Assembly (NCBI GenBank): GCA_964544585.1
Contig: CAZJBV010000002.1
Coordinates: forward strand, 131,468 to 195,467
Length of the DNA: 64,000 bases
Direction of reading: 5' to 3'
Source: an uncultured Gammaproteobacteria bacterium
GTDB taxonomy: Bacteria; Patescibacteriota; Microgenomatia; 2-02-FULL-39-11
Numbering within the stretch: the first letter of the stretch is position 1; every line of letters begins with the position of its first letter. Position numbers and translations under genes: made by a program. Below are positions 1 through 64,000 of the stretch, piece after piece. Below the pieces are notes generated by a model, which worked only from the letters and a program-made list of their open reading frames with translations, was not told the DNA's origin and did no database searches.

Positions 1-2
1 CC

Positions 3-824
3 GGATCGACATTTAAATCACTCATCATGGCGGCAGCCCTAAATGAAGACAAAGTCAAACCAGAGCAAGAGTTTGCAGAAATCGGACCTGTGGAAGTGGG
101 AGGCTACACCATCCGCACCTGGAATAATGAATATATCGGCAAACTAACGGCTACAAATATATTGGAAAGATCATCGAATGTTGGCATGGTTCAAGTGGGA
201 AAACTTCTGGGAAAAGATAATCTTTACAAATATTTAGAAAGTTTTGGCTTTGGTCGACCTACTGGTATTGACCTTGAAGATGAACAATCACCAGATCTTC
301 GTCCAAAAGGTAGCATGTATGAAATAGACTTGGCGACCATATCATTTGGACAAGGAGTTGCCGTCACTCCAATCCAAATGATAAGAGCAGTGGCGAGTCT
401 GGCCAATAACGGAGATCTTATGGAGCCACACGTCGTCAAAACCATAATCGAGGCTACGGGTCAAAAAATAGATATTAAACCCAAAAAAATAATAAGTATC
501 GTTTCGCCAAAAACCGCAAGTGTAATCTCCGAAATGCTCGTTAAAGCCGCATCCCACGGAGAAGCAAAATTTGCTCTTCCCAAAGGTTACAGAATTGCAG
601 GTAAAACCGGTACGGCCCAGATTCCTATTGCCGGACACTACGATCCAGGGAAAACTATTGCCTCATTTATAGGGTTTGCCCCCGTCCCAAATCCCAAATT
701 TGTCATGCTCACCACCCTCAAAGAACCTGGCACATCGCCTTGGGGTTCAGAAACAGCCGCTCCACTTTTTTATGAAATAGCCCGAGATCTTTTCAATTAC
801 TACAAAATTCCCCCTAGCCAATGA
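3..824 (+). CDS. ftsI: Penicillin-binding protein transpeptidase domain (FtsI/PBP2-like), 3' part; the 5' end lies outside the window
   Basis: ORF runs to the window edge. KTGTA motif and the SxN region typical of the PBP transpeptidase C-terminus. It sits directly upstream of Mur ligase genes. Confidence 0.75.
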   Translation, partial: GSTFKSLIMAAALNEDKVKPEQEFAEIGPVEVGGYTIRTWNNEYIGKLTATNILERSSNVGMVQVGKLLGKDNLYKYLESFGFGRPTGIDLEDEQSPDLRPKGSMYEIDLATISFGQGVAVTPIQMIRAVASLANNGDLMEPHVVKTIIEATGQKIDIKPKKIISIVSPKTASVISEMLVKAASHGEAKFALPKGYRIAGKTGTAQIPIAGHYDPGKTIASFIGFAPVPNPKFVMLTTLKEPGTSPWGSETAAPLFYEIARDLFNYYKIPPSQ

Positions 825-852
825 TGAACATGATATAATTAATGTCTCTACT

Positions 853-2067
853 GTGCTCCAAATCATTAAGAATCAGATCCATGGCATAGAGGCAATTTTG
901 GCCAATGTTTGGTTTGGCTTTCCCTCCAGTAGTATGAAAGTCATTGGCGTGACTGGCACAGACGGCAAAACTACCACCACCGAACTTATCTACCATATTT
1001 TAAATACAGCCGGAAAAAAAGTAAGTGAGATCTCTACTGTCAAGGCAGTCATAAACGGAGAAGTATTCGATACTGGCTTCCACGTCACCACTCCCTCGGC
1101 CTTTTCCCTGCAAAGATTTTTTTCCCTAGCCAAAAAAGGTGGTACAGAATTCATGGTTCTAGAAACAACTTCCCATGCCCTCGATCAAGCAAGAACCGCA
1201 GGGATTAAATTTGATATCGCAGTTATTACCAATGTTTCTCACGAACATCTTGATTATCATAGAACATTTGATAATTACCTAAAAACTAAGGCCAAAATAA
1301 TCAAAAAAGTCCGCTTTGCCGTCCTCAATGCCGATGACAAGAATTTTACTAAACTAGCCTCACAAACCTCAGGAATAATTACCTTCGGCTTAAAAAAAGC
1401 TGATGTTAATCCAACCAATATTTCATATGAAACTTCACTAATAGGAGAATTTAATACTTACAATATTCTCGCCGCAGTAGCGGTAGCCAGACTCTATAAT
1501 ATCGATGATTCCACCATAAAAGAGGCCATAAAATCTTTTAAGGGGATAAAAGGAAGGATGGAAGAAGTAAAAACAAGTAGAAACTTTCGCATTTTTATCG
1601 ATTTTGCTCACAAAATCAATGCCCTCGAAAACGCCCTAAAAACTATAAAATCCATTGCCAAAAATAGAATAATTATCGTCTTTGGTTCGGCTGGCCTGCG
1701 CGATCAAGTAAAACGACCTATCATGGGAAAAATTGCCGGAAAACTTGCTGATATTTCTATTTTAACTGCCGAGGATCCCCGCACCGAAGACGTCAGAGAT
1801 ATAATTTCATCAATTGCCCAAGGTGCAAAGGTATATGCCAAAGAAACAAATAAAAGGAAGCATGGCCGAGACATTGTCGATGGACTGCATTATTTTTATC
1901 GCATCCCGGATAGACAGGAAGCAATCAACTTTGCCATAAGAGTCTTGGCAAAAAAAGATGACATTGTCCTTATTACAGGTAAAGGGCACGAAAAATCAAT
2001 GTGTTACGGAAAAAAAGAATATCCCTGGGATGAGTTTAAGGCGGTTGAAAAGTCGCTTCGAGGATAA
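853..2067 (+). CDS. murE: Mur ligase family protein, probably UDP-MurNAc-tripeptide synthetase MurE
   Basis: P-loop GVTGTDGKTTTT very near the N-terminus (the canonical N-terminal domain is missing). GRME motif. Apparent GTG start at 853. dcw context follows ftsI. Confidence 0.6.
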   Translation: MLQIIKNQIHGIEAILANVWFGFPSSSMKVIGVTGTDGKTTTTELIYHILNTAGKKVSEISTVKAVINGEVFDTGFHVTTPSAFSLQRFFSLAKKGGTEFMVLETTSHALDQARTAGIKFDIAVITNVSHEHLDYHRTFDNYLKTKAKIIKKVRFAVLNADDKNFTKLASQTSGIITFGLKKADVNPTNISYETSLIGEFNTYNILAAVAVARLYNIDDSTIKEAIKSFKGIKGRMEEVKTSRNFRIFIDFAHKINALENALKTIKSIAKNRIIIVFGSAGLRDQVKRPIMGKIAGKLADISILTAEDPRTEDVRDIISSIAQGAKVYAKETNKRKHGRDIVDGLHYFYRIPDRQEAINFAIRVLAKKDDIVLITGKGHEKSMCYGKKEYPWDEFKAVEKSLRG

Positions 2068-2070
2068 TTC

Positions 2071-2706
2071 ATGATCAGATCAATAAAATTATCAAAATTC
2101 ACCAACCTAAGTCACGGATTTACAACCAGAAGTGATAAAGTCAATTCCCAAATCAAAAACTCGATTAGGGGAGAGCAAATACATGGCACTAATGTTTTTA
2201 TAGTCGATACTCTAAATAATAAAACAATTCCTAATATAGATGGTCTCATTGCAACAAAAAGAAACATTACTATCTCTATAAAAACCGCAGATTGTGTTCC
2301 TCTTCTTCTTTTCGACCCTCTCGAAAAAATTATAGCCGCAGCCCATGCCGGTTGGAAAGGAACGCAAAAAGGTATACTAAAAGAAGTGGTTCAAAAAATG
2401 AAAAAATCGGGATCCCTCCCAAAAAACATCATTCTCTCTATAGGTCCTTCAATCGGACCATGCTGTTATGACATATCTGAAGAAAGGGGAAAACTATTTC
2501 GTCACCAAAGTATATTAAGAAAAGGAAAGATTTACTATTTAGACTTAAAAAAAGAAATCCTTTCTCAAGCCAAAGAAATTGGTTTGTCGGCAAAACATAT
2601 TGATGTATTAGACTTTTGTACATACCATCAAAGTGATCTTTTTTATTCATATCGTCGAGACAAGACCACCAAAAATAGAATGTACGCATTCATAGCTATG
2701 ATATGA
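2071..2706 (+). CDS. pgeF: PgeF/YfiH-family (DUF152) peptidoglycan editing factor / purine nucleoside phosphorylase-like
   Basis: IHGTNV, TADCVPLLLFDP and AAHAGWKG motifs characteristic of the YfiH/PgeF family. Confidence 0.7.
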   Translation: MIRSIKLSKFTNLSHGFTTRSDKVNSQIKNSIRGEQIHGTNVFIVDTLNNKTIPNIDGLIATKRNITISIKTADCVPLLLFDPLEKIIAAAHAGWKGTQKGILKEVVQKMKKSGSLPKNIILSIGPSIGPCCYDISEERGKLFRHQSILRKGKIYYLDLKKEILSQAKEIGLSAKHIDVLDFCTYHQSDLFYSYRRDKTTKNRMYAFIAMI

Positions 2707-4112
2707 GATCTAGTCTCAAAAAAATTCATTTTGTCGGCATAAAAGGAGTGGGACAGACTGCCTTGGCTGTCTATATGAAACAAAAGGGTATCGACGTCTC
2801 GGGGTCTGATACTAACGAAATTTATCATACCGATGAAATACTTAAAAAATATACAATAAATGTAAAGGCTGGGTTTTCTCCGCATAATATCCCCCAAAAT
2901 ACAGATCTTATCATCACCACCGGCGCCCATGATTCATTTAACAATCCCGAAAGTTTGGCAGGTATACGACGCGGTATAAGAACTATTACCCACGGCCAAG
3001 CGCTCGGAGAAGAAATGAAGGGGAAAGTTGGAATTTCAGTGGCCGGCACCCATGGTAAAACCACCACCACCAGCATGATAGCCACAATCGCAAAATTTGC
3101 TAACCTAGATCCCTCATATGTCATAGGCACAGCAAGTATCCCCTCATTAGGTGCGGCAGGCCATTATGGTAGAGGAAATTTGTTTATAGCCGAGGCCGAT
3201 GAATACATTACCGCTCCCAATATCGACAAAACTCCCCGATTTTTATGGCAAAGTCCTCGCGTTGCCATCATTACCTCGATTGAATACGATCATCCTGATG
3301 CTTATCAAAATATAGAAGAAATTGAAGGAGCTTTTTTTAAATTTGCCACAAAAGTTTCTCGGAAAGGTCTTTTAATTCTAGGTATAGATGACTCAAATGT
3401 CTTAAATCTCAAAAAGCATCTCCCCAAAACTATTCCCACCACATCATATGGCTTTTCCGACAAAGCTGATTATAAAATCGTAGACTACAAAGTAAGCAAA
3501 AAGGGAATAAGCTTTGTTGTTATTAATAAAAATCTCAATCTAGGGGAGTTTAACCTCCAAGTCCCAGGCACCCACAATGCCCAAAATGCCACAGCCGCGG
3601 CAGTCTCGGCTTTGTTTTTTGGCCTCAAACTTGAAACTATAAAAAATGCTCTTGTTAAATTCTCCGGTTCCAAGCGTCGCTTTGAAAAAGTAGGGAATTT
3701 GGGCAATATTCTTTTATATGATGACTACGCCCATCACCCGTCTGAAATAGAGGCCACATTAAAAGCTTTTAAGGATATCTATCCTAATAAACGTATTATG
3801 ACTATTTTTCAGCCACATACTTATTCTCGCACCTACGCCCTATTTCCAGATTTTGTGGATTCTTTTTTAGAAATTCAAGGCAAGATCGTAGTCACAGATA
3901 TTTTTGCATCCAAAAGAGAAAAGAAAGACGACAAAATAAACGCCCAGAAGCTTGTAGACGAAACCCGCAAGAAGGGGAAAAGTAACATCTTCTATTTTAA
4001 AACGAGAGAAGAAATTTTGTTATTTTTAGAAAAAAATAAAGACAAAATTGACATAATTTTAACCATGGGTGCAGGAGATATTTATAAACTTCATGAATAT
4101 CTTAAAAAATAA
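2703..4112 (+). CDS. murC: UDP-N-acetylmuramate--L-alanine ligase
   Basis: N-terminal IHFVGIKGVGQTALAVYMKQKGIDVSGSD Rossmann region typical of MurC. P-loop GTHGKTTTTSM. Overlaps the neighbours by 4 nt. Confidence 0.8.
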   Translation: MRSSLKKIHFVGIKGVGQTALAVYMKQKGIDVSGSDTNEIYHTDEILKKYTINVKAGFSPHNIPQNTDLIITTGAHDSFNNPESLAGIRRGIRTITHGQALGEEMKGKVGISVAGTHGKTTTTSMIATIAKFANLDPSYVIGTASIPSLGAAGHYGRGNLFIAEADEYITAPNIDKTPRFLWQSPRVAIITSIEYDHPDAYQNIEEIEGAFFKFATKVSRKGLLILGIDDSNVLNLKKHLPKTIPTTSYGFSDKADYKIVDYKVSKKGISFVVINKNLNLGEFNLQVPGTHNAQNATAAAVSALFFGLKLETIKNALVKFSGSKRRFEKVGNLGNILLYDDYAHHPSEIEATLKAFKDIYPNKRIMTIFQPHTYSRTYALFPDFVDSFLEIQGKIVVTDIFASKREKKDDKINAQKLVDETRKKGKSNIFYFKTREEILLFLEKNKDKIDIILTMGAGDIYKLHEYLKK

Positions 4113-5055
4113 CTTCGGCCCAAAACTTAAAGAAAATATCTCCCTTTCCTCATATACAACTATACAGTTGGGAGGACGCGCTAAATACTTCATTGAGGTC
4201 GAGGGAGTTGCAGAACTTAAAGACACGCTTCTCAAATCTATTCGTTCTCAAATTCCTTATTTCATTCTTGGTGGTGGTACAAATACTCTTATAAAAGATG
4301 AAAGGTTTGCCGGTCTAGTCATCCGCAACAAAAGCGGCAATATAAAAATAGTTGGCTTTAGAGGATCATTTAGAGACAACAAGTCAAATATCAAAGATAT
4401 CTATCTTGAAGTAGATTCTGGCGTTTTAGTAAATAGGCTGGTTCGCTTTTGCCTGGAAGAGTCTTTTGCCGGGTTGGAAAATTTTTTCCACCAGCCAGGC
4501 ACCGTCGGAGGTGCCGTCTATATAAATGCCCATAATATTGGTCAAAATGACTATTTTGGTAGTCATATCTTTGAAGCGAAGTTGATTACCAAAGAAGGGA
4601 AAGAAAAAAAAGTAGATAGGTCATATTTTAAATTCGGCTATGATTCTTCAACCATTCAAAAAACAAAAGATATAGTCCTCAGCGTATCTTTAAAATTGCA
4701 AAAAGGAGAAAAAAATTCATTATGGCAAAAAGCTTCTTTAGTTGCGGAATATAGAAAAAGTTCCCAACCTCAAGGAGTCAGAAGTCTAGGCTGCACCTTT
4801 AGAAACATTACCAAAGAAGAGGCATTCCGCTTGCATACCCCATCTTATACTCAATCGAGTGGGTATCTAATCGAAAGTGCAGGCCTCAAAGGCTACCAAA
4901 TTGGAAAATCTCGTTTTTCAACTAAACATGCAAACTTTATCGAGCATCTAGGTGGAGGCCACGCTTCTGATGTGCTACAATTAATAGCTCTAGCAAAGGA
5001 AAAGATAAAATCAAAATTCGGTGTAGATTTAAAAGAAGAGATAGTTATCATCTAG
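4093..5055 (+). CDS. murB: UDP-N-acetylenolpyruvoylglucosamine reductase
   Basis: SYTTIQLGGRAKYF, the FAD-binding region and the MurB C-terminal domain are present. The ORF-track start is 4069, but the in-frame ATG at 4093 avoids overlap with murC. Confidence 0.75.
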   Translation: MNILKNNFGPKLKENISLSSYTTIQLGGRAKYFIEVEGVAELKDTLLKSIRSQIPYFILGGGTNTLIKDERFAGLVIRNKSGNIKIVGFRGSFRDNKSNIKDIYLEVDSGVLVNRLVRFCLEESFAGLENFFHQPGTVGGAVYINAHNIGQNDYFGSHIFEAKLITKEGKEKKVDRSYFKFGYDSSTIQKTKDIVLSVSLKLQKGEKNSLWQKASLVAEYRKSSQPQGVRSLGCTFRNITKEEAFRLHTPSYTQSSGYLIESAGLKGYQIGKSRFSTKHANFIEHLGGGHASDVLQLIALAKEKIKSKFGVDLKEEIVII

Positions 5056-5079
5056 AACTAACTTCATAACTAAATTAAG

Positions 5080-6408
5080 ATGTATAAATTCGTAATTGCT
5101 GGCGGCAAACCACTGCGAGGGAGAATCAAAGTAGGAGGGGCCAAAAATGTGGCCATGAAAATTCCCGTCGCGGCCCTACTCACAGACGACAAACTAAAAA
5201 TTTCGGGCATGCCGCAAATATCCTCCGTTACCGGCACCCTCGATATTGTCCACTTACTTGGTGTAAAAAGTAAATTTACCAATCACACCCTCGAAATAGA
5301 AAGCCAAGGCATAAATAAATATAAAGTCCCCCTCGATACAGGTAGTCACCATAGGACCTCCACCATGGTTGTCGGCCCACTTCTTGCTCGTTTTGGCCGC
5401 GCCATAGTCCCAAATCCCGGAGGCTGCCGCATTGGCCTTCGTCCCATCAATCTCCATGTTTCGGCCCTGACTAAAATGGGAGCAAAAGTAAAATATAACT
5501 CCAAAGACGGATATTATTATTTAGAGGCAAGAAAAAGCCTCGAAGGCATTTCCTATACTTTTCCTAAAAATTCTCATACCGGTACCGAAACCATTATTTT
5601 GGCAGCAGTATTGGCAAATGGTACTACAATTATAGACAATGCCGCCGAAGAACCAGAAGTCGACGATCTTATCAAACTACTGACTTTAATGGGGGCCAAT
5701 ATCCAAAGGGTAAAACGAAAAATTATAATAAAAGGAGTCAAAAAACTCCATGGGACCGATTTTACCATCATGCCCGATCGAAACGAAACCGTGACTTTTG
5801 CCATAGCTGCTCTGGCAACAAATGGAGACGTAATTGTGGAAGGCACCGATCGTCACTATATCAAGTCATTTTTAAATAAATTAAATGACATTAATGCCGG
5901 TTGGGAACCTATAGGAAACTTAGAAACCAGATTTTATGGAACCGATAAAATATTAAACGCAACCACCGTAGAAACCGCTCCCTATCCTGGTTTTATGACT
6001 GATTGGCAAGCTCCCTGGACCGTCCTTATGACTCAATGTTCAGGAGGCTCCTCCGTCCATGAAACAGTTTTTGAGGATAGATTTTCCTACGTTTCCGAAT
6101 TAATAAAAACGGGTGCTAAAATTGATTTTTTCAATCCTAAATTAGAAAATCCTGATAAAATTTACAACTTCGATCTCAAGGGTAAAAAACCACACAACCA
6201 GGCTATAAGCATAACTGGTCCGACTCCCCTCCACGATGCTATACTAGAAACTGCCGATCTCCGCGCCGGGGCAACCCTAGTAATTGCCGGACTCGTAGCT
6301 ACAGGTACGACCCACGTTCATGGAGTAGAGCATATTGATCGTGGCTATGAAAGACTAGACGAAAGGCTAAAAACCCTTGGGGGGAGGATTAAAAGGATAA
6401 AAGAATAA
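5080..6408 (+). CDS. murA: UDP-N-acetylglucosamine 1-carboxyvinyltransferase
   Basis: N-terminus KFVIAGGKPLRGRIKVGGAKNVA and overall EPSP-synthase-like fold motifs of MurA. Confidence 0.85.
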   Translation: MYKFVIAGGKPLRGRIKVGGAKNVAMKIPVAALLTDDKLKISGMPQISSVTGTLDIVHLLGVKSKFTNHTLEIESQGINKYKVPLDTGSHHRTSTMVVGPLLARFGRAIVPNPGGCRIGLRPINLHVSALTKMGAKVKYNSKDGYYYLEARKSLEGISYTFPKNSHTGTETIILAAVLANGTTIIDNAAEEPEVDDLIKLLTLMGANIQRVKRKIIIKGVKKLHGTDFTIMPDRNETVTFAIAALATNGDVIVEGTDRHYIKSFLNKLNDINAGWEPIGNLETRFYGTDKILNATTVETAPYPGFMTDWQAPWTVLMTQCSGGSSVHETVFEDRFSYVSELIKTGAKIDFFNPKLENPDKIYNFDLKGKKPHNQAISITGPTPLHDAILETADLRAGATLVIAGLVATGTTHVHGVEHIDRGYERLDERLKTLGGRIKRIKE

Positions 6409-6411
6409 AAT

Positions 6412-7737
6412 ATGACCGATGCAGTTGTTCTCATTCTTGCTGGCGGTGATTCCACCCGCTTCTGGCCATTATCTCAAAAAGTTTTTACAGAATTTACCGG
6501 AAAACCGCTTTTATATTTTCGCTTAAAACAATTATATAAATATAACCTCAAAAAAATAGTCATCGTTGGCAATAAAGAAAATCAATCATTATTCTCAAAA
6601 TTTACTCTTCAGTATCCCGAATTTTCTTTTGAATTTATTCTCCAGACAGATCCCCGAGGCATGGCTGGCGCAGTCCTCTCGGCAAAGGAATATATAAAAG
6701 GAAATAAATTACTCGTCATAAAGCCGGTTGATATAGTCGAAGATACCCTCTTTGAATCATATTTACAGCAAATAAATAAAGATAAATCCATAGATGGCTT
6801 ATTGACCGGCGTCCACGTAGAATCTTATTTTCCGGGTGGCTATCTTACAGTCAAAGACGGCCTGCTTACCCAAATCATCGAAAAGCCGGGAGAAAAAAAT
6901 ATACCCAGCGACATAGTCAGGATAGTTTTTGATTATTTTCCTGATGCAAGTTTATTTTTGTCATACTTAGAGAAAGCAATCTCAAAACGCGATGATCACT
7001 ATGAAAAAGCTCTCGCACAAATGGTTAGAGATGGAAAAAAGATAAAGGTCTTAAATTACAAAGACTATTGGGGCTACCTGACATACCCTTGGCACGTATT
7101 GTCGGTCACAGATTTCTTTCTCAAAAAAATAAAGTCATATAAAGGCAAGGATGTAAAAATAGCCAAAAATGCTACCCTCATAGAACCGATAATATTAGAA
7201 GATGGAGTGAGACTCTTGGAAAATACCAAAATAGTTGGACCAGCCTATATTGGCAGAAATACTCTCGTCGGCAACAACTGTGTCGTTCGCGAATCAATGA
7301 TTGGGCCAAATTCTGTTTTAGGCTTCTCAACCGAGGTCACCAGATCGTATATAGCCGGAAACTGTTGGTTTCATTCCAATTATGTTGGAGATTCGGTCAT
7401 AGGGGATAATGTGGGTATGGGTAGCCGGGCCACAATTGCCAATTTTCGCCTTGATGAAAAAAGCATTTATTCCAAAGTAGAAGTAGATAAAATAAATACC
7501 GGCAAGACCAAATTTGGCTCCGTAATAGGCAACGACGTTCGTATAGGCATAGGCACACTTATCATGCCCGGCGTAAAAATAGGTCGCGGTAGTTTTGTCG
7601 GTTCTGGAGTCATTCTTTCCGAAGATCTTCCCGATGGCAAAGCCATTTTTGTCAATCAAACATATACCATAAAAGATAATAGAGAGAAGATAAATAAAAA
7701 CTCTCGCGAATCATTGCGTAAAGCATTAAAAATATAA
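6412..7737 (+). CDS. GlmU-like bifunctional sugar-1-phosphate nucleotidyltransferase / hexapeptide-repeat acyltransferase
   Basis: N-terminal NTP-transferase motif LILAGGDSTRFWPLS. C-terminal left-handed beta-helix hexapeptide repeats (IGxNxxIG...). Position immediately upstream of glmS. Confidence 0.55.
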   Translation: MTDAVVLILAGGDSTRFWPLSQKVFTEFTGKPLLYFRLKQLYKYNLKKIVIVGNKENQSLFSKFTLQYPEFSFEFILQTDPRGMAGAVLSAKEYIKGNKLLVIKPVDIVEDTLFESYLQQINKDKSIDGLLTGVHVESYFPGGYLTVKDGLLTQIIEKPGEKNIPSDIVRIVFDYFPDASLFLSYLEKAISKRDDHYEKALAQMVRDGKKIKVLNYKDYWGYLTYPWHVLSVTDFFLKKIKSYKGKDVKIAKNATLIEPIILEDGVRLLENTKIVGPAYIGRNTLVGNNCVVRESMIGPNSVLGFSTEVTRSYIAGNCWFHSNYVGDSVIGDNVGMGSRATIANFRLDEKSIYSKVEVDKINTGKTKFGSVIGNDVRIGIGTLIMPGVKIGRGSFVGSGVILSEDLPDGKAIFVNQTYTIKDNREKINKNSRESLRKALKI

Positions 7738-7777
7738 GTTTTGACTTTTGATTTTTGAGTTTTGAATTTTTATCAAT

Positions 7778-9544
7778 ATGTGCGGAATCTTTGGTTATGT
7801 AGGCAAAAATAAAAATGCCGGAGATCTCGTCCTTGAGGGCCTTCGCATCCTCGAATATCGAGGCTATGATTCCTGGGGTATAGCCACCTTAAATAATTCT
7901 TCTATAAAAATTACCAAAAAAGCCGGTAAAATTCCCCAATCAAAAATAAAATTTAACTCCTCGCCAATTGCGCTTGGTCATACCCGCTGGGCCACACACG
8001 GAGGAGTCACAGACATAAATGCTCATCCCCATCTTGACTGTACCGGAAATCTGGCCATCATCCACAACGGCATCATCGAAAACTATGACCAATTAAAAAA
8101 AACCCTTTCCCATTCCAATCATCGATTTTCTTCCGAAACCGATACCGAAATTGCCATTCACCTCATCGAATCATATAAAAGATCTGGCCTTTCCTTTCGC
8201 GAGGCAGTTCGCAAGGCTTTCAACCAATTTGAAGGCCTAAATGCCATCATCGTCATCGACGCCGAAACCAAAACCTTTATTGCCGCCAAAACCGGTTCTC
8301 CCCTTGTTGTTGGTCGTGGAAAGGGCGAAGGAAATTATATCGCTTCCGACGCTCCAGCCCTCATCAAACACACAAATATTCTTCATTTTGTGGAAGACGG
8401 CGAAATGATTGAAATGAACTCTATCGATATTAAATGCTTCGATCAAAAAACCGGCCGTCCAAAATCTCTTAAATGGCAAACGATTCACTGGAAATTCGAA
8501 TCAATAGACAAAGGTAAATATCCACATTTCATGCTCAAAGAAATTTATGAGCAGCCAAAAGTCATAAAATCAATTTTAAACCAGGGTGAGTCGACCATAA
8601 AAGACCTAGGCAAACTAATTAAACACTCATACGGCACTTACCTCGTAGCCTGTGGTACCGCAGCCTACGCTGCTCTTGCTGGCACATACCTTTTTTCTAA
8701 AATTGCCAAGCGTCACGTCAACTACACCGTCGGCAGCGAATTTGGATACCAGCTCGATTTTTTGAAAAAAGGAAGTTTGGTTATCGCCCTTTCCCAGTCT
8801 GGTGAAACCATCGACGTTATCGACGCGGTCAAAAAAGCAAAGGAACAGGAAGCCACAATTTATGCATTAGTAAATACCCTAGGTTCTACCCTTTATCGCA
8901 TGGCAGACTACAAAAGCCTTCTTCTTGCTGGCCCTGAAAAAGCTGTTGCTTCAACCAAGGCCTTCACCGCCAAACTCACTTATCTTATCCTTTTAGCATA
9001 CGCCCTTGCCGAAAGTCACAATAAAGGAAAAAAACTGGTTGAAAAGGCTATAATAGCGACCAATTTTATTTTCCAACACGAAATTGAAAATATCAAAAAT
9101 ATTGTCAAGGATATATTTAGGAGTCAGCACATTTATGCCATCGGTAGAGGACTAGCCTATCCAATAGCCCTCGAAGCTGCTCTCAAAATAAAAGAGATTT
9201 CCTACATTCACGCCGAAGGGATGGCCAGTGGTGAATTAAAGCATGGCCCAATTGCCCTAGTAGAGGAGGGAACACCTTGTATCGCCTTTCTACCCGACGA
9301 CGAGACTTATGGAGCCAATCTAGCTGGAGCCATGGAAATGGAGGCAAGAGGCGCCAAAATTATTGGCATTTCATTCAAAAACCACGAAGTCTTTGACTAT
9401 TTTATAGAGGTGAAAGATGCTGGTCCGGCTAGTATTATTCCCGAAACCATCGCAGTCCAACTTTTAGCATATTATCTATCCATCGCCCGCGGCCTCGACC
9501 CAGACAAACCAAGAAACCTCGCCAAATCCGTCACCGTCAAATAA
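7778..9544 (+). CDS. glmS: Glutamine--fructose-6-phosphate aminotransferase
   Basis: N-terminal MCGIFGY Ntn-amidotransferase start and two SIS domains. Only 40 nt of upstream spacer, so no room for a glmS ribozyme. Confidence 0.9.
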   Translation: MCGIFGYVGKNKNAGDLVLEGLRILEYRGYDSWGIATLNNSSIKITKKAGKIPQSKIKFNSSPIALGHTRWATHGGVTDINAHPHLDCTGNLAIIHNGIIENYDQLKKTLSHSNHRFSSETDTEIAIHLIESYKRSGLSFREAVRKAFNQFEGLNAIIVIDAETKTFIAAKTGSPLVVGRGKGEGNYIASDAPALIKHTNILHFVEDGEMIEMNSIDIKCFDQKTGRPKSLKWQTIHWKFESIDKGKYPHFMLKEIYEQPKVIKSILNQGESTIKDLGKLIKHSYGTYLVACGTAAYAALAGTYLFSKIAKRHVNYTVGSEFGYQLDFLKKGSLVIALSQSGETIDVIDAVKKAKEQEATIYALVNTLGSTLYRMADYKSLLLAGPEKAVASTKAFTAKLTYLILLAYALAESHNKGKKLVEKAIIATNFIFQHEIENIKNIVKDIFRSQHIYAIGRGLAYPIALEAALKIKEISYIHAEGMASGELKHGPIALVEEGTPCIAFLPDDETYGANLAGAMEMEARGAKIIGISFKNHEVFDYFIEVKDAGPASIIPETIAVQLLAYYLSIARGLDPDKPRNLAKSVTVK

Positions 9545-9548
9545 CATC

Positions 9549-10350
9549 CACCTTAGAGGTGTCCCAGATAGGACACCTTTGGTAAATATTACGATTCCAA
9601 AGTCAAATGTTTAATTGCAGCCAATCTTTTCTGGTAGTCTTTCTGATCTAAAGTAAATTCTTTGAAATCCTCAATGCTTTTAAAATACGATAAAATATCC
9701 TGCTTATGAACCAGGGGCTTACTTTCATTATTATCATTTAAAAACAGAGGCAGTGAAGAATACGGATAATTTAAGAGATCTTCTGTAGATTTAACAATAT
9801 ATGATGTATATGGATTTAGGTGAATGTATCGTGTAACGTGCATATATTGCTCATCGGATTCTATTAATACAGCCTTAAATTTTCCTTGAAATATTGGTCC
9901 ATACGTTTCATTTTTGACATTTAAGAAACGAGTATACCCATTTGAAATATTCCCGACAAATTTTGCTATACCATTATTCTTAATTTGTTGAAGAAGTAGA
10001 TGGAAATGACTAGGCATAAGACAGAAAGCATGGATTCTCACAATATAATCTTTTTTATTTAATAAATTTAAATATATACTTTCTCTTTGATCTCTACTTA
10101 ATTTTAGAAATCTAGAATAACGTAATGGGATGCTGGAAAACTGATAATAAAATAGTAGCTCAAGAAAACGACCATAACTTCTATTATTTATAAACACTTG
10201 CTGCCCATACGTACCCCGATTAAATACGTGATATATCTGATCCGTAATGAGAGGAATATTTCTTCCAGGCATAATATAAATATAGAGTTTATTTACCAAA
10301 GGTGTCAATAGAAATACACCTTAGAGGTGTATTAGCTAGGACACCTGGCT
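9549..10350 (-). mobile_element. IS200/IS605-like or REP-associated (RAYT-like) element: a Y1 HUH transposase gene between two subterminal hairpins
   Basis: Direct repeat caccttagaggtgt lies on both sides (9549-9562 and 10317-10330). Each repeat is followed by a hairpin: aggtgtcc-cagata-ggacacct at 9556-9577 and aggtgt-attagcta-ggacacct at 10325-10346. Transposase CDS 9589-10308 lies between. Confidence 0.6.
9589..10308 (-). CDS. Y1 (HUH) transposase, IS200-like / REP-associated tyrosine transposase-like
   Basis: YHVFNRGTYGQQ N-terminal motif and the HuH motif PSHFHLLL. Flanked by hairpins. Confidence 0.6.
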   Translation of the reverse strand: MTPLVNKLYIYIMPGRNIPLITDQIYHVFNRGTYGQQVFINNRSYGRFLELLFYYQFSSIPLRYSRFLKLSRDQRESIYLNLLNKKDYIVRIHAFCLMPSHFHLLLQQIKNNGIAKFVGNISNGYTRFLNVKNETYGPIFQGKFKAVLIESDEQYMHVTRYIHLNPYTSYIVKSTEDLLNYPYSSLPLFLNDNNESKPLVHKQDILSYFKSIEDFKEFTLDQKDYQKRLAAIKHLTLES

Positions 10351-10389
10351 CATATATCGTAAGTATGAGAAAATAATATAATTTGGTAA

Positions 10390-11118
10390 ATGGATTTTTC
10401 CTTTAATACAATACTTTTTGCAAGTCTAATTATCTTTTTTGCCTTTTATACAAGATCACTTTTCGGTTTTGGTGGGGCACTCATTTCCATACCCCTTCTA
10501 GCTTTTTTATTCGACCTTAAAATTGCCGTTCCGCTTGAAGCGATTTTTGAAGTGGCTCTAAGTCTTCTCCTAATTCGCGGAATCTGGAAAGATATAAACT
10601 GGAGAATTCTCTATTCTCTACTTATTGGTTCTGTCTTAGGAACAATACTAGGTACTTATTTTCTACAATCTTTTGCAAATATAATTTTACTCAAAATCCT
10701 TGGGTTTGTAATCATTATATTCTCATTAAATCTTCTGTTTAAACCGGATAAATATTTACACCTACCAAAAATATTTGGCGTTTTTGCTGGTATTATTGGC
10801 GGAACTCTCGGCGGGATGTTTGGCACAAGTGGCCCGCCTTACGTTTTGTACCTTGTCTATCAAATAAAGCCAAAAGAGATACTAAGAGCAACACTCATCG
10901 GTCTTTTTGCCTTCGATTTTATTTTCCGCCTAGGATATTTTGTCGTAAAGGGTCTTATAACCCAAGATATTCTTAGTATGACTTTTCTTCTGACCCCGGC
11001 TCTAATAGTAGGAACATTTCTAGGAAAAAGACATTTTACAGTATTTGATGAAAAGACATACAGAAAACTGGTAGTGATTCTTCTTATAGTAACAGGATTC
11101 TTGCTTATTCTGAAATAG
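10390..11118 (+). CDS. TauE/SafE-family (DUF81) membrane transporter
   Basis: Polytopic membrane protein with duplicated FGFGGALISIPLL / GGMFGTSGPPYV glycine-rich motifs. Confidence 0.6.
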   Translation: MDFSFNTILFASLIIFFAFYTRSLFGFGGALISIPLLAFLFDLKIAVPLEAIFEVALSLLLIRGIWKDINWRILYSLLIGSVLGTILGTYFLQSFANIILLKILGFVIIIFSLNLLFKPDKYLHLPKIFGVFAGIIGGTLGGMFGTSGPPYVLYLVYQIKPKEILRATLIGLFAFDFIFRLGYFVVKGLITQDILSMTFLLTPALIVGTFLGKRHFTVFDEKTYRKLVVILLIVTGFLLILK

Positions 11119-11123
11119 CACTA

Positions 11124-11966
11124 TTAAAGTTCTTTTATTATCACTGTAAAATCCTCATTTGCGTATTTTTTCGTGGCTTTCCTAAATTCTGCTTCAAGTC
11201 TCTTTAATACTGGAAATTTATCTCTTTTAACCTCGGCAAGAGCTAATGTCAGATCTTTACTCATATTTGCCATAGAAAAAAGTAGGGGATAGGTATTATT
11301 TACATAATTAGGTAGTTTTAAATTCATCATCGGTGACATTGCTGGAACAGTTTTGAGAACTGCCGCCACTTTTTCTCTTGATATTTTCATGCTATCGGCC
11401 AAAATCATCCCTTCAGCCAACCCTTCTATTGTTGTTGCCAAAACTTGATTGTTTATCATTTTCATCGCCTGGCCTGATCCATTTGGTCCCATATAATGAT
11501 GATTTTTCCCCATCGCCATTAAAACCGACTTAACTTTTTCATAAACATCACGATTTCCACCAATAAAAATTGTTAGTTCTCCAGTTATTGCCTTCGGAGT
11601 ACTACCTGTCACTGGTGCATCCAGAAATTTAATTGAATATTTTTCTAGTTTTTTGGCAATCCTTTTGGCGTAAGTCGGTCCGATTGTGCTCATATCGACG
11701 ACGATTAACCCCTTTTTTGCGTCTTTAACTACCCCGTTTTTTCCAAAAAGCACTTCTTCTACATCTTTGCCTGCCGTCACCATGGTGATGATAACATCTA
11801 CGATCTTTGCTAACTCTTGAGGAGATTTTGCAGTTTTGGCACTGTTCTGAAGTTGTTTAGATTTAGAGAGGGTGCGATTATAGACAGTTAAATCGAACCC
11901 AGCCTTAATTATGTTCTTGGACATGGGCATTCCCATCAATCCAAGACCAATAAATCCTACTTTCAT
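11124..11966 (-). CDS. NAD(P)-dependent 3-hydroxyisobutyrate dehydrogenase / beta-hydroxyacid dehydrogenase family
   Basis: MKVGFIGLGLMGMPMSKNI Rossmann N-terminus and the 6PGDH-like NAD-binding plus C-terminal domain. Confidence 0.75.
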   Translation of the reverse strand: MKVGFIGLGLMGMPMSKNIIKAGFDLTVYNRTLSKSKQLQNSAKTAKSPQELAKIVDVIITMVTAGKDVEEVLFGKNGVVKDAKKGLIVVDMSTIGPTYAKRIAKKLEKYSIKFLDAPVTGSTPKAITGELTIFIGGNRDVYEKVKSVLMAMGKNHHYMGPNGSGQAMKMINNQVLATTIEGLAEGMILADSMKISREKVAAVLKTVPAMSPMMNLKLPNYVNNTYPLLFSMANMSKDLTLALAEVKRDKFPVLKRLEAEFRKATKKYANEDFTVIIKEL

Positions 11967-12006
11967 AATTTGGGCCTATTATATCATTTTGTAGTAAAAT
12001 ATAGGC

Positions 12007-12732
12007 ATGATTCGCGATATTCCTATTCTCATCCTCCACGGGTGGAATTTAAGCGCGGAAAAATTCGCCCCATTGGTCAACGAACTGAGAATAAAAGGCT
12101 TTAATGCCCAGGCTTCCGACCTCCCCGGTTTTGGCACTTCCCCAAAGCCCAAAAATCCTCTCACTTTATCAGATTATGTGAGGTATGTCGACAAATACGT
12201 AAAAAGTAAAAATTGGTCAGAAATCGTCATCATAGGCCATTCCTTTGGTGGGAGATTGGCCATAAAGCTCGCCTCTCAAAACCCGAAATTTCTCAAGGCT
12301 CTCATTCTTTCAGGTGCGCCGGGTTACAACCCTGTTCCAAAGCTTAAAATCTTATTCTTTCTGTCACTCGCCAAATTAGGAAACGCCATATTCGCTCTAC
12401 CAATTTTAAAAAATTTTAGCACTCTTTCACGACATTTCCTCTATCGCGCCGCGCAAGCAACCGATTTTTACAATACAGATAAAAACATGAGAGACACATT
12501 CAAAAACATTGTCAAGGAAGAATTAGTTGACTATATGGCTCAAATAAAAGTTCCCACGCTATTAATCTGGGGTGAAAATGATCTTATTGTTCCTGTGTCC
12601 ATAGCAAAAAAAATGAGTAAAGTAATCCCCAATGCAAAATTGACAGTTATTCCCGATGCTCGCCACGGCGCCCCATGGACGCATCCAAAAGAATTTGTTG
12701 AGTCAGTAATCAAATTTTTAGATAAGATATGA
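12007..12732 (+). CDS. Alpha/beta-fold hydrolase
   Basis: Nucleophile elbow IIGHSFGG. Asp and His of the triad near the C-terminus (IPDARHG). Confidence 0.7.
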   Translation: MIRDIPILILHGWNLSAEKFAPLVNELRIKGFNAQASDLPGFGTSPKPKNPLTLSDYVRYVDKYVKSKNWSEIVIIGHSFGGRLAIKLASQNPKFLKALILSGAPGYNPVPKLKILFFLSLAKLGNAIFALPILKNFSTLSRHFLYRAAQATDFYNTDKNMRDTFKNIVKEELVDYMAQIKVPTLLIWGENDLIVPVSIAKKMSKVIPNAKLTVIPDARHGAPWTHPKEFVESVIKFLDKI

Positions 12733-14261
12733 ATATAATAGAAATTGGTTTATTCTTATATAGTGTATATATTCTTCGCAGAATTCTATTCGCTGTCTAC
12801 ATATGGCAGCTCAAAGAGTATAGAGCTGATCGGATGCTTTCTTTCCTTCGTACCCCGAACGGTAAGTCGCTTTTTCTAAATCCAATAGAATATTTCAAAT
12901 GGATTATTTGTACCGTTTCTTTTATCGCCATTATTTATCCAGCACGGGCAACAGATTTCATATTTCTAAGCATAATAGTATTTCTTGTTCTTATAACAAT
13001 TCCAATTTTATTCTACTCAATTACGGGATTTATAAGCCTAGTCAATTTATTTCGCCATAAATGGAAGACTCCCATTTTTACAGTCAAAGCTTTGACAATT
13101 TTAGCAATATTAATAGCTCTATTATCAATAAATTTAGGTATTTATTGGTTTGTTAATGGTTACTATCTTGGGTTTCTTTTACTCCTTTTATTCGACCTAT
13201 TCGTCCTTCCTATCACTGGAGTATTAGTCCTTTTACTAAATATTCCAACTACAATTTACAAAAATTATCTCGAAAGCGTAGCAAAAAGAAAAATCGAAAG
13301 CATGAAGAATCTGATAGTTTTAGGAATCACCGGTAGCGTAGGTAAAACCTCCACCAAAGAATTTTTAGCCAAAATTCTTGAGGCAAAATATAAGGTTGCC
13401 AAAACTCCAGAAAGCATCAATACAGAAATGGGTATTGCCAAATTTATTCTAAACGACTTAAAAGATGATACAGAAATTTTTATCGTCGAAATGGGAGCCT
13501 ACAAAAAGGGAGAAATAAAATCTATCTGCGATATGGTACATCCAAAAATTGGAATAATGACATATATAGGCACTCAGCATTTCGAATTGTTTGGAAACCT
13601 TCAAAACCTCATTGATGCAAAATATGAATTAATTGAATGTTTACCTCCCGATGGTTTGGCAGTATTAAATGAAGAAAACGAGATTTGTAGAAAACTTGCT
13701 CAAAAAGCAAAGGGAGAAGGAAGGGAAGTCCTATTATACGGTCGAAATAAAGCCAAATTAAAGTCCTATCCTGCTCCAAAACTTTTGGGAAAACAGATAA
13801 TTCCCAATCTACTTGCAGCTATCTCGGTTGCAGAATTCTTAAATATCCCATCAAATCAGATAAAAAAGCAAATTTCCCAGCTTACACCTCCAGTCCACAC
13901 CATGGAATCGGTAGGAAACTACAAAGGAGCAACGCTCATAGATGATACTTTCAATATAAGCCGAGAATCGAGCCTCGCTGCCATCGATTATATGAAGTCA
14001 TTTAAAGGTAAAAAAGTTTTAATTCTTTCACCCCTTATCGAATTAGGCACTCAAACAAGTAAGATAGGTCAGGAAGTGATAGGGAGAGCCCGAAAAATTT
14101 GCGATCTAGTTATTTTAGCAGATAAAAATTCGCCAGAAAAAACCAAACCCCAAATCGATAAATTAGTTGAAATTGATAGTATCATTTTATTTGAAGGCAA
14201 AGAAGCAAAAAAATATTTAGAATATTTAACTAAACGCTATACGCTAAACGCTATACGCTGA
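12729..14261 (+). CDS. murF: MurF-like Mur ligase (UDP-MurNAc-pentapeptide synthetase) fused to an N-terminal polytopic membrane domain
   Basis: About 190 aa of hydrophobic TM segments, then P-loop LGITGSVGKTSTKE and the MurF-type middle and C-terminal regions (IMTYIGTQHFELFG). Confidence 0.6.
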   Translation: MNIIEIGLFLYSVYILRRILFAVYIWQLKEYRADRMLSFLRTPNGKSLFLNPIEYFKWIICTVSFIAIIYPARATDFIFLSIIVFLVLITIPILFYSITGFISLVNLFRHKWKTPIFTVKALTILAILIALLSINLGIYWFVNGYYLGFLLLLLFDLFVLPITGVLVLLLNIPTTIYKNYLESVAKRKIESMKNLIVLGITGSVGKTSTKEFLAKILEAKYKVAKTPESINTEMGIAKFILNDLKDDTEIFIVEMGAYKKGEIKSICDMVHPKIGIMTYIGTQHFELFGNLQNLIDAKYELIECLPPDGLAVLNEENEICRKLAQKAKGEGREVLLYGRNKAKLKSYPAPKLLGKQIIPNLLAAISVAEFLNIPSNQIKKQISQLTPPVHTMESVGNYKGATLIDDTFNISRESSLAAIDYMKSFKGKKVLILSPLIELGTQTSKIGQEVIGRARKICDLVILADKNSPEKTKPQIDKLVEIDSIILFEGKEAKKYLEYLTKRYTLNAIR

Positions 14262-14266
14262 CAAAT

Positions 14267-15496
14267 ATGATTTCAATTGGCTTATCTCCTAATACCCAAA
14301 AAGATGACGTCTGGCAAGCGATAAAAACCATTTTCCAATTTTGGCAGTGGCAACATGGAAACTCTGTCTCCAAAGTAGAAGATTGGTTCAAAGACTATAT
14401 CTCAAATTTCGATATCTTTTCTACCAATAGCGGCCGGTCGGCTATGTGGTTCGTCCTAAAAACATTTGGTATTGGAAATGGAGACGAAGTTATCTTACAG
14501 GCATTTACCTGTCTTGCAGTTCCCGAAGTAATTATTTGGATAGGTGCAGTGCCCGTATTTGTAGATGTTGATGATTCAATAAATATTGATTATAGAAAGT
14601 TAGAAAGATCTATAACACCAAAAACGAAGGCAATAATTGTTCAACATACATTTGGTATACCAGCGAACATAAAAAAGATCAAAGAAATTGCTCAAAAGTA
14701 TAATCTTATCCTGATAGAAGACTGTGCACATTCTTTAGGAGCTACCGTTGAAGAGAAGAGAGTTGGTACTTTTGGCGATGCAGCCTTTTTTAGCTTCGGC
14801 AGAGACAAAGTCATATCCTCTGTCTTTGGCGGACTCGCAGCCATCAAAAAAACTCATCAAAACAAAAAATTAATCGAGAGAGCTCATAGTATTGATAAAG
14901 AGCTATCATATCCAAGTAATTTCTGGATTTTTCAACAACTACTTCATCCAATAATTTCTTGGTTGGCTCTTAGCCTCTATGATCTAGGCATCGGAAAACT
15001 ACTCTTGGTCATCTCTCAAAAATTAAACTTATTATCTTTTCCCATTTTCAAAGAAGAAAAGATGGGAAAAATGCCTGAAGTATTTCCCAAAAAAAACCCA
15101 AACGCTCTGGCAACTTTACTTCTTAATCAACTCCAAAAATTATATATATATAACCAGCATCGAATTAAAATAGCGAAAGCCTATCAAGAAGAATTGGGTA
15201 GAATTAAAAATATTACAATTCCCAAGGCAACTGAAGGATCAATTTTTCTTCGCTATAACATTTTAGTAGAAAATCCTGATAATATAAGAAAAAAGGCAAA
15301 ACAAGAAGGCTTTTTATTGGGTAATTGGTACCATGACACAATTGATCCAAAAGGTACAAGAAACTTGGTTGGTTACAAAAAAGGCAGCTGTCCACATGCC
15401 GAATCCATAGCCGAAAAATCTCTCAACTTACCCACGCATATCAAAATGCCACTCTCTTGGGTTGAAAGATTGATTTCAATAATTAAAAATTCCTAA
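14267..15496 (+). CDS. DegT/DnrJ/EryC1/StrS-family PLP-dependent sugar aminotransferase
   Basis: GDEVI, PVFVDVD, KAIIVQHTFG, IEDCAHSLGA, and FSFGRDKVIS with the putative PLP-binding lysine. Confidence 0.65.
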   Translation: MISIGLSPNTQKDDVWQAIKTIFQFWQWQHGNSVSKVEDWFKDYISNFDIFSTNSGRSAMWFVLKTFGIGNGDEVILQAFTCLAVPEVIIWIGAVPVFVDVDDSINIDYRKLERSITPKTKAIIVQHTFGIPANIKKIKEIAQKYNLILIEDCAHSLGATVEEKRVGTFGDAAFFSFGRDKVISSVFGGLAAIKKTHQNKKLIERAHSIDKELSYPSNFWIFQQLLHPIISWLALSLYDLGIGKLLLVISQKLNLLSFPIFKEEKMGKMPEVFPKKNPNALATLLLNQLQKLYIYNQHRIKIAKAYQEELGRIKNITIPKATEGSIFLRYNILVENPDNIRKKAKQEGFLLGNWYHDTIDPKGTRNLVGYKKGSCPHAESIAEKSLNLPTHIKMPLSWVERLISIIKNS

Positions 15497-15497
15497 T

Positions 15498-16499
15498 ATG
15501 TATTCTATTTCCGAAATAAACAATAAAGAAAAATGGGAAAATTTCATTAAGGACTACTCCCCCCAAAGCTACTTTCAATCTTGGAATTGGGGTGATGTAA
15601 TTAAAACCACGGGTTCAAATATCAAACGGATTGGGCTTTTCCATAAAAAAGAACTTATCGGGCTTTCTCAGATTACAACGCTAAAGGCTAAAAGGGGAAC
15701 ATTTCTCCATATAAGAAATGGACCAATATTAAAAGCATGGAATCCAAAATCGTTTAAGATACTATTAGATTATTTGCATCAATATGCCAAAGAGGAAGAA
15801 GCTTCTTTCATCCGCATTAGCCCCCTCATTCCCAACACCCAGCAAAACATTGAATTTGTGACAAAGTTTGGATTTAGACCGGCCCCCATCCACGCCATGG
15901 ACGGCGAATATGTTTGGGTTTTGGATTTAAACAAACCAGAGGAAGAAATATTGAGGGTTATGCGCAAAACCACTCGCTATTTAATAAAAAGGGCCCAAAA
16001 AATGGGAGTCGAGGTTAAAATTTCAAATAACATTAATGATTTTTACTCGCTCTATAGAGAAACAGCAAAAAGACACGGATTTATAGAGCATAAGGAAATA
16101 GAAGAAGAATTTAATATATTTTCAAAAGAAGGAAATGCAATTTTATTTGTAGGAAAGTATCACGGCAAACTAATTTCCGCGGCCATCATAGTTTTTTACC
16201 AAAATCAGGCAATTTATCGCCATGGAGCCTCTATCCCTTCTGATATCCCAGTTAGTTACCTAATCCAATGGCAGGGAATTTTAGAAGCCAAAAAAAGACG
16301 CATATCTATATATAATTTTTTTGGCATAGCTCCACCTAATAAGACCAATCATCCCTGGAATGGAATCACTCTTTTTAAAACTGGATTTGGCGGTAGAGTC
16401 ATTTCCTATTTACATGCCCAAGACAAAGCCCTCTCACCTAAATATTGGTTAAATTATCTGGTTGAATGGACAAGAAAAGTAAAAAAAGGATATACTTAA
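15498..16499 (+). CDS. FemAB-family peptidyltransferase (peptidoglycan interpeptide-bridge formation)-like
   Basis: N-terminal QSWNWGDV start typical of FemX/FemAB proteins. Length and acyltransferase-like C-terminal half. Confidence 0.5.
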   Translation: MYSISEINNKEKWENFIKDYSPQSYFQSWNWGDVIKTTGSNIKRIGLFHKKELIGLSQITTLKAKRGTFLHIRNGPILKAWNPKSFKILLDYLHQYAKEEEASFIRISPLIPNTQQNIEFVTKFGFRPAPIHAMDGEYVWVLDLNKPEEEILRVMRKTTRYLIKRAQKMGVEVKISNNINDFYSLYRETAKRHGFIEHKEIEEEFNIFSKEGNAILFVGKYHGKLISAAIIVFYQNQAIYRHGASIPSDIPVSYLIQWQGILEAKKRRISIYNFFGIAPPNKTNHPWNGITLFKTGFGGRVISYLHAQDKALSPKYWLNYLVEWTRKVKKGYT

Positions 16500-16511
16500 A
16501 GAACTTATACA

Positions 16512-16880
16512 ATGGAAGCGCTCCGAAGACATCATATTTCTTTCAAAAATGCTTTTGCCGGACTGTGGTGGTCCTTTAAAACTCAACCAAATTTTCGCGT
16601 CCACTTTTCTTTGGCTCTAATTTCGCTTCTGGCAGGATGGTATTTCCAAATTTCTTACCTAGAGATGGCGATTATCATTTTTGCCATATTTTTTGGCCTA
16701 GCTATGGAAATGGTGAATACTTCAATCGAAGAGATGACCGATCTTATTACGACCGAATGGAGAAAAGAAGCAAAAATAGCCAAAGACGTATCGGCAGGAA
16801 TGATGCTTTTATCTGCCTTGGCAACAGTGATCATCGCTGCCTTAATTTTACTACCGAGAATTGCTGAAAAATTCTTCTAG
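16512..16880 (+). CDS. dgkA: Diacylglycerol/undecaprenol kinase, DgkA family
   Basis: 122-aa, three-TM protein with NFRVHF and NTSIEEMTDL motifs. Confidence 0.7.
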   Translation: MEALRRHHISFKNAFAGLWWSFKTQPNFRVHFSLALISLLAGWYFQISYLEMAIIIFAIFFGLAMEMVNTSIEEMTDLITTEWRKEAKIAKDVSAGMMLLSALATVIIAALILLPRIAEKFF

Positions 16881-16892
16881 AATTAAATACTT

Positions 16893-17930
16893 ATGGGTTT
16901 TCGCTTAAGTTTGCTACTCTTATCATTTTTTTTGACCATATTTACTTTTATTCCCTTTATAAATCTCCTTTATAAATGGAAACTACAAAGGAAAAAGCAG
17001 GAGACAAAAGACGTCTTTCAAAAACCTACACCCATATTTGATAAACTCCATAGATTAAAAGCAGGCACACCCGTCGGCGGAGGACTATTGGTTATATTCG
17101 CGACCGTCATCCTTTTTCTTTTCTCATTCATTGCCCAATACTATTTTTGGATACCGATTACTTCCGTCTATCAAAATAGAGGTAGTGAAATAAAAATTCT
17201 CCTTTTTACATTTATCGCTTTTGGTATCTTGGGTTTATATGATGACGTTAGAAAAACTTTTTTTACAGAAGGTGAAAACTTTTTTGGCCTCCGTTTGAGA
17301 CACAAATTAATCTTGGAAATATTCCTTTCGCTAGTTGTAGGCTTCTGGCTTTTTACGGAACTTAAGATTAGTATCATTCACATTCCTCTTTTAGGCGTTT
17401 TTGAAATAGGTATACTCTTTATCCCATTTGCAGCCTTTGTCATTATTGCTTTCTCCAACGCCTTCAATATAACAGATGGATTGGATGGTTTGGCTTCTGG
17501 CCTTCTTATGATTGCAATTTCAGCATTTTGGGTAGTAGCCGCATCTATTCTGGATACTCCAATCTCAAATTTTATTGCCATCTGGATTGGAGCTCTTATT
17601 GCTTTTTTATACTTTAATATTTATCCGGCCAGAATTTTCTTGGGAGATGTTGGCTCGCTTTCTTTCGGAGCTACACTCGCTGTTATTGGTCTTATGACCG
17701 GCAAAGTGTTTTCACTTGTTATTATAGGAGGCCTATTTGTAGCCGAGGTCGGATCGTCACTTTTACAGATCCTAACCAAAAAATTTGTCGGAAAAAAACT
17801 TTTCAAAGTCGCACCTCTACACCTTCTTCTTCAGGAAGCCGGTTGGCCGGAAAGCAAAGTTGTCATGCGTGGTTGGATCACCGGAATCATTTTAGCTATC
17901 CTAGGACTCTGGTTGGCGCTCGTCAGATAG
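16893..17930 (+). CDS. mraY: Phospho-N-acetylmuramoyl-pentapeptide transferase
   Basis: NAFNITDGLDGLASG and the FLGDVGSLSFGA motif. Polytopic membrane protein. Confidence 0.85.
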   Translation: MGFRLSLLLLSFFLTIFTFIPFINLLYKWKLQRKKQETKDVFQKPTPIFDKLHRLKAGTPVGGGLLVIFATVILFLFSFIAQYYFWIPITSVYQNRGSEIKILLFTFIAFGILGLYDDVRKTFFTEGENFFGLRLRHKLILEIFLSLVVGFWLFTELKISIIHIPLLGVFEIGILFIPFAAFVIIAFSNAFNITDGLDGLASGLLMIAISAFWVVAASILDTPISNFIAIWIGALIAFLYFNIYPARIFLGDVGSLSFGATLAVIGLMTGKVFSLVIIGGLFVAEVGSSLLQILTKKFVGKKLFKVAPLHLLLQEAGWPESKVVMRGWITGIILAILGLWLALVR

Positions 17931-17946
17931 AATTCATTCATAACTT

Positions 17947-19065
17947 ATGAAGCGAAAGTATAGTAATATTCTCGTTCTTAAAAAGCAACAGGCCCACCGC
18001 GATTTTATCATTTTTCTTGTGACGGGATGTCTCTGTCTTTTTGGTCTAGTGATGGTTTTTGAATCATCCAATGTCAATGCCTTCAGAGATTTTGGTGATC
18101 AATATTACTTTGTAAAGGACCAGCTTGCATGGATTGTCCTAGGAACAGTCGGACTGGTATTTACCTCTTTTTATGACTACCATAAATATTATAAATTAGC
18201 TCTACCTCTTCTTATAGGTACGATTGTTCTTCTTGTTTTAGTTTTTATTCCTGGGTTAGGCATTCAGGCCCTGGGAGCTAGACGCTGGCTAGGAATAGGA
18301 AATTATAGCTTGCAGCCGGCAGAATTTGCCAAATTAACCATGGCCATATATTTAGCCGCCTGGTTTGCGCACAAGGAGAAAGGAAGACTTTTAGCTTTTC
18401 TCTTACTCGTAGGTCTAGTCGCAGGACTCGTAATTCTCGAACCAGACCTTGGCACTTCGTTGGTACTTCTATCTAGTGCCTTGGTAATGTACTTTATTTC
18501 TGGTGCTCCACTTTGGCATTTCGTCGCCATATTGCCTCTTGGATTATCAGGTATTCTCTTATTATCTATTACAGCTCCATATAGACTAAAGCGATTGACC
18601 ACTTTCTTAAATCCCAACGAAGATCCTCTCGGAGCATCATATCACATCAGGCAAATTTTAATTGCCTTGGGTTCAGGAGGATTATTTGGTTTAGGTTTCG
18701 GAGCATCCCGACAAAAATATGAATATCTTCCCGAGGCAACCACAGATTCCATTTTTGCCATAATTGGTGAGGAATTTGGTTTCTTGGGTGCTGCCATAAT
18801 TATTCTTCTTTATCTACTTTTACTCACAAGACTAATTAAAATTGTCATCAATGCTCCCGACAGATTTGGCATGTTTCTTGCCAGTGGTTTATTTTCGGTC
18901 ATCGCTACCCAAATTGTCTTAAACTTAGGCAGCATGACTACGGTTTTTCCCTTAACAGGCGTACCCCTTCCCCTGATTTCCTACGGTGGTTCCAACATGA
19001 TTGTAACTCTTACTTCAATTGGCATTCTCCTCAACATCAAAAAACAGGGCGTAACCAAAAAATAA
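17947..19065 (+). CDS. ftsW: SEDS-family peptidoglycan glycosyltransferase FtsW
   Basis: GARRWLGIG...QPAEFAK SEDS motifs. Position between mraY and murG. Confidence 0.8.
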   Translation: MKRKYSNILVLKKQQAHRDFIIFLVTGCLCLFGLVMVFESSNVNAFRDFGDQYYFVKDQLAWIVLGTVGLVFTSFYDYHKYYKLALPLLIGTIVLLVLVFIPGLGIQALGARRWLGIGNYSLQPAEFAKLTMAIYLAAWFAHKEKGRLLAFLLLVGLVAGLVILEPDLGTSLVLLSSALVMYFISGAPLWHFVAILPLGLSGILLLSITAPYRLKRLTTFLNPNEDPLGASYHIRQILIALGSGGLFGLGFGASRQKYEYLPEATTDSIFAIIGEEFGFLGAAIIILLYLLLLTRLIKIVINAPDRFGMFLASGLFSVIATQIVLNLGSMTTVFPLTGVPLPLISYGGSNMIVTLTSIGILLNIKKQGVTKK

Positions 19066-19066
19066 A

Positions 19067-19103
19067 ACACCTCGAAGGTGGCCGAATGGACTCCTTCGAG
19101 GTG
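19067..19103. repeat. Short-form GC-rich palindromic element between ftsW and murG
   Basis: acacctcgaagg-tggccgaatggact-ccttcgaggtg: an 11-bp perfect stem around the same tggccgaatggact loop that appears at 58541-58579. Confidence 0.7.
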
Positions 19104-19115
19104 AAAGAACCAATT

Positions 19116-20249
19116 ATGAATACACAAAAAATAATTATTACAGGCGGACATATTACTCCCGCCATATCTCTCATCGACATAATTGAAAAAATGAATAAAT
19201 TTGCCATCGTCTTTGTCGGTCGAAAGTATGCCCTGGAAAATGATGAAGAGACATCATTCGAATACAAAGAAGTTCATCAAAGAAACATACCTTTCTATAA
19301 TCTAAATGCCCCCAAACTCAAGAGAGAAAATCTTTTAACCTCCTTTCTTATTCCCATAAAACTTTTTACCGCAACCTTAAAAAGTATTGAAATTCTACTA
19401 AAAGAAAAACCAAGGGTAATTGTTTCCTTTGGCGGATACATAGCTCTACCTATTTGTCTCGCCGGGAAATTGTTGGGAATTCCAATCATAACCCATGAAC
19501 AAACAATGAGCATGGGCCTTGCCAATAAAATAATTGCTCGCACAGCTAATACAGTATGTATCTCATGGCCTGAAATGGATACATCCGGAATTCATACTAA
19601 GATAATCTACACTGGAAATCCCGTTCGCAAAGAATTCTTTGCCAAAACCCTGAGGATTCCAGAATTTTGGCCTGAAAAAGAAACTATACCCAAAATATTA
19701 ATAATGGGCGGAAGTCTAGGTTCTCATGCCATAAATGAAATCGTAGAAAAAAATCTAGAAACATTTCTTTCCTCTTACATTTTAATTCATATCTCCGGAA
19801 ACACGGCTCAATACCGAGATTTTGAAAGACTAACCATGGAAAAATCAAATCTCCCTCCAAGTCTTCACAATCGTTACCTCCTCTTCCCACATCTCTCGGC
19901 AGAAGAAGTCGCTTTTATCATGAAAAAAGCAGACATTCTTATCGGCAGGGCTGGGGCCAATACACTTTCAGAAATATTGATTTCAAAAATTACCGCTATT
20001 CTGATCCCTTTACCGAAGGGAGGAGGACAGGAACAAGAAATGCACGCCGATTATTTAACTTCCCTTGGAGTGGGTAAAAAGATTATCCAAAAGGGTTTAT
20101 CGGGGAATATTTTAACTGAATCAATCAAAAATGCTTTACAGGAAAAAGAAAAAATAAAGGCAGCGTTCTCAAAATTGGATCACACAAATAAATCAAAAGT
20201 CGCGGCTCTCAATCTTGTCAATGAAATAGAAAGTCTGGTGGTACAATAG
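19116..20249 (+). CDS. murG: Undecaprenyldiphospho-muramoylpentapeptide beta-N-acetylglucosaminyltransferase
   Basis: IIITGGHITPAIS N-terminus and GRAGANTLSEI C-terminal motif. The ORF-track start at 19086 lies inside the palindromic element, so the ATG at 19116 is preferred. Confidence 0.8.
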   Translation: MNTQKIIITGGHITPAISLIDIIEKMNKFAIVFVGRKYALENDEETSFEYKEVHQRNIPFYNLNAPKLKRENLLTSFLIPIKLFTATLKSIEILLKEKPRVIVSFGGYIALPICLAGKLLGIPIITHEQTMSMGLANKIIARTANTVCISWPEMDTSGIHTKIIYTGNPVRKEFFAKTLRIPEFWPEKETIPKILIMGGSLGSHAINEIVEKNLETFLSSYILIHISGNTAQYRDFERLTMEKSNLPPSLHNRYLLFPHLSAEEVAFIMKKADILIGRAGANTLSEILISKITAILIPLPKGGGQEQEMHADYLTSLGVGKKIIQKGLSGNILTESIKNALQEKEKIKAAFSKLDHTNKSKVAALNLVNEIESLVVQ

Positions 20250-20253
20250 GAGA

Positions 20254-20934
20254 GTGAAATCTCGTTCTAAACTGACTATTCTCGCGATTTCAATTATTTT
20301 CCTCACAGGAATTCTTTTCGTTATCTCCTCATTACGCCTCAAGCAAGTTTTTGTCATCACATCCGATAAAAACATTGCCGGCCTAAAAATACTAAAAAGC
20401 GAAAATCTCCTTTTTGTTAACGAGGAAAATATCAAGAAAAACCTATTAGACAAGAATCCCTGGATAGAGGAAGTTAACATTACAAAGAAATTGCCAGACA
20501 AACTTTTTATTTCCTTAAAACAAAGAAAACCAAAAATATATATCAAAAGCCTATCAGAAATATATCAGGTAGCAGAAGATGGCACCATTCTTGATATTAA
20601 AAAAGACGGTGAAAGTTTCGATTTACCCCTAATCAACATTGATGGATTAATCGTCAAAAAAGGAGACAAGCTTCCCAGTCCCATTAAAAATCTCGTTTCT
20701 TTTGTTATTTCTGATATTAGAAGCATAAAAATTTCTTCTTCAAACCTTGATTTAAAAACCCAGATCGCCACTATTGTTCTTAACGACGAAACAAAAATAA
20801 CCGTTCCCTTACATAATTTAGATCCAAACTTTCCCACCTCTTTACAAACAATCGTTGAGAGATTTAGAATAGAGGGTAAGTCATTAGCGGGCATAGATTT
20901 TCGTTTCGAAAAACCCGTTATCACATTTAAATAA
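20254..20934 (+). CDS. ftsQ: FtsQ/DivIB-like cell division protein (POTRA domain)
   Basis: GTG start, N-terminal TM segment, POTRA-like region. Position between murG and ftsA. Confidence 0.55.
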   Translation: MKSRSKLTILAISIIFLTGILFVISSLRLKQVFVITSDKNIAGLKILKSENLLFVNEENIKKNLLDKNPWIEEVNITKKLPDKLFISLKQRKPKIYIKSLSEIYQVAEDGTILDIKKDGESFDLPLINIDGLIVKKGDKLPSPIKNLVSFVISDIRSIKISSSNLDLKTQIATIVLNDETKITVPLHNLDPNFPTSLQTIVERFRIEGKSLAGIDFRFEKPVITFK

Positions 20935-20938
20935 ATAA

Positions 20939-22246
20939 ATGATGAAGCAAAAAGTCTTGGCGGGAATTGACATCGGAACATCAAAAGTAACCACAATTAT
21001 TGCCACATCGCCTCCAGACGGCCTAGTCAACGTCATGGGTGTAGCCACAGTCGAAAGTAAAGGCCTTCGTAAAGGTCAAGTAGTGGATATCGAAGATGCA
21101 ACCAGTTCTATCGTAGAAAGCCTGGAGGCAGCAGAAAGGATGGCGGGGTATTCAATTTCCGGCGCCTATCTCACCGTGGGAGGCGCCCACATTACTTCTC
21201 AGAATTCTCATGGAGTCGTGGCCGTTGCCGAACCACAAAAAGAGATAAATAGAGTCGATATAAGACGAGCAATAGACGCGGCCAAGGCAGTCCAGCTTCC
21301 CTCAACTCGAGAAATTCTCCACGTTTTACCTCGTGAATTTATTGTCGACTCTCAAGAAGGCATAAAAGATCCAGTCGGTATGACCGGAGTTCGACTCGAA
21401 GTAAATACTCATCTTATTACAGCCGGGATGACCGCCTTGCGAAATTTGGAAAAATGCGCCTCTCTCGTCGGCGTCGACGTCGAAGGATTTGTCTTTGGAG
21501 GACTAGCAAGTAGCATTTCAGTTCTTACCGAAACAGAAAAAGAACTCGGAGTAATACTCGTGGACATCGGTGGCGGAACAATTGATATATCGATCTATGT
21601 CGAAGGAGCACTGTCCTATTCATCAGTATTACCGATAGGCGCCAAAAATATTACCAATGATCTAGCCATCGGCCTCAGAGTATCACTCGAAAGCGCCGAA
21701 AAAATAAAGCTTGCCTTAAGTCGTGAACCTAAAGTTCTCACCTTGCCAGAGGAGCAACCTCACGAAAAAGATAAAAGGGGTAAAAGTGTCCCCGATGATA
21801 TTGATTTTTCTGAATTATCATTACCGGAGGGTGTCAAAAAGGTTTCCCGGAAGACCCTTATAGACGGAATAATTAAACCGAGGTTAAATGAAATATTTAC
21901 TATGGTCGGACTGGAATTAAAAAAAAGTGGTTTTGCCGGTATGACTCCGGCAGGTCTTGTAATCTGTGGCGGTGGAGCACTCACCACAGGTATCATCGAA
22001 ACCGCCAAAAGAAATCTTGCCATGCCAGTTCGGATCGGTGTACCAGGTAATATTTCCGGTCTTATTGACGAAATCCAGTCTCCATTGTATGCTTCTGCTG
22101 TGGGACTTCTTTTATACGGAGCCCAAGACCAGAAAGATCAAAATACCAGTCCTGCCCTCAAAAATTTCTCCGAGCTCACCCAAAAACTCCCCATAAAAGG
22201 GGTAGCGGGTAAAATCGTAGATATGGTAAAATCCTTCCTGCCTTAA
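20939..22246 (+). CDS. ftsA: Cell division protein FtsA
   Basis: Actin-fold signatures LAGIDIGTSKV and VDIGGGTIDISI. Confidence 0.85.
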   Translation: MMKQKVLAGIDIGTSKVTTIIATSPPDGLVNVMGVATVESKGLRKGQVVDIEDATSSIVESLEAAERMAGYSISGAYLTVGGAHITSQNSHGVVAVAEPQKEINRVDIRRAIDAAKAVQLPSTREILHVLPREFIVDSQEGIKDPVGMTGVRLEVNTHLITAGMTALRNLEKCASLVGVDVEGFVFGGLASSISVLTETEKELGVILVDIGGGTIDISIYVEGALSYSSVLPIGAKNITNDLAIGLRVSLESAEKIKLALSREPKVLTLPEEQPHEKDKRGKSVPDDIDFSELSLPEGVKKVSRKTLIDGIIKPRLNEIFTMVGLELKKSGFAGMTPAGLVICGGGALTTGIIETAKRNLAMPVRIGVPGNISGLIDEIQSPLYASAVGLLLYGAQDQKDQNTSPALKNFSELTQKLPIKGVAGKIVDMVKSFLP

Positions 22247-22257
22247 ATTGTTAAATT

Positions 22258-23367
22258 ATGCTCATCAAACCTGACATAGCCCGTTTTGCCAAAATTAAAG
22301 TCATCGGTATTGGTGGGGGAGGTTGTAACGCCGTAAATTCCATGATCACCACTTCCCAAATAAACGGTGTTGACTTCGTAGGAGTAAATACAGATGCTCA
22401 GGCTCTTCTTACCTCCCAAGCAAACACCAAAATCCAAATTGGAGAAAATCTCACCAAGGGCTTGGGTGCCGGAGGAAATCCCGAGATAGGCAGACAAGCA
22501 GGCGAGGAATCACGCGATAAAATAAAAGAAAATCTTATCGATGCAGACATGGTGTTTATTACCTGCGGGCAAGGTGGTGGTACAGGAACAGGTGCCGCCC
22601 CCATCATTGCTGAAATTGCCAAAGAGGTCGGTGCCCTCACCGTTGCCGTCGTCACTAAGCCATTTGCCTTTGAGGGATCTCGCCGCATGATGGCCGCAGA
22701 AGAAGGAGTTTTAAACCTCAGAGAAAAAGTCGATACCCTAATTGTTATCCCCAACCAGAGAATTCTCGACGTCGTCGACAAAAAAATGACTCTAATTGAA
22801 GCATTCCGTATTGTCGACTCCGTTCTTGGTCAAGGTGTCCAGGGTATATCAGATCTAATCACCATGCCCGGACTTATAAATGTCGATTTTGCTGATGTCC
22901 GGGCTATCATGAATAATGCCGGATCCGCCCTCATGGGAATAGGTACCGGAGTAGGCGAGAATAGGGCAACAGCCGCGGCCAGAATGGCAATTTCCTCACC
23001 CCTTCTTGAACTTTCCATCGATGGTGCCAAAGGAGTCTTATTTAATATAACCGGAGGCAGTGACCTGACCATGTCCGAAGTCGACGAAGCCTCAAAACTA
23101 ATTGCCTCAAGTGTCGACCCCGATGCCAACATCATCTTTGGCGCTACCATCGACGAGCAGATGGTCGACCAAATAAAAATAACCGTTGTCGCTACCGGAT
23201 TTGATGAGGCCAAGAAAAGGCTCGCCGATCTTTCCAGTAAAGTAGAATATAAGGAACAAACCCAAAGCCAGCTCCCCACAACAGTCATTCCTAATGGTTC
23301 CGACGAGCTTCCTCCCGAAGAAGACAAATGGGACATCCCCGCATTTTTAAGGCAAGGTAAAAATTAA
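22258..23367 (+). CDS. ftsZ: Cell division GTPase FtsZ
   Basis: [15 protein letters not shown] and the tubulin signature [10 protein letters not shown]. Confidence 0.95.
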
Positions 23368-23380
23368 CTAAGGACAAGTT

Positions 23381-23752
23381 TTAACTTCTGTTTAATACTT
23401 CTTCTAATTGATTTATCAATTTTTCCAAATGATTAATATTTTTTTCCCATCCAGAACTTCTACCTTCCGCTAGTCTTCTACAAGAAAGCAAAGCTAATTT
23501 ATAAGCTTGAGAAGCTATTGGATAACTGCCAATTGCTTCAAATGCTCCGCCTGCTGCATTAAAAGCACCATATGCTTTTAGATCCCATTCTACTTGCCCA
23601 GTGCGTTCGTATAATATATTAGCTATATTTCCTTTTTTAAATAATGCATCAGCCATTATGGGAAATAAATCCTGCCCGCCACGAAAAGCTTCTTTAGCAA
23701 TGCCTTCATTTTTTCTATATTCCGCTTCCAAGATCACTCTTTCGTTTTCCAT
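23381..23752 (-). CDS. Hypothetical protein
   Basis: 123-aa ORF with no recognisable motif. Fills the gap between ftsZ and ileS. Confidence 0.35.
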   Translation of the reverse strand: MENERVILEAEYRKNEGIAKEAFRGGQDLFPIMADALFKKGNIANILYERTGQVEWDLKAYGAFNAAGGAFEAIGSYPIASQAYKLALLSCRRLAEGRSSGWEKNINHLEKLINQLEEVLNRS

Positions 23753-23884
23753 ACAATATTTATATCATTACAATATTTAATTCGTCTGCAATCAATCACC
23801 TACTCTTTCTTTCTACCCCCTTTGCTATTTCTATCATTTGAATTGTAGCATAATTTACTCATTTTCTGTAAAATAAAGCCTATT

Positions 23885-26719
23885 ATGAGTTTTAAGCCAG
23901 TTTCGCCGCAGGTAAATTTTCCCGCACTTGAGGAAGAAATCCTCAAATATTGGAAAGAAAATAAAATATTTGAAAAATCTGTAGAAAGTCGTCCTGAAGA
24001 TAAAATTTGGACATTTCTGGATGGTCCTCCTTTTATTACAGGCACACCCCATTACGGCTCACTTTTATCAAGTATCCCCAAGGACGTTTTCCCCAGATTC
24101 TGGACCATGAAAGGCTACAGAGTCCGCCGCGTCTGGGGCTGGGACTGTCACGGTCTTCCGGCCGAAAACAAAGTCGAGACATCATTGGGGCTAAAATCAA
24201 AAAGAGAAATAGAAGAGAAAGTCGGCGTCAAAAAGTTCATCGAAGAATGTAAACGCTATGTCTCGACCACATCATCGGAATGGGATTGGTATATAGATCA
24301 CATTGGCCGTTGGGTCGATTTTAAAAATGCCTATAAAACCATGGATCTGCCTTATATGGAAACAGTCATGTGGGTTTTTAAGCAAATATATGACAAGGGA
24401 TATATCTATAAAGGTCTGCGGGTCTCTCTTTACTGTCCCCACTGCGCCACACCGATCTCCAATTTTGAAGTAGCAATGGACGCTGACAACTATAAAGAAA
24501 TAACAGAACCGGCAAACGTTTATAAATATAAATTAAAAAATGAGCAAAATACGTTTATTCTTGCTTGGTCAACAACACCATGGAATAAAATTGTGACCCC
24601 AGCTCTCGCTGTCAACCCCAAGCTAACCTATGTAAAAGTGAAACAGGGGAAAGAATATTATATTTTAGCTAAAGATACACAACGCATGTTGAAAGACGAA
24701 CCGTATAAAATTCTTCAAGAATTTCCCGGTGCATCATTAGTTGGGAAAAAATTCGAGCGGCATTTTGACTTTTATGAAATTGAGAAAGGAAAAAAGGGCG
24801 AAGTAATTATTCCTGGTGACTTTGTAACAGCAGAGGAAGGAACAGGAGTAGTGACAATTGCCGCATATGGAGAAGAAGATTTAGCAGTATCGCTGAAAGA
24901 AAATATACAAATTGTTCTTCAATTGGATGAAGAAGGATATTTGAAAGATTTTGTTCCGAAATGGGGAGGGATGTATTATCTAAAAGCCGATAAATACGTG
25001 AACGAAGATTTAGCAGGAAGAGGACTAATGTATCGTGAAGATCCTTACACACATACTGTACCCACATGTTGGCGTTGTCATACAAGACTTATCTATGCAC
25101 CTCAAGACGCCTGGTACGTCGACATTCAAAAACTTAAGCCCCTCCTTTTTAAAACAAATAAAAAAATAAATTGGTTTCCCAAACACTTTAAATACGGCCG
25201 ATTTCAAAAAAGCATGGAATTTGCTCCCGACTGGAACATATCAAGAAGTAGGTATTGGGGTTCTCCCGTTCCCGTCTGGGAATGTAGTCCGCCATCTGGT
25301 GGATGTGGTGAACGCTTTGTTCCCGGCTCAATTAAAGAGTTAGAAGAAGCCGCAGGCCAAAAAATAAACGACCTCCATAAGCCAGAAATAGACGATATCA
25401 AAATCACCTGCCAAAAATGTGGCAAAAAGGTTAGTAGAGTCCCGGAGGTTTTGGATAGTTGGATTGAGGCAGGGTCCGCCTCGTTTGCCGAGCGTCATTT
25501 TCCCTTTGAAAAAAAAATCAAACTCGAAGACTTTTTTCCTCCGGATTTTATCGCCGAATATACAGGCCAAATCCGCGCCTGGTTTTATGTCCTCCATGTA
25601 ATCGGCGCAGCCCTTTATAGATCTCCTGCATTCAAAAATGTCCTCGTCGAAGGAGTGATCCTTGGTACCGATGGCAGAAAAATGAGTAAAAATTATGGAA
25701 ATTACCCAGATCCTAGGCAACTTCTGCAAGAATACGGCGGCGACGCCTTAAGGCTTTATCTTCTTGGTTCACCCGTCATGAAAGGAGAAGACATCAGGAT
25801 TTCCGAAGAAGACTATCGCAATCAACTCCGCGGCCTGATGCTCATCCTCTGGAATGTCTATAACTTTTTTATAACCTATGCCAACGTCGATAAATGGAAA
25901 CCTCCTGCTCACTACAAACTACAAACTACAAACTACAAACTAGCCATACTCGATCGCTGGATTCTATCGCGACTACAAAAACTGATAGAAAATTTGACTC
26001 AAAAGTATGAAAATTTCAATACTATAGATGCTGTTACCAACTTGGATTTATTCATTCAGGAGCTCTCTACTTGGTATATCAGACGAAGTCGAGATAGAGT
26101 CGGTCCAACTGTTGGAAACCAAAGCGATAAAAATGCATTTTATTCAACATCATATTATATTCTGACGACGCTTTGTCAGCTCGCCGCACCCCTCATTCCT
26201 TTCCTTACCGATTCAATGTATAGAAACCTGACAGACAGTGAATCAGTCCACCTCAGCTCTTTTCCGGCTATCGATAAAAAATATATTTATCAAAAACTTG
26301 AAGAAGAAATGACTCTTGCCCTAAAAATTGTCGAAAAAGCGCACGCTCAAAGAAAAGAAGCAAAAATAAAAGTCCGCCAACCATTATTATCTTTATTTAC
26401 TGTCACAGCAGAACCTTTATCAAATGAGGTTTTACAAATTATTTCCAAAGAAATAAATGTCAAAGAGATAAAAAATAAAAAGGGAGAAACACTATCAGTT
26501 AGACTGGATAAAACAATTACCCCAGAGTTAAAAAAAGAGGGTGAAGCCAGAGAACTAGTAAGACAAATTCAATTAAGACGAAAAGAAATAGGATGCAAAA
26601 TCGACCAAAAGGTAATAGTCACCCTTCCTTCATGGCCAAAGGAGTTTGAAGAATATATTAAAAATGAAGTTCTGGCACAAAAACTAGAAAAAGGTAATCA
26701 ACTTGAGGTTAAATTTTGA
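23885..26719 (+). CDS. ileS: Isoleucine--tRNA ligase
   Basis: Class I HIGH-type motif region PPFITGTPHYGS, GWDCHGLP and KMSKN. Editing domain present. Contains a tandem heptanucleotide repeat at 25911-25938. Confidence 0.8.
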   Translation: MSFKPVSPQVNFPALEEEILKYWKENKIFEKSVESRPEDKIWTFLDGPPFITGTPHYGSLLSSIPKDVFPRFWTMKGYRVRRVWGWDCHGLPAENKVETSLGLKSKREIEEKVGVKKFIEECKRYVSTTSSEWDWYIDHIGRWVDFKNAYKTMDLPYMETVMWVFKQIYDKGYIYKGLRVSLYCPHCATPISNFEVAMDADNYKEITEPANVYKYKLKNEQNTFILAWSTTPWNKIVTPALAVNPKLTYVKVKQGKEYYILAKDTQRMLKDEPYKILQEFPGASLVGKKFERHFDFYEIEKGKKGEVIIPGDFVTAEEGTGVVTIAAYGEEDLAVSLKENIQIVLQLDEEGYLKDFVPKWGGMYYLKADKYVNEDLAGRGLMYREDPYTHTVPTCWRCHTRLIYAPQDAWYVDIQKLKPLLFKTNKKINWFPKHFKYGRFQKSMEFAPDWNISRSRYWGSPVPVWECSPPSGGCGERFVPGSIKELEEAAGQKINDLHKPEIDDIKITCQKCGKKVSRVPEVLDSWIEAGSASFAERHFPFEKKIKLEDFFPPDFIAEYTGQIRAWFYVLHVIGAALYRSPAFKNVLVEGVILGTDGRKMSKNYGNYPDPRQLLQEYGGDALRLYLLGSPVMKGEDIRISEEDYRNQLRGLMLILWNVYNFFITYANVDKWKPPAHYKLQTTNYKLAILDRWILSRLQKLIENLTQKYENFNTIDAVTNLDLFIQELSTWYIRRSRDRVGPTVGNQSDKNAFYSTSYYILTTLCQLAAPLIPFLTDSMYRNLTDSESVHLSSFPAIDKKYIYQKLEEEMTLALKIVEKAHAQRKEAKIKVRQPLLSLFTVTAEPLSNEVLQIISKEINVKEIKNKKGETLSVRLDKTITPELKKEGEARELVRQIQLRRKEIGCKIDQKVIVTLPSWPKEFEEYIKNEVLAQKLEKGNQLEVKF

Positions 26720-27767
26720 TCCTATACTCGTCCTTTCACTTGCTGGACTGTCCGGCTTTTCTCTTGCGGTAATTGCCAGTACAAACCCTAAATTATTTCC
26801 CAGCCAATTAATTTTTTTCTTACTCAGTGCTGGACTCTATATTATTTTCGCTAGACTTGACTATCGCGTTTATAAACCTCTCCTTGGTTTTCTCTATTTA
26901 GTTTCAGTAATAAGCCTCATCATTCCATTTATCGGTCCGGAAATAAGGGGCGCTCAAAGATGGATCGATATTTTGGGTTTTCGACTCCAAACTTCAGAAG
27001 TGGTTAAACCCGCAATCTTTGTTATCCTTGCCCAAATTCTTTCCCAAACAAAATTCCTTCACCTACCGTCAAAATTAGCCGCAGGCCTAGCCATTAGTCT
27101 TCCCATTCTTATTATTTTCAAACAACCCGATCTTGGAAACGTCATTGTTTACTTGGGAGTATTCGTCCTTCTTTTAATCGCAAGAGGGATAAAGATTCGC
27201 AATATTCTTAGTTTGGCCATTGTATCTGTTCTCTTCTTTCCCTTAATTTGGAATAATTTAGCAGAATATCAGAAATTAAGAATCATCACATTTTTAGATC
27301 CAGGAGCTGATCCTGCCGGAGCAGGATACAACGCCTTGCAGTCAACGATTGCCATCGGGTCGGGTGGGATTTTCGGCTTGGGTTTAGGCAGAGGAACACA
27401 GAGTCATTTAAGATTTTTGCCGGAATTTCATACAGATTTTGCTTTTGCCTCGCAAATTGAAGAATTTGGTTTTATCTCAGGAATATTTATTCTCGCCTGT
27501 TATTTCATCCTTTTGTTTAGACTTCTTCTCATTGCTAGACAGACGGCAGATTCATTTGGAAGGCTTATAGTTATTGCACTCTTTTCTCAAATTATTATCC
27601 AGCTATTTATTAATATTGGCATGAATATTGGTATCCTTCCCGTGACCGGTATTACCCTGCCATTCCTATCTTATGGTGGAAGCTCAATAATTGGACTTTC
27701 CATCGCCTTGGGTCTTGTATACTCTGTAGACTCACAAAACGTTGGGAAACCACTTGTTGTAGCCTAA
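26703..27767 (+). CDS. rodA: SEDS-family protein RodA/FtsW paralogue
   Basis: GAQRWIDILGFRLQTSEVVKPA and the PFLSYGGSS C-terminal SEDS motif. Confidence 0.7.
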   Translation: MRLNFDPILVLSLAGLSGFSLAVIASTNPKLFPSQLIFFLLSAGLYIIFARLDYRVYKPLLGFLYLVSVISLIIPFIGPEIRGAQRWIDILGFRLQTSEVVKPAIFVILAQILSQTKFLHLPSKLAAGLAISLPILIIFKQPDLGNVIVYLGVFVLLLIARGIKIRNILSLAIVSVLFFPLIWNNLAEYQKLRIITFLDPGADPAGAGYNALQSTIAIGSGGIFGLGLGRGTQSHLRFLPEFHTDFAFASQIEEFGFISGIFILACYFILLFRLLLIARQTADSFGRLIVIALFSQIIIQLFINIGMNIGILPVTGITLPFLSYGGSSIIGLSIALGLVYSVDSQNVGKPLVVA

Positions 27768-27792
27768 AGATTTTTGCTATAATTACACGTCT

Positions 27793-28137
27793 ATGTATGC
27801 AGTAATCGATATTGCAGGGAAACAATACAAAGTTTCACCAGAAGACAAAATAACCACGGAAAAAATAGAGGGAGCATTGGGAGATAAATTACTCTTTGAT
27901 AAAATCCTGCTTGTCAAAGATGGAGAATCAATCCTTTTTGGCACACCCTATATAAATGGTTTTAGAGTAAATGGACAAATTGTTTCTCAGACAAAAAGCG
28001 AAAAGATAAAAGTATCAAAATTCAAAGCAAAAGTTCGTTACAGAAAAACAACAGGATATCGCCCAAAGCTGACAGAAATAAAAATATTGTCACTGGTAAG
28101 ACCTAGAAAGAGCCAGTTGACAACCGTGAAAAAATAA
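27793..28137 (+). CDS. rplU: 50S ribosomal protein L21
   Basis: MYAVIDIAGKQYKVSPEDKI N-terminus. Confidence 0.9.
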   Translation: MYAVIDIAGKQYKVSPEDKITTEKIEGALGDKLLFDKILLVKDGESILFGTPYINGFRVNGQIVSQTKSEKIKVSKFKAKVRYRKTTGYRPKLTEIKILSLVRPRKSQLTTVKK

Positions 28138-28206
28138 AGTACCCTTTTCACAGTAAATTGCACTTCTGGAATTTAAAATTTGAAATTTATAATTTAAAAT
28201 TATTTT

Positions 28207-28452
28207 ATGGCCCATGTTAAAGCAGGAGCTACGACCAAAGGCAATAGAGATGCAGTCGGAAAAAGGCTGGGAGTAAAAATCTTCGGCGGGGCAAGTGCCC
28301 TGCCTGGTAATATTATCATCCGCCAAAGAGGAACCAGATATTTCCCAGGCGATGGAGTAAAAATGGGTCGGGATTTTACCATCTTTGCCGTTAAAAAGGG
28401 AATTGTTGCCTTTAAAACAAAACACGAAAAGCAGTACGTTGCTGTGATTTAA
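28207..28452 (+). CDS. rpmA: 50S ribosomal protein L27
   Basis: MAHVKAGATTKGNRDAVGKRLGVKIFGG. Confidence 0.9.
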   Translation: MAHVKAGATTKGNRDAVGKRLGVKIFGGASALPGNIIIRQRGTRYFPGDGVKMGRDFTIFAVKKGIVAFKTKHEKQYVAVI

Positions 28453-28466
28453 AATGATATAATACT

Positions 28467-29288
28467 ATGCAAACAACACCTCACGGCATGGAAATATTGG
28501 AAATTGACATAAACGAACTCCAACCAAATCCTCTCCAAGTAAGAGCTGTTATAAAATCCGAAAGCCTAGTTGATCTAGTCGAATCAATCAAAGAACACGG
28601 CGTTTTAGAGCCATTGGTTGTTGCTAAAACTCCGGCCGGCTACCAAATAGTTGCCGGTGAGCGCCGCTGGAGGGCCGCAAAAATAGTCGGTCTCAAAAAA
28701 CTTCCGGTGATAGTCAAGGAAACTACAGCTCAGGGAATGCTCGAACTGGCGCTGGTCGAAAATGTGCAAAGAGAAGATCTCAACGCCATCGAAAGAGCTC
28801 AGGGATTCCAAAGACTGCTCGATGAATTTGGACTTGGTGTCACTGAAATTTCTAAAAGAATCGGCAAAAGCCCAGCCTATGTTTCCAATACATTAAGACT
28901 TCTTTCCCTCCCCGATGCCATAAAAGACGGAATCATTTCTGGTCAAATATCAGAAGGTCACGCTCGTGCTATAGCAGGCCTAGGCGATCCAAAACTCATG
29001 GTGGAGGCCTTCAAAACCATCCTCGCCGAAGGAGCATCAGTCAGAAAAGCAGAAGAGCTTTCCCGAAAAATTAAGACATCTCTCCTTCACGGACCGAGGT
29101 CGGCAGTAGAACACATTTTTTCTTCAGAAATGGAAGATTTTGCCGAAAAAATAGGAAAATTGTTAGGCGCAACAGCATCTATTGTCCAGACTAAAAGCCG
29201 TGCCGTTGTTAAAATGACATTTGAAGGAGGAGTTCCCGAGACGACCCAAAAGATACATGATTTTTTTCAAAAGATTAACGTCTCTTAA
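28467..29288 (+). CDS. parB: ParB/Spo0J chromosome partitioning protein
   Basis: ParB box VAGERRWRAAKIVGLKKLPVIV and an HTH region. Confidence 0.8.
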   Translation: MQTTPHGMEILEIDINELQPNPLQVRAVIKSESLVDLVESIKEHGVLEPLVVAKTPAGYQIVAGERRWRAAKIVGLKKLPVIVKETTAQGMLELALVENVQREDLNAIERAQGFQRLLDEFGLGVTEISKRIGKSPAYVSNTLRLLSLPDAIKDGIISGQISEGHARAIAGLGDPKLMVEAFKTILAEGASVRKAEELSRKIKTSLLHGPRSAVEHIFSSEMEDFAEKIGKLLGATASIVQTKSRAVVKMTFEGGVPETTQKIHDFFQKINVS

Positions 29289-29290
29289 AA

Positions 29291-29854
29291 CTAATTCTCC
29301 GAAGAATAACTAATCGTAGCCAGTTTACCTAAACGCTGTGGAGGCCAATAGCGGAAAAATGCCCTCCCTACAATTTTCGCCTCGTCTACAGGTCCAAATT
29401 CTCTAGAATCAGAAGAATGAAAGCGATTGTCACCGAGGACAAAATAGTGACCCTCGGCAACCGTAATATCCAATCCTTCACTCATAAAGCCATTTCCTAA
29501 GATTGTCGTTTTATCAGGTTCATAAGCCTCTGCTAATTTTTGTCCATTGACGTATACTACACCAGCTTCTATTCTCACCGTTTCGCCAGGCAAAGCTATA
29601 ACTCTTTTAATGTAGTCAATATCTGGATTTTCCGGTGACTCAAACACTATTACATCTCCACGATTAGGTGTATTAAATTTATATGATATTTTATCTGTCA
29701 ATATATACTCGCCACTATGAAAATTTGGCAGCATCGAATCTCCCTTGACTTCATGTGGCTGCATCAGGAAAAGATAAATAACCACAAATATCGATGCACC
29801 GACGACAATCGTCTCTAAAAAATCCAAAAAAAATGTCCCTATCTTTTTCAGCAT
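29291..29854 (-). CDS. lepB: Signal peptidase I
   Basis: GDSMLPNF (catalytic-Ser box), a catalytic-Lys box and the GDNRFHSSDSR box. The ORF-track start at 29899 lies inside a palindromic element, so the internal ATG at 29854 is preferred. Confidence 0.8.
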   Translation of the reverse strand: MLKKIGTFFLDFLETIVVGASIFVVIYLFLMQPHEVKGDSMLPNFHSGEYILTDKISYKFNTPNRGDVIVFESPENPDIDYIKRVIALPGETVRIEAGVVYVNGQKLAEAYEPDKTTILGNGFMSEGLDITVAEGHYFVLGDNRFHSSDSREFGPVDEAKIVGRAFFRYWPPQRLGKLATISYSSEN

Positions 29855-29862
29855 ACTTAAAC

Positions 29863-29914
29863 CACCTCGGATGGTGGCAGTCCGCCATCTAGCGGACATG
29901 ACTCCTCCGAGGTG
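29863..29914. repeat. GC-rich palindromic element at the lepB 5' end
   Basis: cacctcggatggtgg ... ctcctccgaggtg arms (9-bp stem) with a nested ccgcc..gcgg palindrome in the loop. Confidence 0.65.
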
Positions 29915-29986
29915 AAGGAATCAGAACTATGGTAGATCTATAATTTAAGTGTAGTGGTATAATAAAAAACTGTCAAGGAAAAAATA

Positions 29987-30063
29987 GGACGCATAGCTCA
30001 GATGGCTAGAGCGTTGCATTCACATTGCAAAGGTCCCAGGTTCAAGTCCTGGTGCGTCCACCA
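29987..30063 (+). tRNA. tRNA-Val (anticodon CAC), with encoded CCA
   Basis: Hand-folded cloverleaf: acceptor ggacgca/tgcgtcc, D arm gctc..gagc, anticodon loop ttCACat, T arm ccagg-ttcaagt-cctgg, 3' CCA present. Confidence 0.85.
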
Positions 30064-30149
30064 AAAAAGAAAAGCTTGTTAAAAAATTTAAAAAAAAGAA
30101 AAAAAAAGGGGAAATAGGGCTATAATAAAAGCCTCTATAAAAAAAGGAA

Positions 30150-30344
30150 TTACGTTATTCTATTAAACGCTCTCCAGAAAGCTTCCTTTACATCTTCTAC
30201 AAAGTCTTCTCCTCGTTCGGTTAGAGCCTCCATATGCGAATTATAAAGCCCAGAAGACGCCAGATGTTGAGATTTTCCCATCTCATCAGCGGCTTCATAT
30301 CCGCATATCGGACATGTCCAATTCTCCATAAGTACCTTCCTCAC
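30150..30344 (-). CDS. Hypothetical small protein
   Basis: 64-aa ORF with a single CPIC motif and no other signal. Confidence 0.3.
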   Translation of the reverse strand: MRKVLMENWTCPICGYEAADEMGKSQHLASSGLYNSHMEALTERGEDFVEDVKEAFWRAFNRIT

Positions 30345-30435
30345 CCCCTTCCAAAAAATTTATAAATTAAACTATATTACCCGAAACTAATCAAGTAATC
30401 AATAAGAGAATTGTAAGAGGTTTGTAAGTGACATA

Positions 30436-30477
30436 GACACCTCCGAGGTGTGCGAATGCACTCCTCGGATGGTGGAG
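30436..30477. repeat. GC-rich palindromic element just past the stop of the convergent secreted-protein gene
   Basis: gacacctccgaggtg-tgcgaatgca-ctcctcggatggtgg. Same arms as the large elements, with a short loop. Confidence 0.7.
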
Positions 30478-30480
30478 GCT

Positions 30481-32724
30481 TTATATTCTTACCAAGGGAT
30501 TAACCGATGCTTTCTTTGGATTATAATTTACTATTAATTTTAATACTTTATTAACCTGCAGAGTAAATTTATATTCTTTCCAAGCTTCGCTTTTTCCTAA
30601 TTGATTATAACTAATTATATAATCTCCATCCTCACTAGGTGTAAATTCTAGACTGAATTTTCCAGATTTATCAGAATAATAGGTAATAATTCCTGAAGAA
30701 TCGGTCTCCAGCACCTCTCTTTTCAATGTTTTCAGAATAAATTTTCCAGGTTTGTTGCTAGTAATGCTAAATAGAGACTGAGTAGTTAGCTCGGGAAGTC
30801 TTTTTTCGTCAGCAACGGAAACTCCCTCAAGTCCCAAAAAATTTAAAATTTCTTGTATACTTTGAGTATTTTGTACCAACTGAATGTGATTGAGATTAAA
30901 AGTAAAACTGTTTGCGTCCTCTAGTTGGCTGCTCGATGTCAATACTGTTCCATCTCCTAAATCCGAATTTATTTTCTTTGTAGGTTTACCATCAACCCAA
31001 TTTCCCAACAGATTATCCATCGCGCTTGGCTTTTTTACCTCCAAATACTCTAAAGTTTTTTTCTCTATTCCAGAAATTGTCAAAACCGAAATATCATAAA
31101 AAGGCAATGAGAATTGATTATCTCGCAGCCAGGGATTTTCTCCTTCAATAAGATCGTCTTCCATTAATTGTCCATTCCACTTTATAAAATTAAATGTCGG
31201 CAGAATATCACGTATAGACGGTGATAGTGACTGTATCACCTGCCGCTTAGTTTCAAATGGATTTCCTAATCTAGTCCGGCAAAAATTAATTAGAGTATTT
31301 ACTGCTATCTTGTCGACTAAATTACTAGACCATATCTCACCATTTTCCCACAGAGGGTAGGCAAGTACCGTCCCCTGATGTGGAGTGCCCATCGTCACCA
31401 ACTTATCCACATTGTGATCTTCACCATTTTGCAGGATATAACTTCTGGCTACCAAACCACCCAAACTATGAGATACAATATCCACTTTTCCATTTGGTTG
31501 GATATTATCAATGAACTCCTTCAATTTTTGCCCGGCCGTCTCCATCGTCTGCCGCCAGTCGTATGCATAAACATAGAATTCCTCATTGAGTACCAATCCA
31601 GCATTTTGGCTCAAAGTTTGAATAATTCTATCGTAAATATCCGTATATGGAGCCATTATCCATGTATTACTTTGTGAAAGATTACAAGAAAGCAAGTCAT
31701 TTCTATTCCAACTCGCCCCCAGCCCGGGTATGAAAATGACTTTATTAGGTTTCGGCGTAGGTGTTGGCGGCAGTGGCGTAATCGGCACCCCCTCCGTCTC
31801 CTTCTCCGCATATCCGATTTGAAACTTTCCGGAAACACTGTTAAGCATACCAGTATACCAAGTTTTATCCATTCCACTCTCTCGCATTACAGTGTTACTA
31901 GCAACTCTATGATTATCAAAATCCTGATTTTGACCCTTATCAAGTACCGGATTCTCTGGATCACGGAACCAATTAATTCCATCATTAGACCAAGCGTGTC
32001 CAATTCCAGCTTCTCCCGTATACCACAATTCATAAATCCCACCATCGTAAATTGCCATAGGGCTTGTAGCTCCATTTTCCCATGAATAATTAGGATCATA
32101 AGCTAATACAGGATCTGCATTTTTATCCCAATTTATTCCATCAGTAGATGTTGCAAATCCAGTTTGCCAAATACTTCCCGAACCTCCTACAAACCACATA
32201 TAATAAGTATTCCCAAGCTTGATTACAGAGGGCGCACCAACTCCTTTATTATTCCAGTTAGCGTAAGGAACAATTACAGAGCTCGGATAAATATTCCAGC
32301 TAGTCCCATCCGACGATGTTGCATATTTTATTTCAAAACTCTGCCCATTATTAATTCGAATGTTATACCACATCTTGTACACCGAACCATCTTTTATCAC
32401 AGTTGGTTGTTCTGCATTGTTACCAAAAGAGAGTGGGTTATTAATATATTTTGTCCAAGTAATTCCATTAGATGATTCTGCATATCCTATGTACGAATTT
32501 GTCCAAGCAGAGGAATCTGTTCCTGTATACCATATTTTGTAAGTATCTCCATCTTTTATCACTGTTGGATCAGCGGCATGGTAGCTATCCCAACCAGAAG
32601 GAGAATTTGAAATTACTGGATTACTGCTCGATTTTGTCCAAGTTGCTAGGGTGTTTGAGGGAGTAAGTAAGGAAAAAGTCGAGATTAGTGCCAAGAAAAC
32701 TAAGGGCAAGATTAGTTTTCGCAT
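30481..32724 (-). CDS. Secreted two-part protein: N-terminal beta-propeller repeats (GH43/GH32/GH130-like) plus a C-terminal lipase-like alpha/beta hydrolase
   Basis: Signal peptide MRKLILPLVFLALISTFSLL. About six repeats of the form P(T/S)VIKDG-TYKMWYTG. Lipase nucleophile elbow VSHSLGGLVARSY. Confidence 0.5.
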   Translation of the reverse strand: MRKLILPLVFLALISTFSLLTPSNTLATWTKSSSNPVISNSPSGWDSYHAADPTVIKDGDTYKIWYTGTDSSAWTNSYIGYAESSNGITWTKYINNPLSFGNNAEQPTVIKDGSVYKMWYNIRINNGQSFEIKYATSSDGTSWNIYPSSVIVPYANWNNKGVGAPSVIKLGNTYYMWFVGGSGSIWQTGFATSTDGINWDKNADPVLAYDPNYSWENGATSPMAIYDGGIYELWYTGEAGIGHAWSNDGINWFRDPENPVLDKGQNQDFDNHRVASNTVMRESGMDKTWYTGMLNSVSGKFQIGYAEKETEGVPITPLPPTPTPKPNKVIFIPGLGASWNRNDLLSCNLSQSNTWIMAPYTDIYDRIIQTLSQNAGLVLNEEFYVYAYDWRQTMETAGQKLKEFIDNIQPNGKVDIVSHSLGGLVARSYILQNGEDHNVDKLVTMGTPHQGTVLAYPLWENGEIWSSNLVDKIAVNTLINFCRTRLGNPFETKRQVIQSLSPSIRDILPTFNFIKWNGQLMEDDLIEGENPWLRDNQFSLPFYDISVLTISGIEKKTLEYLEVKKPSAMDNLLGNWVDGKPTKKINSDLGDGTVLTSSSQLEDANSFTFNLNHIQLVQNTQSIQEILNFLGLEGVSVADEKRLPELTTQSLFSITSNKPGKFILKTLKREVLETDSSGIITYYSDKSGKFSLEFTPSEDGDYIISYNQLGKSEAWKEYKFTLQVNKVLKLIVNYNPKKASVNPLVRI

Positions 32725-32801
32725 AAAGAGATTAATATATTAAAAAATAAAGCAAGCAATTAGAATTGTCAATAATCTATTTGAGATGATAGAATTCATT
32801 C

Positions 32802-33674
32802 ATGCCCGAATGCAATGTATGTAAATCTACAAATATCATTGAATGGAAGAAAATCGATAAATACAAACTCCTCAAATGTAACCAATGTTTAATAATACAA
32901 ACTTTTCCTCAACTATCAGAGTCTGAACTTGAATATATTAATAATAGGTTTTACGGCAGACAACCCTTTACAAGTGTTGCTTATAACACGTCTGCAGAAT
33001 TTTTTTTTAAAAGAGGAATAAAATTTTATGAAGAAATAAAACTATTAAAAATTAAAGGTAAAAAACTATTAGATATTGGTTCTGGCTACGGATATAATCA
33101 ACTAGTCGCAAGAAATAACGGTTTAATTACCATCGGAATAGATCTCTCAAAAAATGCCGTTGAATTTGCAAGAAATATTTTTAATTTGAATGTAATCCAG
33201 GAGTCTTTCTATGCGTACAATTTTAAGAATTCGAAATTTAGTATCATCACAATGTATGATTCATTGGAGCATGTACGAAATCCAAAAGAAACAATTAAGA
33301 AGGTTAATAAACTTTTATCTGACGATGGTTATCTTATACTTCAGACGCCTAATATTGACAGTATAATGTATCTTCTAACTAAATCGAAATGGGTATGGTT
33401 ACTACTACCTTTTCATTTTTATCATTTCACGTCTGCTTCTATATCAAAAATACTTTCTGAATCAGGGTTTAGGATTGTAAAAATATATACATCGGATGAT
33501 AGGCAGGAATTTATCAAAAATATCTTATGGATAATTAAAATTAGAGAAGATGGAAAACTTAGATTTTTTTATAAACCTCTCTATATTTTTTTACATTTAC
33601 CATATTTTCTAAATTGGATTTGGAATCTATTTAATAAAGGAGGGCTACTTCATATTTATGCCCAGAAGATCTAA
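32802..33674 (+). CDS. Class I SAM-dependent methyltransferase with an N-terminal zinc-ribbon
   Basis: CNVCKS...CNQC at the N-terminus and SAM motif I LLDIGSGYGYN. Confidence 0.65.
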   Translation: MPECNVCKSTNIIEWKKIDKYKLLKCNQCLIIQTFPQLSESELEYINNRFYGRQPFTSVAYNTSAEFFFKRGIKFYEEIKLLKIKGKKLLDIGSGYGYNQLVARNNGLITIGIDLSKNAVEFARNIFNLNVIQESFYAYNFKNSKFSIITMYDSLEHVRNPKETIKKVNKLLSDDGYLILQTPNIDSIMYLLTKSKWVWLLLPFHFYHFTSASISKILSESGFRIVKIYTSDDRQEFIKNILWIIKIREDGKLRFFYKPLYIFLHLPYFLNWIWNLFNKGGLLHIYAQKI

Positions 33675-34500
33675 GATTACCGCCATTATTCTTACCCTCA
33701 ACGAAGAAAAAAATATTGCAGACTGTTTGAAGTCGGTGAAGTGGGTTGATGAGATTGTGGTAGTAGACTCGGGCAGTACAGACAAAACCATCGAGATAGC
33801 AAAAGAATATACAGATAAAATTTATTATCACAAATTTGAAAGCGATTTTTCAAAACAGAGAAATTTTGCCATCACCAAAGCAAAAGGGGAGTGGATACTA
33901 TTCTTAGACGCCGACGAGACTTTGCCAAAAGGCTCGGAAGAGAAAATAAAAGAACTCATTGCCAATACACCTTCCAGGAGTCCCTGCCTGCCGGCAGGCA
34001 GGCATTCCGGCCATCTGGAAGGTGAAACGATCGAAGGCTTTTGGTTTCCTCGTCGAAACTACATCAATAAAGCTAGGTACTTAAAACATGGATTATTTTA
34101 TCCTGATTGGCAATTAAGATTGTTAAGATACACAAAAGGCTTGCAATTTATTGGTAGCATCCACGAGCAGCCGGATATTTCTCATGATAAAACACAAAAA
34201 GTGAAAGATGTAGAAATATTCCACAACTCCTCTCGGACAAAATATGATTCCTTTTTTTCATTTTACCGCCTTTTTCCATTTATTAAAGCCGACGGGCAAA
34301 AATTAGCATCTTCATCTACTTCAACTACCCAGATTTTCTTATCTTCTTTTTCTACTTTTTTTCTGGAACTCTGGTGGAATCTGGTAAGAAGACAAGGACA
34401 TAAAGATGGATGGCCTGGAATTAGAGGTACTTTAATTTGGGCCTTGTACAAGGAACTTTCCGTGATTTACGCCCTCGTATCTCGTATAATAAAGAGGTGA
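33658..34500 (+). CDS. Family 2 glycosyltransferase carrying a palindromic-element insertion
   Basis: ITAIILTLNEEKNI...VVVDSGSTDKT GT2 N-terminus and the DADE motif. Element at 33968-34024 encodes PSRSPCLPAGRHSGHLEGE in frame. Confidence 0.75.
   Translation: MPRRSKITAIILTLNEEKNIADCLKSVKWVDEIVVVDSGSTDKTIEIAKEYTDKIYYHKFESDFSKQRNFAITKAKGEWILFLDADETLPKGSEEKIKELIANTPSRSPCLPAGRHSGHLEGETIEGFWFPRRNYINKARYLKHGLFYPDWQLRLLRYTKGLQFIGSIHEQPDISHDKTQKVKDVEIFHNSSRTKYDSFFSFYRLFPFIKADGQKLASSSTSTTQIFLSSFSTFFLELWWNLVRRQGHKDGWPGIRGTLIWALYKELSVIYALVSRIIKR
33968..34024. repeat. GC-rich palindromic element (variant arms) inside the GT2 gene
   Basis: acaccttccagg-agtc-cctgcctgccggcaggcagg-cattccggccat-ctggaaggtg. 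10-bp outer stem plus the cctgccggcagg core. Confidence 0.7.
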
Positions 34501-35630
34501 AAATCGCAGTCTTTTTTAATCTTCCCTCCGGAGGCGCCAAACGCGTTTTGTATGGACAAATAAAGCGACTATCAAAAAAGCATTTCGTAGATATATATAC
34601 TCTTTCAGGAGCCAATCACGAATTCTGCGATTTACGCAAGCTTGTGAAGAATTATTATATTGAGAAAATCTCCGCTGAATCTTTCATTGATTATATCCAT
34701 TATGTATATATAAAACTCCCTAAATTAGAAGAGAAAATTGCTCAAAAAATTGATAAGAAAAAATACGATGCTGTATTAGTCCATCCAGATTTCTACACGC
34801 AAGCGCCATACATTTTAAGATATTTAAAAACTCCATCGCTATATTACTGTCATGAAGTCCGTAGAGAGTTCTATGAAAATATCCCCCGGATTTCCAAATT
34901 CTTCACCTATTATGCCACTCTTCCTTTACGTTACCCCATAAAATTCATCGATCGATACAACATAAAAAAGGCAAATAAAATACTCGTAAATTCTCAATTT
35001 AGCCAAAAATTAGTGAAAAAATATTATGGTCTCGAATCAGAAGTAAATTATCCCGCAATTGACAACCAGAAATTCAAAAAAATATTAATTAAAAAAGAAA
35101 ATTTTATTCTTTCGGTAGGAGGATTTAATCTTCTCAAGGGTCATGATTTTATCATAAAAAGTCTTGCCCTTATTCCCGAAAAAATTCGCCCAAAGTACGT
35201 CATTGTCGGAAACGGGGGAGAGGATAAGAAATATTTACTAGAACTTGCCCAAAATAAAAAAGTAAAGCTCGAATTACACGAAAATGTCTCCGATTCAGAA
35301 TTGGTGAGTTGGTACAACAGGACAAAACTTTTTGTCTACGCCGCCCGAAATGAACCATTTGGCCTTGCTCCCCTCGAAGCATTATCTTACCACTTACCAA
35401 TTATTGCTGTTGAAGAGGGAGGAGTAACAGAAATACTCAAAGGTATAAAATTAGCCCAGCTTGTCGGTAGAAACGAAATAGAAATGAGTAATAAAATTAT
35501 CCAAATGTTGAAAACCAATTTCACACCCGAAGATTTTGAAAAAACAAACCAAATATTACACAAACGCCTTAATTGGGAAAAATCAGTTCATGAATTAGAT
35601 AATCATTTACAAAGTTTATGCCAAAAATAG
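34497..35630 (+). CDS. Family 1 (GT4-type) glycosyltransferase
   Basis: EPFGLAPLEALS motif. Probable GTG start at 34497 preceded by aagagg. The ORF-track start at 34437 would overlap the upstream gene by 64 nt. Confidence 0.7.
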   Translation: MKIAVFFNLPSGGAKRVLYGQIKRLSKKHFVDIYTLSGANHEFCDLRKLVKNYYIEKISAESFIDYIHYVYIKLPKLEEKIAQKIDKKKYDAVLVHPDFYTQAPYILRYLKTPSLYYCHEVRREFYENIPRISKFFTYYATLPLRYPIKFIDRYNIKKANKILVNSQFSQKLVKKYYGLESEVNYPAIDNQKFKKILIKKENFILSVGGFNLLKGHDFIIKSLALIPEKIRPKYVIVGNGGEDKKYLLELAQNKKVKLELHENVSDSELVSWYNRTKLFVYAARNEPFGLAPLEALSYHLPIIAVEEGGVTEILKGIKLAQLVGRNEIEMSNKIIQMLKTNFTPEDFEKTNQILHKRLNWEKSVHELDNHLQSLCQK

Positions 35631-36763
35631 CCCTGATTCGCGGACGCTACTTGAATGCATATGAAATGCAAACCTACGAAGAACTTGTGGCATTATATCA
35701 AATCACAGCATTTGGATCACTTACTGCTTTCCATAAAAACTTCATCTTCCCAGTAAAATTACTCCCAAGTCCCATCGATATCATCTCCCTGACTCACAAA
35801 ATAGGCATACCAGACAAATACATCCACGGAATTTTAAATAGATTATTGGTCGATGATCATTATCTTTTTGGCCTCATCGACCAACTCAAAGGATTTGATA
35901 TCGCTCATACTGCCGAAACATATTTTCACTTTACTCACCAATGCCTGAGTGCCAAGAAAAAAGGATATGTAAAAAAGGTAGTAGCCACAGTCTGGGAAAA
36001 TATTCCTTTTAATAACGAAGGCGTAAAAGGCAGAAAAGAGTTCAAATCTCAGGCACAAAAAGAAATAGACCACTTTATAGCCGTTTCCCTCAAAGCAAAG
36101 AAAGCTCTAGTCCAAGAAGGATGTGATGAGAAAAAAATTTCAGTAATACCAGTTGGAATTGACACACACCGCTTCCATCCCAGAAACAAAAATTCAAATA
36201 AAAAATTATGCATTTTATTCTCCGGCAGACTTGAAAGTGAAAAAGGGGTATTTGATGTAATTGATGCTATCGACCACCTTGCCAATCGATATCATTGGAT
36301 CCCAGATAGACTCGAGGCAATATTAGCTGGAAAAGGATCAGAGGAAAAACGTCTAAAAGACATGATTTTAAAAAGAAACATTTCCGACTTTTTTAACATT
36401 AGCCATTATCCTTATAGCCAAATGCCTTCTATATATCAGATAGCGGATATCTTTATCGCGCCAAGCCACAAAACTAAATATTGGCAGGAACAATTTGGGA
36501 TGGTATTTCTAGAGGCAATGGCATCGGGTCTACCTATAATTACTACAGATACAGGAAGTATCAAAGAGGTGACGGGAGATGCCGCAATTTATGTACCAGT
36601 TGGGAGGATAGAAGTGCTTTCTGATATACTTCAATCATTGCTCATAAATAGTCAAAAACGACTCGATTTAGGAAAAAAAGCAAGGGTAAGAGCATTGAAA
36701 TATTTTAATAGAAACTTAATCGCCGGTAAAATAGATAAACTTTATCAACAAGTAAATAAATGA
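35618..36763 (+). CDS. Family 1 (GT4-type) glycosyltransferase
   Basis: EQFGMVFLEAMASGLPIITTDTGS. Confidence 0.75.
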   Translation: MPKIALIRGRYLNAYEMQTYEELVALYQITAFGSLTAFHKNFIFPVKLLPSPIDIISLTHKIGIPDKYIHGILNRLLVDDHYLFGLIDQLKGFDIAHTAETYFHFTHQCLSAKKKGYVKKVVATVWENIPFNNEGVKGRKEFKSQAQKEIDHFIAVSLKAKKALVQEGCDEKKISVIPVGIDTHRFHPRNKNSNKKLCILFSGRLESEKGVFDVIDAIDHLANRYHWIPDRLEAILAGKGSEEKRLKDMILKRNISDFFNISHYPYSQMPSIYQIADIFIAPSHKTKYWQEQFGMVFLEAMASGLPIITTDTGSIKEVTGDAAIYVPVGRIEVLSDILQSLLINSQKRLDLGKKARVRALKYFNRNLIAGKIDKLYQQVNK

Positions 36764-37695
36764 ATAAAATATTTATTATCATACCCACTTATAACGGCTT
36801 GAAAGACACATTTGAATGTCTCAAAACAATTTCTAAACTAAATTATAATAACCAAGAAATAAAAACAGTTATTGTCGATAACGCCTCAACTGACAAAACT
36901 CCTGAATTCCTGGAGAAAGAAAAATCAAAATATAATCTCCGCAAAATCTTCAAAAACAATAAAAATCTCGGCTTTGCCAAAGCCTGCAATATAGGCATAA
37001 AGTATGCCTTAGAAAATAATGCAGACTACATCCTCCTCTTAAATAGCGACGTGGTAATAGATCAAAACTTCCTTCCATCTCTGATAGATTCTGATTTAGA
37101 CATCATCAGCCCCGTAGTACAATTTCCCCTCGATCCTGATGGAAAAGATTATCGCTACGATTATGGTGGATACGTCAATTGGTGGACAGGCCGCACATAT
37201 CACGACGACAGAAAAGTTTTTTCCAAAAGACATCGAGGCACCTCGGACGTAAAGACACCTCCGAGGTGGCCCGCCCGCCTGCCGGCAGGCAGGGAAGGGA
37301 CTCCTCGGACGGTGGAGGGAGCAGGAAAACCGGAATATATTCCCGTTGACTATATGTCCGGCTGCAGTTTACTCATCAAAGCAGAAGTTTTTAGAAAAAT
37401 CGGCCTTTTTGATGAAAAATTTTTTATGTATTTCGAAGACGTCGACTTCTGCGTCAGGGCCAAAAAGGCCGGTTTTAGAGTCGCGGTGGATCCGCAATCC
37501 CTCATATTCCACAAGCTCGGCGGATCGATCAAACGCTGGTCAACAAAGGCAATTTACTATAATATCTCCAGTAATGCCATTTTTATCCTCAAATACTGCG
37601 GCATAAAAACCCCAATTGCTCTGGGATATCTTTCACTTCTCACCGCCAAAATTATAATGGATAAGATTTTATATAAACTAGACGCTAGACGCTGA
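36760..37695 (+). CDS. Family 2 glycosyltransferase carrying a large palindromic-element insertion
   Basis: IIIPTYNGLKDTFECL...VIVDNASTD and the DxD motif. Element at 37238-37318 encodes [27 protein letters not shown] in frame. Confidence 0.75.
   Translation: MNKIFIIIPTYNGLKDTFECLKTISKLNYNNQEIKTVIVDNASTDKTPEFLEKEKSKYNLRKIFKNNKNLGFAKACNIGIKYALENNADYILLLNSDVVIDQNFLPSLIDSDLDIISPVVQFPLDPDGKDYRYDYGGYVNWWTGRTYHDDRKVFSKRHRGTSDVKTPPRWPARLPAGREGTPRTVEGAGKPEYIPVDYMSGCSLLIKAEVFRKIGLFDEKFFMYFEDVDFCVRAKKAGFRVAVDPQSLIFHKLGGSIKRWSTKAIYYNISSNAIFILKYCGIKTPIALGYLSLLTAKIIMDKILYKLDARR
37238..37318. repeat. GC-rich palindromic element, long form
   Basis: cacctcggacg-taaa-gacacctccgaggtgg-cccgcccg-cctgccggcagg-cagggaaggga-ctcctcggacggtgg. 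Confidence 0.85.
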
Positions 37696-37712
37696 TAAAC
37701 TAGACGCTAATT

Positions 37713-38462
37713 ATGATTTCCGCTGTAATCCTGACCAATAATTCTGCCAAATATCTTGAGAAATGTTTATCTTCGCTTTCTTTTTGTAGTGAAAAAATAG
37801 TTATTGACGATGAATCTACAGACGACACACTAAAAATCGCCAAAGATTTAGGAGCTATAGTATTTAATAGAAAACTAAATGGTAATTTTGCCGACCAAAG
37901 AAACTTTGGTTTGACAAATGCTACCCCCCCATGGGTACTTTTTATAGACAGCGATGAACTGGTATCAAAGGAATTATCAGAAGAAATCAAGGAGGCCATT
38001 AAATCCAACCAATACAATGGCTATTTCATCCCCCGTCTCGATATTTTTGACGGAAAGATTTTAAAATTCGGAGAAACCGGCAATATAAAACTTCTAAGAC
38101 TAGCAAAAAAGGATGTGGGAAGATGGGAGCGAAAAATCCACGAAACTTGGCACATCAAAGGCCCAATTGGTGAATTAAAAAGCCCAATATTACATTACCC
38201 ACATCCCACAGTCAGAGAATTTCTTTCTGAAATAAATGACTATTCCACCCTCCACGCCCAAGAATTAAGAAAAGAAGGAAAAATGGCAAATGTATTTACC
38301 ATCATTTTCTATCCAACTTTGAAATTTATTCAAAATTATTTTCTCAAATTTGGGTTTCTCGATGGTGTCCCAGGGTTTATATATGCCGCCATGATGAGTT
38401 TTCATTCCTTTCTTTCCCAGACAAAACTATGGCAAATACAAAACCCACAGCCCAAAATATAA
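37713..38462 (+). CDS. Family 2 glycosyltransferase
   Basis: ISAVILTNNSAKYL...VIDDESTDDT and DSDE. Confidence 0.75.
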   Translation: MISAVILTNNSAKYLEKCLSSLSFCSEKIVIDDESTDDTLKIAKDLGAIVFNRKLNGNFADQRNFGLTNATPPWVLFIDSDELVSKELSEEIKEAIKSNQYNGYFIPRLDIFDGKILKFGETGNIKLLRLAKKDVGRWERKIHETWHIKGPIGELKSPILHYPHPTVREFLSEINDYSTLHAQELRKEGKMANVFTIIFYPTLKFIQNYFLKFGFLDGVPGFIYAAMMSFHSFLSQTKLWQIQNPQPKI

Positions 38463-39661
38463 TAATTCTTTATTATTTATTATTAGCTATCCTCATTCTA
38501 TTTCCATTTGGCCAATTGACTCAAATCCCCTTTTTCCCCGGTCCGCGTGTCTATTTACACGACATTCTAGTAGGTTTAGTCTGGGTTTTTTTACTCTTTC
38601 ACTATCAGCAAATCAAAAATATAAGTAAAAATATACTTTTTTTCCCTTCAATATTATTTATATTTATTGCACTTTTATCCCTTATCATTTCTCTTTTATC
38701 AATTCCCGGGCGCGAGGTATTTGTAGGAAGCCTCTATCTTCTTCGCTGGATAGGATATTTGACAGTTGCGCTCGCAACGATTTTAGTTGTCAAAAGAAAA
38801 CCCGAATTCAAACAAAAAATCATTAAAACATTAATTTTTACTGGATCTGCAGCCTCCATTTTTGGCTTGGCCCAATATATCTTTTATCCAGACCTTAGAA
38901 ACCTCTATTATCTCGGATGGGATCCCCATTATCTGCGCGTCTTCGGCACTTTTTTTGACCCAAATTTCTTAGGATTAGTCATAGTCTTAACCATTATCAT
39001 GACGATTACTTCTCTAAATAATTCATGGCTCAAATATTCTCTTTTTTTCCTCAACACCCTCACCCTGGCCCTCACCTATTCCAGAAGTAGTTTTATTGCT
39101 CTTGCAGGATCTCTAATTTCACTTTTTTTCTACCGCAAATTTAATAAAACCATAGTTTTTATATTTATCATAGGACTCGTTACTCTTCTTTTTCTTCCCA
39201 AAGGACCCCAAAGCGAAGGAATCCAATTGGAAAGAATGGCTTCAGTTGAGGGCAGAGTGGAAAGCATCAATAAAGGAATAAGTTTATTTTTCAAGTCTCC
39301 TCTTTTTGGTGTAGGTTTTAATAATTTGAGGTCCTATCAAAAAATTCACCCTCAAGACTTTCGCGGAGATACAATTCCCGAAAATGCGGCCGGAGGTATA
39401 GAAAATAGTTTTATTTTTCTCTTGGCTACCACCGGCATCGCCGGATTTACCGCCTACATGATTTTATTGGTTGGTATGTTTATGGTGGGGGATCGTATCC
39501 TCAAAATCTCTCTTATCGCCATCCTCGTCCACAGTCTCTTTAATAATTCTCTTTTCTATCCCTGGGTAATGCTTTGGATTTGGATTCTAGTTGGAGTAAG
39601 TTCAAAACAAGACGCTAGACCTGCCCGCAATGCTACGCATAGCGTTGCAGGCGGGCGCTAA
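38429..39661 (+). CDS. O-antigen ligase/polymerase-like (Wzy/WaaL-type) polytopic membrane protein
   Basis: About 10 TM helices with a large loop. Placement at the end of the glycosyltransferase cluster. Confidence 0.45.
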   Translation: MANTKPTAQNIIILYYLLLAILILFPFGQLTQIPFFPGPRVYLHDILVGLVWVFLLFHYQQIKNISKNILFFPSILFIFIALLSLIISLLSIPGREVFVGSLYLLRWIGYLTVALATILVVKRKPEFKQKIIKTLIFTGSAASIFGLAQYIFYPDLRNLYYLGWDPHYLRVFGTFFDPNFLGLVIVLTIIMTITSLNNSWLKYSLFFLNTLTLALTYSRSSFIALAGSLISLFFYRKFNKTIVFIFIIGLVTLLFLPKGPQSEGIQLERMASVEGRVESINKGISLFFKSPLFGVGFNNLRSYQKIHPQDFRGDTIPENAAGGIENSFIFLLATTGIAGFTAYMILLVGMFMVGDRILKISLIAILVHSLFNNSLFYPWVMLWIWILVGVSSKQDARPARNATHSVAGGR

Positions 39662-39676
39662 CCAACTGGACGCCTA

Positions 39677-40387
39677 TTACGGTCGGTATTTCACTTTCCT
39701 CTCGATCTTAGACTGATTTCCGGCTACATCTGTTGCGATTATATTAAGAGTTGTCTCGCCTTCAGATAATTGCATTGAAAACTCAAAGCTTCCATCATCG
39801 TTTACGCGTACAAATCGATCATTTATATTGACCTCTACATCTGGATCAGTGGTTCCTTTTATCAATACCTCACGCTCATCTCCGACAAATTCTTTACTAT
39901 CTGATGGCTCACTAATTTCCAGTTTTGGCGGAGTTTTCTTGTAAATAATCCTCAAGACCGAAGAGGACGGACTCTCTTTTTTATCGCGAATAGCTTTAGC
40001 ACTTATCCTATTTTCTCCCTCCGAGAGTTTCACATCAGAAAAAATAAACTTACCATCTTTCCCCACCAAAACTTCTAAAACATCAGTCTCAGTTGCGATC
40101 TCCACAGTTTCTCCCTCATTAGCGTACCCTGATACTGAAATAGCGGCTGAATTTGTAGCTTCGGCAATAGCATCAAGTCTTGGAGCTACTAAAACCAATC
40201 TCTTGCTTTCCTCCTCTTTATTCGTTCCACTTGACGGCGCTAGCATAAGACTAAGACGGGTAAAAAGTTGGATACCAAAAATGGCAAAAAATCCCACCAA
40301 TAGAATCAAAATTCCTAAGTATAAATAAAAATTTCGTTTCTCTCGTTTTCGGCTCACTCGATCCAAATGAGAATACCGCCTCCCCAT
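39677..40387 (-). CDS. Membrane-anchored protein with two Ig-like beta-sandwich repeats
   Basis: N-terminal TM segment and two repeats of about 80 aa (…GETVEIATETD… / …GETTLNIIATDVAGN…). Confidence 0.35.
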   Translation of the reverse strand: MGRRYSHLDRVSRKREKRNFYLYLGILILLVGFFAIFGIQLFTRLSLMLAPSSGTNKEEESKRLVLVAPRLDAIAEATNSAAISVSGYANEGETVEIATETDVLEVLVGKDGKFIFSDVKLSEGENRISAKAIRDKKESPSSSVLRIIYKKTPPKLEISEPSDSKEFVGDEREVLIKGTTDPDVEVNINDRFVRVNDDGSFEFSMQLSEGETTLNIIATDVAGNQSKIERKVKYRP

Positions 40388-40454
40388 AATATATTAAGTA
40401 TATCAAAGAACTAATTTCTTGACATATATAGGAAAAGTCTAGTAGTGTATATAT

Positions 40455-41153
40455 GTGAAGCAGTTTTTAATCACGCTTACTATAGTATCATTGTATGTTT
40501 TAGCTTCTTCTGTTGCGGCTCAGGACTCAGTTGACCCCAGCCCCAAAATAGTTATGGAAAAACGACAAGAAGTTCGTGAAAATATAAAAGCGAAGCGAAT
40601 GGAGGTCAGGGATGAAATTAAAAAAAAGCGCGAAGAGTTACGACTGACAATAAAAGAAAAAAGAGAAGAGTTTAAAAAGAAAATCCAGACATTAAAAGAT
40701 GAAAGAAAGAAACAAATTGTTGAAAGACTTGATGAAAAGATGTCAATGATAAATACAAATATGACAGACCGCATGCTGGCACATCTGGAAAAGATGGAGG
40801 ATATCCTCTCAAGACTCCAGGAAAAAGTGGACACGGCCAAAAATGAAGGAAAAGATACAACAGCCGCCCAGAATGCCATCACAAACGCCCAAAGCTTAAT
40901 AGATACTGCCAAAGCCGCCGTCACAGAGCAAGCAGGCAAAGATTACACTCCCGCAATTCCAGATGAGACAACCTTAAGGGCCGTAGTTGGTACCTCAATG
41001 TCTGGTCTTCGTGCCGATCTATCTGCATTACACAAACAGGTTGTAGACGCAAAACAAGCCGTCATGAAAGCAGTCATGGAAGTCGCCAAACTTCGCGGGC
41101 AGACCAAAGAACCAACAACCGTCAAAACAGTAGAACCAACAATTACACCATAA
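40455..41153 (+). CDS. Secreted K/E/R-rich coiled-coil protein
   Basis: Signal peptide, then highly charged heptad-like repeats (KRQEVRENIKAKRMEVRDEIKKKREELR...). Confidence 0.4.
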   Translation: MKQFLITLTIVSLYVLASSVAAQDSVDPSPKIVMEKRQEVRENIKAKRMEVRDEIKKKREELRLTIKEKREEFKKKIQTLKDERKKQIVERLDEKMSMINTNMTDRMLAHLEKMEDILSRLQEKVDTAKNEGKDTTAAQNAITNAQSLIDTAKAAVTEQAGKDYTPAIPDETTLRAVVGTSMSGLRADLSALHKQVVDAKQAVMKAVMEVAKLRGQTKEPTTVKTVEPTITP

Positions 41154-41158
41154 AAAAT

Positions 41159-41512
41159 ATGGATACAACACAGAATACAACAACAAGCCCACCACCAACA
41201 GCTCCAAATACAAATGTAACTCCACCTCCCGTAATCCCTACAGAGAACAAAGAGGGGAATAATAAATTCATCATATTTTTGATAGGAATAACTCTTTTCG
41301 TACTTCTAGGCTTGGGTGGGTTTATTATTATGACTGTCGTAAATAAATCACAAGAATCATCTGATCAAAATAGAGTTAACACCATATCTGCTCCAACTAT
41401 TCCTCCATCAACACCGACACCTGCATCCGAAGAAGAGGAGATATCAAACCTCAACATCGAAGACCCCAATGCCGAAATCGACGCCCTCAACCAAGACCTC
41501 AATTCACTATAA
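41159..41512 (+). CDS. Pro/Thr-rich single-pass membrane protein
   Basis: PT-rich N-terminus, one TM helix, and a P/T/S-rich acidic tail. Confidence 0.35.
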   Translation: MDTTQNTTTSPPPTAPNTNVTPPPVIPTENKEGNNKFIIFLIGITLFVLLGLGGFIIMTVVNKSQESSDQNRVNTISAPTIPPSTPTPASEEEEISNLNIEDPNAEIDALNQDLNSL

Positions 41513-41523
41513 ATTACTTTTTG

Positions 41524-41596
41524 AGCCGACAGTCGGTCTCGAACCGACGACCTACGCTTTACGAAAGCGCCGCTCTGCCAACTGAGCTATGTCGGC
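41524..41596 (-). tRNA. tRNA-Thr (anticodon CGT), no encoded CCA
   Basis: Reverse-complement cloverleaf: acceptor gccgaca/tgtcggc, D arm gctc-agttggca-gagc, anticodon loop ttCGTaa, T arm gtcgg-ttcgaga-ccgac. Confidence 0.85.
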
Positions 41597-41646
41597 AATC
41601 TTCTCTTATATATTCTACCAAAAAAAGATATAATGTTTAAAATCTA

Positions 41647-42510
41647 ATGAACAAAAGGAAATTCATCTTCTTGGTTTATCTCTTTGTCGTCACTCTAATA
41701 ATCCTCGTTGGCTCGGCTTTCATTATTAATAAACCAAAACTAAATAATGTCGCCGGCCTCCAGATTAGTTTACAAGTTTCTCCTACCCAAAACCCAACAT
41801 CACCTCCCACCCCAACACTAATTCCATTCTCCGTAACTATCAAAAATGCTCCCAAAGAAATTACAGAAGGTGGGTTGGCCACATTTACCTGGAGTATAAA
41901 TGGAGCTTCTGGTGTAATCCATACAACCACAATCTATTATGGCGAAAAAAGTAACCCCCAAGTTTTTACAACGAGCATGACTCCCGAAAATTCACAATAT
42001 ACTTTTGCCCTAAAAGATTTTTTACAAGGAAACTATGTTATACCCCTAGAGTTTATCGCAAATGCAGAAAATGTTCCCTCCGGTACATATTATTTTCGCG
42101 GCTATGCTTTCATAAATGGCCAGCATTACTGGACCAATGAGCAAATTTTTTTAGTTAAGGAAAAACCCCTCCCATCAATTACCATAATAGACCCACCCAC
42201 CAAAGTCCGAGCTAATGAAAATTTCTCCTTCACCTGGGACATATCAGGACCTACGGCAAGTACAGATTATACAACCATAGTTGCATCCAGAGAGTCAAAA
42301 CCGGGATTGATTGAAAATACTATCGACAGAAGTCAGACTCCATATAATAATGTTTTAGTAGACGAATTTACTCAAGGAAAATACGATGTGCCTCTTAGAT
42401 TTGTAGGTAACACCTCAATTTCAGAATCCGGCACCTACTACATCCGCGCCACAGCCAAAATAAATGACAAATATCTCTGGTCAGACGAATATACTCTGAA
42501 AATCGAATAA
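41647..42510 (+). CDS. Secreted protein with an internal tandem duplication of a domain of about 100 aa
   Basis: Signal/TM anchor. The two halves share TWSINGASG…GNYVIPLEFIANAENVPSGTYYFRGYAFINGQHYWTNE and FTWDISGPTAS…GKYDVPLRFVGNTSISESGTYYIRATAKINDKYLWSDE. Confidence 0.4.
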   Translation: MNKRKFIFLVYLFVVTLIILVGSAFIINKPKLNNVAGLQISLQVSPTQNPTSPPTPTLIPFSVTIKNAPKEITEGGLATFTWSINGASGVIHTTTIYYGEKSNPQVFTTSMTPENSQYTFALKDFLQGNYVIPLEFIANAENVPSGTYYFRGYAFINGQHYWTNEQIFLVKEKPLPSITIIDPPTKVRANENFSFTWDISGPTASTDYTTIVASRESKPGLIENTIDRSQTPYNNVLVDEFTQGKYDVPLRFVGNTSISESGTYYIRATAKINDKYLWSDEYTLKIE

Positions 42511-42620
42511 TCTCTTTTCAAACACCCCCTTTGTCAAAAGGAATTTGAATTATATTTTTCCACAATATCATTACAGCCTCTATAAAAGCATATATTATCG
42601 GTATCTGCTACTATGTAAAT

Positions 42621-43133
42621 GTGAATAAGAAAAACAAAATGAGAAAAAGGAAAAATAAACCAATAGTATATGCCTTTATAGATAGCCAAAACCTAAATCT
42701 TGGAGTTAGATCGCAAGGGTGGGAATTGGACTTTCGACGTTTTCGAATTTATTTGCACGAAAAATACAATGTAAAAAATGCATATCTATGTATAGGATAT
42801 ATTCCTAACAATAAAAAGTTATATGATTTTCTAAAGGAAGCAAAATACATTTTGATTTATAAACCAGTCTTGGAGCCAAAACATGCCAAAGTGAAAGTAA
42901 AAGGGAATGTTGACGCCGAGTTAGTATTGCATGCAATGATTGAATTCCCAAAGTACAACAAAGCAATTATTGTTAGTGGAGACGGAGACTTTCATTGTCT
43001 TATTGAATATCTCCATGGAAAAAACAAATTAGCAAAGATAATTGTGCCAAATAAGAAATACTCCTCTCTTTTAAGGAAATTTAGCAATTATATAGTCAAT
43101 ATCGATTTGATGAAGAGCAAATTAAAACAATAA
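42621..43133 (+). CDS. NYN-domain (LabA/PIN-like) putative ribonuclease
   Basis: IVYAFIDSQNLNLG…and the IVSGDGDF motif. Confidence 0.6.
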   Translation: MNKKNKMRKRKNKPIVYAFIDSQNLNLGVRSQGWELDFRRFRIYLHEKYNVKNAYLCIGYIPNNKKLYDFLKEAKYILIYKPVLEPKHAKVKVKGNVDAELVLHAMIEFPKYNKAIIVSGDGDFHCLIEYLHGKNKLAKIIVPNKKYSSLLRKFSNYIVNIDLMKSKLKQ

Positions 43134-43322
43134 AAAATGAGAGGCATTCCCTCGGGACGAAACCCTTTGGTAGTCCTCTCATCGTGATTGAATTTATAAT
43201 ATCAAATCGGATATAGAAAGTCAACCCAAATACTATATTCCATACAAAAAATTTCTATAGAACTAATTCCTTGAGTCGTCGAACAAACGTGTCAATTTCT
43301 TCTTTGGTAGTATCAAAAGAGG

Positions 43323-44156
43323 TTACAAGTCTTCCTTAATCTGCTGATATAAATACGCACACATATCATTTGCCCATTTTGCATTCTTCTTCCAGATTTC
43401 CTTCTCAAAGAAAGGAATAAACTGCCCAGAAAGATAGCGCATCTTTGAATAAAGCTGCATACCCTGTTTTTGTAAAATTTCAAAATCCTGCTGATAATTT
43501 TTATTGAAAATTACCACCGCCTCAGCAAACATCAATCCATTTTTCGTTCCTCCCAATGAGACAATATCGGGCTTGGAAGCTCTTACCATGTCCTCAAGTG
43601 ATACATTTAATGATACGGCTGCATTATAAATGCGGCAAAAATCGATATGAAATAAAAGATTATGTTTTTTGCAGAATTTAGACATTTTTTGTAGCTCGGA
43701 AAGGCTATATACCGTACCATATTCAGTAGATTGAGCAATTGAAAGCATGCGAGGCCTTGGTCCATGAGGTATATTATCCAATTGCCGTAACACAAGTTCT
43801 TCTGCAACCTCAAGATCGATTTTTCCGTGAGTAACAGGAATCGGAACAAGTTTATTTTGAGCTATTGCTTCGGGCGCTCCAGCCTCATTTGTATTTAAGT
43901 GGCTTGTCTCAGCAACAAGGACTGACTCCGTCGATTTCAAACACTGTTTGATGCTTAATACATTTGCAGCCGTTCCGGTCAAGACCAAATAAACGTGAGC
44001 CCCTTCATCTCCAAGTGTCTTTTGGATTATTTTCTTTGCGGCAGCTGTATAGTCGTCATTGCCATAGGCCCGGGCGTGTCCAGTATTTATTTCCCCTAGG
44101 TATTCCAATATTTCGGGTGAAACAGAGCTATAATTATCACTAGCTAAACTTTTCAT
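43323..44156 (-). CDS. Low-specificity threonine aldolase-family PLP enzyme, apparently disrupted near the 3' end
   Basis: LTGTAAN, HIDFCRIYNAAV and SLGGTKNG motifs align with LtaE. The last ~25 codons of the family (GRLVTSFDTTKEEIDTFVRRLKELVL*) are in another frame at 43255-43335. Confidence 0.6.
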   Translation of the reverse strand: MKSLASDNYSSVSPEILEYLGEINTGHARAYGNDDYTAAAKKIIQKTLGDEGAHVYLVLTGTAANVLSIKQCLKSTESVLVAETSHLNTNEAGAPEAIAQNKLVPIPVTHGKIDLEVAEELVLRQLDNIPHGPRPRMLSIAQSTEYGTVYSLSELQKMSKFCKKHNLLFHIDFCRIYNAAVSLNVSLEDMVRASKPDIVSLGGTKNGLMFAEAVVIFNKNYQQDFEILQKQGMQLYSKMRYLSGQFIPFFEKEIWKKNAKWANDMCAYLYQQIKEDL

Positions 44157-44184
44157 AGCAATTGCTATTTTAACATCTTATACT

Positions 44185-44934
44185 TTAATTTATTATTTGA
44201 AATAGTCTTTTAGCGCCTAAAACCAATCTCGGCCCTGGTGTATTTAAAAGAGCATCATCTATAAAATATATTTTTCCCTCAGAAACGGCTCGTAAATCAC
44301 CCCACCCTTTTCGATTTTTAATCTCTTCCGGCTTGTAAATGTCGCCAGCTCCACACCAATGACAGACTATTATATCAGGATCAAAATGCCGAATTTCATC
44401 CAATGTCACTTCGCGACTCCTTTCCCCAGGCTTTACCAAATCTTCTCTTCCCCCCGAAACCTCCAAAATATCCGGCACCCAATTTCCCGATACAAATGGC
44501 GGCGTATGCCATTCTTCCATATATACTTTCGGCCTCCTTCTACTTTTCTTGCCATCGCCAATTTTTCTAAATTCCTCTTTCATTTTCTCTACAATCGATC
44601 TCCCTTTTGCTTCTTTCCCCACCGTCCTTGCCATAGTCATTATTGCTCCGAATACTCCATCAAGCGTTCTGGGGTCTACAAAAACTATTTTTTCTTTTCC
44701 CTCCCATTTTTCCAACTCCCTCGGCAAATATGAAGATGTAAAAATAAGATCAGCATCATATAAAGAAAGTTTTTCCACTTCTGTCCTAATCCACGTCCCA
44801 ATCTTTGGCTTTTTCTTGATACTAGGAGGATAATCACAAAGATGAGTCACCGCAACCAACTCATCTTCACACCCCAAAGCGCAAAGTATTTCCGTCGTAG
44901 CAGGGGAGAGGGAAATATACTTCATACTAACCAA
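44185..44934 (-). CDS. BtuF/FepB-like periplasmic-binding-protein-fold protein (Peripla_BP_2); no signal peptide
   Basis: ISLSPATTEILCALGCEDELVAVTHLCDYPP…KPKIG…LYDADLIFTS pattern characteristic of cobalamin/siderophore-binding proteins. Confidence 0.55.
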   Translation of the reverse strand: MVSMKYISLSPATTEILCALGCEDELVAVTHLCDYPPSIKKKPKIGTWIRTEVEKLSLYDADLIFTSSYLPRELEKWEGKEKIVFVDPRTLDGVFGAIMTMARTVGKEAKGRSIVEKMKEEFRKIGDGKKSRRRPKVYMEEWHTPPFVSGNWVPDILEVSGGREDLVKPGERSREVTLDEIRHFDPDIIVCHWCGAGDIYKPEEIKNRKGWGDLRAVSEGKIYFIDDALLNTPGPRLVLGAKRLFQIIN

Positions 44935-45424
44935 AAGGAATTTCCATTGTATATTTCCACCTATCTGGCTCTTGGGTTACGGGCGTGACAATAAATTTGT
45001 CAACTGTAAATGAGGATTGCGTCATCTTTATTTCATTAGCAACTTTTTCTCTGGTTTGCATATCATGATCTCCATATAAAAGGCTGATATGTGGCATAAA
45101 AACAGTATTTTCCATCCTAAACTGCCTTTTTAATTCCAGATTTATTTGCAGCAATTCTGCTGTAGAATCTACCCTGACAAAAACTGATTGAAAATATGTC
45201 GTACTGAATGAAACCTGGCCCAAAGTTAGTTTCAGCTTATTTAATTTTGAAGCAACAAGCGAAGTTTTTTCCTTAATTTCATCTAAATTTTTTTCTATAT
45301 TTCCCAAAATTGTCATGTGCGGCTCAAAAGTCGGCCCACGATATTTTCCCGCCAAATTCTTAATGATGGACTTAAGCCTCCCATATACCGGCTCCGGCGG
45401 CACAACCCATATACTATATTCCAT
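44927..45424 (-). CDS. 2H phosphoesterase (LigT / 2'-5' RNA ligase-like cyclic phosphodiesterase)
   Basis: Two H-x-T/S-x motifs (HMTIL and HISLLY) at the correct spacing. Confidence 0.6.
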   Translation of the reverse strand: MEYSIWVVPPEPVYGRLKSIIKNLAGKYRGPTFEPHMTILGNIEKNLDEIKEKTSLVASKLNKLKLTLGQVSFSTTYFQSVFVRVDSTAELLQINLELKRQFRMENTVFMPHISLLYGDHDMQTREKVANEIKMTQSSFTVDKFIVTPVTQEPDRWKYTMEIPFG

Positions 45425-45433
45425 ATTTTATTG

Positions 45434-45505
45434 AGCGGGCGATGGGCTTTGCACCCACGACCTTCTCCTTGGGAAGGAGACATTCTACTCCTGAACTACG
45501 CCCGC
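45434..45505 (-). tRNA. tRNA-Gly (anticodon CCC) with an atypical T-loop
   Basis: Reverse complement folds: acceptor gcgggcg/cgcccgc, anticodon loop ttCCCaa, T arm gtggg-tgcaaag-cccat (G at position 55 in place of the conserved U). Confidence 0.55.
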
Positions 45506-45544
45506 ATTATATCCATTATATCAAATCGGGCGCGCAGAACTGTT

Positions 45545-46189
45545 TTATCTTTGGATCTTTAACACATTACCTGTATGAATCGTATCAGGATGAACGAGTT
45601 TATTTGCTTGTGCAATTTTTACCCAACTGTAACCGTCCCCGTATGCTCTAACCGCAATATCCCAAAGGTAGTCACCTTCTTTAACTGTATAAGAATCTGA
45701 CGTAATTCGGGAAGTAGAAGTTGCGGAAATCTCCCCTCCCACAGTAATAGTCTGAGAAGATGGAATATTAAGTTCCTGCCCTACTTCAATAGTATCAGGA
45801 TCGGCAAGCTTATTTTCATTTGCAATTGTCACCCAATTGTATCCGCTGCGATAATATTTTTCAGCTATCGACCAGAGATTTTCCCCGACTGCAACTTTAT
45901 GAACCGTTGGTATAGGAAAAGCCGGCGCAACTTCCGGACCTGGCTGCGACGTTTCAATCTCTCCTCTTTGAGGAGCTTGCGTCATCTTTCCTCGATTTAC
46001 AAAATTAAAGATCAATAATCCGGCAACAACTACCACCAGAAACCCAAGACCCATCGAAATGTACGATTCGGGAAATTTCAACGACTTAGTATATTCTTTC
46101 CACATTAAAACTAATCCTCCTTTCCGGGGCAGAAATTTTGGGGCAGTCCGCCAGCTGGCGGATGGAAGCAAAACGTAATAAATTTGCAA
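45545..46189 (-). CDS. LysM-domain peptidoglycan-binding protein (two LysM repeats) with an N-terminal TM anchor
   Basis: YTVKEGDYLWDIAVRAYGDGYSWVKIAQANKL and a second copy VAVGENLWSIAEKYYRSGYNWVTIANENKL. Confidence 0.75.
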   Translation of the reverse strand: MQIYYVLLPSASWRTAPKFLPRKGGLVLMWKEYTKSLKFPESYISMGLGFLVVVVAGLLIFNFVNRGKMTQAPQRGEIETSQPGPEVAPAFPIPTVHKVAVGENLWSIAEKYYRSGYNWVTIANENKLADPDTIEVGQELNIPSSQTITVGGEISATSTSRITSDSYTVKEGDYLWDIAVRAYGDGYSWVKIAQANKLVHPDTIHTGNVLKIQR

Positions 46190-46243
46190 AGCAAGTTTAA
46201 ACGTTTCAGCAACGTTGATCCGCCAGAGGCGGATCTCTCGTTG

Positions 46244-46318
46244 CGGGGCCGGCGGGACTCGAACCCGTAACCTTCGCCGTGACAGGGCGATGCTCTAACC
46301 AAATTGAGCTACGACCCC
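46244..46318 (-). tRNA. tRNA-Asp (anticodon GTC)
   Basis: Reverse complement folds: acceptor ggggtcg/cggcccc, anticodon loop ctGTCac, T-loop ttcgagt. Confidence 0.8.
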
Positions 46319-46382
46319 AAGGACAGGCTTAAAAGGCATAATAACAAATGATTGAGACAGGGTCAATACGTATGATACACTT

Positions 46383-48170
46383 TTGACAATGACAAATCAC
46401 GAAATAGCCAAACTTCTCCAAAACATTGCCGCCGCCTACACAATTTTAGGCGCCATGCCTGCCGGCAGGCAGGAAAATCGTTTTAAAATCCTAGCCTACG
46501 AAAATGCAGCCAAAGGTGTAGAGTCATCAAATAGAGAAATAGAAGATCTCTGGAAAGAGAAAAAATTATCCGAAGTCGAAGGCATTGGCAGTTCAATTGC
46601 CTCCCATCTAGATGAGCTATTTCGCAAGGGAAAAGTAGCCCATTTTGAGTCCATTATCAAAAGAGTTCCTGAAGCTGTATTTCCACTTCTTGAAATTCCC
46701 GGTTTTGGAGCCAAAAAATCGTATAAATTGGCCAAAGTGCTAAATTTAAAATCGGCAAAAACAGTAATTTCTGATCTCGAAAAAGCTGCCCGTCAGGGAA
46801 AAATAGCCAAAATTGAAGGTTTTGGAGAGAAATCTCAACATGACATTCTAGAATCAATTGCGTTATATAAATCCCTCGGCGGTAGAGAGCGCCGTATGCC
46901 CCTTCCCACAGCCGGAGAACTGGCTAAAAAAATAGTTTCTTATTTAAAAAGATATTCAGAAACACTCGATATTGCTCCGATGGGAAGCCTGCGCCGCATG
47001 AAAGAAACTGTTGGTGATATTGACCTCGCTGTTGCTACCACCAAACCTGACAAAGTAATTCAGGCTTTTTTATCTTTTCCTGGCATTTCCAAAATAGTCG
47101 AAGAGGGAAAAGAGGGAGCTACCATCCTTTTACAAAACGATGAGCATATTGATCTGCGGATTATAGACCCTCAAAGGTGGGGGTCTATGCTCCAATATTT
47201 TACCGGCAGTAAAAACCACAATATTAACCTGCGTGAGTTTGCCCTCAAAAAAAATCTTTCCCTGAACGAATACGGCATAAAAAATCTAAAAACGGGAAAA
47301 ATGAATACATTTAAAACTGAGAAGGATTTTTATAAATTCTTAGGCCTTCCCTGGATTCCGCCTGAAATCCGGGAAGACAGAGGAGAAATAGAGGTAGCCA
47401 TCAACAGTAAATTACCTCACCTGGTAGAACTTGCCGACGTCAGGGGTGATCTTCAGGTACACTCAAATTACCCCATCAAACCTAGCCACGATTTAGGCCG
47501 AGATTCAATGGAGGATATCCTCCATAAAGCAAAAAGCTTAGGTTACGAATATATTGCTTTCACCGAGCACAACCCCAATGTATCAAATTTAAAAGAAAAA
47601 GAAATAATAGAAATTATGAAGCGACGAAAATCAAAAATTGAGCAACTAAAATCGAAAACAAAAAGTGTTCGAATACTCAATCTACTCGAAATAGACATTT
47701 TAGCAAATGGTAAATTGGCTTTACCTGAAAATGCCTTTGCTTATATCGACGCCGGCCTAGCCTCGATCCATTCTAGCTTCAATCAGGACAAAGATGCAAT
47801 GACAAATAGAATCCTCAAAGGATTAAGCCACCCTAAAATAAAAATATATGCCCATCCAACGGCCAGACTCATCAATAAACGCGAGGGTATAAAAGCCGAC
47901 TTCAATGTGATTTTTAACTTTTGCGCCAAACAAAAAAAAGCACTCGAAATAAATTCATATCCTCTCCGTCTTGATCTTCCGGACGATTTGATAATCGATG
48001 CCAAGAAAAAAGGTTGTAAGTTTTCCCTGGGAACGGACGCCCATGATAGTGCCGGGATGTTTCTTATGCCTTATGGCGTGGCCATGGCCAAACGAGGCTG
48101 GCTAACCAAAAATGACATAATAAACACAATGGAGTATAATGAACTTTATTCTTGGCTGACGAGGAGGTGA
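46383..48170 (+). CDS. polX: Family X DNA polymerase with a C-terminal PHP phosphoesterase domain (PolX)
   Basis: HhH / Pol-beta-like N-terminal half ([27 protein letters not shown]) and a PHP domain with His/Asp motifs. The 16-nt core of the palindromic element (cctgccggcaggcagg) at 46458-46473 encodes MPAGRQE. Confidence 0.75.
46458..46473. repeat. Remnant core of a palindromic element inside polX
   Basis: Exact 16-mer cctgccggcaggcagg shared with the long-form elements. Confidence 0.5.
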
Positions 48171-48180
48171 CCACAAATTT

Positions 48181-48738
48181 ATGAATATAACGCTATGGAT
48201 AATCATCGCAATTGTAGGCTTGATAGTACTCTTTTTCTGGAGTCTCTACAACGGCTTGGTCACCCTCAAACTGCGTGTCAAAGAGGCATGGAGTCAGATA
48301 GACGTCCAGCTCAAAAGAAGAGCCGATCTTATCCCAAATCTTGTTAACACCGTCAAAGGCTACGCCAAACACGAAAAAAGTGTCTTTGAAAATGTGACTA
48401 AGGCTAGAAGCGCGCTTATGAAGGCGGATACGCCGGCGGGAAAAGCACAGGCCAATAATATGTTGACCGATGCTCTAAAGTCGCTTTTTGCCGTAGCCGA
48501 AAACTACCCTCAGCTCCGGGCAAGTGAAAACTTCAATGCTTTGCAAAAAGAACTATCAGACACAGAAGATAAGGTAGCTTATTCAAGACAATTCTATAAT
48601 TCTACTGTTCTTGAATATAACAGAACAATTAAAGTCTTCCCTAATGTCCTTTTTGCCGGAATGTTCGGTTTTACCGAGGAGCAGTTTTTTGAAACAAAGG
48701 GACAAGAGAGGGAAAAAGTTGAGGTGAAATTTGATTAA
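48181..48738 (+). CDS. lemA: LemA-family membrane protein
   Basis: N-terminal TM helix and the LemA signature region [19 protein letters not shown]. Confidence 0.8.
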
Positions 48739-49632
48739 ATGGCTAATATCTATAGTCAGGTCGAATCCAACAAGACAAAAACCATAATTATCATGGTTTT
48801 ATTTGTTGCATTTATTTCTCTTGTAGCATTTATTTTTGGTAAGGCAACAGGTTACGGTCTTTCGTTTGTTGGTATTGCCCTCATAATTTCCGGACTTTTG
48901 AGTTTGGGCAGCTACTACTGGGGAGACAAAATGATTTTGGCCATGTCCGGCGCCAAGCCTGCAGATAGAAACAGAGACTTTGATTTTTTTACCGTGGCCG
49001 AAAATTTGTCAATCGCCGCCGGCATCCCTAAACCAAAACTCTATATAATAGACGACACGGCCCCAAATGCTTTTGCCACCGGACGGGATCCGCAACACGC
49101 AGTCGTTGTAGCAACCTCTGGGATACTCCAAAAACTCGAAAGGACAGAACTCGAAGGAGTCATTGCCCACGAACTTTCGCATGTCAAAAACTACGACATT
49201 AGACTCCTGGCAGTCGTCTCCATTTTGGTTGGGACGGTAGCTTTTCTTTCCGATTTATTTCTGCGTAACCTCTGGTGGGGAGGAGGAAGAAGAAGTAGTC
49301 GGGACTCGGGTGGGATCTTTATCATAATCGGCATTGTTTTAGCAATTCTCTCGCCTTTTATAGCCAGTCTCATTCATCTTGCAGTTTCCCGAAGAAGAGA
49401 ATTTCTAGCCGATGCATCTGGTGCCCTTCTTACTCGATATCCTGAAGGTCTTGCCCGGGCACTCGAAAAGATATCCAAAGACAAAGAAGTCTTGGAAGTT
49501 GCCAACAACGCCACAGCTTCACTCTACATAATCAATCCTTTTAAAGGAAAAGACTTCGGAAGCATGTTTGCCAATCTTTTCAATACCCATCCTCCAATTG
49601 AGGAAAGGATAAAAATATTAAGATCAATGTAA
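48739..49632 (+). CDS. htpX: M48-family zinc metalloprotease HtpX-like
   Basis: HEXXH as AHELSHV. TM segments. A LemA-HtpX pair is a common arrangement. Confidence 0.8.
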   Translation: MANIYSQVESNKTKTIIIMVLFVAFISLVAFIFGKATGYGLSFVGIALIISGLLSLGSYYWGDKMILAMSGAKPADRNRDFDFFTVAENLSIAAGIPKPKLYIIDDTAPNAFATGRDPQHAVVVATSGILQKLERTELEGVIAHELSHVKNYDIRLLAVVSILVGTVAFLSDLFLRNLWWGGGRRSSRDSGGIFIIIGIVLAILSPFIASLIHLAVSRRREFLADASGALLTRYPEGLARALEKISKDKEVLEVANNATASLYIINPFKGKDFGSMFANLFNTHPPIEERIKILRSM

Positions 49633-49644
49633 ATATGCAATACT

Positions 49645-51009
49645 ATGAATCAAATCCTCATTCTTCTCGGCAAAATCATTTCTGCCCTCAGTAAAATTAC
49701 CAACCTTGGTAGTGGTAGCACCTGGCCGGGTGAAATAGCGTTAATAACAAATCCAAATATTTTGGCTCATTTTTTTAACAAAGTAAAAAAAGGAATCATT
49801 ATAATCGCCGGCACAAATGGTAAAACCACTACCGCAAAAATGGTTCAAGAAATGATAAGCTCACAGTATCCCATAGACACTATAGTTCACAACGATTCAG
49901 GTGCCAACCTCTTAAACGGCATAACTTCAGCCTTTATAAAAAAGGCCAAAATTATTACGAACAGTTATTTTGACTGGGCAGTCTTGGAAGTCGACGAAAA
50001 TACTCTTCCCATTTTACTTAAATATCACCTCAGCCATAAAGACACCTCGGATGGTGTGCGCATAAAGACACCTCCGAGGTGGCCCGCCCGCCTGCCGGCA
50101 GGCAGGGAAGGGACTCCTCGGATGGTGGAGAAACCAGCAAAGCCCAAAATTGTCATTGCCCTTTTAAATCTTTTTCGCGACCAGCTCGATAGATATGGAG
50201 AGGTAGATACCATTGTCTCAAAATGGTTGTCTGCCCTCAAAAATTATTTGGGAAAAGTCAATCTCATTACCAATGCCGATGATCCCACCATTGCCTACAT
50301 GGGTCTTTCTTGTCAAAAGAATGTCACTTTTTTTGGTATAGACAAGGCAAAAGGCATAAAAGAAATAGAGCATGCTACAGACTCCATCTTTTGCCCGCTA
50401 TGTGGACATAAATTAAGTTATGAGGCCGTCTATTATTCTCATATAGGTAGATGGGCTTGTCCATCATGCAACCTTAATCGTCCTAAAATCCAAACCGCAA
50501 GTATAAAAACCAAATTACCAGGTCTATACAATTTTTATAATACACAATGCGCCGTATTAATTGCTCAAACAATCGGAATAAAAGAATCTAATATAAAGTC
50601 AGCTCTCCAAAATTTTACCCCCGCCTTTGGCCGCCAAGAGGAATTCAGCATCAATGGTAAAAAAATTAAAATCTTCCTCTCCAAAAACCCAGTCGGCTTC
50701 AATGAATCTCTAAAAACTGTCATCGATCTCGGCGCCAGGCAAGTGCTTCTCGTTTTAAACGATAGGATACCCGACGGCCGCGACGTCTCCTGGATTTGGG
50801 ACGTAGACTTTGAAATAATTCCTGAAAACACCCAAATCATAGCTTCAGGAGAAAGATGCTATGACCTTGCCCTCCGCCTCAAATACGCAGGCAAAAAATT
50901 TGAAATAGAAAAAGACTTGAGAAAATCCATCCAGTCAGATTATATTTTGCCTACCTATTCGGCCATGCTCGAAGTTCGAAAAATTTTGACGGGCAAAAAA
51001 ATTCTTTAA
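49645..51009 (+). CDS. murT: Mur-ligase-like lipid II isoglutaminyl synthase subunit MurT, carrying a palindromic-element insertion
   Basis: Mur ligase P-loop IIAGTNGKTTTA, Cys4 ribbon CPLCGH…CPSCN, and a DUF1727-like C-terminus. Element at 50041-50129 encodes [31 protein letters not shown] in frame. Confidence 0.65.
   Translation: MNQILILLGKIISALSKITNLGSGSTWPGEIALITNPNILAHFFNKVKKGIIIIAGTNGKTTTAKMVQEMISSQYPIDTIVHNDSGANLLNGITSAFIKKAKIITNSYFDWAVLEVDENTLPILLKYHLSHKDTSDGVRIKTPPRWPARLPAGREGTPRMVEKPAKPKIVIALLNLFRDQLDRYGEVDTIVSKWLSALKNYLGKVNLITNADDPTIAYMGLSCQKNVTFFGIDKAKGIKEIEHATDSIFCPLCGHKLSYEAVYYSHIGRWACPSCNLNRPKIQTASIKTKLPGLYNFYNTQCAVLIAQTIGIKESNIKSALQNFTPAFGRQEEFSINGKKIKIFLSKNPVGFNESLKTVIDLGARQVLLVLNDRIPDGRDVSWIWDVDFEIIPENTQIIASGERCYDLALRLKYAGKKFEIEKDLRKSIQSDYILPTYSAMLEVRKILTGKKIL
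50041..50129. repeat. GC-rich palindromic element, long form
   Basis: gacacctcggatggtg-tgcgcataaa-gacacctccgaggtgg-cccgcccg-cctgccggcagg-cagggaaggga-ctcctcggatggtgg. Confidence 0.85.
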
Positions 51010-51026
51010 CTACCAAACTACAAACT

Positions 51027-51854
51027 ATGAACTACAAACTAACTATCGGCTGGCTCTATCCTGATTACATGTCGACCTATGGAGATCGTGGTAATATTAT
51101 TTGTCTGACCAAACGATGCCAATGGAGAAAAATTAATGTCGAAATTAAGAAAATAGAATTTGAAACACTCCCACAAGAAATCGATTCTTGCGATTTGATT
51201 ATCGGCGGCGGAGCCCAAGATAGGCAACAGGAATTGGTGGCAAAAGATCTTTTAAAGAAAAAAAATATTTTTAGAATATTATTTAATAGGGGAGTGCCAG
51301 GTCTTTTTGTCTGCGGCTCTCCCCAACTTCTTGGTCACTATTACATGACAGGGGATGGGAAAAAATTGGCAGGCCTAGGAATTTTCGACTATGTTACCAA
51401 GCATTTCGGACATGACAAACCCCGCTGCATCGGCAACACAGTCGCAAAAGTCATCGGCATAAACACCTCGGATGGAAAGACACCTCCGAGGTGGCCCGCC
51501 CGCCTGCCGGCGAGGCAGGAAGGGACTCCTCGGATGGTGGAAGGATCACAAACCATCGTCGGTTTTGAAAATCATGGTGGTAGAACATATTTAGGCTCCA
51601 GCGCAAATCCCTTTGCCAAAGTTTTAGCTGGCTATGGCAATAATGGGGAAGATGGATACGAAGGCGCAATCTACAAAAATGTCATCGCCTGCTACTACCA
51701 CGGCCCCTTTCTTCCCAAAAATCCCCATATTGCAGATTGGCTTCTTACCCGCGCACTTGAAGTCAAATACAAAAAAGTTATACAATTGGGACCTCTCGAT
51801 GATGGACTTGAATGGCAAGCGCATGATTTTATATTAAATAGGGTCAGACCTTAA
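51027..51854 (+). CDS. gatD: CobB/CobQ-type glutamine amidotransferase GatD (lipid II isoglutaminyl synthase glutaminase subunit), carrying a palindromic-element insertion
   Basis: LYPDYMSTYGDRGNI N-terminus characteristic of GatD. Catalytic Cys in FVCGSPQLLGHY. Sits directly downstream of murT. Element at 51463-51542 encodes [27 protein letters not shown]. Confidence 0.65.
   Translation: MNYKLTIGWLYPDYMSTYGDRGNIICLTKRCQWRKINVEIKKIEFETLPQEIDSCDLIIGGGAQDRQQELVAKDLLKKKNIFRILFNRGVPGLFVCGSPQLLGHYYMTGDGKKLAGLGIFDYVTKHFGHDKPRCIGNTVAKVIGINTSDGKTPPRWPARLPARQEGTPRMVEGSQTIVGFENHGGRTYLGSSANPFAKVLAGYGNNGEDGYEGAIYKNVIACYYHGPFLPKNPHIADWLLTRALEVKYKKVIQLGPLDDGLEWQAHDFILNRVRP
51463..51542. repeat. GC-rich palindromic element, long form (core variant cctgccggcgaggcagg)
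   Basis: aacacctcggatgg-aaa-gacacctccgaggtgg-cccgcccg-cctgccggcgaggcagg-aagggactcctcggatggtgg. Confidence 0.85.
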
Positions 51855-51876
51855 ACGCATTCAAGGTTGACCCTGA

Positions 51877-52617
51877 ATGCAGTCCAAAGTGAAAAATTAT
51901 TCTAACGAACTAAAAGATCTCAAAAAAGAGCTTTCTTTTCTTTACAAAGTGGCTCAATCTGTCCATAGTCTGGAGCTCGAGGAATTATTAAAAGAAATTG
52001 TTAAAATAGCTAAGGATGTGAGTAGGGCAGATTCAGTCCTGGTGTATATACTGGATAAAGTAAAGCAATCGCTAATTCTTCGTTCTTCTCTCAATCCCCA
52101 TCGCGACCTTTTAAAAGCAATCAAAATGAAAATGGGGGAGGGGATAACCGGCTGGGTAGCCAAAGAAAAAAAACCCGTCGCCATTCTCGAAGGAGCAAGT
52201 CTCGATCCGCGCTTTAAATATTTCCGAAGCCTTCCCGAAGATAAATTTGAAGCCTTTCTTTCCGTTCCTATTATTAACAAAGTTGGCGTAGTCGGAGTTA
52301 TAAACGTCCAACACAAAAAAAGACACCCGCATTCCCAAATGGAAATAAATCTTCTGTCTGCAATTGGAAAGCTAGTGGGGGGCGCAGTCGAAAATGCCCT
52401 TTTAGTCGAAGAATCCATGGCCCTACGAGAAGCACTCGAGATGAGAAAACTCATAGAAAAAGCCAAAGGTATTTTAATGAAAAGAAAAAATATTAGTGAG
52501 CAGGAAGCATATAGAGAAATACAAAAAGAGAGCATGGATAGCAGAAAATCTCTCAAAGAGGTTGCTGAAGCAGTGATTCTAGCCGATAAATTAAATTTAG
52601 GGGTTGACAGAAGATAA
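51877..52617 (+). CDS. GAF-ANTAR RNA-binding antitermination regulator
   Basis: GAF domain (GITGWVAKEKKPV…) followed by the ANTAR helix region AKGILMKRKNISEQEAYREIQKESMDSRKSL. Confidence 0.65.
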   Translation: MQSKVKNYSNELKDLKKELSFLYKVAQSVHSLELEELLKEIVKIAKDVSRADSVLVYILDKVKQSLILRSSLNPHRDLLKAIKMKMGEGITGWVAKEKKPVAILEGASLDPRFKYFRSLPEDKFEAFLSVPIINKVGVVGVINVQHKKRHPHSQMEINLLSAIGKLVGGAVENALLVEESMALREALEMRKLIEKAKGILMKRKNISEQEAYREIQKESMDSRKSLKEVAEAVILADKLNLGVDRR

Positions 52618-52741
52618 AATTTGCATTAGGATGTACTATATTCTTGCAAAGAAGCGAGAGTTGACAAGGAAGTCTTCCAGATTTCGCAACGAGCGAATGA
52701 GGAAGATTTTTTATTGGAATTATTAAATAAAGGAGAGCTTT

Positions 52742-54175
52742 ATGACTTTTCGAGAAATAAAAACAACCATCAAATCCAAAGGCATTAAAATTATTGATCT
52801 CAAGTTTGTCGATATTAGAGGAGTTTGGCAGCATGCTTCTATTCCGGTCAGTGAATTTGACGAATCATCAATCACTCGCGGGATTGGCTTTGACGGTTCT
52901 TCAATCAAAGGATTCCAACAGATCCACGAGTCTGATATGATACTGTTGCCAGATATCACTACCGCCCATCTCGATCCCTTTACCGAAATACCTACTCTTA
53001 CAGTTATCTGTGACGTCTTTGATCCTCTAAAAAAGGAATATTTCTCCCGTGATCCGCGAAACTTAGCCAAAAAAGCGGAAAACTATCTCAAAAAATCGGG
53101 AATCGCCGATAAAAGTTATTGGGGGCCGGAAGCAGAATTTTTCCTATTTAGTAGTCTGTCTTATAATATAGAACCTTATCACAATAGTTATCAATTAGAC
53201 AGTCGTGAGGCTCACTGGAATGCAGGTAAAAATGGCGAGCCCAATACTCATATTACAATTAGACCCAAAGAAGGCTATTATCCCGTCCCACCCCAAGATA
53301 CACTCCAGGATATAAGAAGCGAGATGGTACTAACCCTTGAATCTTGGGATATACCAGTCGAAATGCAGCACCATGAAGTCGCCGCGCCAGGACAGGCCGA
53401 GATTGATATGCGCTTTGATACCCTCACCAAAATGGCCGATAATGTCATGTCTTATAAATATATTGTCAAAAATACGGCTAAAAAACATGAAATGGTGGCC
53501 ATCTTTATGCCCAAACCAGTTTTTGGCGACAATGGCAGTGGCATGCACGTCCATCAAAGCTTGTGGAAAGGTTCTAACAATCTATTTTATGACGAGAAAG
53601 GCTACGCCGAGCTTTCCAAAACCGCTCTTTACTATATTGGCGGCCTCCTGACTCACATTGATGCGCTTCTTGCCTTCTGTGCTCCGACGACAAATTCATA
53701 CAGACGGCTCGTGCCGCATTATGAAGCTCCCGTCAATGTGGCATTTTCCAAAAGGAATAGAAGTGCCGCAGTCAGAATCCCAATGTACTTCTCTGGCCCT
53801 AAAAATGCCAAGAGTAAAAGAATTGAATTTAGGCCGCCAGATGTGGCCGCCAATCCTTATCTTGCCTTTGCCGCCATGCTCATGGCTGGAATTGACGGTA
53901 TTAAAAATAAAATTGATCCAATAAAAGCAGGCTTCGGACCTTTAGACAAAAACATTTATGAACTCGCGCCCGAAGAGGCCAAAAAAGTAAGAAGTGTACC
54001 TGGATCACTTTTTGAAGTAATTAGAGCGCTCGAAAAAGATCATAAATTCTTACTCGAGGCAGGTGTATTTACCGAGGATATATTAGATACGTGGATCAAT
54101 CTCAAAAGGGGCGAAGCTCAAGAGGTTTCCATCCGTCCTACACCCTACGAATTCTATCTTTACGCAGACATGTAA
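52742..54175 (+). CDS. glnA: Glutamine synthetase type I
   Basis: Beta-grasp N-terminus (IKIIDLKFVDIRGVWQH) and catalytic-domain motifs (MPKPVFGDNGSGMHVHQS, SYRRLVPHYEAP). No adenylylation-loop tyrosine was examined. Confidence 0.85.
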   Translation: MTFREIKTTIKSKGIKIIDLKFVDIRGVWQHASIPVSEFDESSITRGIGFDGSSIKGFQQIHESDMILLPDITTAHLDPFTEIPTLTVICDVFDPLKKEYFSRDPRNLAKKAENYLKKSGIADKSYWGPEAEFFLFSSLSYNIEPYHNSYQLDSREAHWNAGKNGEPNTHITIRPKEGYYPVPPQDTLQDIRSEMVLTLESWDIPVEMQHHEVAAPGQAEIDMRFDTLTKMADNVMSYKYIVKNTAKKHEMVAIFMPKPVFGDNGSGMHVHQSLWKGSNNLFYDEKGYAELSKTALYYIGGLLTHIDALLAFCAPTTNSYRRLVPHYEAPVNVAFSKRNRSAAVRIPMYFSGPKNAKSKRIEFRPPDVAANPYLAFAAMLMAGIDGIKNKIDPIKAGFGPLDKNIYELAPEEAKKVRSVPGSLFEVIRALEKDHKFLLEAGVFTEDILDTWINLKRGEAQEVSIRPTPYEFYLYADM

Positions 54176-55590
54176 AGGTTTCTTTTCACCCTCTGCACAT
54201 CATCAGCGAATGGTTCTCGCATGATTTCATCCTTATAATTATTTAACATGAAATCAATTAACTCAGAACATGCTATTCTGTTTTCAGTTGGTAAGGCGTC
54301 ATCAGAATAAAATCCCGCCCAAAGTTTTACAATTGCCGGTTTGATATGCATGGGAAGTAAAACTACATAATCTTTCAAAATAGTTGCGGAAGGATATATT
54401 CCTTCTACTGGATTCCATGTCCTCGGCTCACCATTTTCAGTTACAGCAAAAGCAGCCAAAGATCTACCCTCCGCCACTCTTTCACCACAAATAACCCGAA
54501 TCGCCTCGGCAATATCTTTTCTCGTCGTTGCTGAATGATTAAGTATAAATAATACTGCCTCTGCATTTTGAAATTCTTCATATGTAGGAACGTCTGATAG
54601 CAAATTGACAGGCTTTATAACAATGCGTCCTGAGGAATCTCTGGGATGGTCTACAGGATCTAATGTCAGATGATGCAATAACCACCCTCGTTTTGAATCA
54701 CTACTAGTATCTCCCAAATATTTAAATAACCACTTTTTTCCATGCTGTTGCTGTATAAGCCATAAATTACGCTTTGGATGCTTAAATCTATATTCATCCA
54801 TCGCCTCAATCAATGATTCAAATGATTTTTGGAAAAAAAGATATGAGAGTAAATCAGTCCGGTCCCTATAAAGCTTTCTTCTAGCAAGTTCTAGATTAAC
54901 CGCCTCTTTATCTTTAAAATCAAAAAATTTCATTGGTTCGCCATGCCAAGTTTCTTTCATAGCTCGGTGAGCTGAAATAATATTTTCGTTAGAAACTAGA
55001 AAAACGCCACCTCTTCCATTTTTTCTGTCTCTATTTGAGGGGTCGGAATCTTCAAGTGCCACTCTTACATGCATTAAAGTTTCAGAATCAGTATGAGTAA
55101 CCGGCTTATTTGCCCATACAAGGTAAAAGCTTATACCTCTTTCTTCCAATTCTTCTCCAATACCAGAATGCAGTTTTTCACCGATTACTTCTGCCATATC
55201 AGATCCAATAATCATCAAATAAGTATCGCTTTCAGGAGTTCCATTTATAGCTTTCACCGTAAGTTTCTCTAACTCATTCAAAGTTTCTAGTGTATGATCT
55301 TCGCTCAGTCCATGAAAAACTATTCTTTCTTCTGGATCAATACGATCTGCAAATTGTAGTAGAGCTTTCGATAAAAAATCACTCGGATGAGGATTATTTA
55401 TTCCTCCCACTCTTACACCAGCAATCTCATCACTAAAAGGCGTTCCACCTCCAAGAAGAATAGTTGTTCTTCCATGATAAGAAGTACGCTCTTTTATTGA
55501 TGGTCGTATTCTTACTTCAGGCCAAAAGATTATCCCAATCTTGTCTCGCAAACTTACTAATTCTTTCTTCATAAGCCTATAATTATACAC
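54160..55590 (-). CDS. Conserved hypothetical protein (476 aa), function unknown
   Basis: Long ORF with motifs GGGTPFSDEIAGVRVGG and HGLSEDH and no family I can assign. Lies between glnA and gatCAB. Confidence 0.4.
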   Translation of the reverse strand: MYNYRLMKKELVSLRDKIGIIFWPEVRIRPSIKERTSYHGRTTILLGGGTPFSDEIAGVRVGGINNPHPSDFLSKALLQFADRIDPEERIVFHGLSEDHTLETLNELEKLTVKAINGTPESDTYLMIIGSDMAEVIGEKLHSGIGEELEERGISFYLVWANKPVTHTDSETLMHVRVALEDSDPSNRDRKNGRGGVFLVSNENIISAHRAMKETWHGEPMKFFDFKDKEAVNLELARRKLYRDRTDLLSYLFFQKSFESLIEAMDEYRFKHPKRNLWLIQQQHGKKWLFKYLGDTSSDSKRGWLLHHLTLDPVDHPRDSSGRIVIKPVNLLSDVPTYEEFQNAEAVLFILNHSATTRKDIAEAIRVICGERVAEGRSLAAFAVTENGEPRTWNPVEGIYPSATILKDYVVLLPMHIKPAIVKLWAGFYSDDALPTENRIACSELIDFMLNNYKDEIMREPFADDVQRVKRNLYMSA

Positions 55591-55640
55591 ATTCTTTCTT
55601 CCCCTTTAAAATAGATACTATCCGCCATATAATACGTCCA

Positions 55641-55946
55641 ATGAAAAAAACCCAAAACAAATTAACCCTAGATACCGTCAAACACGTTGCCGATCTAGCT
55701 AAACTACAATTAAATAAAGAAGATATAAATAAATTTCAGGAACAATTATCCGATATTTTAGATTTTGTTGCTAAATTAGGCGAAGTTGATACCAAAAACA
55801 TTCCTCCCACGAGCCAAGTCACCGGTGTTGAAAATGTATTTAGAGAAGATAAAGTAAGAAAATCACTTTCCCAAGACGAAGCACTAGCAAACGCCAAAAG
55901 AAAACACAATGGTTATTTTGTCGTCAGAGCCATTTTCGAAGAATAA
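55641..55946 (+). CDS. gatC: Asp/Glu-tRNA(Asn/Gln) amidotransferase subunit C
   Basis: Length 101 aa. LTLDTVKHVADLAKLQL…FVAKLGEVDT pattern. Position upstream of gatA. Confidence 0.75.
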   Translation: MKKTQNKLTLDTVKHVADLAKLQLNKEDINKFQEQLSDILDFVAKLGEVDTKNIPPTSQVTGVENVFREDKVRKSLSQDEALANAKRKHNGYFVVRAIFEE

Positions 55947-55950
55947 GAAT

Positions 55951-57357
55951 ATGTTAGTTGATTTATCCATAGAAGAACTCTCAAAAGGGTTGAAAGAAAA
56001 GAAATTTTCCTCGGTAGACATTCTCAAAGAATGTATTGCCAATATAGGCCGTTTGAATCCATCACTAAATGCATTTATTACTCTACGTGATGAAAAAGAC
56101 CTTTTAGCCGAAGCTCGTCAAAAAAATAAGGAACGTACAACGGAAAGTTCTATCCTCCACGGTCTGCCATACGTCATCAAAGATGCATATAACACCTCGG
56201 GTCTTAGAACAACCGCTGCCTCAAATGTCTTAAAAGATTATATTCCTCCCTATAGCGCTACTGTCTACCAAAAACTTCAGGATGCCGGAGCAATTCTTTT
56301 AGGCAAAACCAATATGGACGCCTGGGGACACGGCGCATCATCTGAAAATACTGACTTTGGGCCAGTTAAAAATCCGTGGGATTTATCGCGAGTCGCAGGT
56401 GGCTCAAGTGGAGGAAATGCGGCGGCAATCGCAACTGGCATGGCAGTCTTTGGCATCGGTGAAGATACTGGAGGTTCAATTCGAAATCCATCTGGCTGGT
56501 GTAATATAACGGGTTTGAAAGTAACCTATGGTAGAGTTTCGAGATACGGCTGTATCGCCTACGTCTCATCGTTTGACACCATGGGTCCTATGGCAAAAAC
56601 ATCAGAAGATTGTGCTCATATTTTAAAAGCCATTGCCGGATTCGATCCCTACGATGCCACCAGTTCCAATAAAGGCGTGCCAGACTATGGAAAAATTATC
56701 AGACAAAATTTGAAAAAAATAACCATCGGCATGCCCAAAGAATTTTTTGGCAGGGGAGTGGATCATGAAATTATAGATCTTATTAAAAGTGCAACCATAG
56801 AATTTCATAAAATGGGACACGAAATAAAAGAAATTTCTATGCCCATGCTTGCTTTTGGCGTACCCGTCTATTATCTCATAGGAACAAGCGAGACAAGTAC
56901 GAATTTAGCAAGATACGACGGAATAAGATATGGAAACGGTAGAGACCAATTTACCAAAGAAACCATGCGCCGCATCATGCTCGGAACTTACGCCCTTTCG
57001 GCTGGATATTACGATGCTTATTATAAAAAAGCCCAACAAGGCAGAACTCTTTTTATCAAAGAATATCAACAGGCTCTATCAGAATGCGATGTTATTCTCA
57101 TGCCAGTCGAGCCAATGGCCGCGACAAAAATAGGAGAATTAATCAACAATCCCATTCAAAATATGCTAGCAGATATTTTCACCTGTCAAACGCCTGTTGG
57201 AGTTCCCTCGATTGCTCTCCCTTGCGGTTTTACCAAAGAAAAATTACCAGTCGGCATGCAACTTATAGGCAATATGTTTACAGAAGACTTGCTACTCCAG
57301 CTAGGCTACTCATATCAGGAGCGTACCGATTGGCATAAGATAAAACCAAATCTATGA
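55951..57357 (+). CDS. gatA: Asp/Glu-tRNA(Asn/Gln) amidotransferase subunit A
   Basis: Amidase signature [15 protein letters not shown] with the Ser-cisSer-Lys triad region. The start is moved to the ATG at 55951 just after the gatC stop. Confidence 0.85.
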
Positions 57358-58883
57358 ACAATTACGAACCAATAATTGGTCTTGAAATTCACGTCGAACT
57401 AAAGACCAAATCAAAAATGTTCTGTGGTTGCAGGGCCGATTGGTTTGGTTTGCCCCCAAATTCCAATACTTGCCCTGTTTGTCTAGGTCTACCTGGTGCA
57501 CTTCCGGTTCCCAACAAAAAAGCAGTCGAATGGTGTATCATGCTCGGCCTTGCCCTAAATTGCCAAATCCCCGAAACATCTAAATTTAATCGAAAAAATT
57601 ATTTTTACCCCGATCTTCCCAAAGGTTATCAGATATCACAATACGATCAACCCCTTGCGATAAATGGATGGTTGGAAATAAATAAGCCACAAGACACCTC
57701 GGATGGTGGCGAAGCAACGACTTCGACTCCTCCGAAGGTGCGAAGGGACCGGAAAAGAATAGGCATCACCCGCGTCCACATGGAGGAAGATACAGGCAAA
57801 CTTCTCCATGCCAAAGTCGAGGGTTCAAACGTTTCCTTAGTCGATTTTAATAGAAGCGGCGTCCCTCTCGTCGAAATAGTTACAGAACCTGACATAAGAA
57901 GTAGTGAGGAAGCTCGAACTTTTCTTAAAAAACTCCACCAAATAATTCGCTACTTGGGTATTTCCGACGCCGATATGGAAAAAGGCTCCATGCGCCTCGA
58001 GCCAAATATCTCTCTCCGAAAAAGAACAGGCGACAAAGACACCTCGGACGGTGTCCGCCAGCCGGCGGACTCCTCCGAGGTAAAGACACCTCCGAGGTGG
58101 CCCGCCCGCCTGCCGGCAGGCAGGGAAGGGACTCCTCGGATGGTGGAGGAAGCATTACCAAACTATAAAGTCGAAGTCAAAAATATCAACTCATTTAATT
58201 TTGTTAAAAAAGCAATCGATTTTGAATTAGAGCGCCATACGGATATTTTAGAAAGGGGTGAGTTGCCTATACAAGAAACTCGCGGCTGGGACGAAAAAAA
58301 AGGCATAACATATTCTCAAAGATCAAAAGAAGAAGCCCACGACTACCGCTATTTTCCCGAACCAGATATTCCTCCAATGAGATGGGGAAAAGAGCAAATA
58401 TCAAAAATCAAAGATCAAAAACCCGAACTTCCCGATGCTAAAATAAAAAGATTTATCAAAGATTATAAGTTGTCAGAATACGACGCAACAATTTTGACAG
58501 ACGAAAAATCAACCGCTGACTATTTCGAAAAAGCCTTAAAGACACCTCGGGGGTGGCCGAATGGACTCCCCCGAGGTGGAGAGACCGGAATAAACCCCAA
58601 AACCATCGCCAATTGGATTATAAACAAACGGATTGATACATCAAGGATTTCGCCAGAAGAACTCATCAAATTGATAACAAGTAAAACACAAACTATTCAA
58701 ATAGATGAAAAAGAATTGGAATCAATCATCAAAAGAGTCCTCTCTCAAAACCCCAAAGCCGTCTCCGACTACAAAGCCGGAAAACAACAAGCTATAATGT
58801 TTCTAGTCGGCCAAGTAATGCGAGAAACCAAAGGAAAAACTGATGCGAAAAAGATAAAAACAAAGCTAAAAAATATGATATAA
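57354..58883 (+). CDS. gatB: Asp/Glu-tRNA(Asn/Gln) amidotransferase subunit B, interrupted in frame by three palindromic elements
   Basis: N-terminus [23 protein letters not shown] and the C-terminal YqeY/GatB tail. Insertions at 57693-57740, 58038-58148 and 58541-58579 are all in frame. Confidence 0.85.
57693..57740. repeat. GC-rich palindromic element (short arm-only form with a nested cgaag..cttcg hairpin)
   Basis: gacacctcggatggtgg-cgaagcaacgacttcg-actcctccgaaggtg. Confidence 0.7.
58038..58148. repeat. Composite GC-rich palindromic element: an arm-only unit followed by a full long-form unit
   Basis: gacacctcggacggtg-tccgccagccggcgga-ctcctccgaggt-aaa-gacacctccgaggtgg-cccgcccg-cctgccggcagg-cagggaaggga-ctcctcggatggtgg. 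Confidence 0.85.
58541..58579. repeat. Short-form GC-rich palindromic element; same loop as the 19067 copy but with a co-varied stem
   Basis: gacacctcggggg-tggccgaatggact-cccccgaggtgg. The stem cgaagg/ccttcg in the 19067 copy is cggggg/cccccg here. Confidence 0.75.
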
Positions 58884-58893
58884 TCAGCTTAGT

Positions 58894-59118
58894 ATGAAAA
58901 AACTTCAGAAATTACCAGCAAATTATGATTTTTTCATTAAAACAGACACATCATCTTATAAAGGTGAATGGATTGCAATTACCGGTAAGAAAATTATATA
59001 TCACGGTAAAGATGCTCAAGAAGTCTACAGAAAAGCAAAGCAAAAATATCCAACTGCCAATGTTTCACTCGCCAAAGTTCCCGACGAGCAAATTCTGATA
59101 TTAAGATTCTCCCAATGA
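58894..59118 (+). CDS. Small hypothetical protein (74 aa), probably co-transcribed with the downstream aspartic protease
   Basis: 4-nt overlap with the next ORF. No assignable motif. Confidence 0.4.
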   Translation: MKKLQKLPANYDFFIKTDTSSYKGEWIAITGKKIIYHGKDAQEVYRKAKQKYPTANVSLAKVPDEQILILRFSQ

Positions 59119-59522
59119 TTATTTTCCGCTATAAAGAAGAACCATCTGGCAAGAAAAACGAACTAATCAAAAGACCAATTGCTGATATATATATTAGAAG
59201 CAAATCCGGGCCCTGGATAGAATTTCATCCCTATATAGATTCAGGTGCGGATGTCACTCTTATCCCTCTGACTCTCGGAAACCTTATTGGACTAAAAGTT
59301 GATGAAAAGAAAATTGAACAAATAGGAGGCATTAGAGGTAGTGTTCCTGCCATTTATTCTCAAGAAAAAATACGAATTGGAGACAATATACTCTCAGCTC
59401 GCATCGCTTGGGCCTTAATTGAAGAAGTTCCACCTCTCCTCGGACGCACTGATATCTTTGATAGTTTCCATGTCACTTTCAAACAAAACCAAGGAATAAT
59501 TATTTTCGATGAACGAAAATAA
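59115..59522 (+). CDS. Retropepsin-like (clan AA) single-domain aspartic protease
   Basis: Catalytic motif YIDSGADVTLIP (D-S-G-A) and the flap-like LLGRTDIFDSFHVTF. Confidence 0.6.
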   Translation: MIIFRYKEEPSGKKNELIKRPIADIYIRSKSGPWIEFHPYIDSGADVTLIPLTLGNLIGLKVDEKKIEQIGGIRGSVPAIYSQEKIRIGDNILSARIAWALIEEVPPLLGRTDIFDSFHVTFKQNQGIIIFDERK

Positions 59523-59669
59523 TTACCCAAAGCCATCTCCGACTACAAAGCCGGCAAAGTTAAAGTTATAATGTTTCTAGTCGGTCAGGTAATGAAAGAA
59601 CTCAAAGGGAAAGGAAACGCAGGAGCGATTAAAGAGAAATTATTAAATTACTTATCAAAATATGGATAG
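59523..59669 (+). pseudogene. Orphan duplicate of the gatB 3' end (no start codon)
   Basis: Encodes [32 protein letters not shown]…* . About 85% nt identity with gatB 58752-58836 ([29 protein letters not shown]). Confidence 0.7.
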
Positions 59670-60360
59670 ATTTGGCGGCGAGCGCAGATATCGCCCAATT
59701 CCTCCAAATAAAGAAGCACTTATAAAAACTAGAATTCAGGCCTTAACTCCTAGAGTAGCCTCCTTAAGACAACGATTGCAGAATGGAGAATTGTTACCAG
59801 AAAGATTCGATGAAAATATAGTTAGGATGATTGTGGCGAGAGAGCTTTTAACAGAAAGAGCTAAATTAAGAGACTTAATTGACGATAAAACTCAACTTCC
59901 CAATTCAAAATGGTTTGGACGAGAACTTCAAGAAAGAATAGAGAGAGTAAAAAAAGAAGGAGGATCAATAGGAATAATTATGCTTGATATTGACAATTTT
60001 GGAGAAATAAATAAAAGGATTGGGCAGCAAGCTGGAGATGAAGTTTTACGTCAAGTAGCCTTGCAAATTGAACTTAATACTAGACTTGAAGATTTCCCCG
60101 CAAGGTGGGGCGGAGAAGAATTTATAGTCATTACAGAAGTAGAAGATCCACAAATACTTAAAGATATTAGTGAGAGAATAAGAAAAGGTGTTGCTGAAGG
60201 GAGTTATGGAAATGCTGGTTCACAATCAGTTAGTATGGGCGGTACCATTTACACAGATGGAGAGAGAGCAGAAGATTTTATTCAAAGAGCCAATAATGCA
60301 ATGATATTATCGAAAAATACAGGCAAAAACAAAGTTTCTATACCTGAACTGGGTAAATAA
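59662..60360 (+). CDS. GGDEF-domain diguanylate cyclase (no sensor domain)
   Basis: IMLDIDNFGEIN… and the active-site motif RWGGEEF. Confidence 0.7.
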   Translation: MDRFGGERRYRPIPPNKEALIKTRIQALTPRVASLRQRLQNGELLPERFDENIVRMIVARELLTERAKLRDLIDDKTQLPNSKWFGRELQERIERVKKEGGSIGIIMLDIDNFGEINKRIGQQAGDEVLRQVALQIELNTRLEDFPARWGGEEFIVITEVEDPQILKDISERIRKGVAEGSYGNAGSQSVSMGGTIYTDGERAEDFIQRANNAMILSKNTGKNKVSIPELGK

Positions 60361-60388
60361 ATATGAACAAAGCATCGTAATTCATTTT

Positions 60389-60442
60389 ATGTCTGATTTT
60401 GTTCACCTTCACTGCCATCCAGAATATTCAATGTACAGTTAA
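60389..60442 (+). pseudogene. Orphan duplicate of the dnaE 5' end (17 codons then stop)
   Basis: atgtctgattttgttcaccttcactgccatccagaatattca… matches the dnaE start at 61121 (atgtctgattttgttcatcttcactgtcattcggaatattca…) with 4 substitutions. Encodes MSDFVHLHCHPEYSMYS*. Confidence 0.7.
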
Positions 60443-60535
60443 ACAAACTATAGGATATTGACAAATCCTACCATTATGGTAATATGTGATGACTAAACTC
60501 TCCTGCAACACCGCAAGGTCTTTGCAGGATTTTTT

Positions 60536-61117
60536 TTGGCCAACTCATGTATAATAAGTCTGATGAAGCAGGAAAGATGTATAATTCTTGTTGATGGCAG
60601 TAACTTCTATTTTAAACTCAAGGACCTAAATCTCCATCGATTAATTAATTTTGATTTCTCCAGTTTCTCAAAAACATTGGCAGGAGATAGACAACTTACC
60701 TACGCCACATATTATATTGGCGCAGTACGGAGTGATAATACTAAAAAGACACAAAAATTATTCAATCAACAGCGTAAATTACTCAACCATCTAAGAAAAC
60801 ATAATTTTAAATACTCTTTAGGATATCTTTTGAAATCCAACGGTCGGTTTCGTGAGAAGGGTGTAGATGTGAATATAGCCGTCGATATACTAGTTTCTGT
60901 ATATGAAAATCTTTGTGATTATATAATCCTGGTTTCTTCAGATACCGATCTTCTTCCTGCAATCAAAAAAGCAAAAGAGAAAGGGAAAACCGTAGAATAT
61001 ATAGGGTTTTCCCATAGACCGAGTATTGCTATGGTAGCAAATTGTTCAAAGTCAAGGTTGTGGACAAAAGAAGATCTTTTACCTTTTATAAGAAAGGCAA
61101 ATAAACAGAAAAAATAA
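60536..61117 (+). CDS. NYN-domain (LabA/PIN-like) putative ribonuclease, paralogue of 42621-43133
   Basis: CIILVDGSNFYFKLKDL… and ILVSSDTDLLPAIKKAKEKGKTVEYIGF. Confidence 0.6.
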   Translation: MANSCIISLMKQERCIILVDGSNFYFKLKDLNLHRLINFDFSSFSKTLAGDRQLTYATYYIGAVRSDNTKKTQKLFNQQRKLLNHLRKHNFKYSLGYLLKSNGRFREKGVDVNIAVDILVSVYENLCDYIILVSSDTDLLPAIKKAKEKGKTVEYIGFSHRPSIAMVANCSKSRLWTKEDLLPFIRKANKQKK

Positions 61118-61120
61118 GCT

Positions 61121-64000
61121 ATGTCTGATTTTGTTCATCTTCACTGTCATTCGGAATATTCACTTTTGGACGGACTTTCCAAGATTCCAGACTTACTCGT
61201 CCGCACCAAAGAACTGGGTATGGATTCCCTCGCCCTTACAGATCATGGCGCCATGTATGGCGCCATCGAATTTTATACCAAAGCAGAGGATGCAGGCATA
61301 AAGCCAATTATTGGCATGGAGGCATACCAAGCGGCTCGATCCAGATTTGATAAAGAAGCTGGCCAAGACCGCGATCAGTACCACCTCGTCCTTCTCGCCA
61401 AAAACAAAACCGGCTATCACAATCTTATTAAACTGACAACCCTCTCCCACTTGGAAGGTTTTTATTATAAACCCCGCATCGACATGGATTTATTACGGGA
61501 GTATAAAGACGGACTCATTGCCCTTTCAGGCTGCATGAATGGGTTGATCCCGAGTCTTCTTCGCGATAATCAAATTGATTCCGCCGAAAAAAAAGCCTTA
61601 GAATTCTTGGAAATTTTTGGCAAAGACCATTATTATTTTGAAATCCAAAAGCACTCCAAAATACCAGAACTCGATAAAATCAATGATCAATTAATTACCC
61701 TTTCGCGAAAACTTGGTATTCCCCTCGTTGCTACAAATGATGCTCATTATCTCACCCCGGAAGATGTCGAGGCCCAGGAAATTTTACTTTGTATAGGCAC
61801 ACAAAGAACAATCCTCGAAAAAAATCGACCCCTGTCTATGATCTCATCTCCCGATTTTTATCTTCGTTCGGCAGAAGAGATGAAAGGCCTTTTTTTAAAG
61901 CATCCCGAGGCAATAGAGAATACTAAAAAAATTGCCGAGCTTTGTAATTTGGAAATAGATCTTGGCAACTGGATTCTGCCTCATTTTACCGTTCCGCCTG
62001 ATTTTACCGCCAATACATACCTCAAAAAACTTGCCTTTGATGGGGGTAAGATGCGCTTTGGAAAAATCACCGATGAAATAAAGCAAAGGTTGGATTATGA
62101 ATTGGAAATTATCGCCCATAAAGGCTACTCGACATATTTTTTGGTCGTTGCCGATTTCGTTAACTGGGCCAAGGAAAAAGGCATCGCCGTTGGTCCAGGC
62201 AGAGGTTCAGCAGCCGGAAGCCTGGTTGCTTACTGCATGCGCATTACCGATCTCGATCCTCTATTTCATGAACTTCCCTTTGAAAGATTTTTAAATCCCA
62301 ATCGCCCCTCCCCTCCGGATATTGATTTGGATTTTGCCGACAATCGTCGCGACGAAGTCATTGAGTACGTTACCCATAAATATGGCCAAGACAAAGTAGC
62401 CCAAATAATAACCTTTGGTACCATGGAGGCTCGCCAGGCCGTCCGCGATGTAGGTAGAGCCCTCGGCATGCCCTACGCCCAACCCGACAGAATAGCTAAA
62501 TTGATCCCCATAGGGGCCCAAGGATTCCCCATGACCATAGAAAAGGCTCTCGAGCTATCTCCCGAATTATCTTATGCCTATCAACACGAGGCAGACACAA
62601 AGCGCCTGATTGATCTGGCACGCAAACTCGAGGGGGTCGCTCGCCACGCCTCCGTCCACGCCGCCGGCGTGGTCATCGCCGATAAGCCTCTTACTCAATA
62701 TGTACCCCTGCAAAAAGAAACCAAAGGAGACAGAGTCATTACTCAATACGATATGTATTGTCTCGATCTCAATGCTGCGGGAGGAGGAAAAGCAGTCGGC
62801 CTTCTTAAAATGGATCTATTGGGGCTAAGAAACCTCTCCATTTTGGAAAAGGCTGTCAAATTTGTTAAAGATAGCCGTGGGGTAGAGGTCGATTTTCACA
62901 GCATCCCGCTCGATGAAAAAAAAGCCTACGAAATCATTGCCTCCGGAGAAACGACGGGTATTTTTCAACTAGAATCACCTGGCATGCGTCGACTAGCCAA
63001 AGACCTCAAGCCCACCAAATTTACAGATATCTCGGCCATGGTTGCCCTTTTTCGTCCCGGGCCCATGGATTGGATACCCATTTTTATCGAAGCCAAGCAA
63101 AATCTAAAAAAAATAAAATACCCTCACGAAGCCCTAAAACCGATTCTCTCAGAAACCTATGGTATAGCAGTCTATCAGGAGCAATGTATGCAGATAGCCC
63201 ACGTTATGGCAGGTTATTCCCTCGTTGAAGCAGATAAATTGAGAATGGCCATAGGCAAAAAAAAGCCGGAGGTAATGAAAAAGGAGAAGGAGAAGTTTAT
63301 CTCAGGATGTATCAAGCAAGGATACTCAAAAAGTGTAGCCGAAAACGTCTTTTCACTTATAGAAAAATTTGCCGGCTACGGCTTCAACAAAGCCCACAGT
63401 GCCTCTTACGGCATGATTGCTTATCAGACCGCATATATGAAGGCCAAATATCCCATAGAATTTATGTGCGCAGTTTTGGCAGCCGAATCTCATGGATCGG
63501 GTCCAGCCCGAGATGAGAAAGTCGCCCAAGCCGTCATGGAGTGCAAAAGAAATAATATCCCTCTCCTTCCGCCCGACATAAACAATTCGGATAGCGATTT
63601 TACTATCGAAAACCTGCCTGCCCGTCCGGCAGGCGGGCCTGCCGGCAGGCAAGGAGAAAAAATTCGCTTCGGCCTCTCAGCCGTCAAAAACGTAGGCACA
63701 GCCGCAATCGACTCTATTCTTTCCGCCCGCATAAAAGGAGGACTTTTTGTTTCTTTAACCGATTTTATCTCCCGCGTCGATCTCCAAAAGGTAAATAAAA
63801 AAACTCTTGAAAGCCTCATCAAAGCAGGGTGTCTTGATAGATTTGGCAAAAGGGCAAGTTTACTTGCCGCCATACCCCAGTTTGTTGAAATTGCCCACAA
63901 AAGACAAAAAGAATACGAATCAGGCCAGGCAAGCCTCTTTTCCGATGAAGAAACTTCGACCGTTATCGATGTATTGCCCGAACTGGACGAATTTTCCCAA
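61121..64000 (+). CDS. dnaE: DNA polymerase III alpha subunit, 5' part; runs off the window end. Carries a palindromic-element-derived insertion
   Basis: PHP domain start MSDFVHLHCHSEYSLLDG and polymerase core motifs (GPGRGSAAGSLVAYC, PDIDLDF). Hand translation found no stop through position 64000. Element at 63603-63650 encodes NLPARPAGGPAGRQGE. Confidence 0.85.
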   Translation, partial: MSDFVHLHCHSEYSLLDGLSKIPDLLVRTKELGMDSLALTDHGAMYGAIEFYTKAEDAGIKPIIGMEAYQAARSRFDKEAGQDRDQYHLVLLAKNKTGYHNLIKLTTLSHLEGFYYKPRIDMDLLREYKDGLIALSGCMNGLIPSLLRDNQIDSAEKKALEFLEIFGKDHYYFEIQKHSKIPELDKINDQLITLSRKLGIPLVATNDAHYLTPEDVEAQEILLCIGTQRTILEKNRPLSMISSPDFYLRSAEEMKGLFLKHPEAIENTKKIAELCNLEIDLGNWILPHFTVPPDFTANTYLKKLAFDGGKMRFGKITDEIKQRLDYELEIIAHKGYSTYFLVVADFVNWAKEKGIAVGPGRGSAAGSLVAYCMRITDLDPLFHELPFERFLNPNRPSPPDIDLDFADNRRDEVIEYVTHKYGQDKVAQIITFGTMEARQAVRDVGRALGMPYAQPDRIAKLIPIGAQGFPMTIEKALELSPELSYAYQHEADTKRLIDLARKLEGVARHASVHAAGVVIADKPLTQYVPLQKETKGDRVITQYDMYCLDLNAAGGGKAVGLLKMDLLGLRNLSILEKAVKFVKDSRGVEVDFHSIPLDEKKAYEIIASGETTGIFQLESPGMRRLAKDLKPTKFTDISAMVALFRPGPMDWIPIFIEAKQNLKKIKYPHEALKPILSETYGIAVYQEQCMQIAHVMAGYSLVEADKLRMAIGKKKPEVMKKEKEKFISGCIKQGYSKSVAENVFSLIEKFAGYGFNKAHSASYGMIAYQTAYMKAKYPIEFMCAVLAAESHGSGPARDEKVAQAVMECKRNNIPLLPPDINNSDSDFTIENLPARPAGGPAGRQGEKIRFGLSAVKNVGTAAIDSILSARIKGGLFVSLTDFISRVDLQKVNKKTLESLIKAGCLDRFGKRASLLAAIPQFVEIAHKRQKEYESGQASLFSDEETSTVIDVLPELDEFSQ
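63603..63650. repeat. Degenerate GC-rich palindromic element (two adjacent core palindromes) inside dnaE
   Basis: cctgcctgcccgtccggcaggcgggcctgccggcagg. Contains the exact cctgccggcagg core. Confidence 0.6.

Follow-up and report, generated by a model that had tools for sequence, protein, structure and literature searches.

The window analysed here, the whole stretch of 64,000 nt, carries a gene for an NYN/LabA-like protein lodged between two copies of the start of dnaE. Further upstream, two genes are similarly enclosed by two copies of the end of gatB, and a GGDEF diguanylate-cyclase gene stands between these two arrangements (Table 1).

Table 1. Features of the gatB–dnaE region, in window coordinates; locus L001 is identical to this region.
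Feature	Position	Strand	Remarks
Functional gatB tail, left copy of the twin repeat	58752..58883	+	GatB_Yqey 49.9 bits
Twin cassette	58894..59522	+	DUF5678 gene 58894-59118 and 135-aa retropepsin-like gene 59115-59522
Orphan gatB tail	59526..59669	+	GatB_Yqey 40.9 bits, reaching the last model position
GGDEF diguanylate-cyclase gene	59662..60360	+	PF00990, E 1.3e-33; ancestral neighbour between gatB and dnaE
Left repeat copy, orphan dnaE start	60388..60430	+	Still joined to native upstream DNA
Orphan ORF	60389-60442	+	17 codons, MSDFVHLHCHPEYSMYS and stop
Inserted cassette, leader-RNA unit and NYN gene	60431..61119	+	689 bp
Promoter P1 (predicted)	60458..60485	+	TTGACA, 16-nt spacer, TG-n-TAATAT; promoter scan 10/12 matches, extended -10
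Leader / small RNA (predicted), ~45 nt	60492..60537	+	Conserved 5′ tail ACUAAACUCUCC
Promoter P2 (predicted), extended -10 TGTATAAT	60548..60555	+	Read from sequence; ends 7 nt 5′ of the NYN ATG
NYN / LabA-like nuclease gene (predicted), 184 aa	60563..61117	+	PF01936, E 5.9e-20, 72.7 bits (cut-off 24.2)
Right repeat copy, functional dnaE start (ATG 61121)	61120..61162	+	3 nt past the NYN stop codon
dnaE	61121..64000	+	Continues beyond the window; 1071 aa in L001

The start of dnaE is present as a 43-nt direct repeat (60388-60430 / 61120-61162; 39/43 identical, start-to-start spacing 732), comprising a T and dnaE codons 1–14. The downstream copy opens the functional gene (ATG 61121, MSDFVHLHCHSEYS). 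The orphan copy has its own ATG at 60389, is translated as MSDFVHLHCHPEYSMYS with a Ser to Pro change in the PHP motif, and terminates at a stop codon (60440-60442). A blastn-short comparison of the two flanks, run on L001, gave E = 2.4e-11. The repeats bracket 689 bp, and dnaE is intact despite the insertion because its start is present twice. The first-pass annotation had reported both the upstream copy ending in a stop and the position of the NYN gene between orphan and real starts; both observations hold, with the ORF at 60563-61117 sitting between the copies.

A duplication of this kind could also arise from local rearrangement or misassembly, or the upstream copy could be a functional small ORF, as its ATG and open 17-codon frame would allow. 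We consider it very hard to sustain that no mobile insertion took place. GCA_016186845.1 contains the orphan copy joined to the insert, as do four independent Logan assemblies built from different runs (SRR12113424, SRR12113430, SRR12113383 and SRR12113419); this makes five independent assemblies in all, which contradicts the artefact possibility raised earlier. The suggestion of a functional small ORF fares no better, as the orphan replaces a conserved Ser with Pro and has been seen in this strain only. Both the orphan and the NYN gene are absent from relatives, and the same architecture recurs at other genes.

The gatB end shows a comparable arrangement. As the first-pass annotation had claimed, the tail is duplicated; the copies lie at 58752-58838 / 59526-59612 with 84% identity, and resemblance at the protein level continues to the end of gatB. 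The enclosed genes encode a DUF5678 protein (PF18929, E 2.8e-16) and a protein with weak aspartyl-protease matches (E about 0.01), and the stop codon of the orphan tail overlaps the GGDEF start (ATGGATAG). In the closest relatives fetched, neither cassette is present: locus L163 is laid out as gatB, 50 nt, GGDEF, 5 nt, dnaE; in L006 the GGDEF stop lies 1 nt before the dnaE ATG; and L003 has a similar gatB-GGDEF-dnaE order. These relatives are distant, with GGDEF proteins at most 56% identical, so the single dnaE start after GGDEF matches the window by arrangement, not by nucleotides. In other Microgenomates gatB directly adjoins dnaE, and neither orphan nor NYN gene is found in relatives. Since relatives keep the order gatB-GGDEF-dnaE without inserts, the earlier reading of two independent insertions, with GGDEF as the ancestral neighbour, survives the comparison across relatives that had been proposed for it. 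The sequence comparison thus supports orphan gatB tail, GGDEF and orphan dnaE start as the ancestral order, with two separate insertions in the facing gene ends. A single event producing both duplications was also considered and rejected, as it fails to give the observed gene order.

The insert at dnaE is a compact module with a predicted promoter, a leader RNA, a second promoter and a putatively leaderless NYN gene, which is its sole ORF; no inverted repeats and no recombinase, transposase or integrase gene were found within it. Both boxes of P1 are in register in 44 of the 53 distinct family members. The leader is predicted to fold into a hairpin (60501-60529) with a GCAA loop, followed by a U-run (60530-60537) in the shape of an intrinsic terminator (MFE -16.7 kcal/mol, z = -2.8). 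Across 57 sequences, 99.7% of cells are paired and 9 of the 11 pairs show compensatory changes, a covariation equalled by 0/500 shuffles. The leader lies immediately 5′ of NYN at 65 of 80 NYN loci that were retrieved from metagenomes, matches no Rfam family and occurs once in the window. A TATAAT-like hexamer is found between hairpin and NYN ATG in 41/53 members, and the proximity of P2 to the ATG implies a leaderless NYN mRNA. The NYN stop codon falls 3 nt short of the dnaE ATG, with no dnaE promoter in between; most likely, dnaE is now transcribed from the cassette and its translation is coupled to the NYN stop codon.

The cassette protein is a predicted nuclease of the NYN/LabA-like PF01936 family, with which profile, modelled fold and acidic residues all agree. 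The domain search proposed in the first-pass annotation confirmed PF01936, and the AF2 model (pLDDT 87) has a PIN-like alpha/beta fold for which Foldseek returned the LabA-like structure 2qip (E 5.6e-11), the MARF1 NYN domain (1e-4) and T5 flap endonuclease (1e-4). Among 27 sequences, D11, D127 and D129 are invariant and D102 and D108 are conserved in at least 90%. In family, 2qip/MARF1 NYN fold and conserved acidic active-site residues, the protein resembles the LabA-like NYN proteins (NYN.COG1432), and NYN proteins characterised to date are RNases (PMC5499597). It also matches the PADLOC HEC-09 HMM (E 2.4e-17), but is a stand-alone protein of 184 aa, lacks the extra N-terminal domain reported for HEC-09 and does not lie within an Hma system. 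HEC-09 gave no phage protection in a published test (bioRxiv 10.1101/2024.01.29.577857), so membership in this HMM is little guide to function; similarity to it is the sole feature hinting at a defence or toxin link for this NYN family. The window holds a second NYN gene (42621-43133), which the first-pass annotation had proposed to check for bounding duplications; it has no flanking repeats and its product is 21% identical to the cassette NYN.

Homologs of the NYN protein number 2192, with 60–77% identity overall (66–77% for the best 120 of 2192), and occur in Gottesman-, Curtiss- and Daviesbacteria, Microgenomates and Parcubacteria, all members of the CPR; dnaE identity between such lineages is only 51–68%. 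The genomic neighbourhood of the module is different in every case, and across the 80 metagenomic NYN loci NYN never adjoins dnaE, gatB or GGDEF. In other Gottesmanbacteria the cassette stands next to ileS; the corresponding site in the window is empty. Related cassettes in different contexts have in common only a stretch from about -107..-158 relative to the NYN start to -36..+172 relative to its stop. This shared part runs from just upstream of the -35 box to around the stop codon, with varying breakpoints. Fixed termini and a recombinase gene are both lacking. With somewhat more than even confidence, and jointly with the import reading set out below, we regard 60431-61119 as one member of a family of small cassettes that spread horizontally and are common throughout CPR bacteria (Patescibacteria).

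Flanking repeats recur in this family. At 18 of 67 sampled loci (27%) they exceed the maximum of 134 mismatched-flank controls (0/134 as strong), and a handful were seen in 0.94 Mb of control loci. They measure 16–73 nt, differ in sequence at each locus and are 100% identical in 9 of about 18 cases. One of the two repeat edges often falls exactly at a gene boundary: at an ATG in the window, L122/L142 and L156, at a stop codon in L159 (ftsZ) and L138 (fusA), and at a tRNA 3′ end in L092 and L129; the L092 repeat covers the tRNA from its anticodon loop to its 3′ end. Unrelated cargo (DUF5678/protease, Fic, membrane protein) with no NYN gene shows the same insertion style. Locus L018 has a 168-nt repeat at a dnaE start around other cargo, inserted in this same style, and in L108 a Fic gene lies within an NYN cassette with a repeat of ~225 nt.

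Such edges raise the question of whether the nuclease itself moves the unit. The leader RNA and NYN could form an autonomous minimal element, homing-like or transposon-like, in which a PIN/FEN-like protein cleaves structures that DNA forms at gene boundaries (tRNA ends, gene 3′ ends, the transcription bubbles of leaderless genes) and the cassette is copied or ligated into the staggered breaks. This would be a new kind of element, and it would account for long variable duplications with edges at ATGs and stop codons. The sole protein of the unit is a predicted metal-dependent nuclease with T5 flap endonuclease among its fold matches, repeat edges do coincide with tRNA ends, with stop codons and with the ATGs of genes that appear leaderless, and flanking repeats are strongly enriched over control loci. 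However, the element lacks conserved ends that a protein could recognise, the single leader match points to one copy in the window, known NYN proteins are RNases (PMC5499597), the NYN-less cargoes are inserted likewise, and the leader RNA shows no correspondence to its own targets. We consider an NYN-driven element quite unlikely.

The L092 repeat, a classical integrase signature, could instead suggest a miniature integrative element mobilised in trans by a recombinase of the tyrosine or serine type whose gene lies elsewhere (CIME-like), with the repeats as attL/attR and a replacement gene end carried along; gene ends are indeed restored as they are by islands that target gene 5′ or 3′ ends. 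Nevertheless, repeat sequence and length differ at every locus, which leaves no common att core, boundaries vary between related cassettes, and no integrase gene was found in the inserts or immediate flanks of the loci inspected. Trans-mobilisation of this sort appears slightly less probable still.

For the insertion at dnaE codon 14/15, made in the style of insertion with long target duplication, we favour the import of the cassette together with a donor gene end and hold it to be somewhat more probable than not. DNA from a related donor would have brought the cassette plus the donor's own dnaE start, with homologous exchange within dnaE integrating one side and an illegitimate join the other, either through homology-facilitated illegitimate recombination or through a Campbell-type crossover with a circular form. 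The apparent duplication would then consist of a resident and an imported allele rather than of a fresh copy that later decayed. The upstream copy is still joined to the native GGDEF-side DNA as a dead 17-codon stub, and the downstream copy, abutting the cassette, keeps dnaE whole. The NYN nuclease would not itself be the integration enzyme, and we speculate that leader RNA and nuclease are retained together through an addictive or protective effect, in a toxin-antitoxin-like or defence-like manner.

The main rival is a long target duplication made de novo. A linear cassette fragment would be captured at the dnaE start, where the DNA had suffered a staggered double-strand break or replication had switched template, and fill-in would double the 43 nt between the nicks, giving copies identical at birth that have drifted since; this class of mechanism is suspected for restriction-modification insertions. 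The complete identity of 9 of about 18 family repeats fits it and counts against import, being expected of fresh duplication and not of exchange with a diverged donor. The variable repeat length (16–73 nt) and the lack of defined cassette ends also fit de novo duplication, and the many target sites imply frequent insertion at new sites, where repeats are present. In L108 the orphan tRNA end has clearly decayed in place, which means that true duplication followed by decay also occurs, and DNA breakage has been suggested as a common factor in the precedent paper (PMC2853133).

The divergence of the copies points the other way. The dnaE copies differ at four nucleotides and one residue, a silent bias with P = 0.024 under random substitution that rests on those four substitutions; for the gatB tail the bias reaches P < 0.001. 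By its score the orphan gatB tail is still a genuine GatB end, with a full GatB_Yqey match (40.9 vs 49.9 bits) despite 39/132 differences, a score reached in 0/1000 neutral-decay simulations, of which 76% gained stop codons. Differences between the repeat copies of L138 and L122 are mostly synonymous, mismatches form clusters in the gatB and L138 repeats instead of being evenly spread, and de novo duplication does not explain why one of the nicks would coincide exactly with a start or stop codon. As the twin copies, the gatB tails especially, differ in the way functional alleles would, homology-assisted import is favoured over staggered-break duplication, which stays a live rival that we rate as possible but fairly improbable. 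The import model requires an earlier step that set the cassette flush with the ATG in the donor, and the corresponding donor arrangement, NYN directly 5′ of dnaE without an orphan, was found at none of 80 dnaE loci or 80 NYN loci.

Several known systems share parts of this architecture. Type III toxin-antitoxin loci such as ToxIN are compact mobile units comprising a promoter, a short structured RNA, an intrinsic terminator and an endoribonuclease-type gene. The cassette has the same order of promoter, RNA, terminator and nuclease, with the conserved covarying hairpin and U-run as putative terminator. However, its RNA is a single hairpin unit rather than a tandem array, most copies have a second promoter ahead of the nuclease gene, and the nuclease is an NYN protein, not ToxN, CptN or TenpN.

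Long, variable flanking duplications are also produced by the insertion sequences IS1634 and IS1549. IS1630 likewise makes target duplications of 19–26 bp (quoted in PMC2853133). All of them are bounded by terminal inverted repeats, encode a DDE-type transposase and occur in many copies per genome; the cassette shows none of these features. A classical insertion sequence or DNA transposon was rejected for want of terminal inverted repeats, a transposase and a fixed short target duplication. An RNA-guided element of the bridge-RNA/omega-RNA type was discarded as well: the 5′ tail of the leader is nearly invariant, and the leader's longest match to its own target averages 6.5 nt vs 6.4 nt to the targets of other elements.

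Integrase-borne islands replace the end of their target gene, as at tRNA 3′ ends or the dusA 5′ end. A tRNA-targeting case is quoted in PMC2853133. There, as here, a functional gene is rebuilt from an element-borne end and the displaced native end is left as an orphan on the far side; the cassette, in contrast, has no integrase and no common att core and is only 0.7 kb long. Neither a shared att core nor a nearby recombinase, by which integrative and cis-mobilisable elements are recognised, was found in the loci inspected. Homology-facilitated illegitimate recombination, which takes place during natural transformation, is known from work on Acinetobacter and pneumococcus. As defined in PMC3240628, it combines one homologous anchor, which here would lie in a conserved gene, with one illegitimate joint, so that a resident gene end can come to lie beside an imported one; for the cassette we put it forward as a proposal.

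The closest known phenomenon is the "insertion with long target duplication" of restriction-modification genes, reportedly first described by Nobusato et al. in 2000 in Helicobacter pylori. Such genes are accompanied by no other mobile element; the target duplications made on their insertion are long and variable, and most cases come from species with natural competence (Furuta, Abe & Kobayashi 2010, PMC2853133). In both cases a small nuclease-encoding unit without transposase or integrase, acting like a selfish gene, is flanked by long direct repeats of varying length and sequence that correspond to single-copy sequence in empty-site genomes and frequently overlap gene 3′ ends or tRNA genes. 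The repeats at dnaE (43 nt, 39/43) exceed the length of about 30 bp used for restriction-modification insertions, and the empty site is single-copy, at the level of arrangement, in L163, L006 and L003. The cassette differs in its hosts, which are CPR bacteria, in repeats that are shorter on average (16–73 nt), in the allele-like, silent-biased divergence of the window copies, and in its cargo, a putative RNase-type NYN protein and a structured leader RNA instead of a restriction enzyme and methylase. Because this cargo is not a restriction-modification system, the cassette represents a variant of the long-target-duplication class rather than a member as first defined.

The dnaE gene possesses a second copy of its own start, located upstream and separated from the intact one by a small NYN-domain nuclease gene; the two copies form a 43-nt direct repeat (39/43 positions identical, spacing 732 nt; table). 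Comparison of upstream and downstream flanks on the identical locus L001 recovered this repeat with E = 2.4e-11. The first-pass annotation had described a repeated dnaE start with the NYN gene between the copies, mirrored by a duplicated gatB tail; both duplications are borne out. Its caveat of an assembly artefact does not apply, as the upstream copy also occurs in the Gottesmanbacteria MAG GCA_016186845.1, which has the same arrangement, and the orphan start (the displaced copy) with its junction into the insert was found in four independent Logan assemblies from different runs (SRR12113383, SRR12113419, SRR12113424 and SRR12113430). Three of the four Logan contigs end inside the leader hairpin, as expected if hairpin k-mers are common to many metagenome elements; the fourth ends earlier in the insert. 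The gene caller annotated the orphan gatB tail of the MAG as a 44-aa GatB_Yqey ORF. Separately, the window and the MAG differ by a 51-nt in-frame indel in dnaE (61974-62023), beside similar short sequences (cattttaccg / gattttaccg), and by four more differences downstream of it; upstream they are 100% identical over 9.9 kb.

Features of the gatB–dnaE region and related elements (window coordinates)
Feature	Position	Description
Direct repeat at dnaE	60388-60430 / 61120-61162	
Orphan dnaE start (upstream copy)	ATG 60389	13/14 residues kept, then unrelated sequence, stop after 17 codons
dnaE start (downstream copy)	ATG 61121	MSDFVHLHCHSEYS; PHP-domain motif
Promoter P1	60458-60485	TTGACA, 16 nt, TG-n-TAATAT
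Leader RNA	hairpin 60501-60529	conserved tail ACUAAACUCUCC, ~7 nt past P1; GCAA loop; eight U
Promoter P2	60548-60555	extended -10 TGTATAAT
NYN gene	60563-61117	184 aa; PF01936, E 5.9e-20
Cassette ends		right end ...AAAATAAGC; left end ATGTACAGTTAAAC...
Expected empty-site form		GGDEF 3' flank, then ATGTCTGATTTTGTTCA...TATTCACTTTTGGACGG
gatB-tail repeat	58752-58838 / 59526-59612	84% identical; protein-level likeness to gene end
Twin cassette (between gatB tails) with the orphan tail	58894-59669	DUF5678 gene and 135-aa retropepsin-like gene
Second NYN gene	42621-43133	
Y1/IS200-like (RAYT-type) transposase gene	9589-10308 (-)	239 aa
Palindromic units	57690-57741, 58035-58146, 58541-58579, 63613-63655, 50038-50129, 51476-51541, 37241-37323	GC-rich, GACACCTCCGAGGTGG..GCCTGCCGGCAGGC

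The 689-bp insert between the repeats is a compact module of two promoters, a leader RNA and the nuclease gene. Among 80 NYN loci fetched from metagenomes, the leader unit directly precedes the NYN gene in 65. Across 57 distinct sequences, 99.7% of the cells of its 11-pair hairpin are paired and compensatory changes occur at nine pairs, a level that none of 500 column shuffles attains; slid controls fall to ~40% paired. Of 53 family members, 44 have P1 in register and 41 have a P2-like hexamer. No Rfam family matched the leader RNA, even at E <= 10. Because the P2 -10 element ends 7 nt before the NYN ATG, a leaderless NYN mRNA is implied. The NYN protein is predicted to adopt a canonical NYN fold (pLDDT 87), with LabA-like 2qip, the MARF1 NYN domain and T5 flap endonuclease as best matches, and its acidic residues are conserved; a sequence search against the PDB gave no informative match, and the fold search was used instead.

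The second NYN gene of the window, which the first-pass annotation had considered as possibly bounded by short duplications too, has no flanking repeats and does not belong to the same family (21% identical). A 24-nt inverted repeat (42579-42682; 88% complementary, arms 56 nt apart) surrounds its start codon and may be a regulatory hairpin.

The insertion has consequences for dnaE expression. All that remains under the control of the native dnaE promoter region is a 17-codon stub, and transcripts started there are expected to stop at the leader terminator. The NYN stop codon and the dnaE ATG lie just 3 nt apart, which leaves no room for a promoter of dnaE itself; the intact gene is presumably transcribed from a cassette promoter and translated by coupling to NYN termination. 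An essential replication gene would thus presumably be expressed from the promoter of a mobile element.

A search with the NYN protein produced 2192 homologs, the best 120 of which share 66-77% identity and belong to Gottesman-, Curtiss- and Daviesbacteria, other Microgenomates and Parcubacteria. The NYN protein is more conserved than DnaE, which is only 51-68% identical between the same kinds of lineages, and the neighborhoods of the NYN cassettes all differ. Two other Gottesmanbacteria have the cassette next to ileS and close to ftsZ, and the ftsZ-ileS junction of the window lacks NYN. Related cassettes (82-92% identical) in different contexts have in common only a part that begins 1-35 nt before the P1 -35 hexamer and reaches approximately to the stop codon, with breakpoints that differ from pair to pair by tens of nt. 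Judging by these comparisons, the NYN module is mobile and moves between lineages. It is present once in the 64-kb window, and neither terminal inverted repeats or conserved termini nor a recombinase gene was found in it. Among ten large ORFs of the window, a scan for competence or pilus genes turned up only cell-wall and division genes, ileS and a gene for a 747-aa multidomain hydrolase-like protein. Phage carriage was rejected, as no relatives were found in IMG/VR viral contigs. A literature search for NYN-linked mobile elements in Patescibacteria found nothing.

Several further loci deserve mention. The ileS-side stretch (L170, L171 and L172, other Gottesmanbacteria with the NYN cassette beside ileS) also contains HicAB toxin-antitoxin genes and small ORFs, and seems to act as a small hotspot of accessory cassettes; the variable stretch reaches ftsZ in L171 and L172, but not in the L170 fragment, which has a HicA gene. 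Two metagenome contigs (L134 at 1983, L135 at 1247) are 100% identical from 132 nt upstream of NYN to 2.4 kb downstream and fully different further upstream, with a REP-like palindrome near the breakpoint in L134; this reflects either a very recent rearrangement at the left edge of the cassette or a chimeric contig. A 24-nt motif, TCTAATTGATTCCATnnCCCGCAG (L145 4658-4681, L154 2396-2419, L169 3107-3130), is located just 3' of the NYN stop in two loci and ~100 nt 5' of the cassette in the locus of the closest homolog, and may have been left behind by a cassette that previously occupied the site.

Flanking repeats are a recurrent property of the family. For each NYN gene, up to 1.5 kb of upstream flank was searched against up to 1.2 kb of downstream flank; in 18 of 67 loci this gave a direct repeat exceeding all 134 mismatched-flank controls in strength. 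These repeats span 16-73 nt, with no sequence relationship between loci; in 0.94 Mb of control loci comparable repeats number only a handful, making them far commoner around NYN. One of their edges repeatedly coincides with the ATG of the downstream gene (dnaE in the window; L122/L142; L156), the stop codon of the upstream gene (ftsZ in L159, fusA in L138) or a tRNA 3' end (tRNA-Lys in L092, from anticodon loop to 3' end; tRNA-Gly in L129). In all such gene-boundary cases the cassette directly adjoins the intact gene, and it is the orphan fragment that retains the native outer flank. The module lands at essential genes, inside their ends (dnaE, fusA, ftsZ, tRNAs), and leaves them alive, since a second copy of the end is provided.

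The insertion process is not NYN-specific, since the same style occurs with DUF5678/protease, membrane-protein and Fic cargo. In L018 (4746-5809), an unrelated MAG, a 168-nt repeat (97% identical) spanning the dnaE promoter region and first 26 codons brackets a 208-aa membrane-protein gene; here another dnaE 5' end has independently received an insertion. In L108 (232-2537), an NYN cassette next to tRNA-His is interrupted in its 5' part by a Fic-domain gene (540-1496), which lies between the copies of a diverged duplication of ~225 nt (280-505 vs 1832-2058); the duplication extends from the tRNA 3' end over P1 and the leader into NYN (first ~16 codons), and its two copies have the same leader hairpin without any difference.

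At the gatB side, the first-pass annotation had proposed two insertions at the facing ends of gatB and dnaE with the GGDEF gene as ancestral neighbor, which the order in relatives supports. The orphan gatB tail ends in a stop codon that overlaps the GGDEF start (ATGGATAG), a native operon junction. In 80 dnaE loci of species-representative genomes neither an NYN gene nor the leader motif is present; the closest of these loci show either adjacent gatA-gatB-dnaE or gatB-GGDEF-dnaE. The spacing is gatB, 3 nt, GGDEF, 1 nt, dnaE in L006 (L003 is similar) and gatB, 50 nt, GGDEF, 5 nt, dnaE in L163, the closest GGDEF homolog outside the strain (56% identical). The block from orphan gatB tail through GGDEF to orphan dnaE start is therefore ancestral, supporting two separate cassettes inside the facing gene ends. 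A single event placing a foreign fragment of this composition between resident cassettes was rejected, as GGDEF is native in relatives and homologous arms replace rather than insert. The twin cassette ends in TAA, after which the orphan gatB tail continues in frame, unexpectedly well preserved as a GatB end.

How the repeats arose can be explained in two ways. A strong contender is true duplication at insertion, in which the target is copied through a staggered break or template switch, followed by decay of the orphan. Approximately half of the flanking repeats in the NYN family are 100% identical, the target sites are many and distinct, and the orphan tRNA end of L108 has visibly decayed in place, all of which fits duplication. 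So does the failure to find a donor with NYN directly upstream of dnaE in the 80 dnaE loci, the 80 NYN loci or around the closest NYN homologs, whose neighbors are a FemAB-like gene (P0002) or ileS (P0055, P0077). Alternatively, the cassette would enter together with the donor's copy of the gene end, by one exchange in the conserved gene and one illegitimate join, the two copies then being the resident and the imported allele. The orphan gatB tail points to such an import: it differs from the functional tail at 39/132 nt and still matches GatB_Yqey to the last model position (40.9 vs 49.9 bits). When neutral decay was simulated with the same substitution count and scored against an HMM of relatives' gatB tails, none of 1000 runs reached the orphan score (mean 15, maximum 58.6, vs 66.5), and 76% acquired stop codons. 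The dnaE copies differ by 4 nt and only one residue (P = 0.024), and L122 (two silent changes) and L138 (Arg AGA vs CGT, Val GTT vs GTC) point in the same direction. For the dnaE locus we favor import with a donor gene end on this sequence evidence; we infer the insertion mechanism, as we do the module's function.

Palindromic elements of another kind are also present in the window. The transposase gene is flanked by REP-like palindromes (ACACCTTAGAGGTGT); a third repeat pair of similar spacing (9536-9578 / 10304-10346), considered as a target duplication, consists of these palindromes. Related GC-rich units lie in frame in gatB and dnaE, adding Pro/Arg/Gly-rich stretches that relatives' gatB lacks; in-frame placement refers to these two genes only, and the units at 50038-50129, 51476-51541 and 37241-37323 are listed as occurrences. 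The in-frame units resemble Rickettsia palindromic elements, although the host here is a CPR genome.

CPR bacteria have tiny streamlined genomes with few recognizable transposons or integrases. The 0.7-kb module, with more than 2000 relatives, bears on how they obtain accessory genes, and it provides a searchable signature of gene flow, in which an orphaned gene end is followed by a cassette and this by the gene in intact form.

Among known systems, the NYN protein matches the PADLOC candidate HEC-09 (E 2.4e-17), which gave no phage protection in a published screen (bioRxiv 10.1101/2024.01.29.577857); bacterial LabA-like NYN proteins are listed by Matelska et al. as having unknown function, with functional studies lacking (PMC5499597). 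An RNA-guided element was considered and rejected: the leader is nearly invariant and matches its own targets no better than those of other elements. The order of promoter, small RNA, terminator and nuclease is like that of type III toxin-antitoxin loci, although the cassette has neither tandem RNA repeats nor a ToxN-type toxin, and we use this likeness as a working analogy only; the small RNA and NYN nuclease pair is a candidate new toxin-antitoxin or defense type. Unlike an insertion sequence, the cassette has no inverted repeats, transposase or fixed short duplication, and unlike integrase-borne or cis-mobilizable elements it shows no common att core, and no recombinase was seen in the loci inspected. 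The closest counterpart is insertion with long target duplication, described for restriction-modification genes, with repeats of >30 bp, sometimes over gene 3' ends or tRNA genes, and mostly in naturally competent species (PMC2853133). Both duplication at insertion and import with a donor gene end fall within this published mode. The cassette agrees with the class in every structural respect and differs in cargo; we therefore name it a new variant rather than a member, and with it a poorly understood insertion mode, previously linked with restriction-modification genes, is extended to another selfish nuclease and another bacterial branch.
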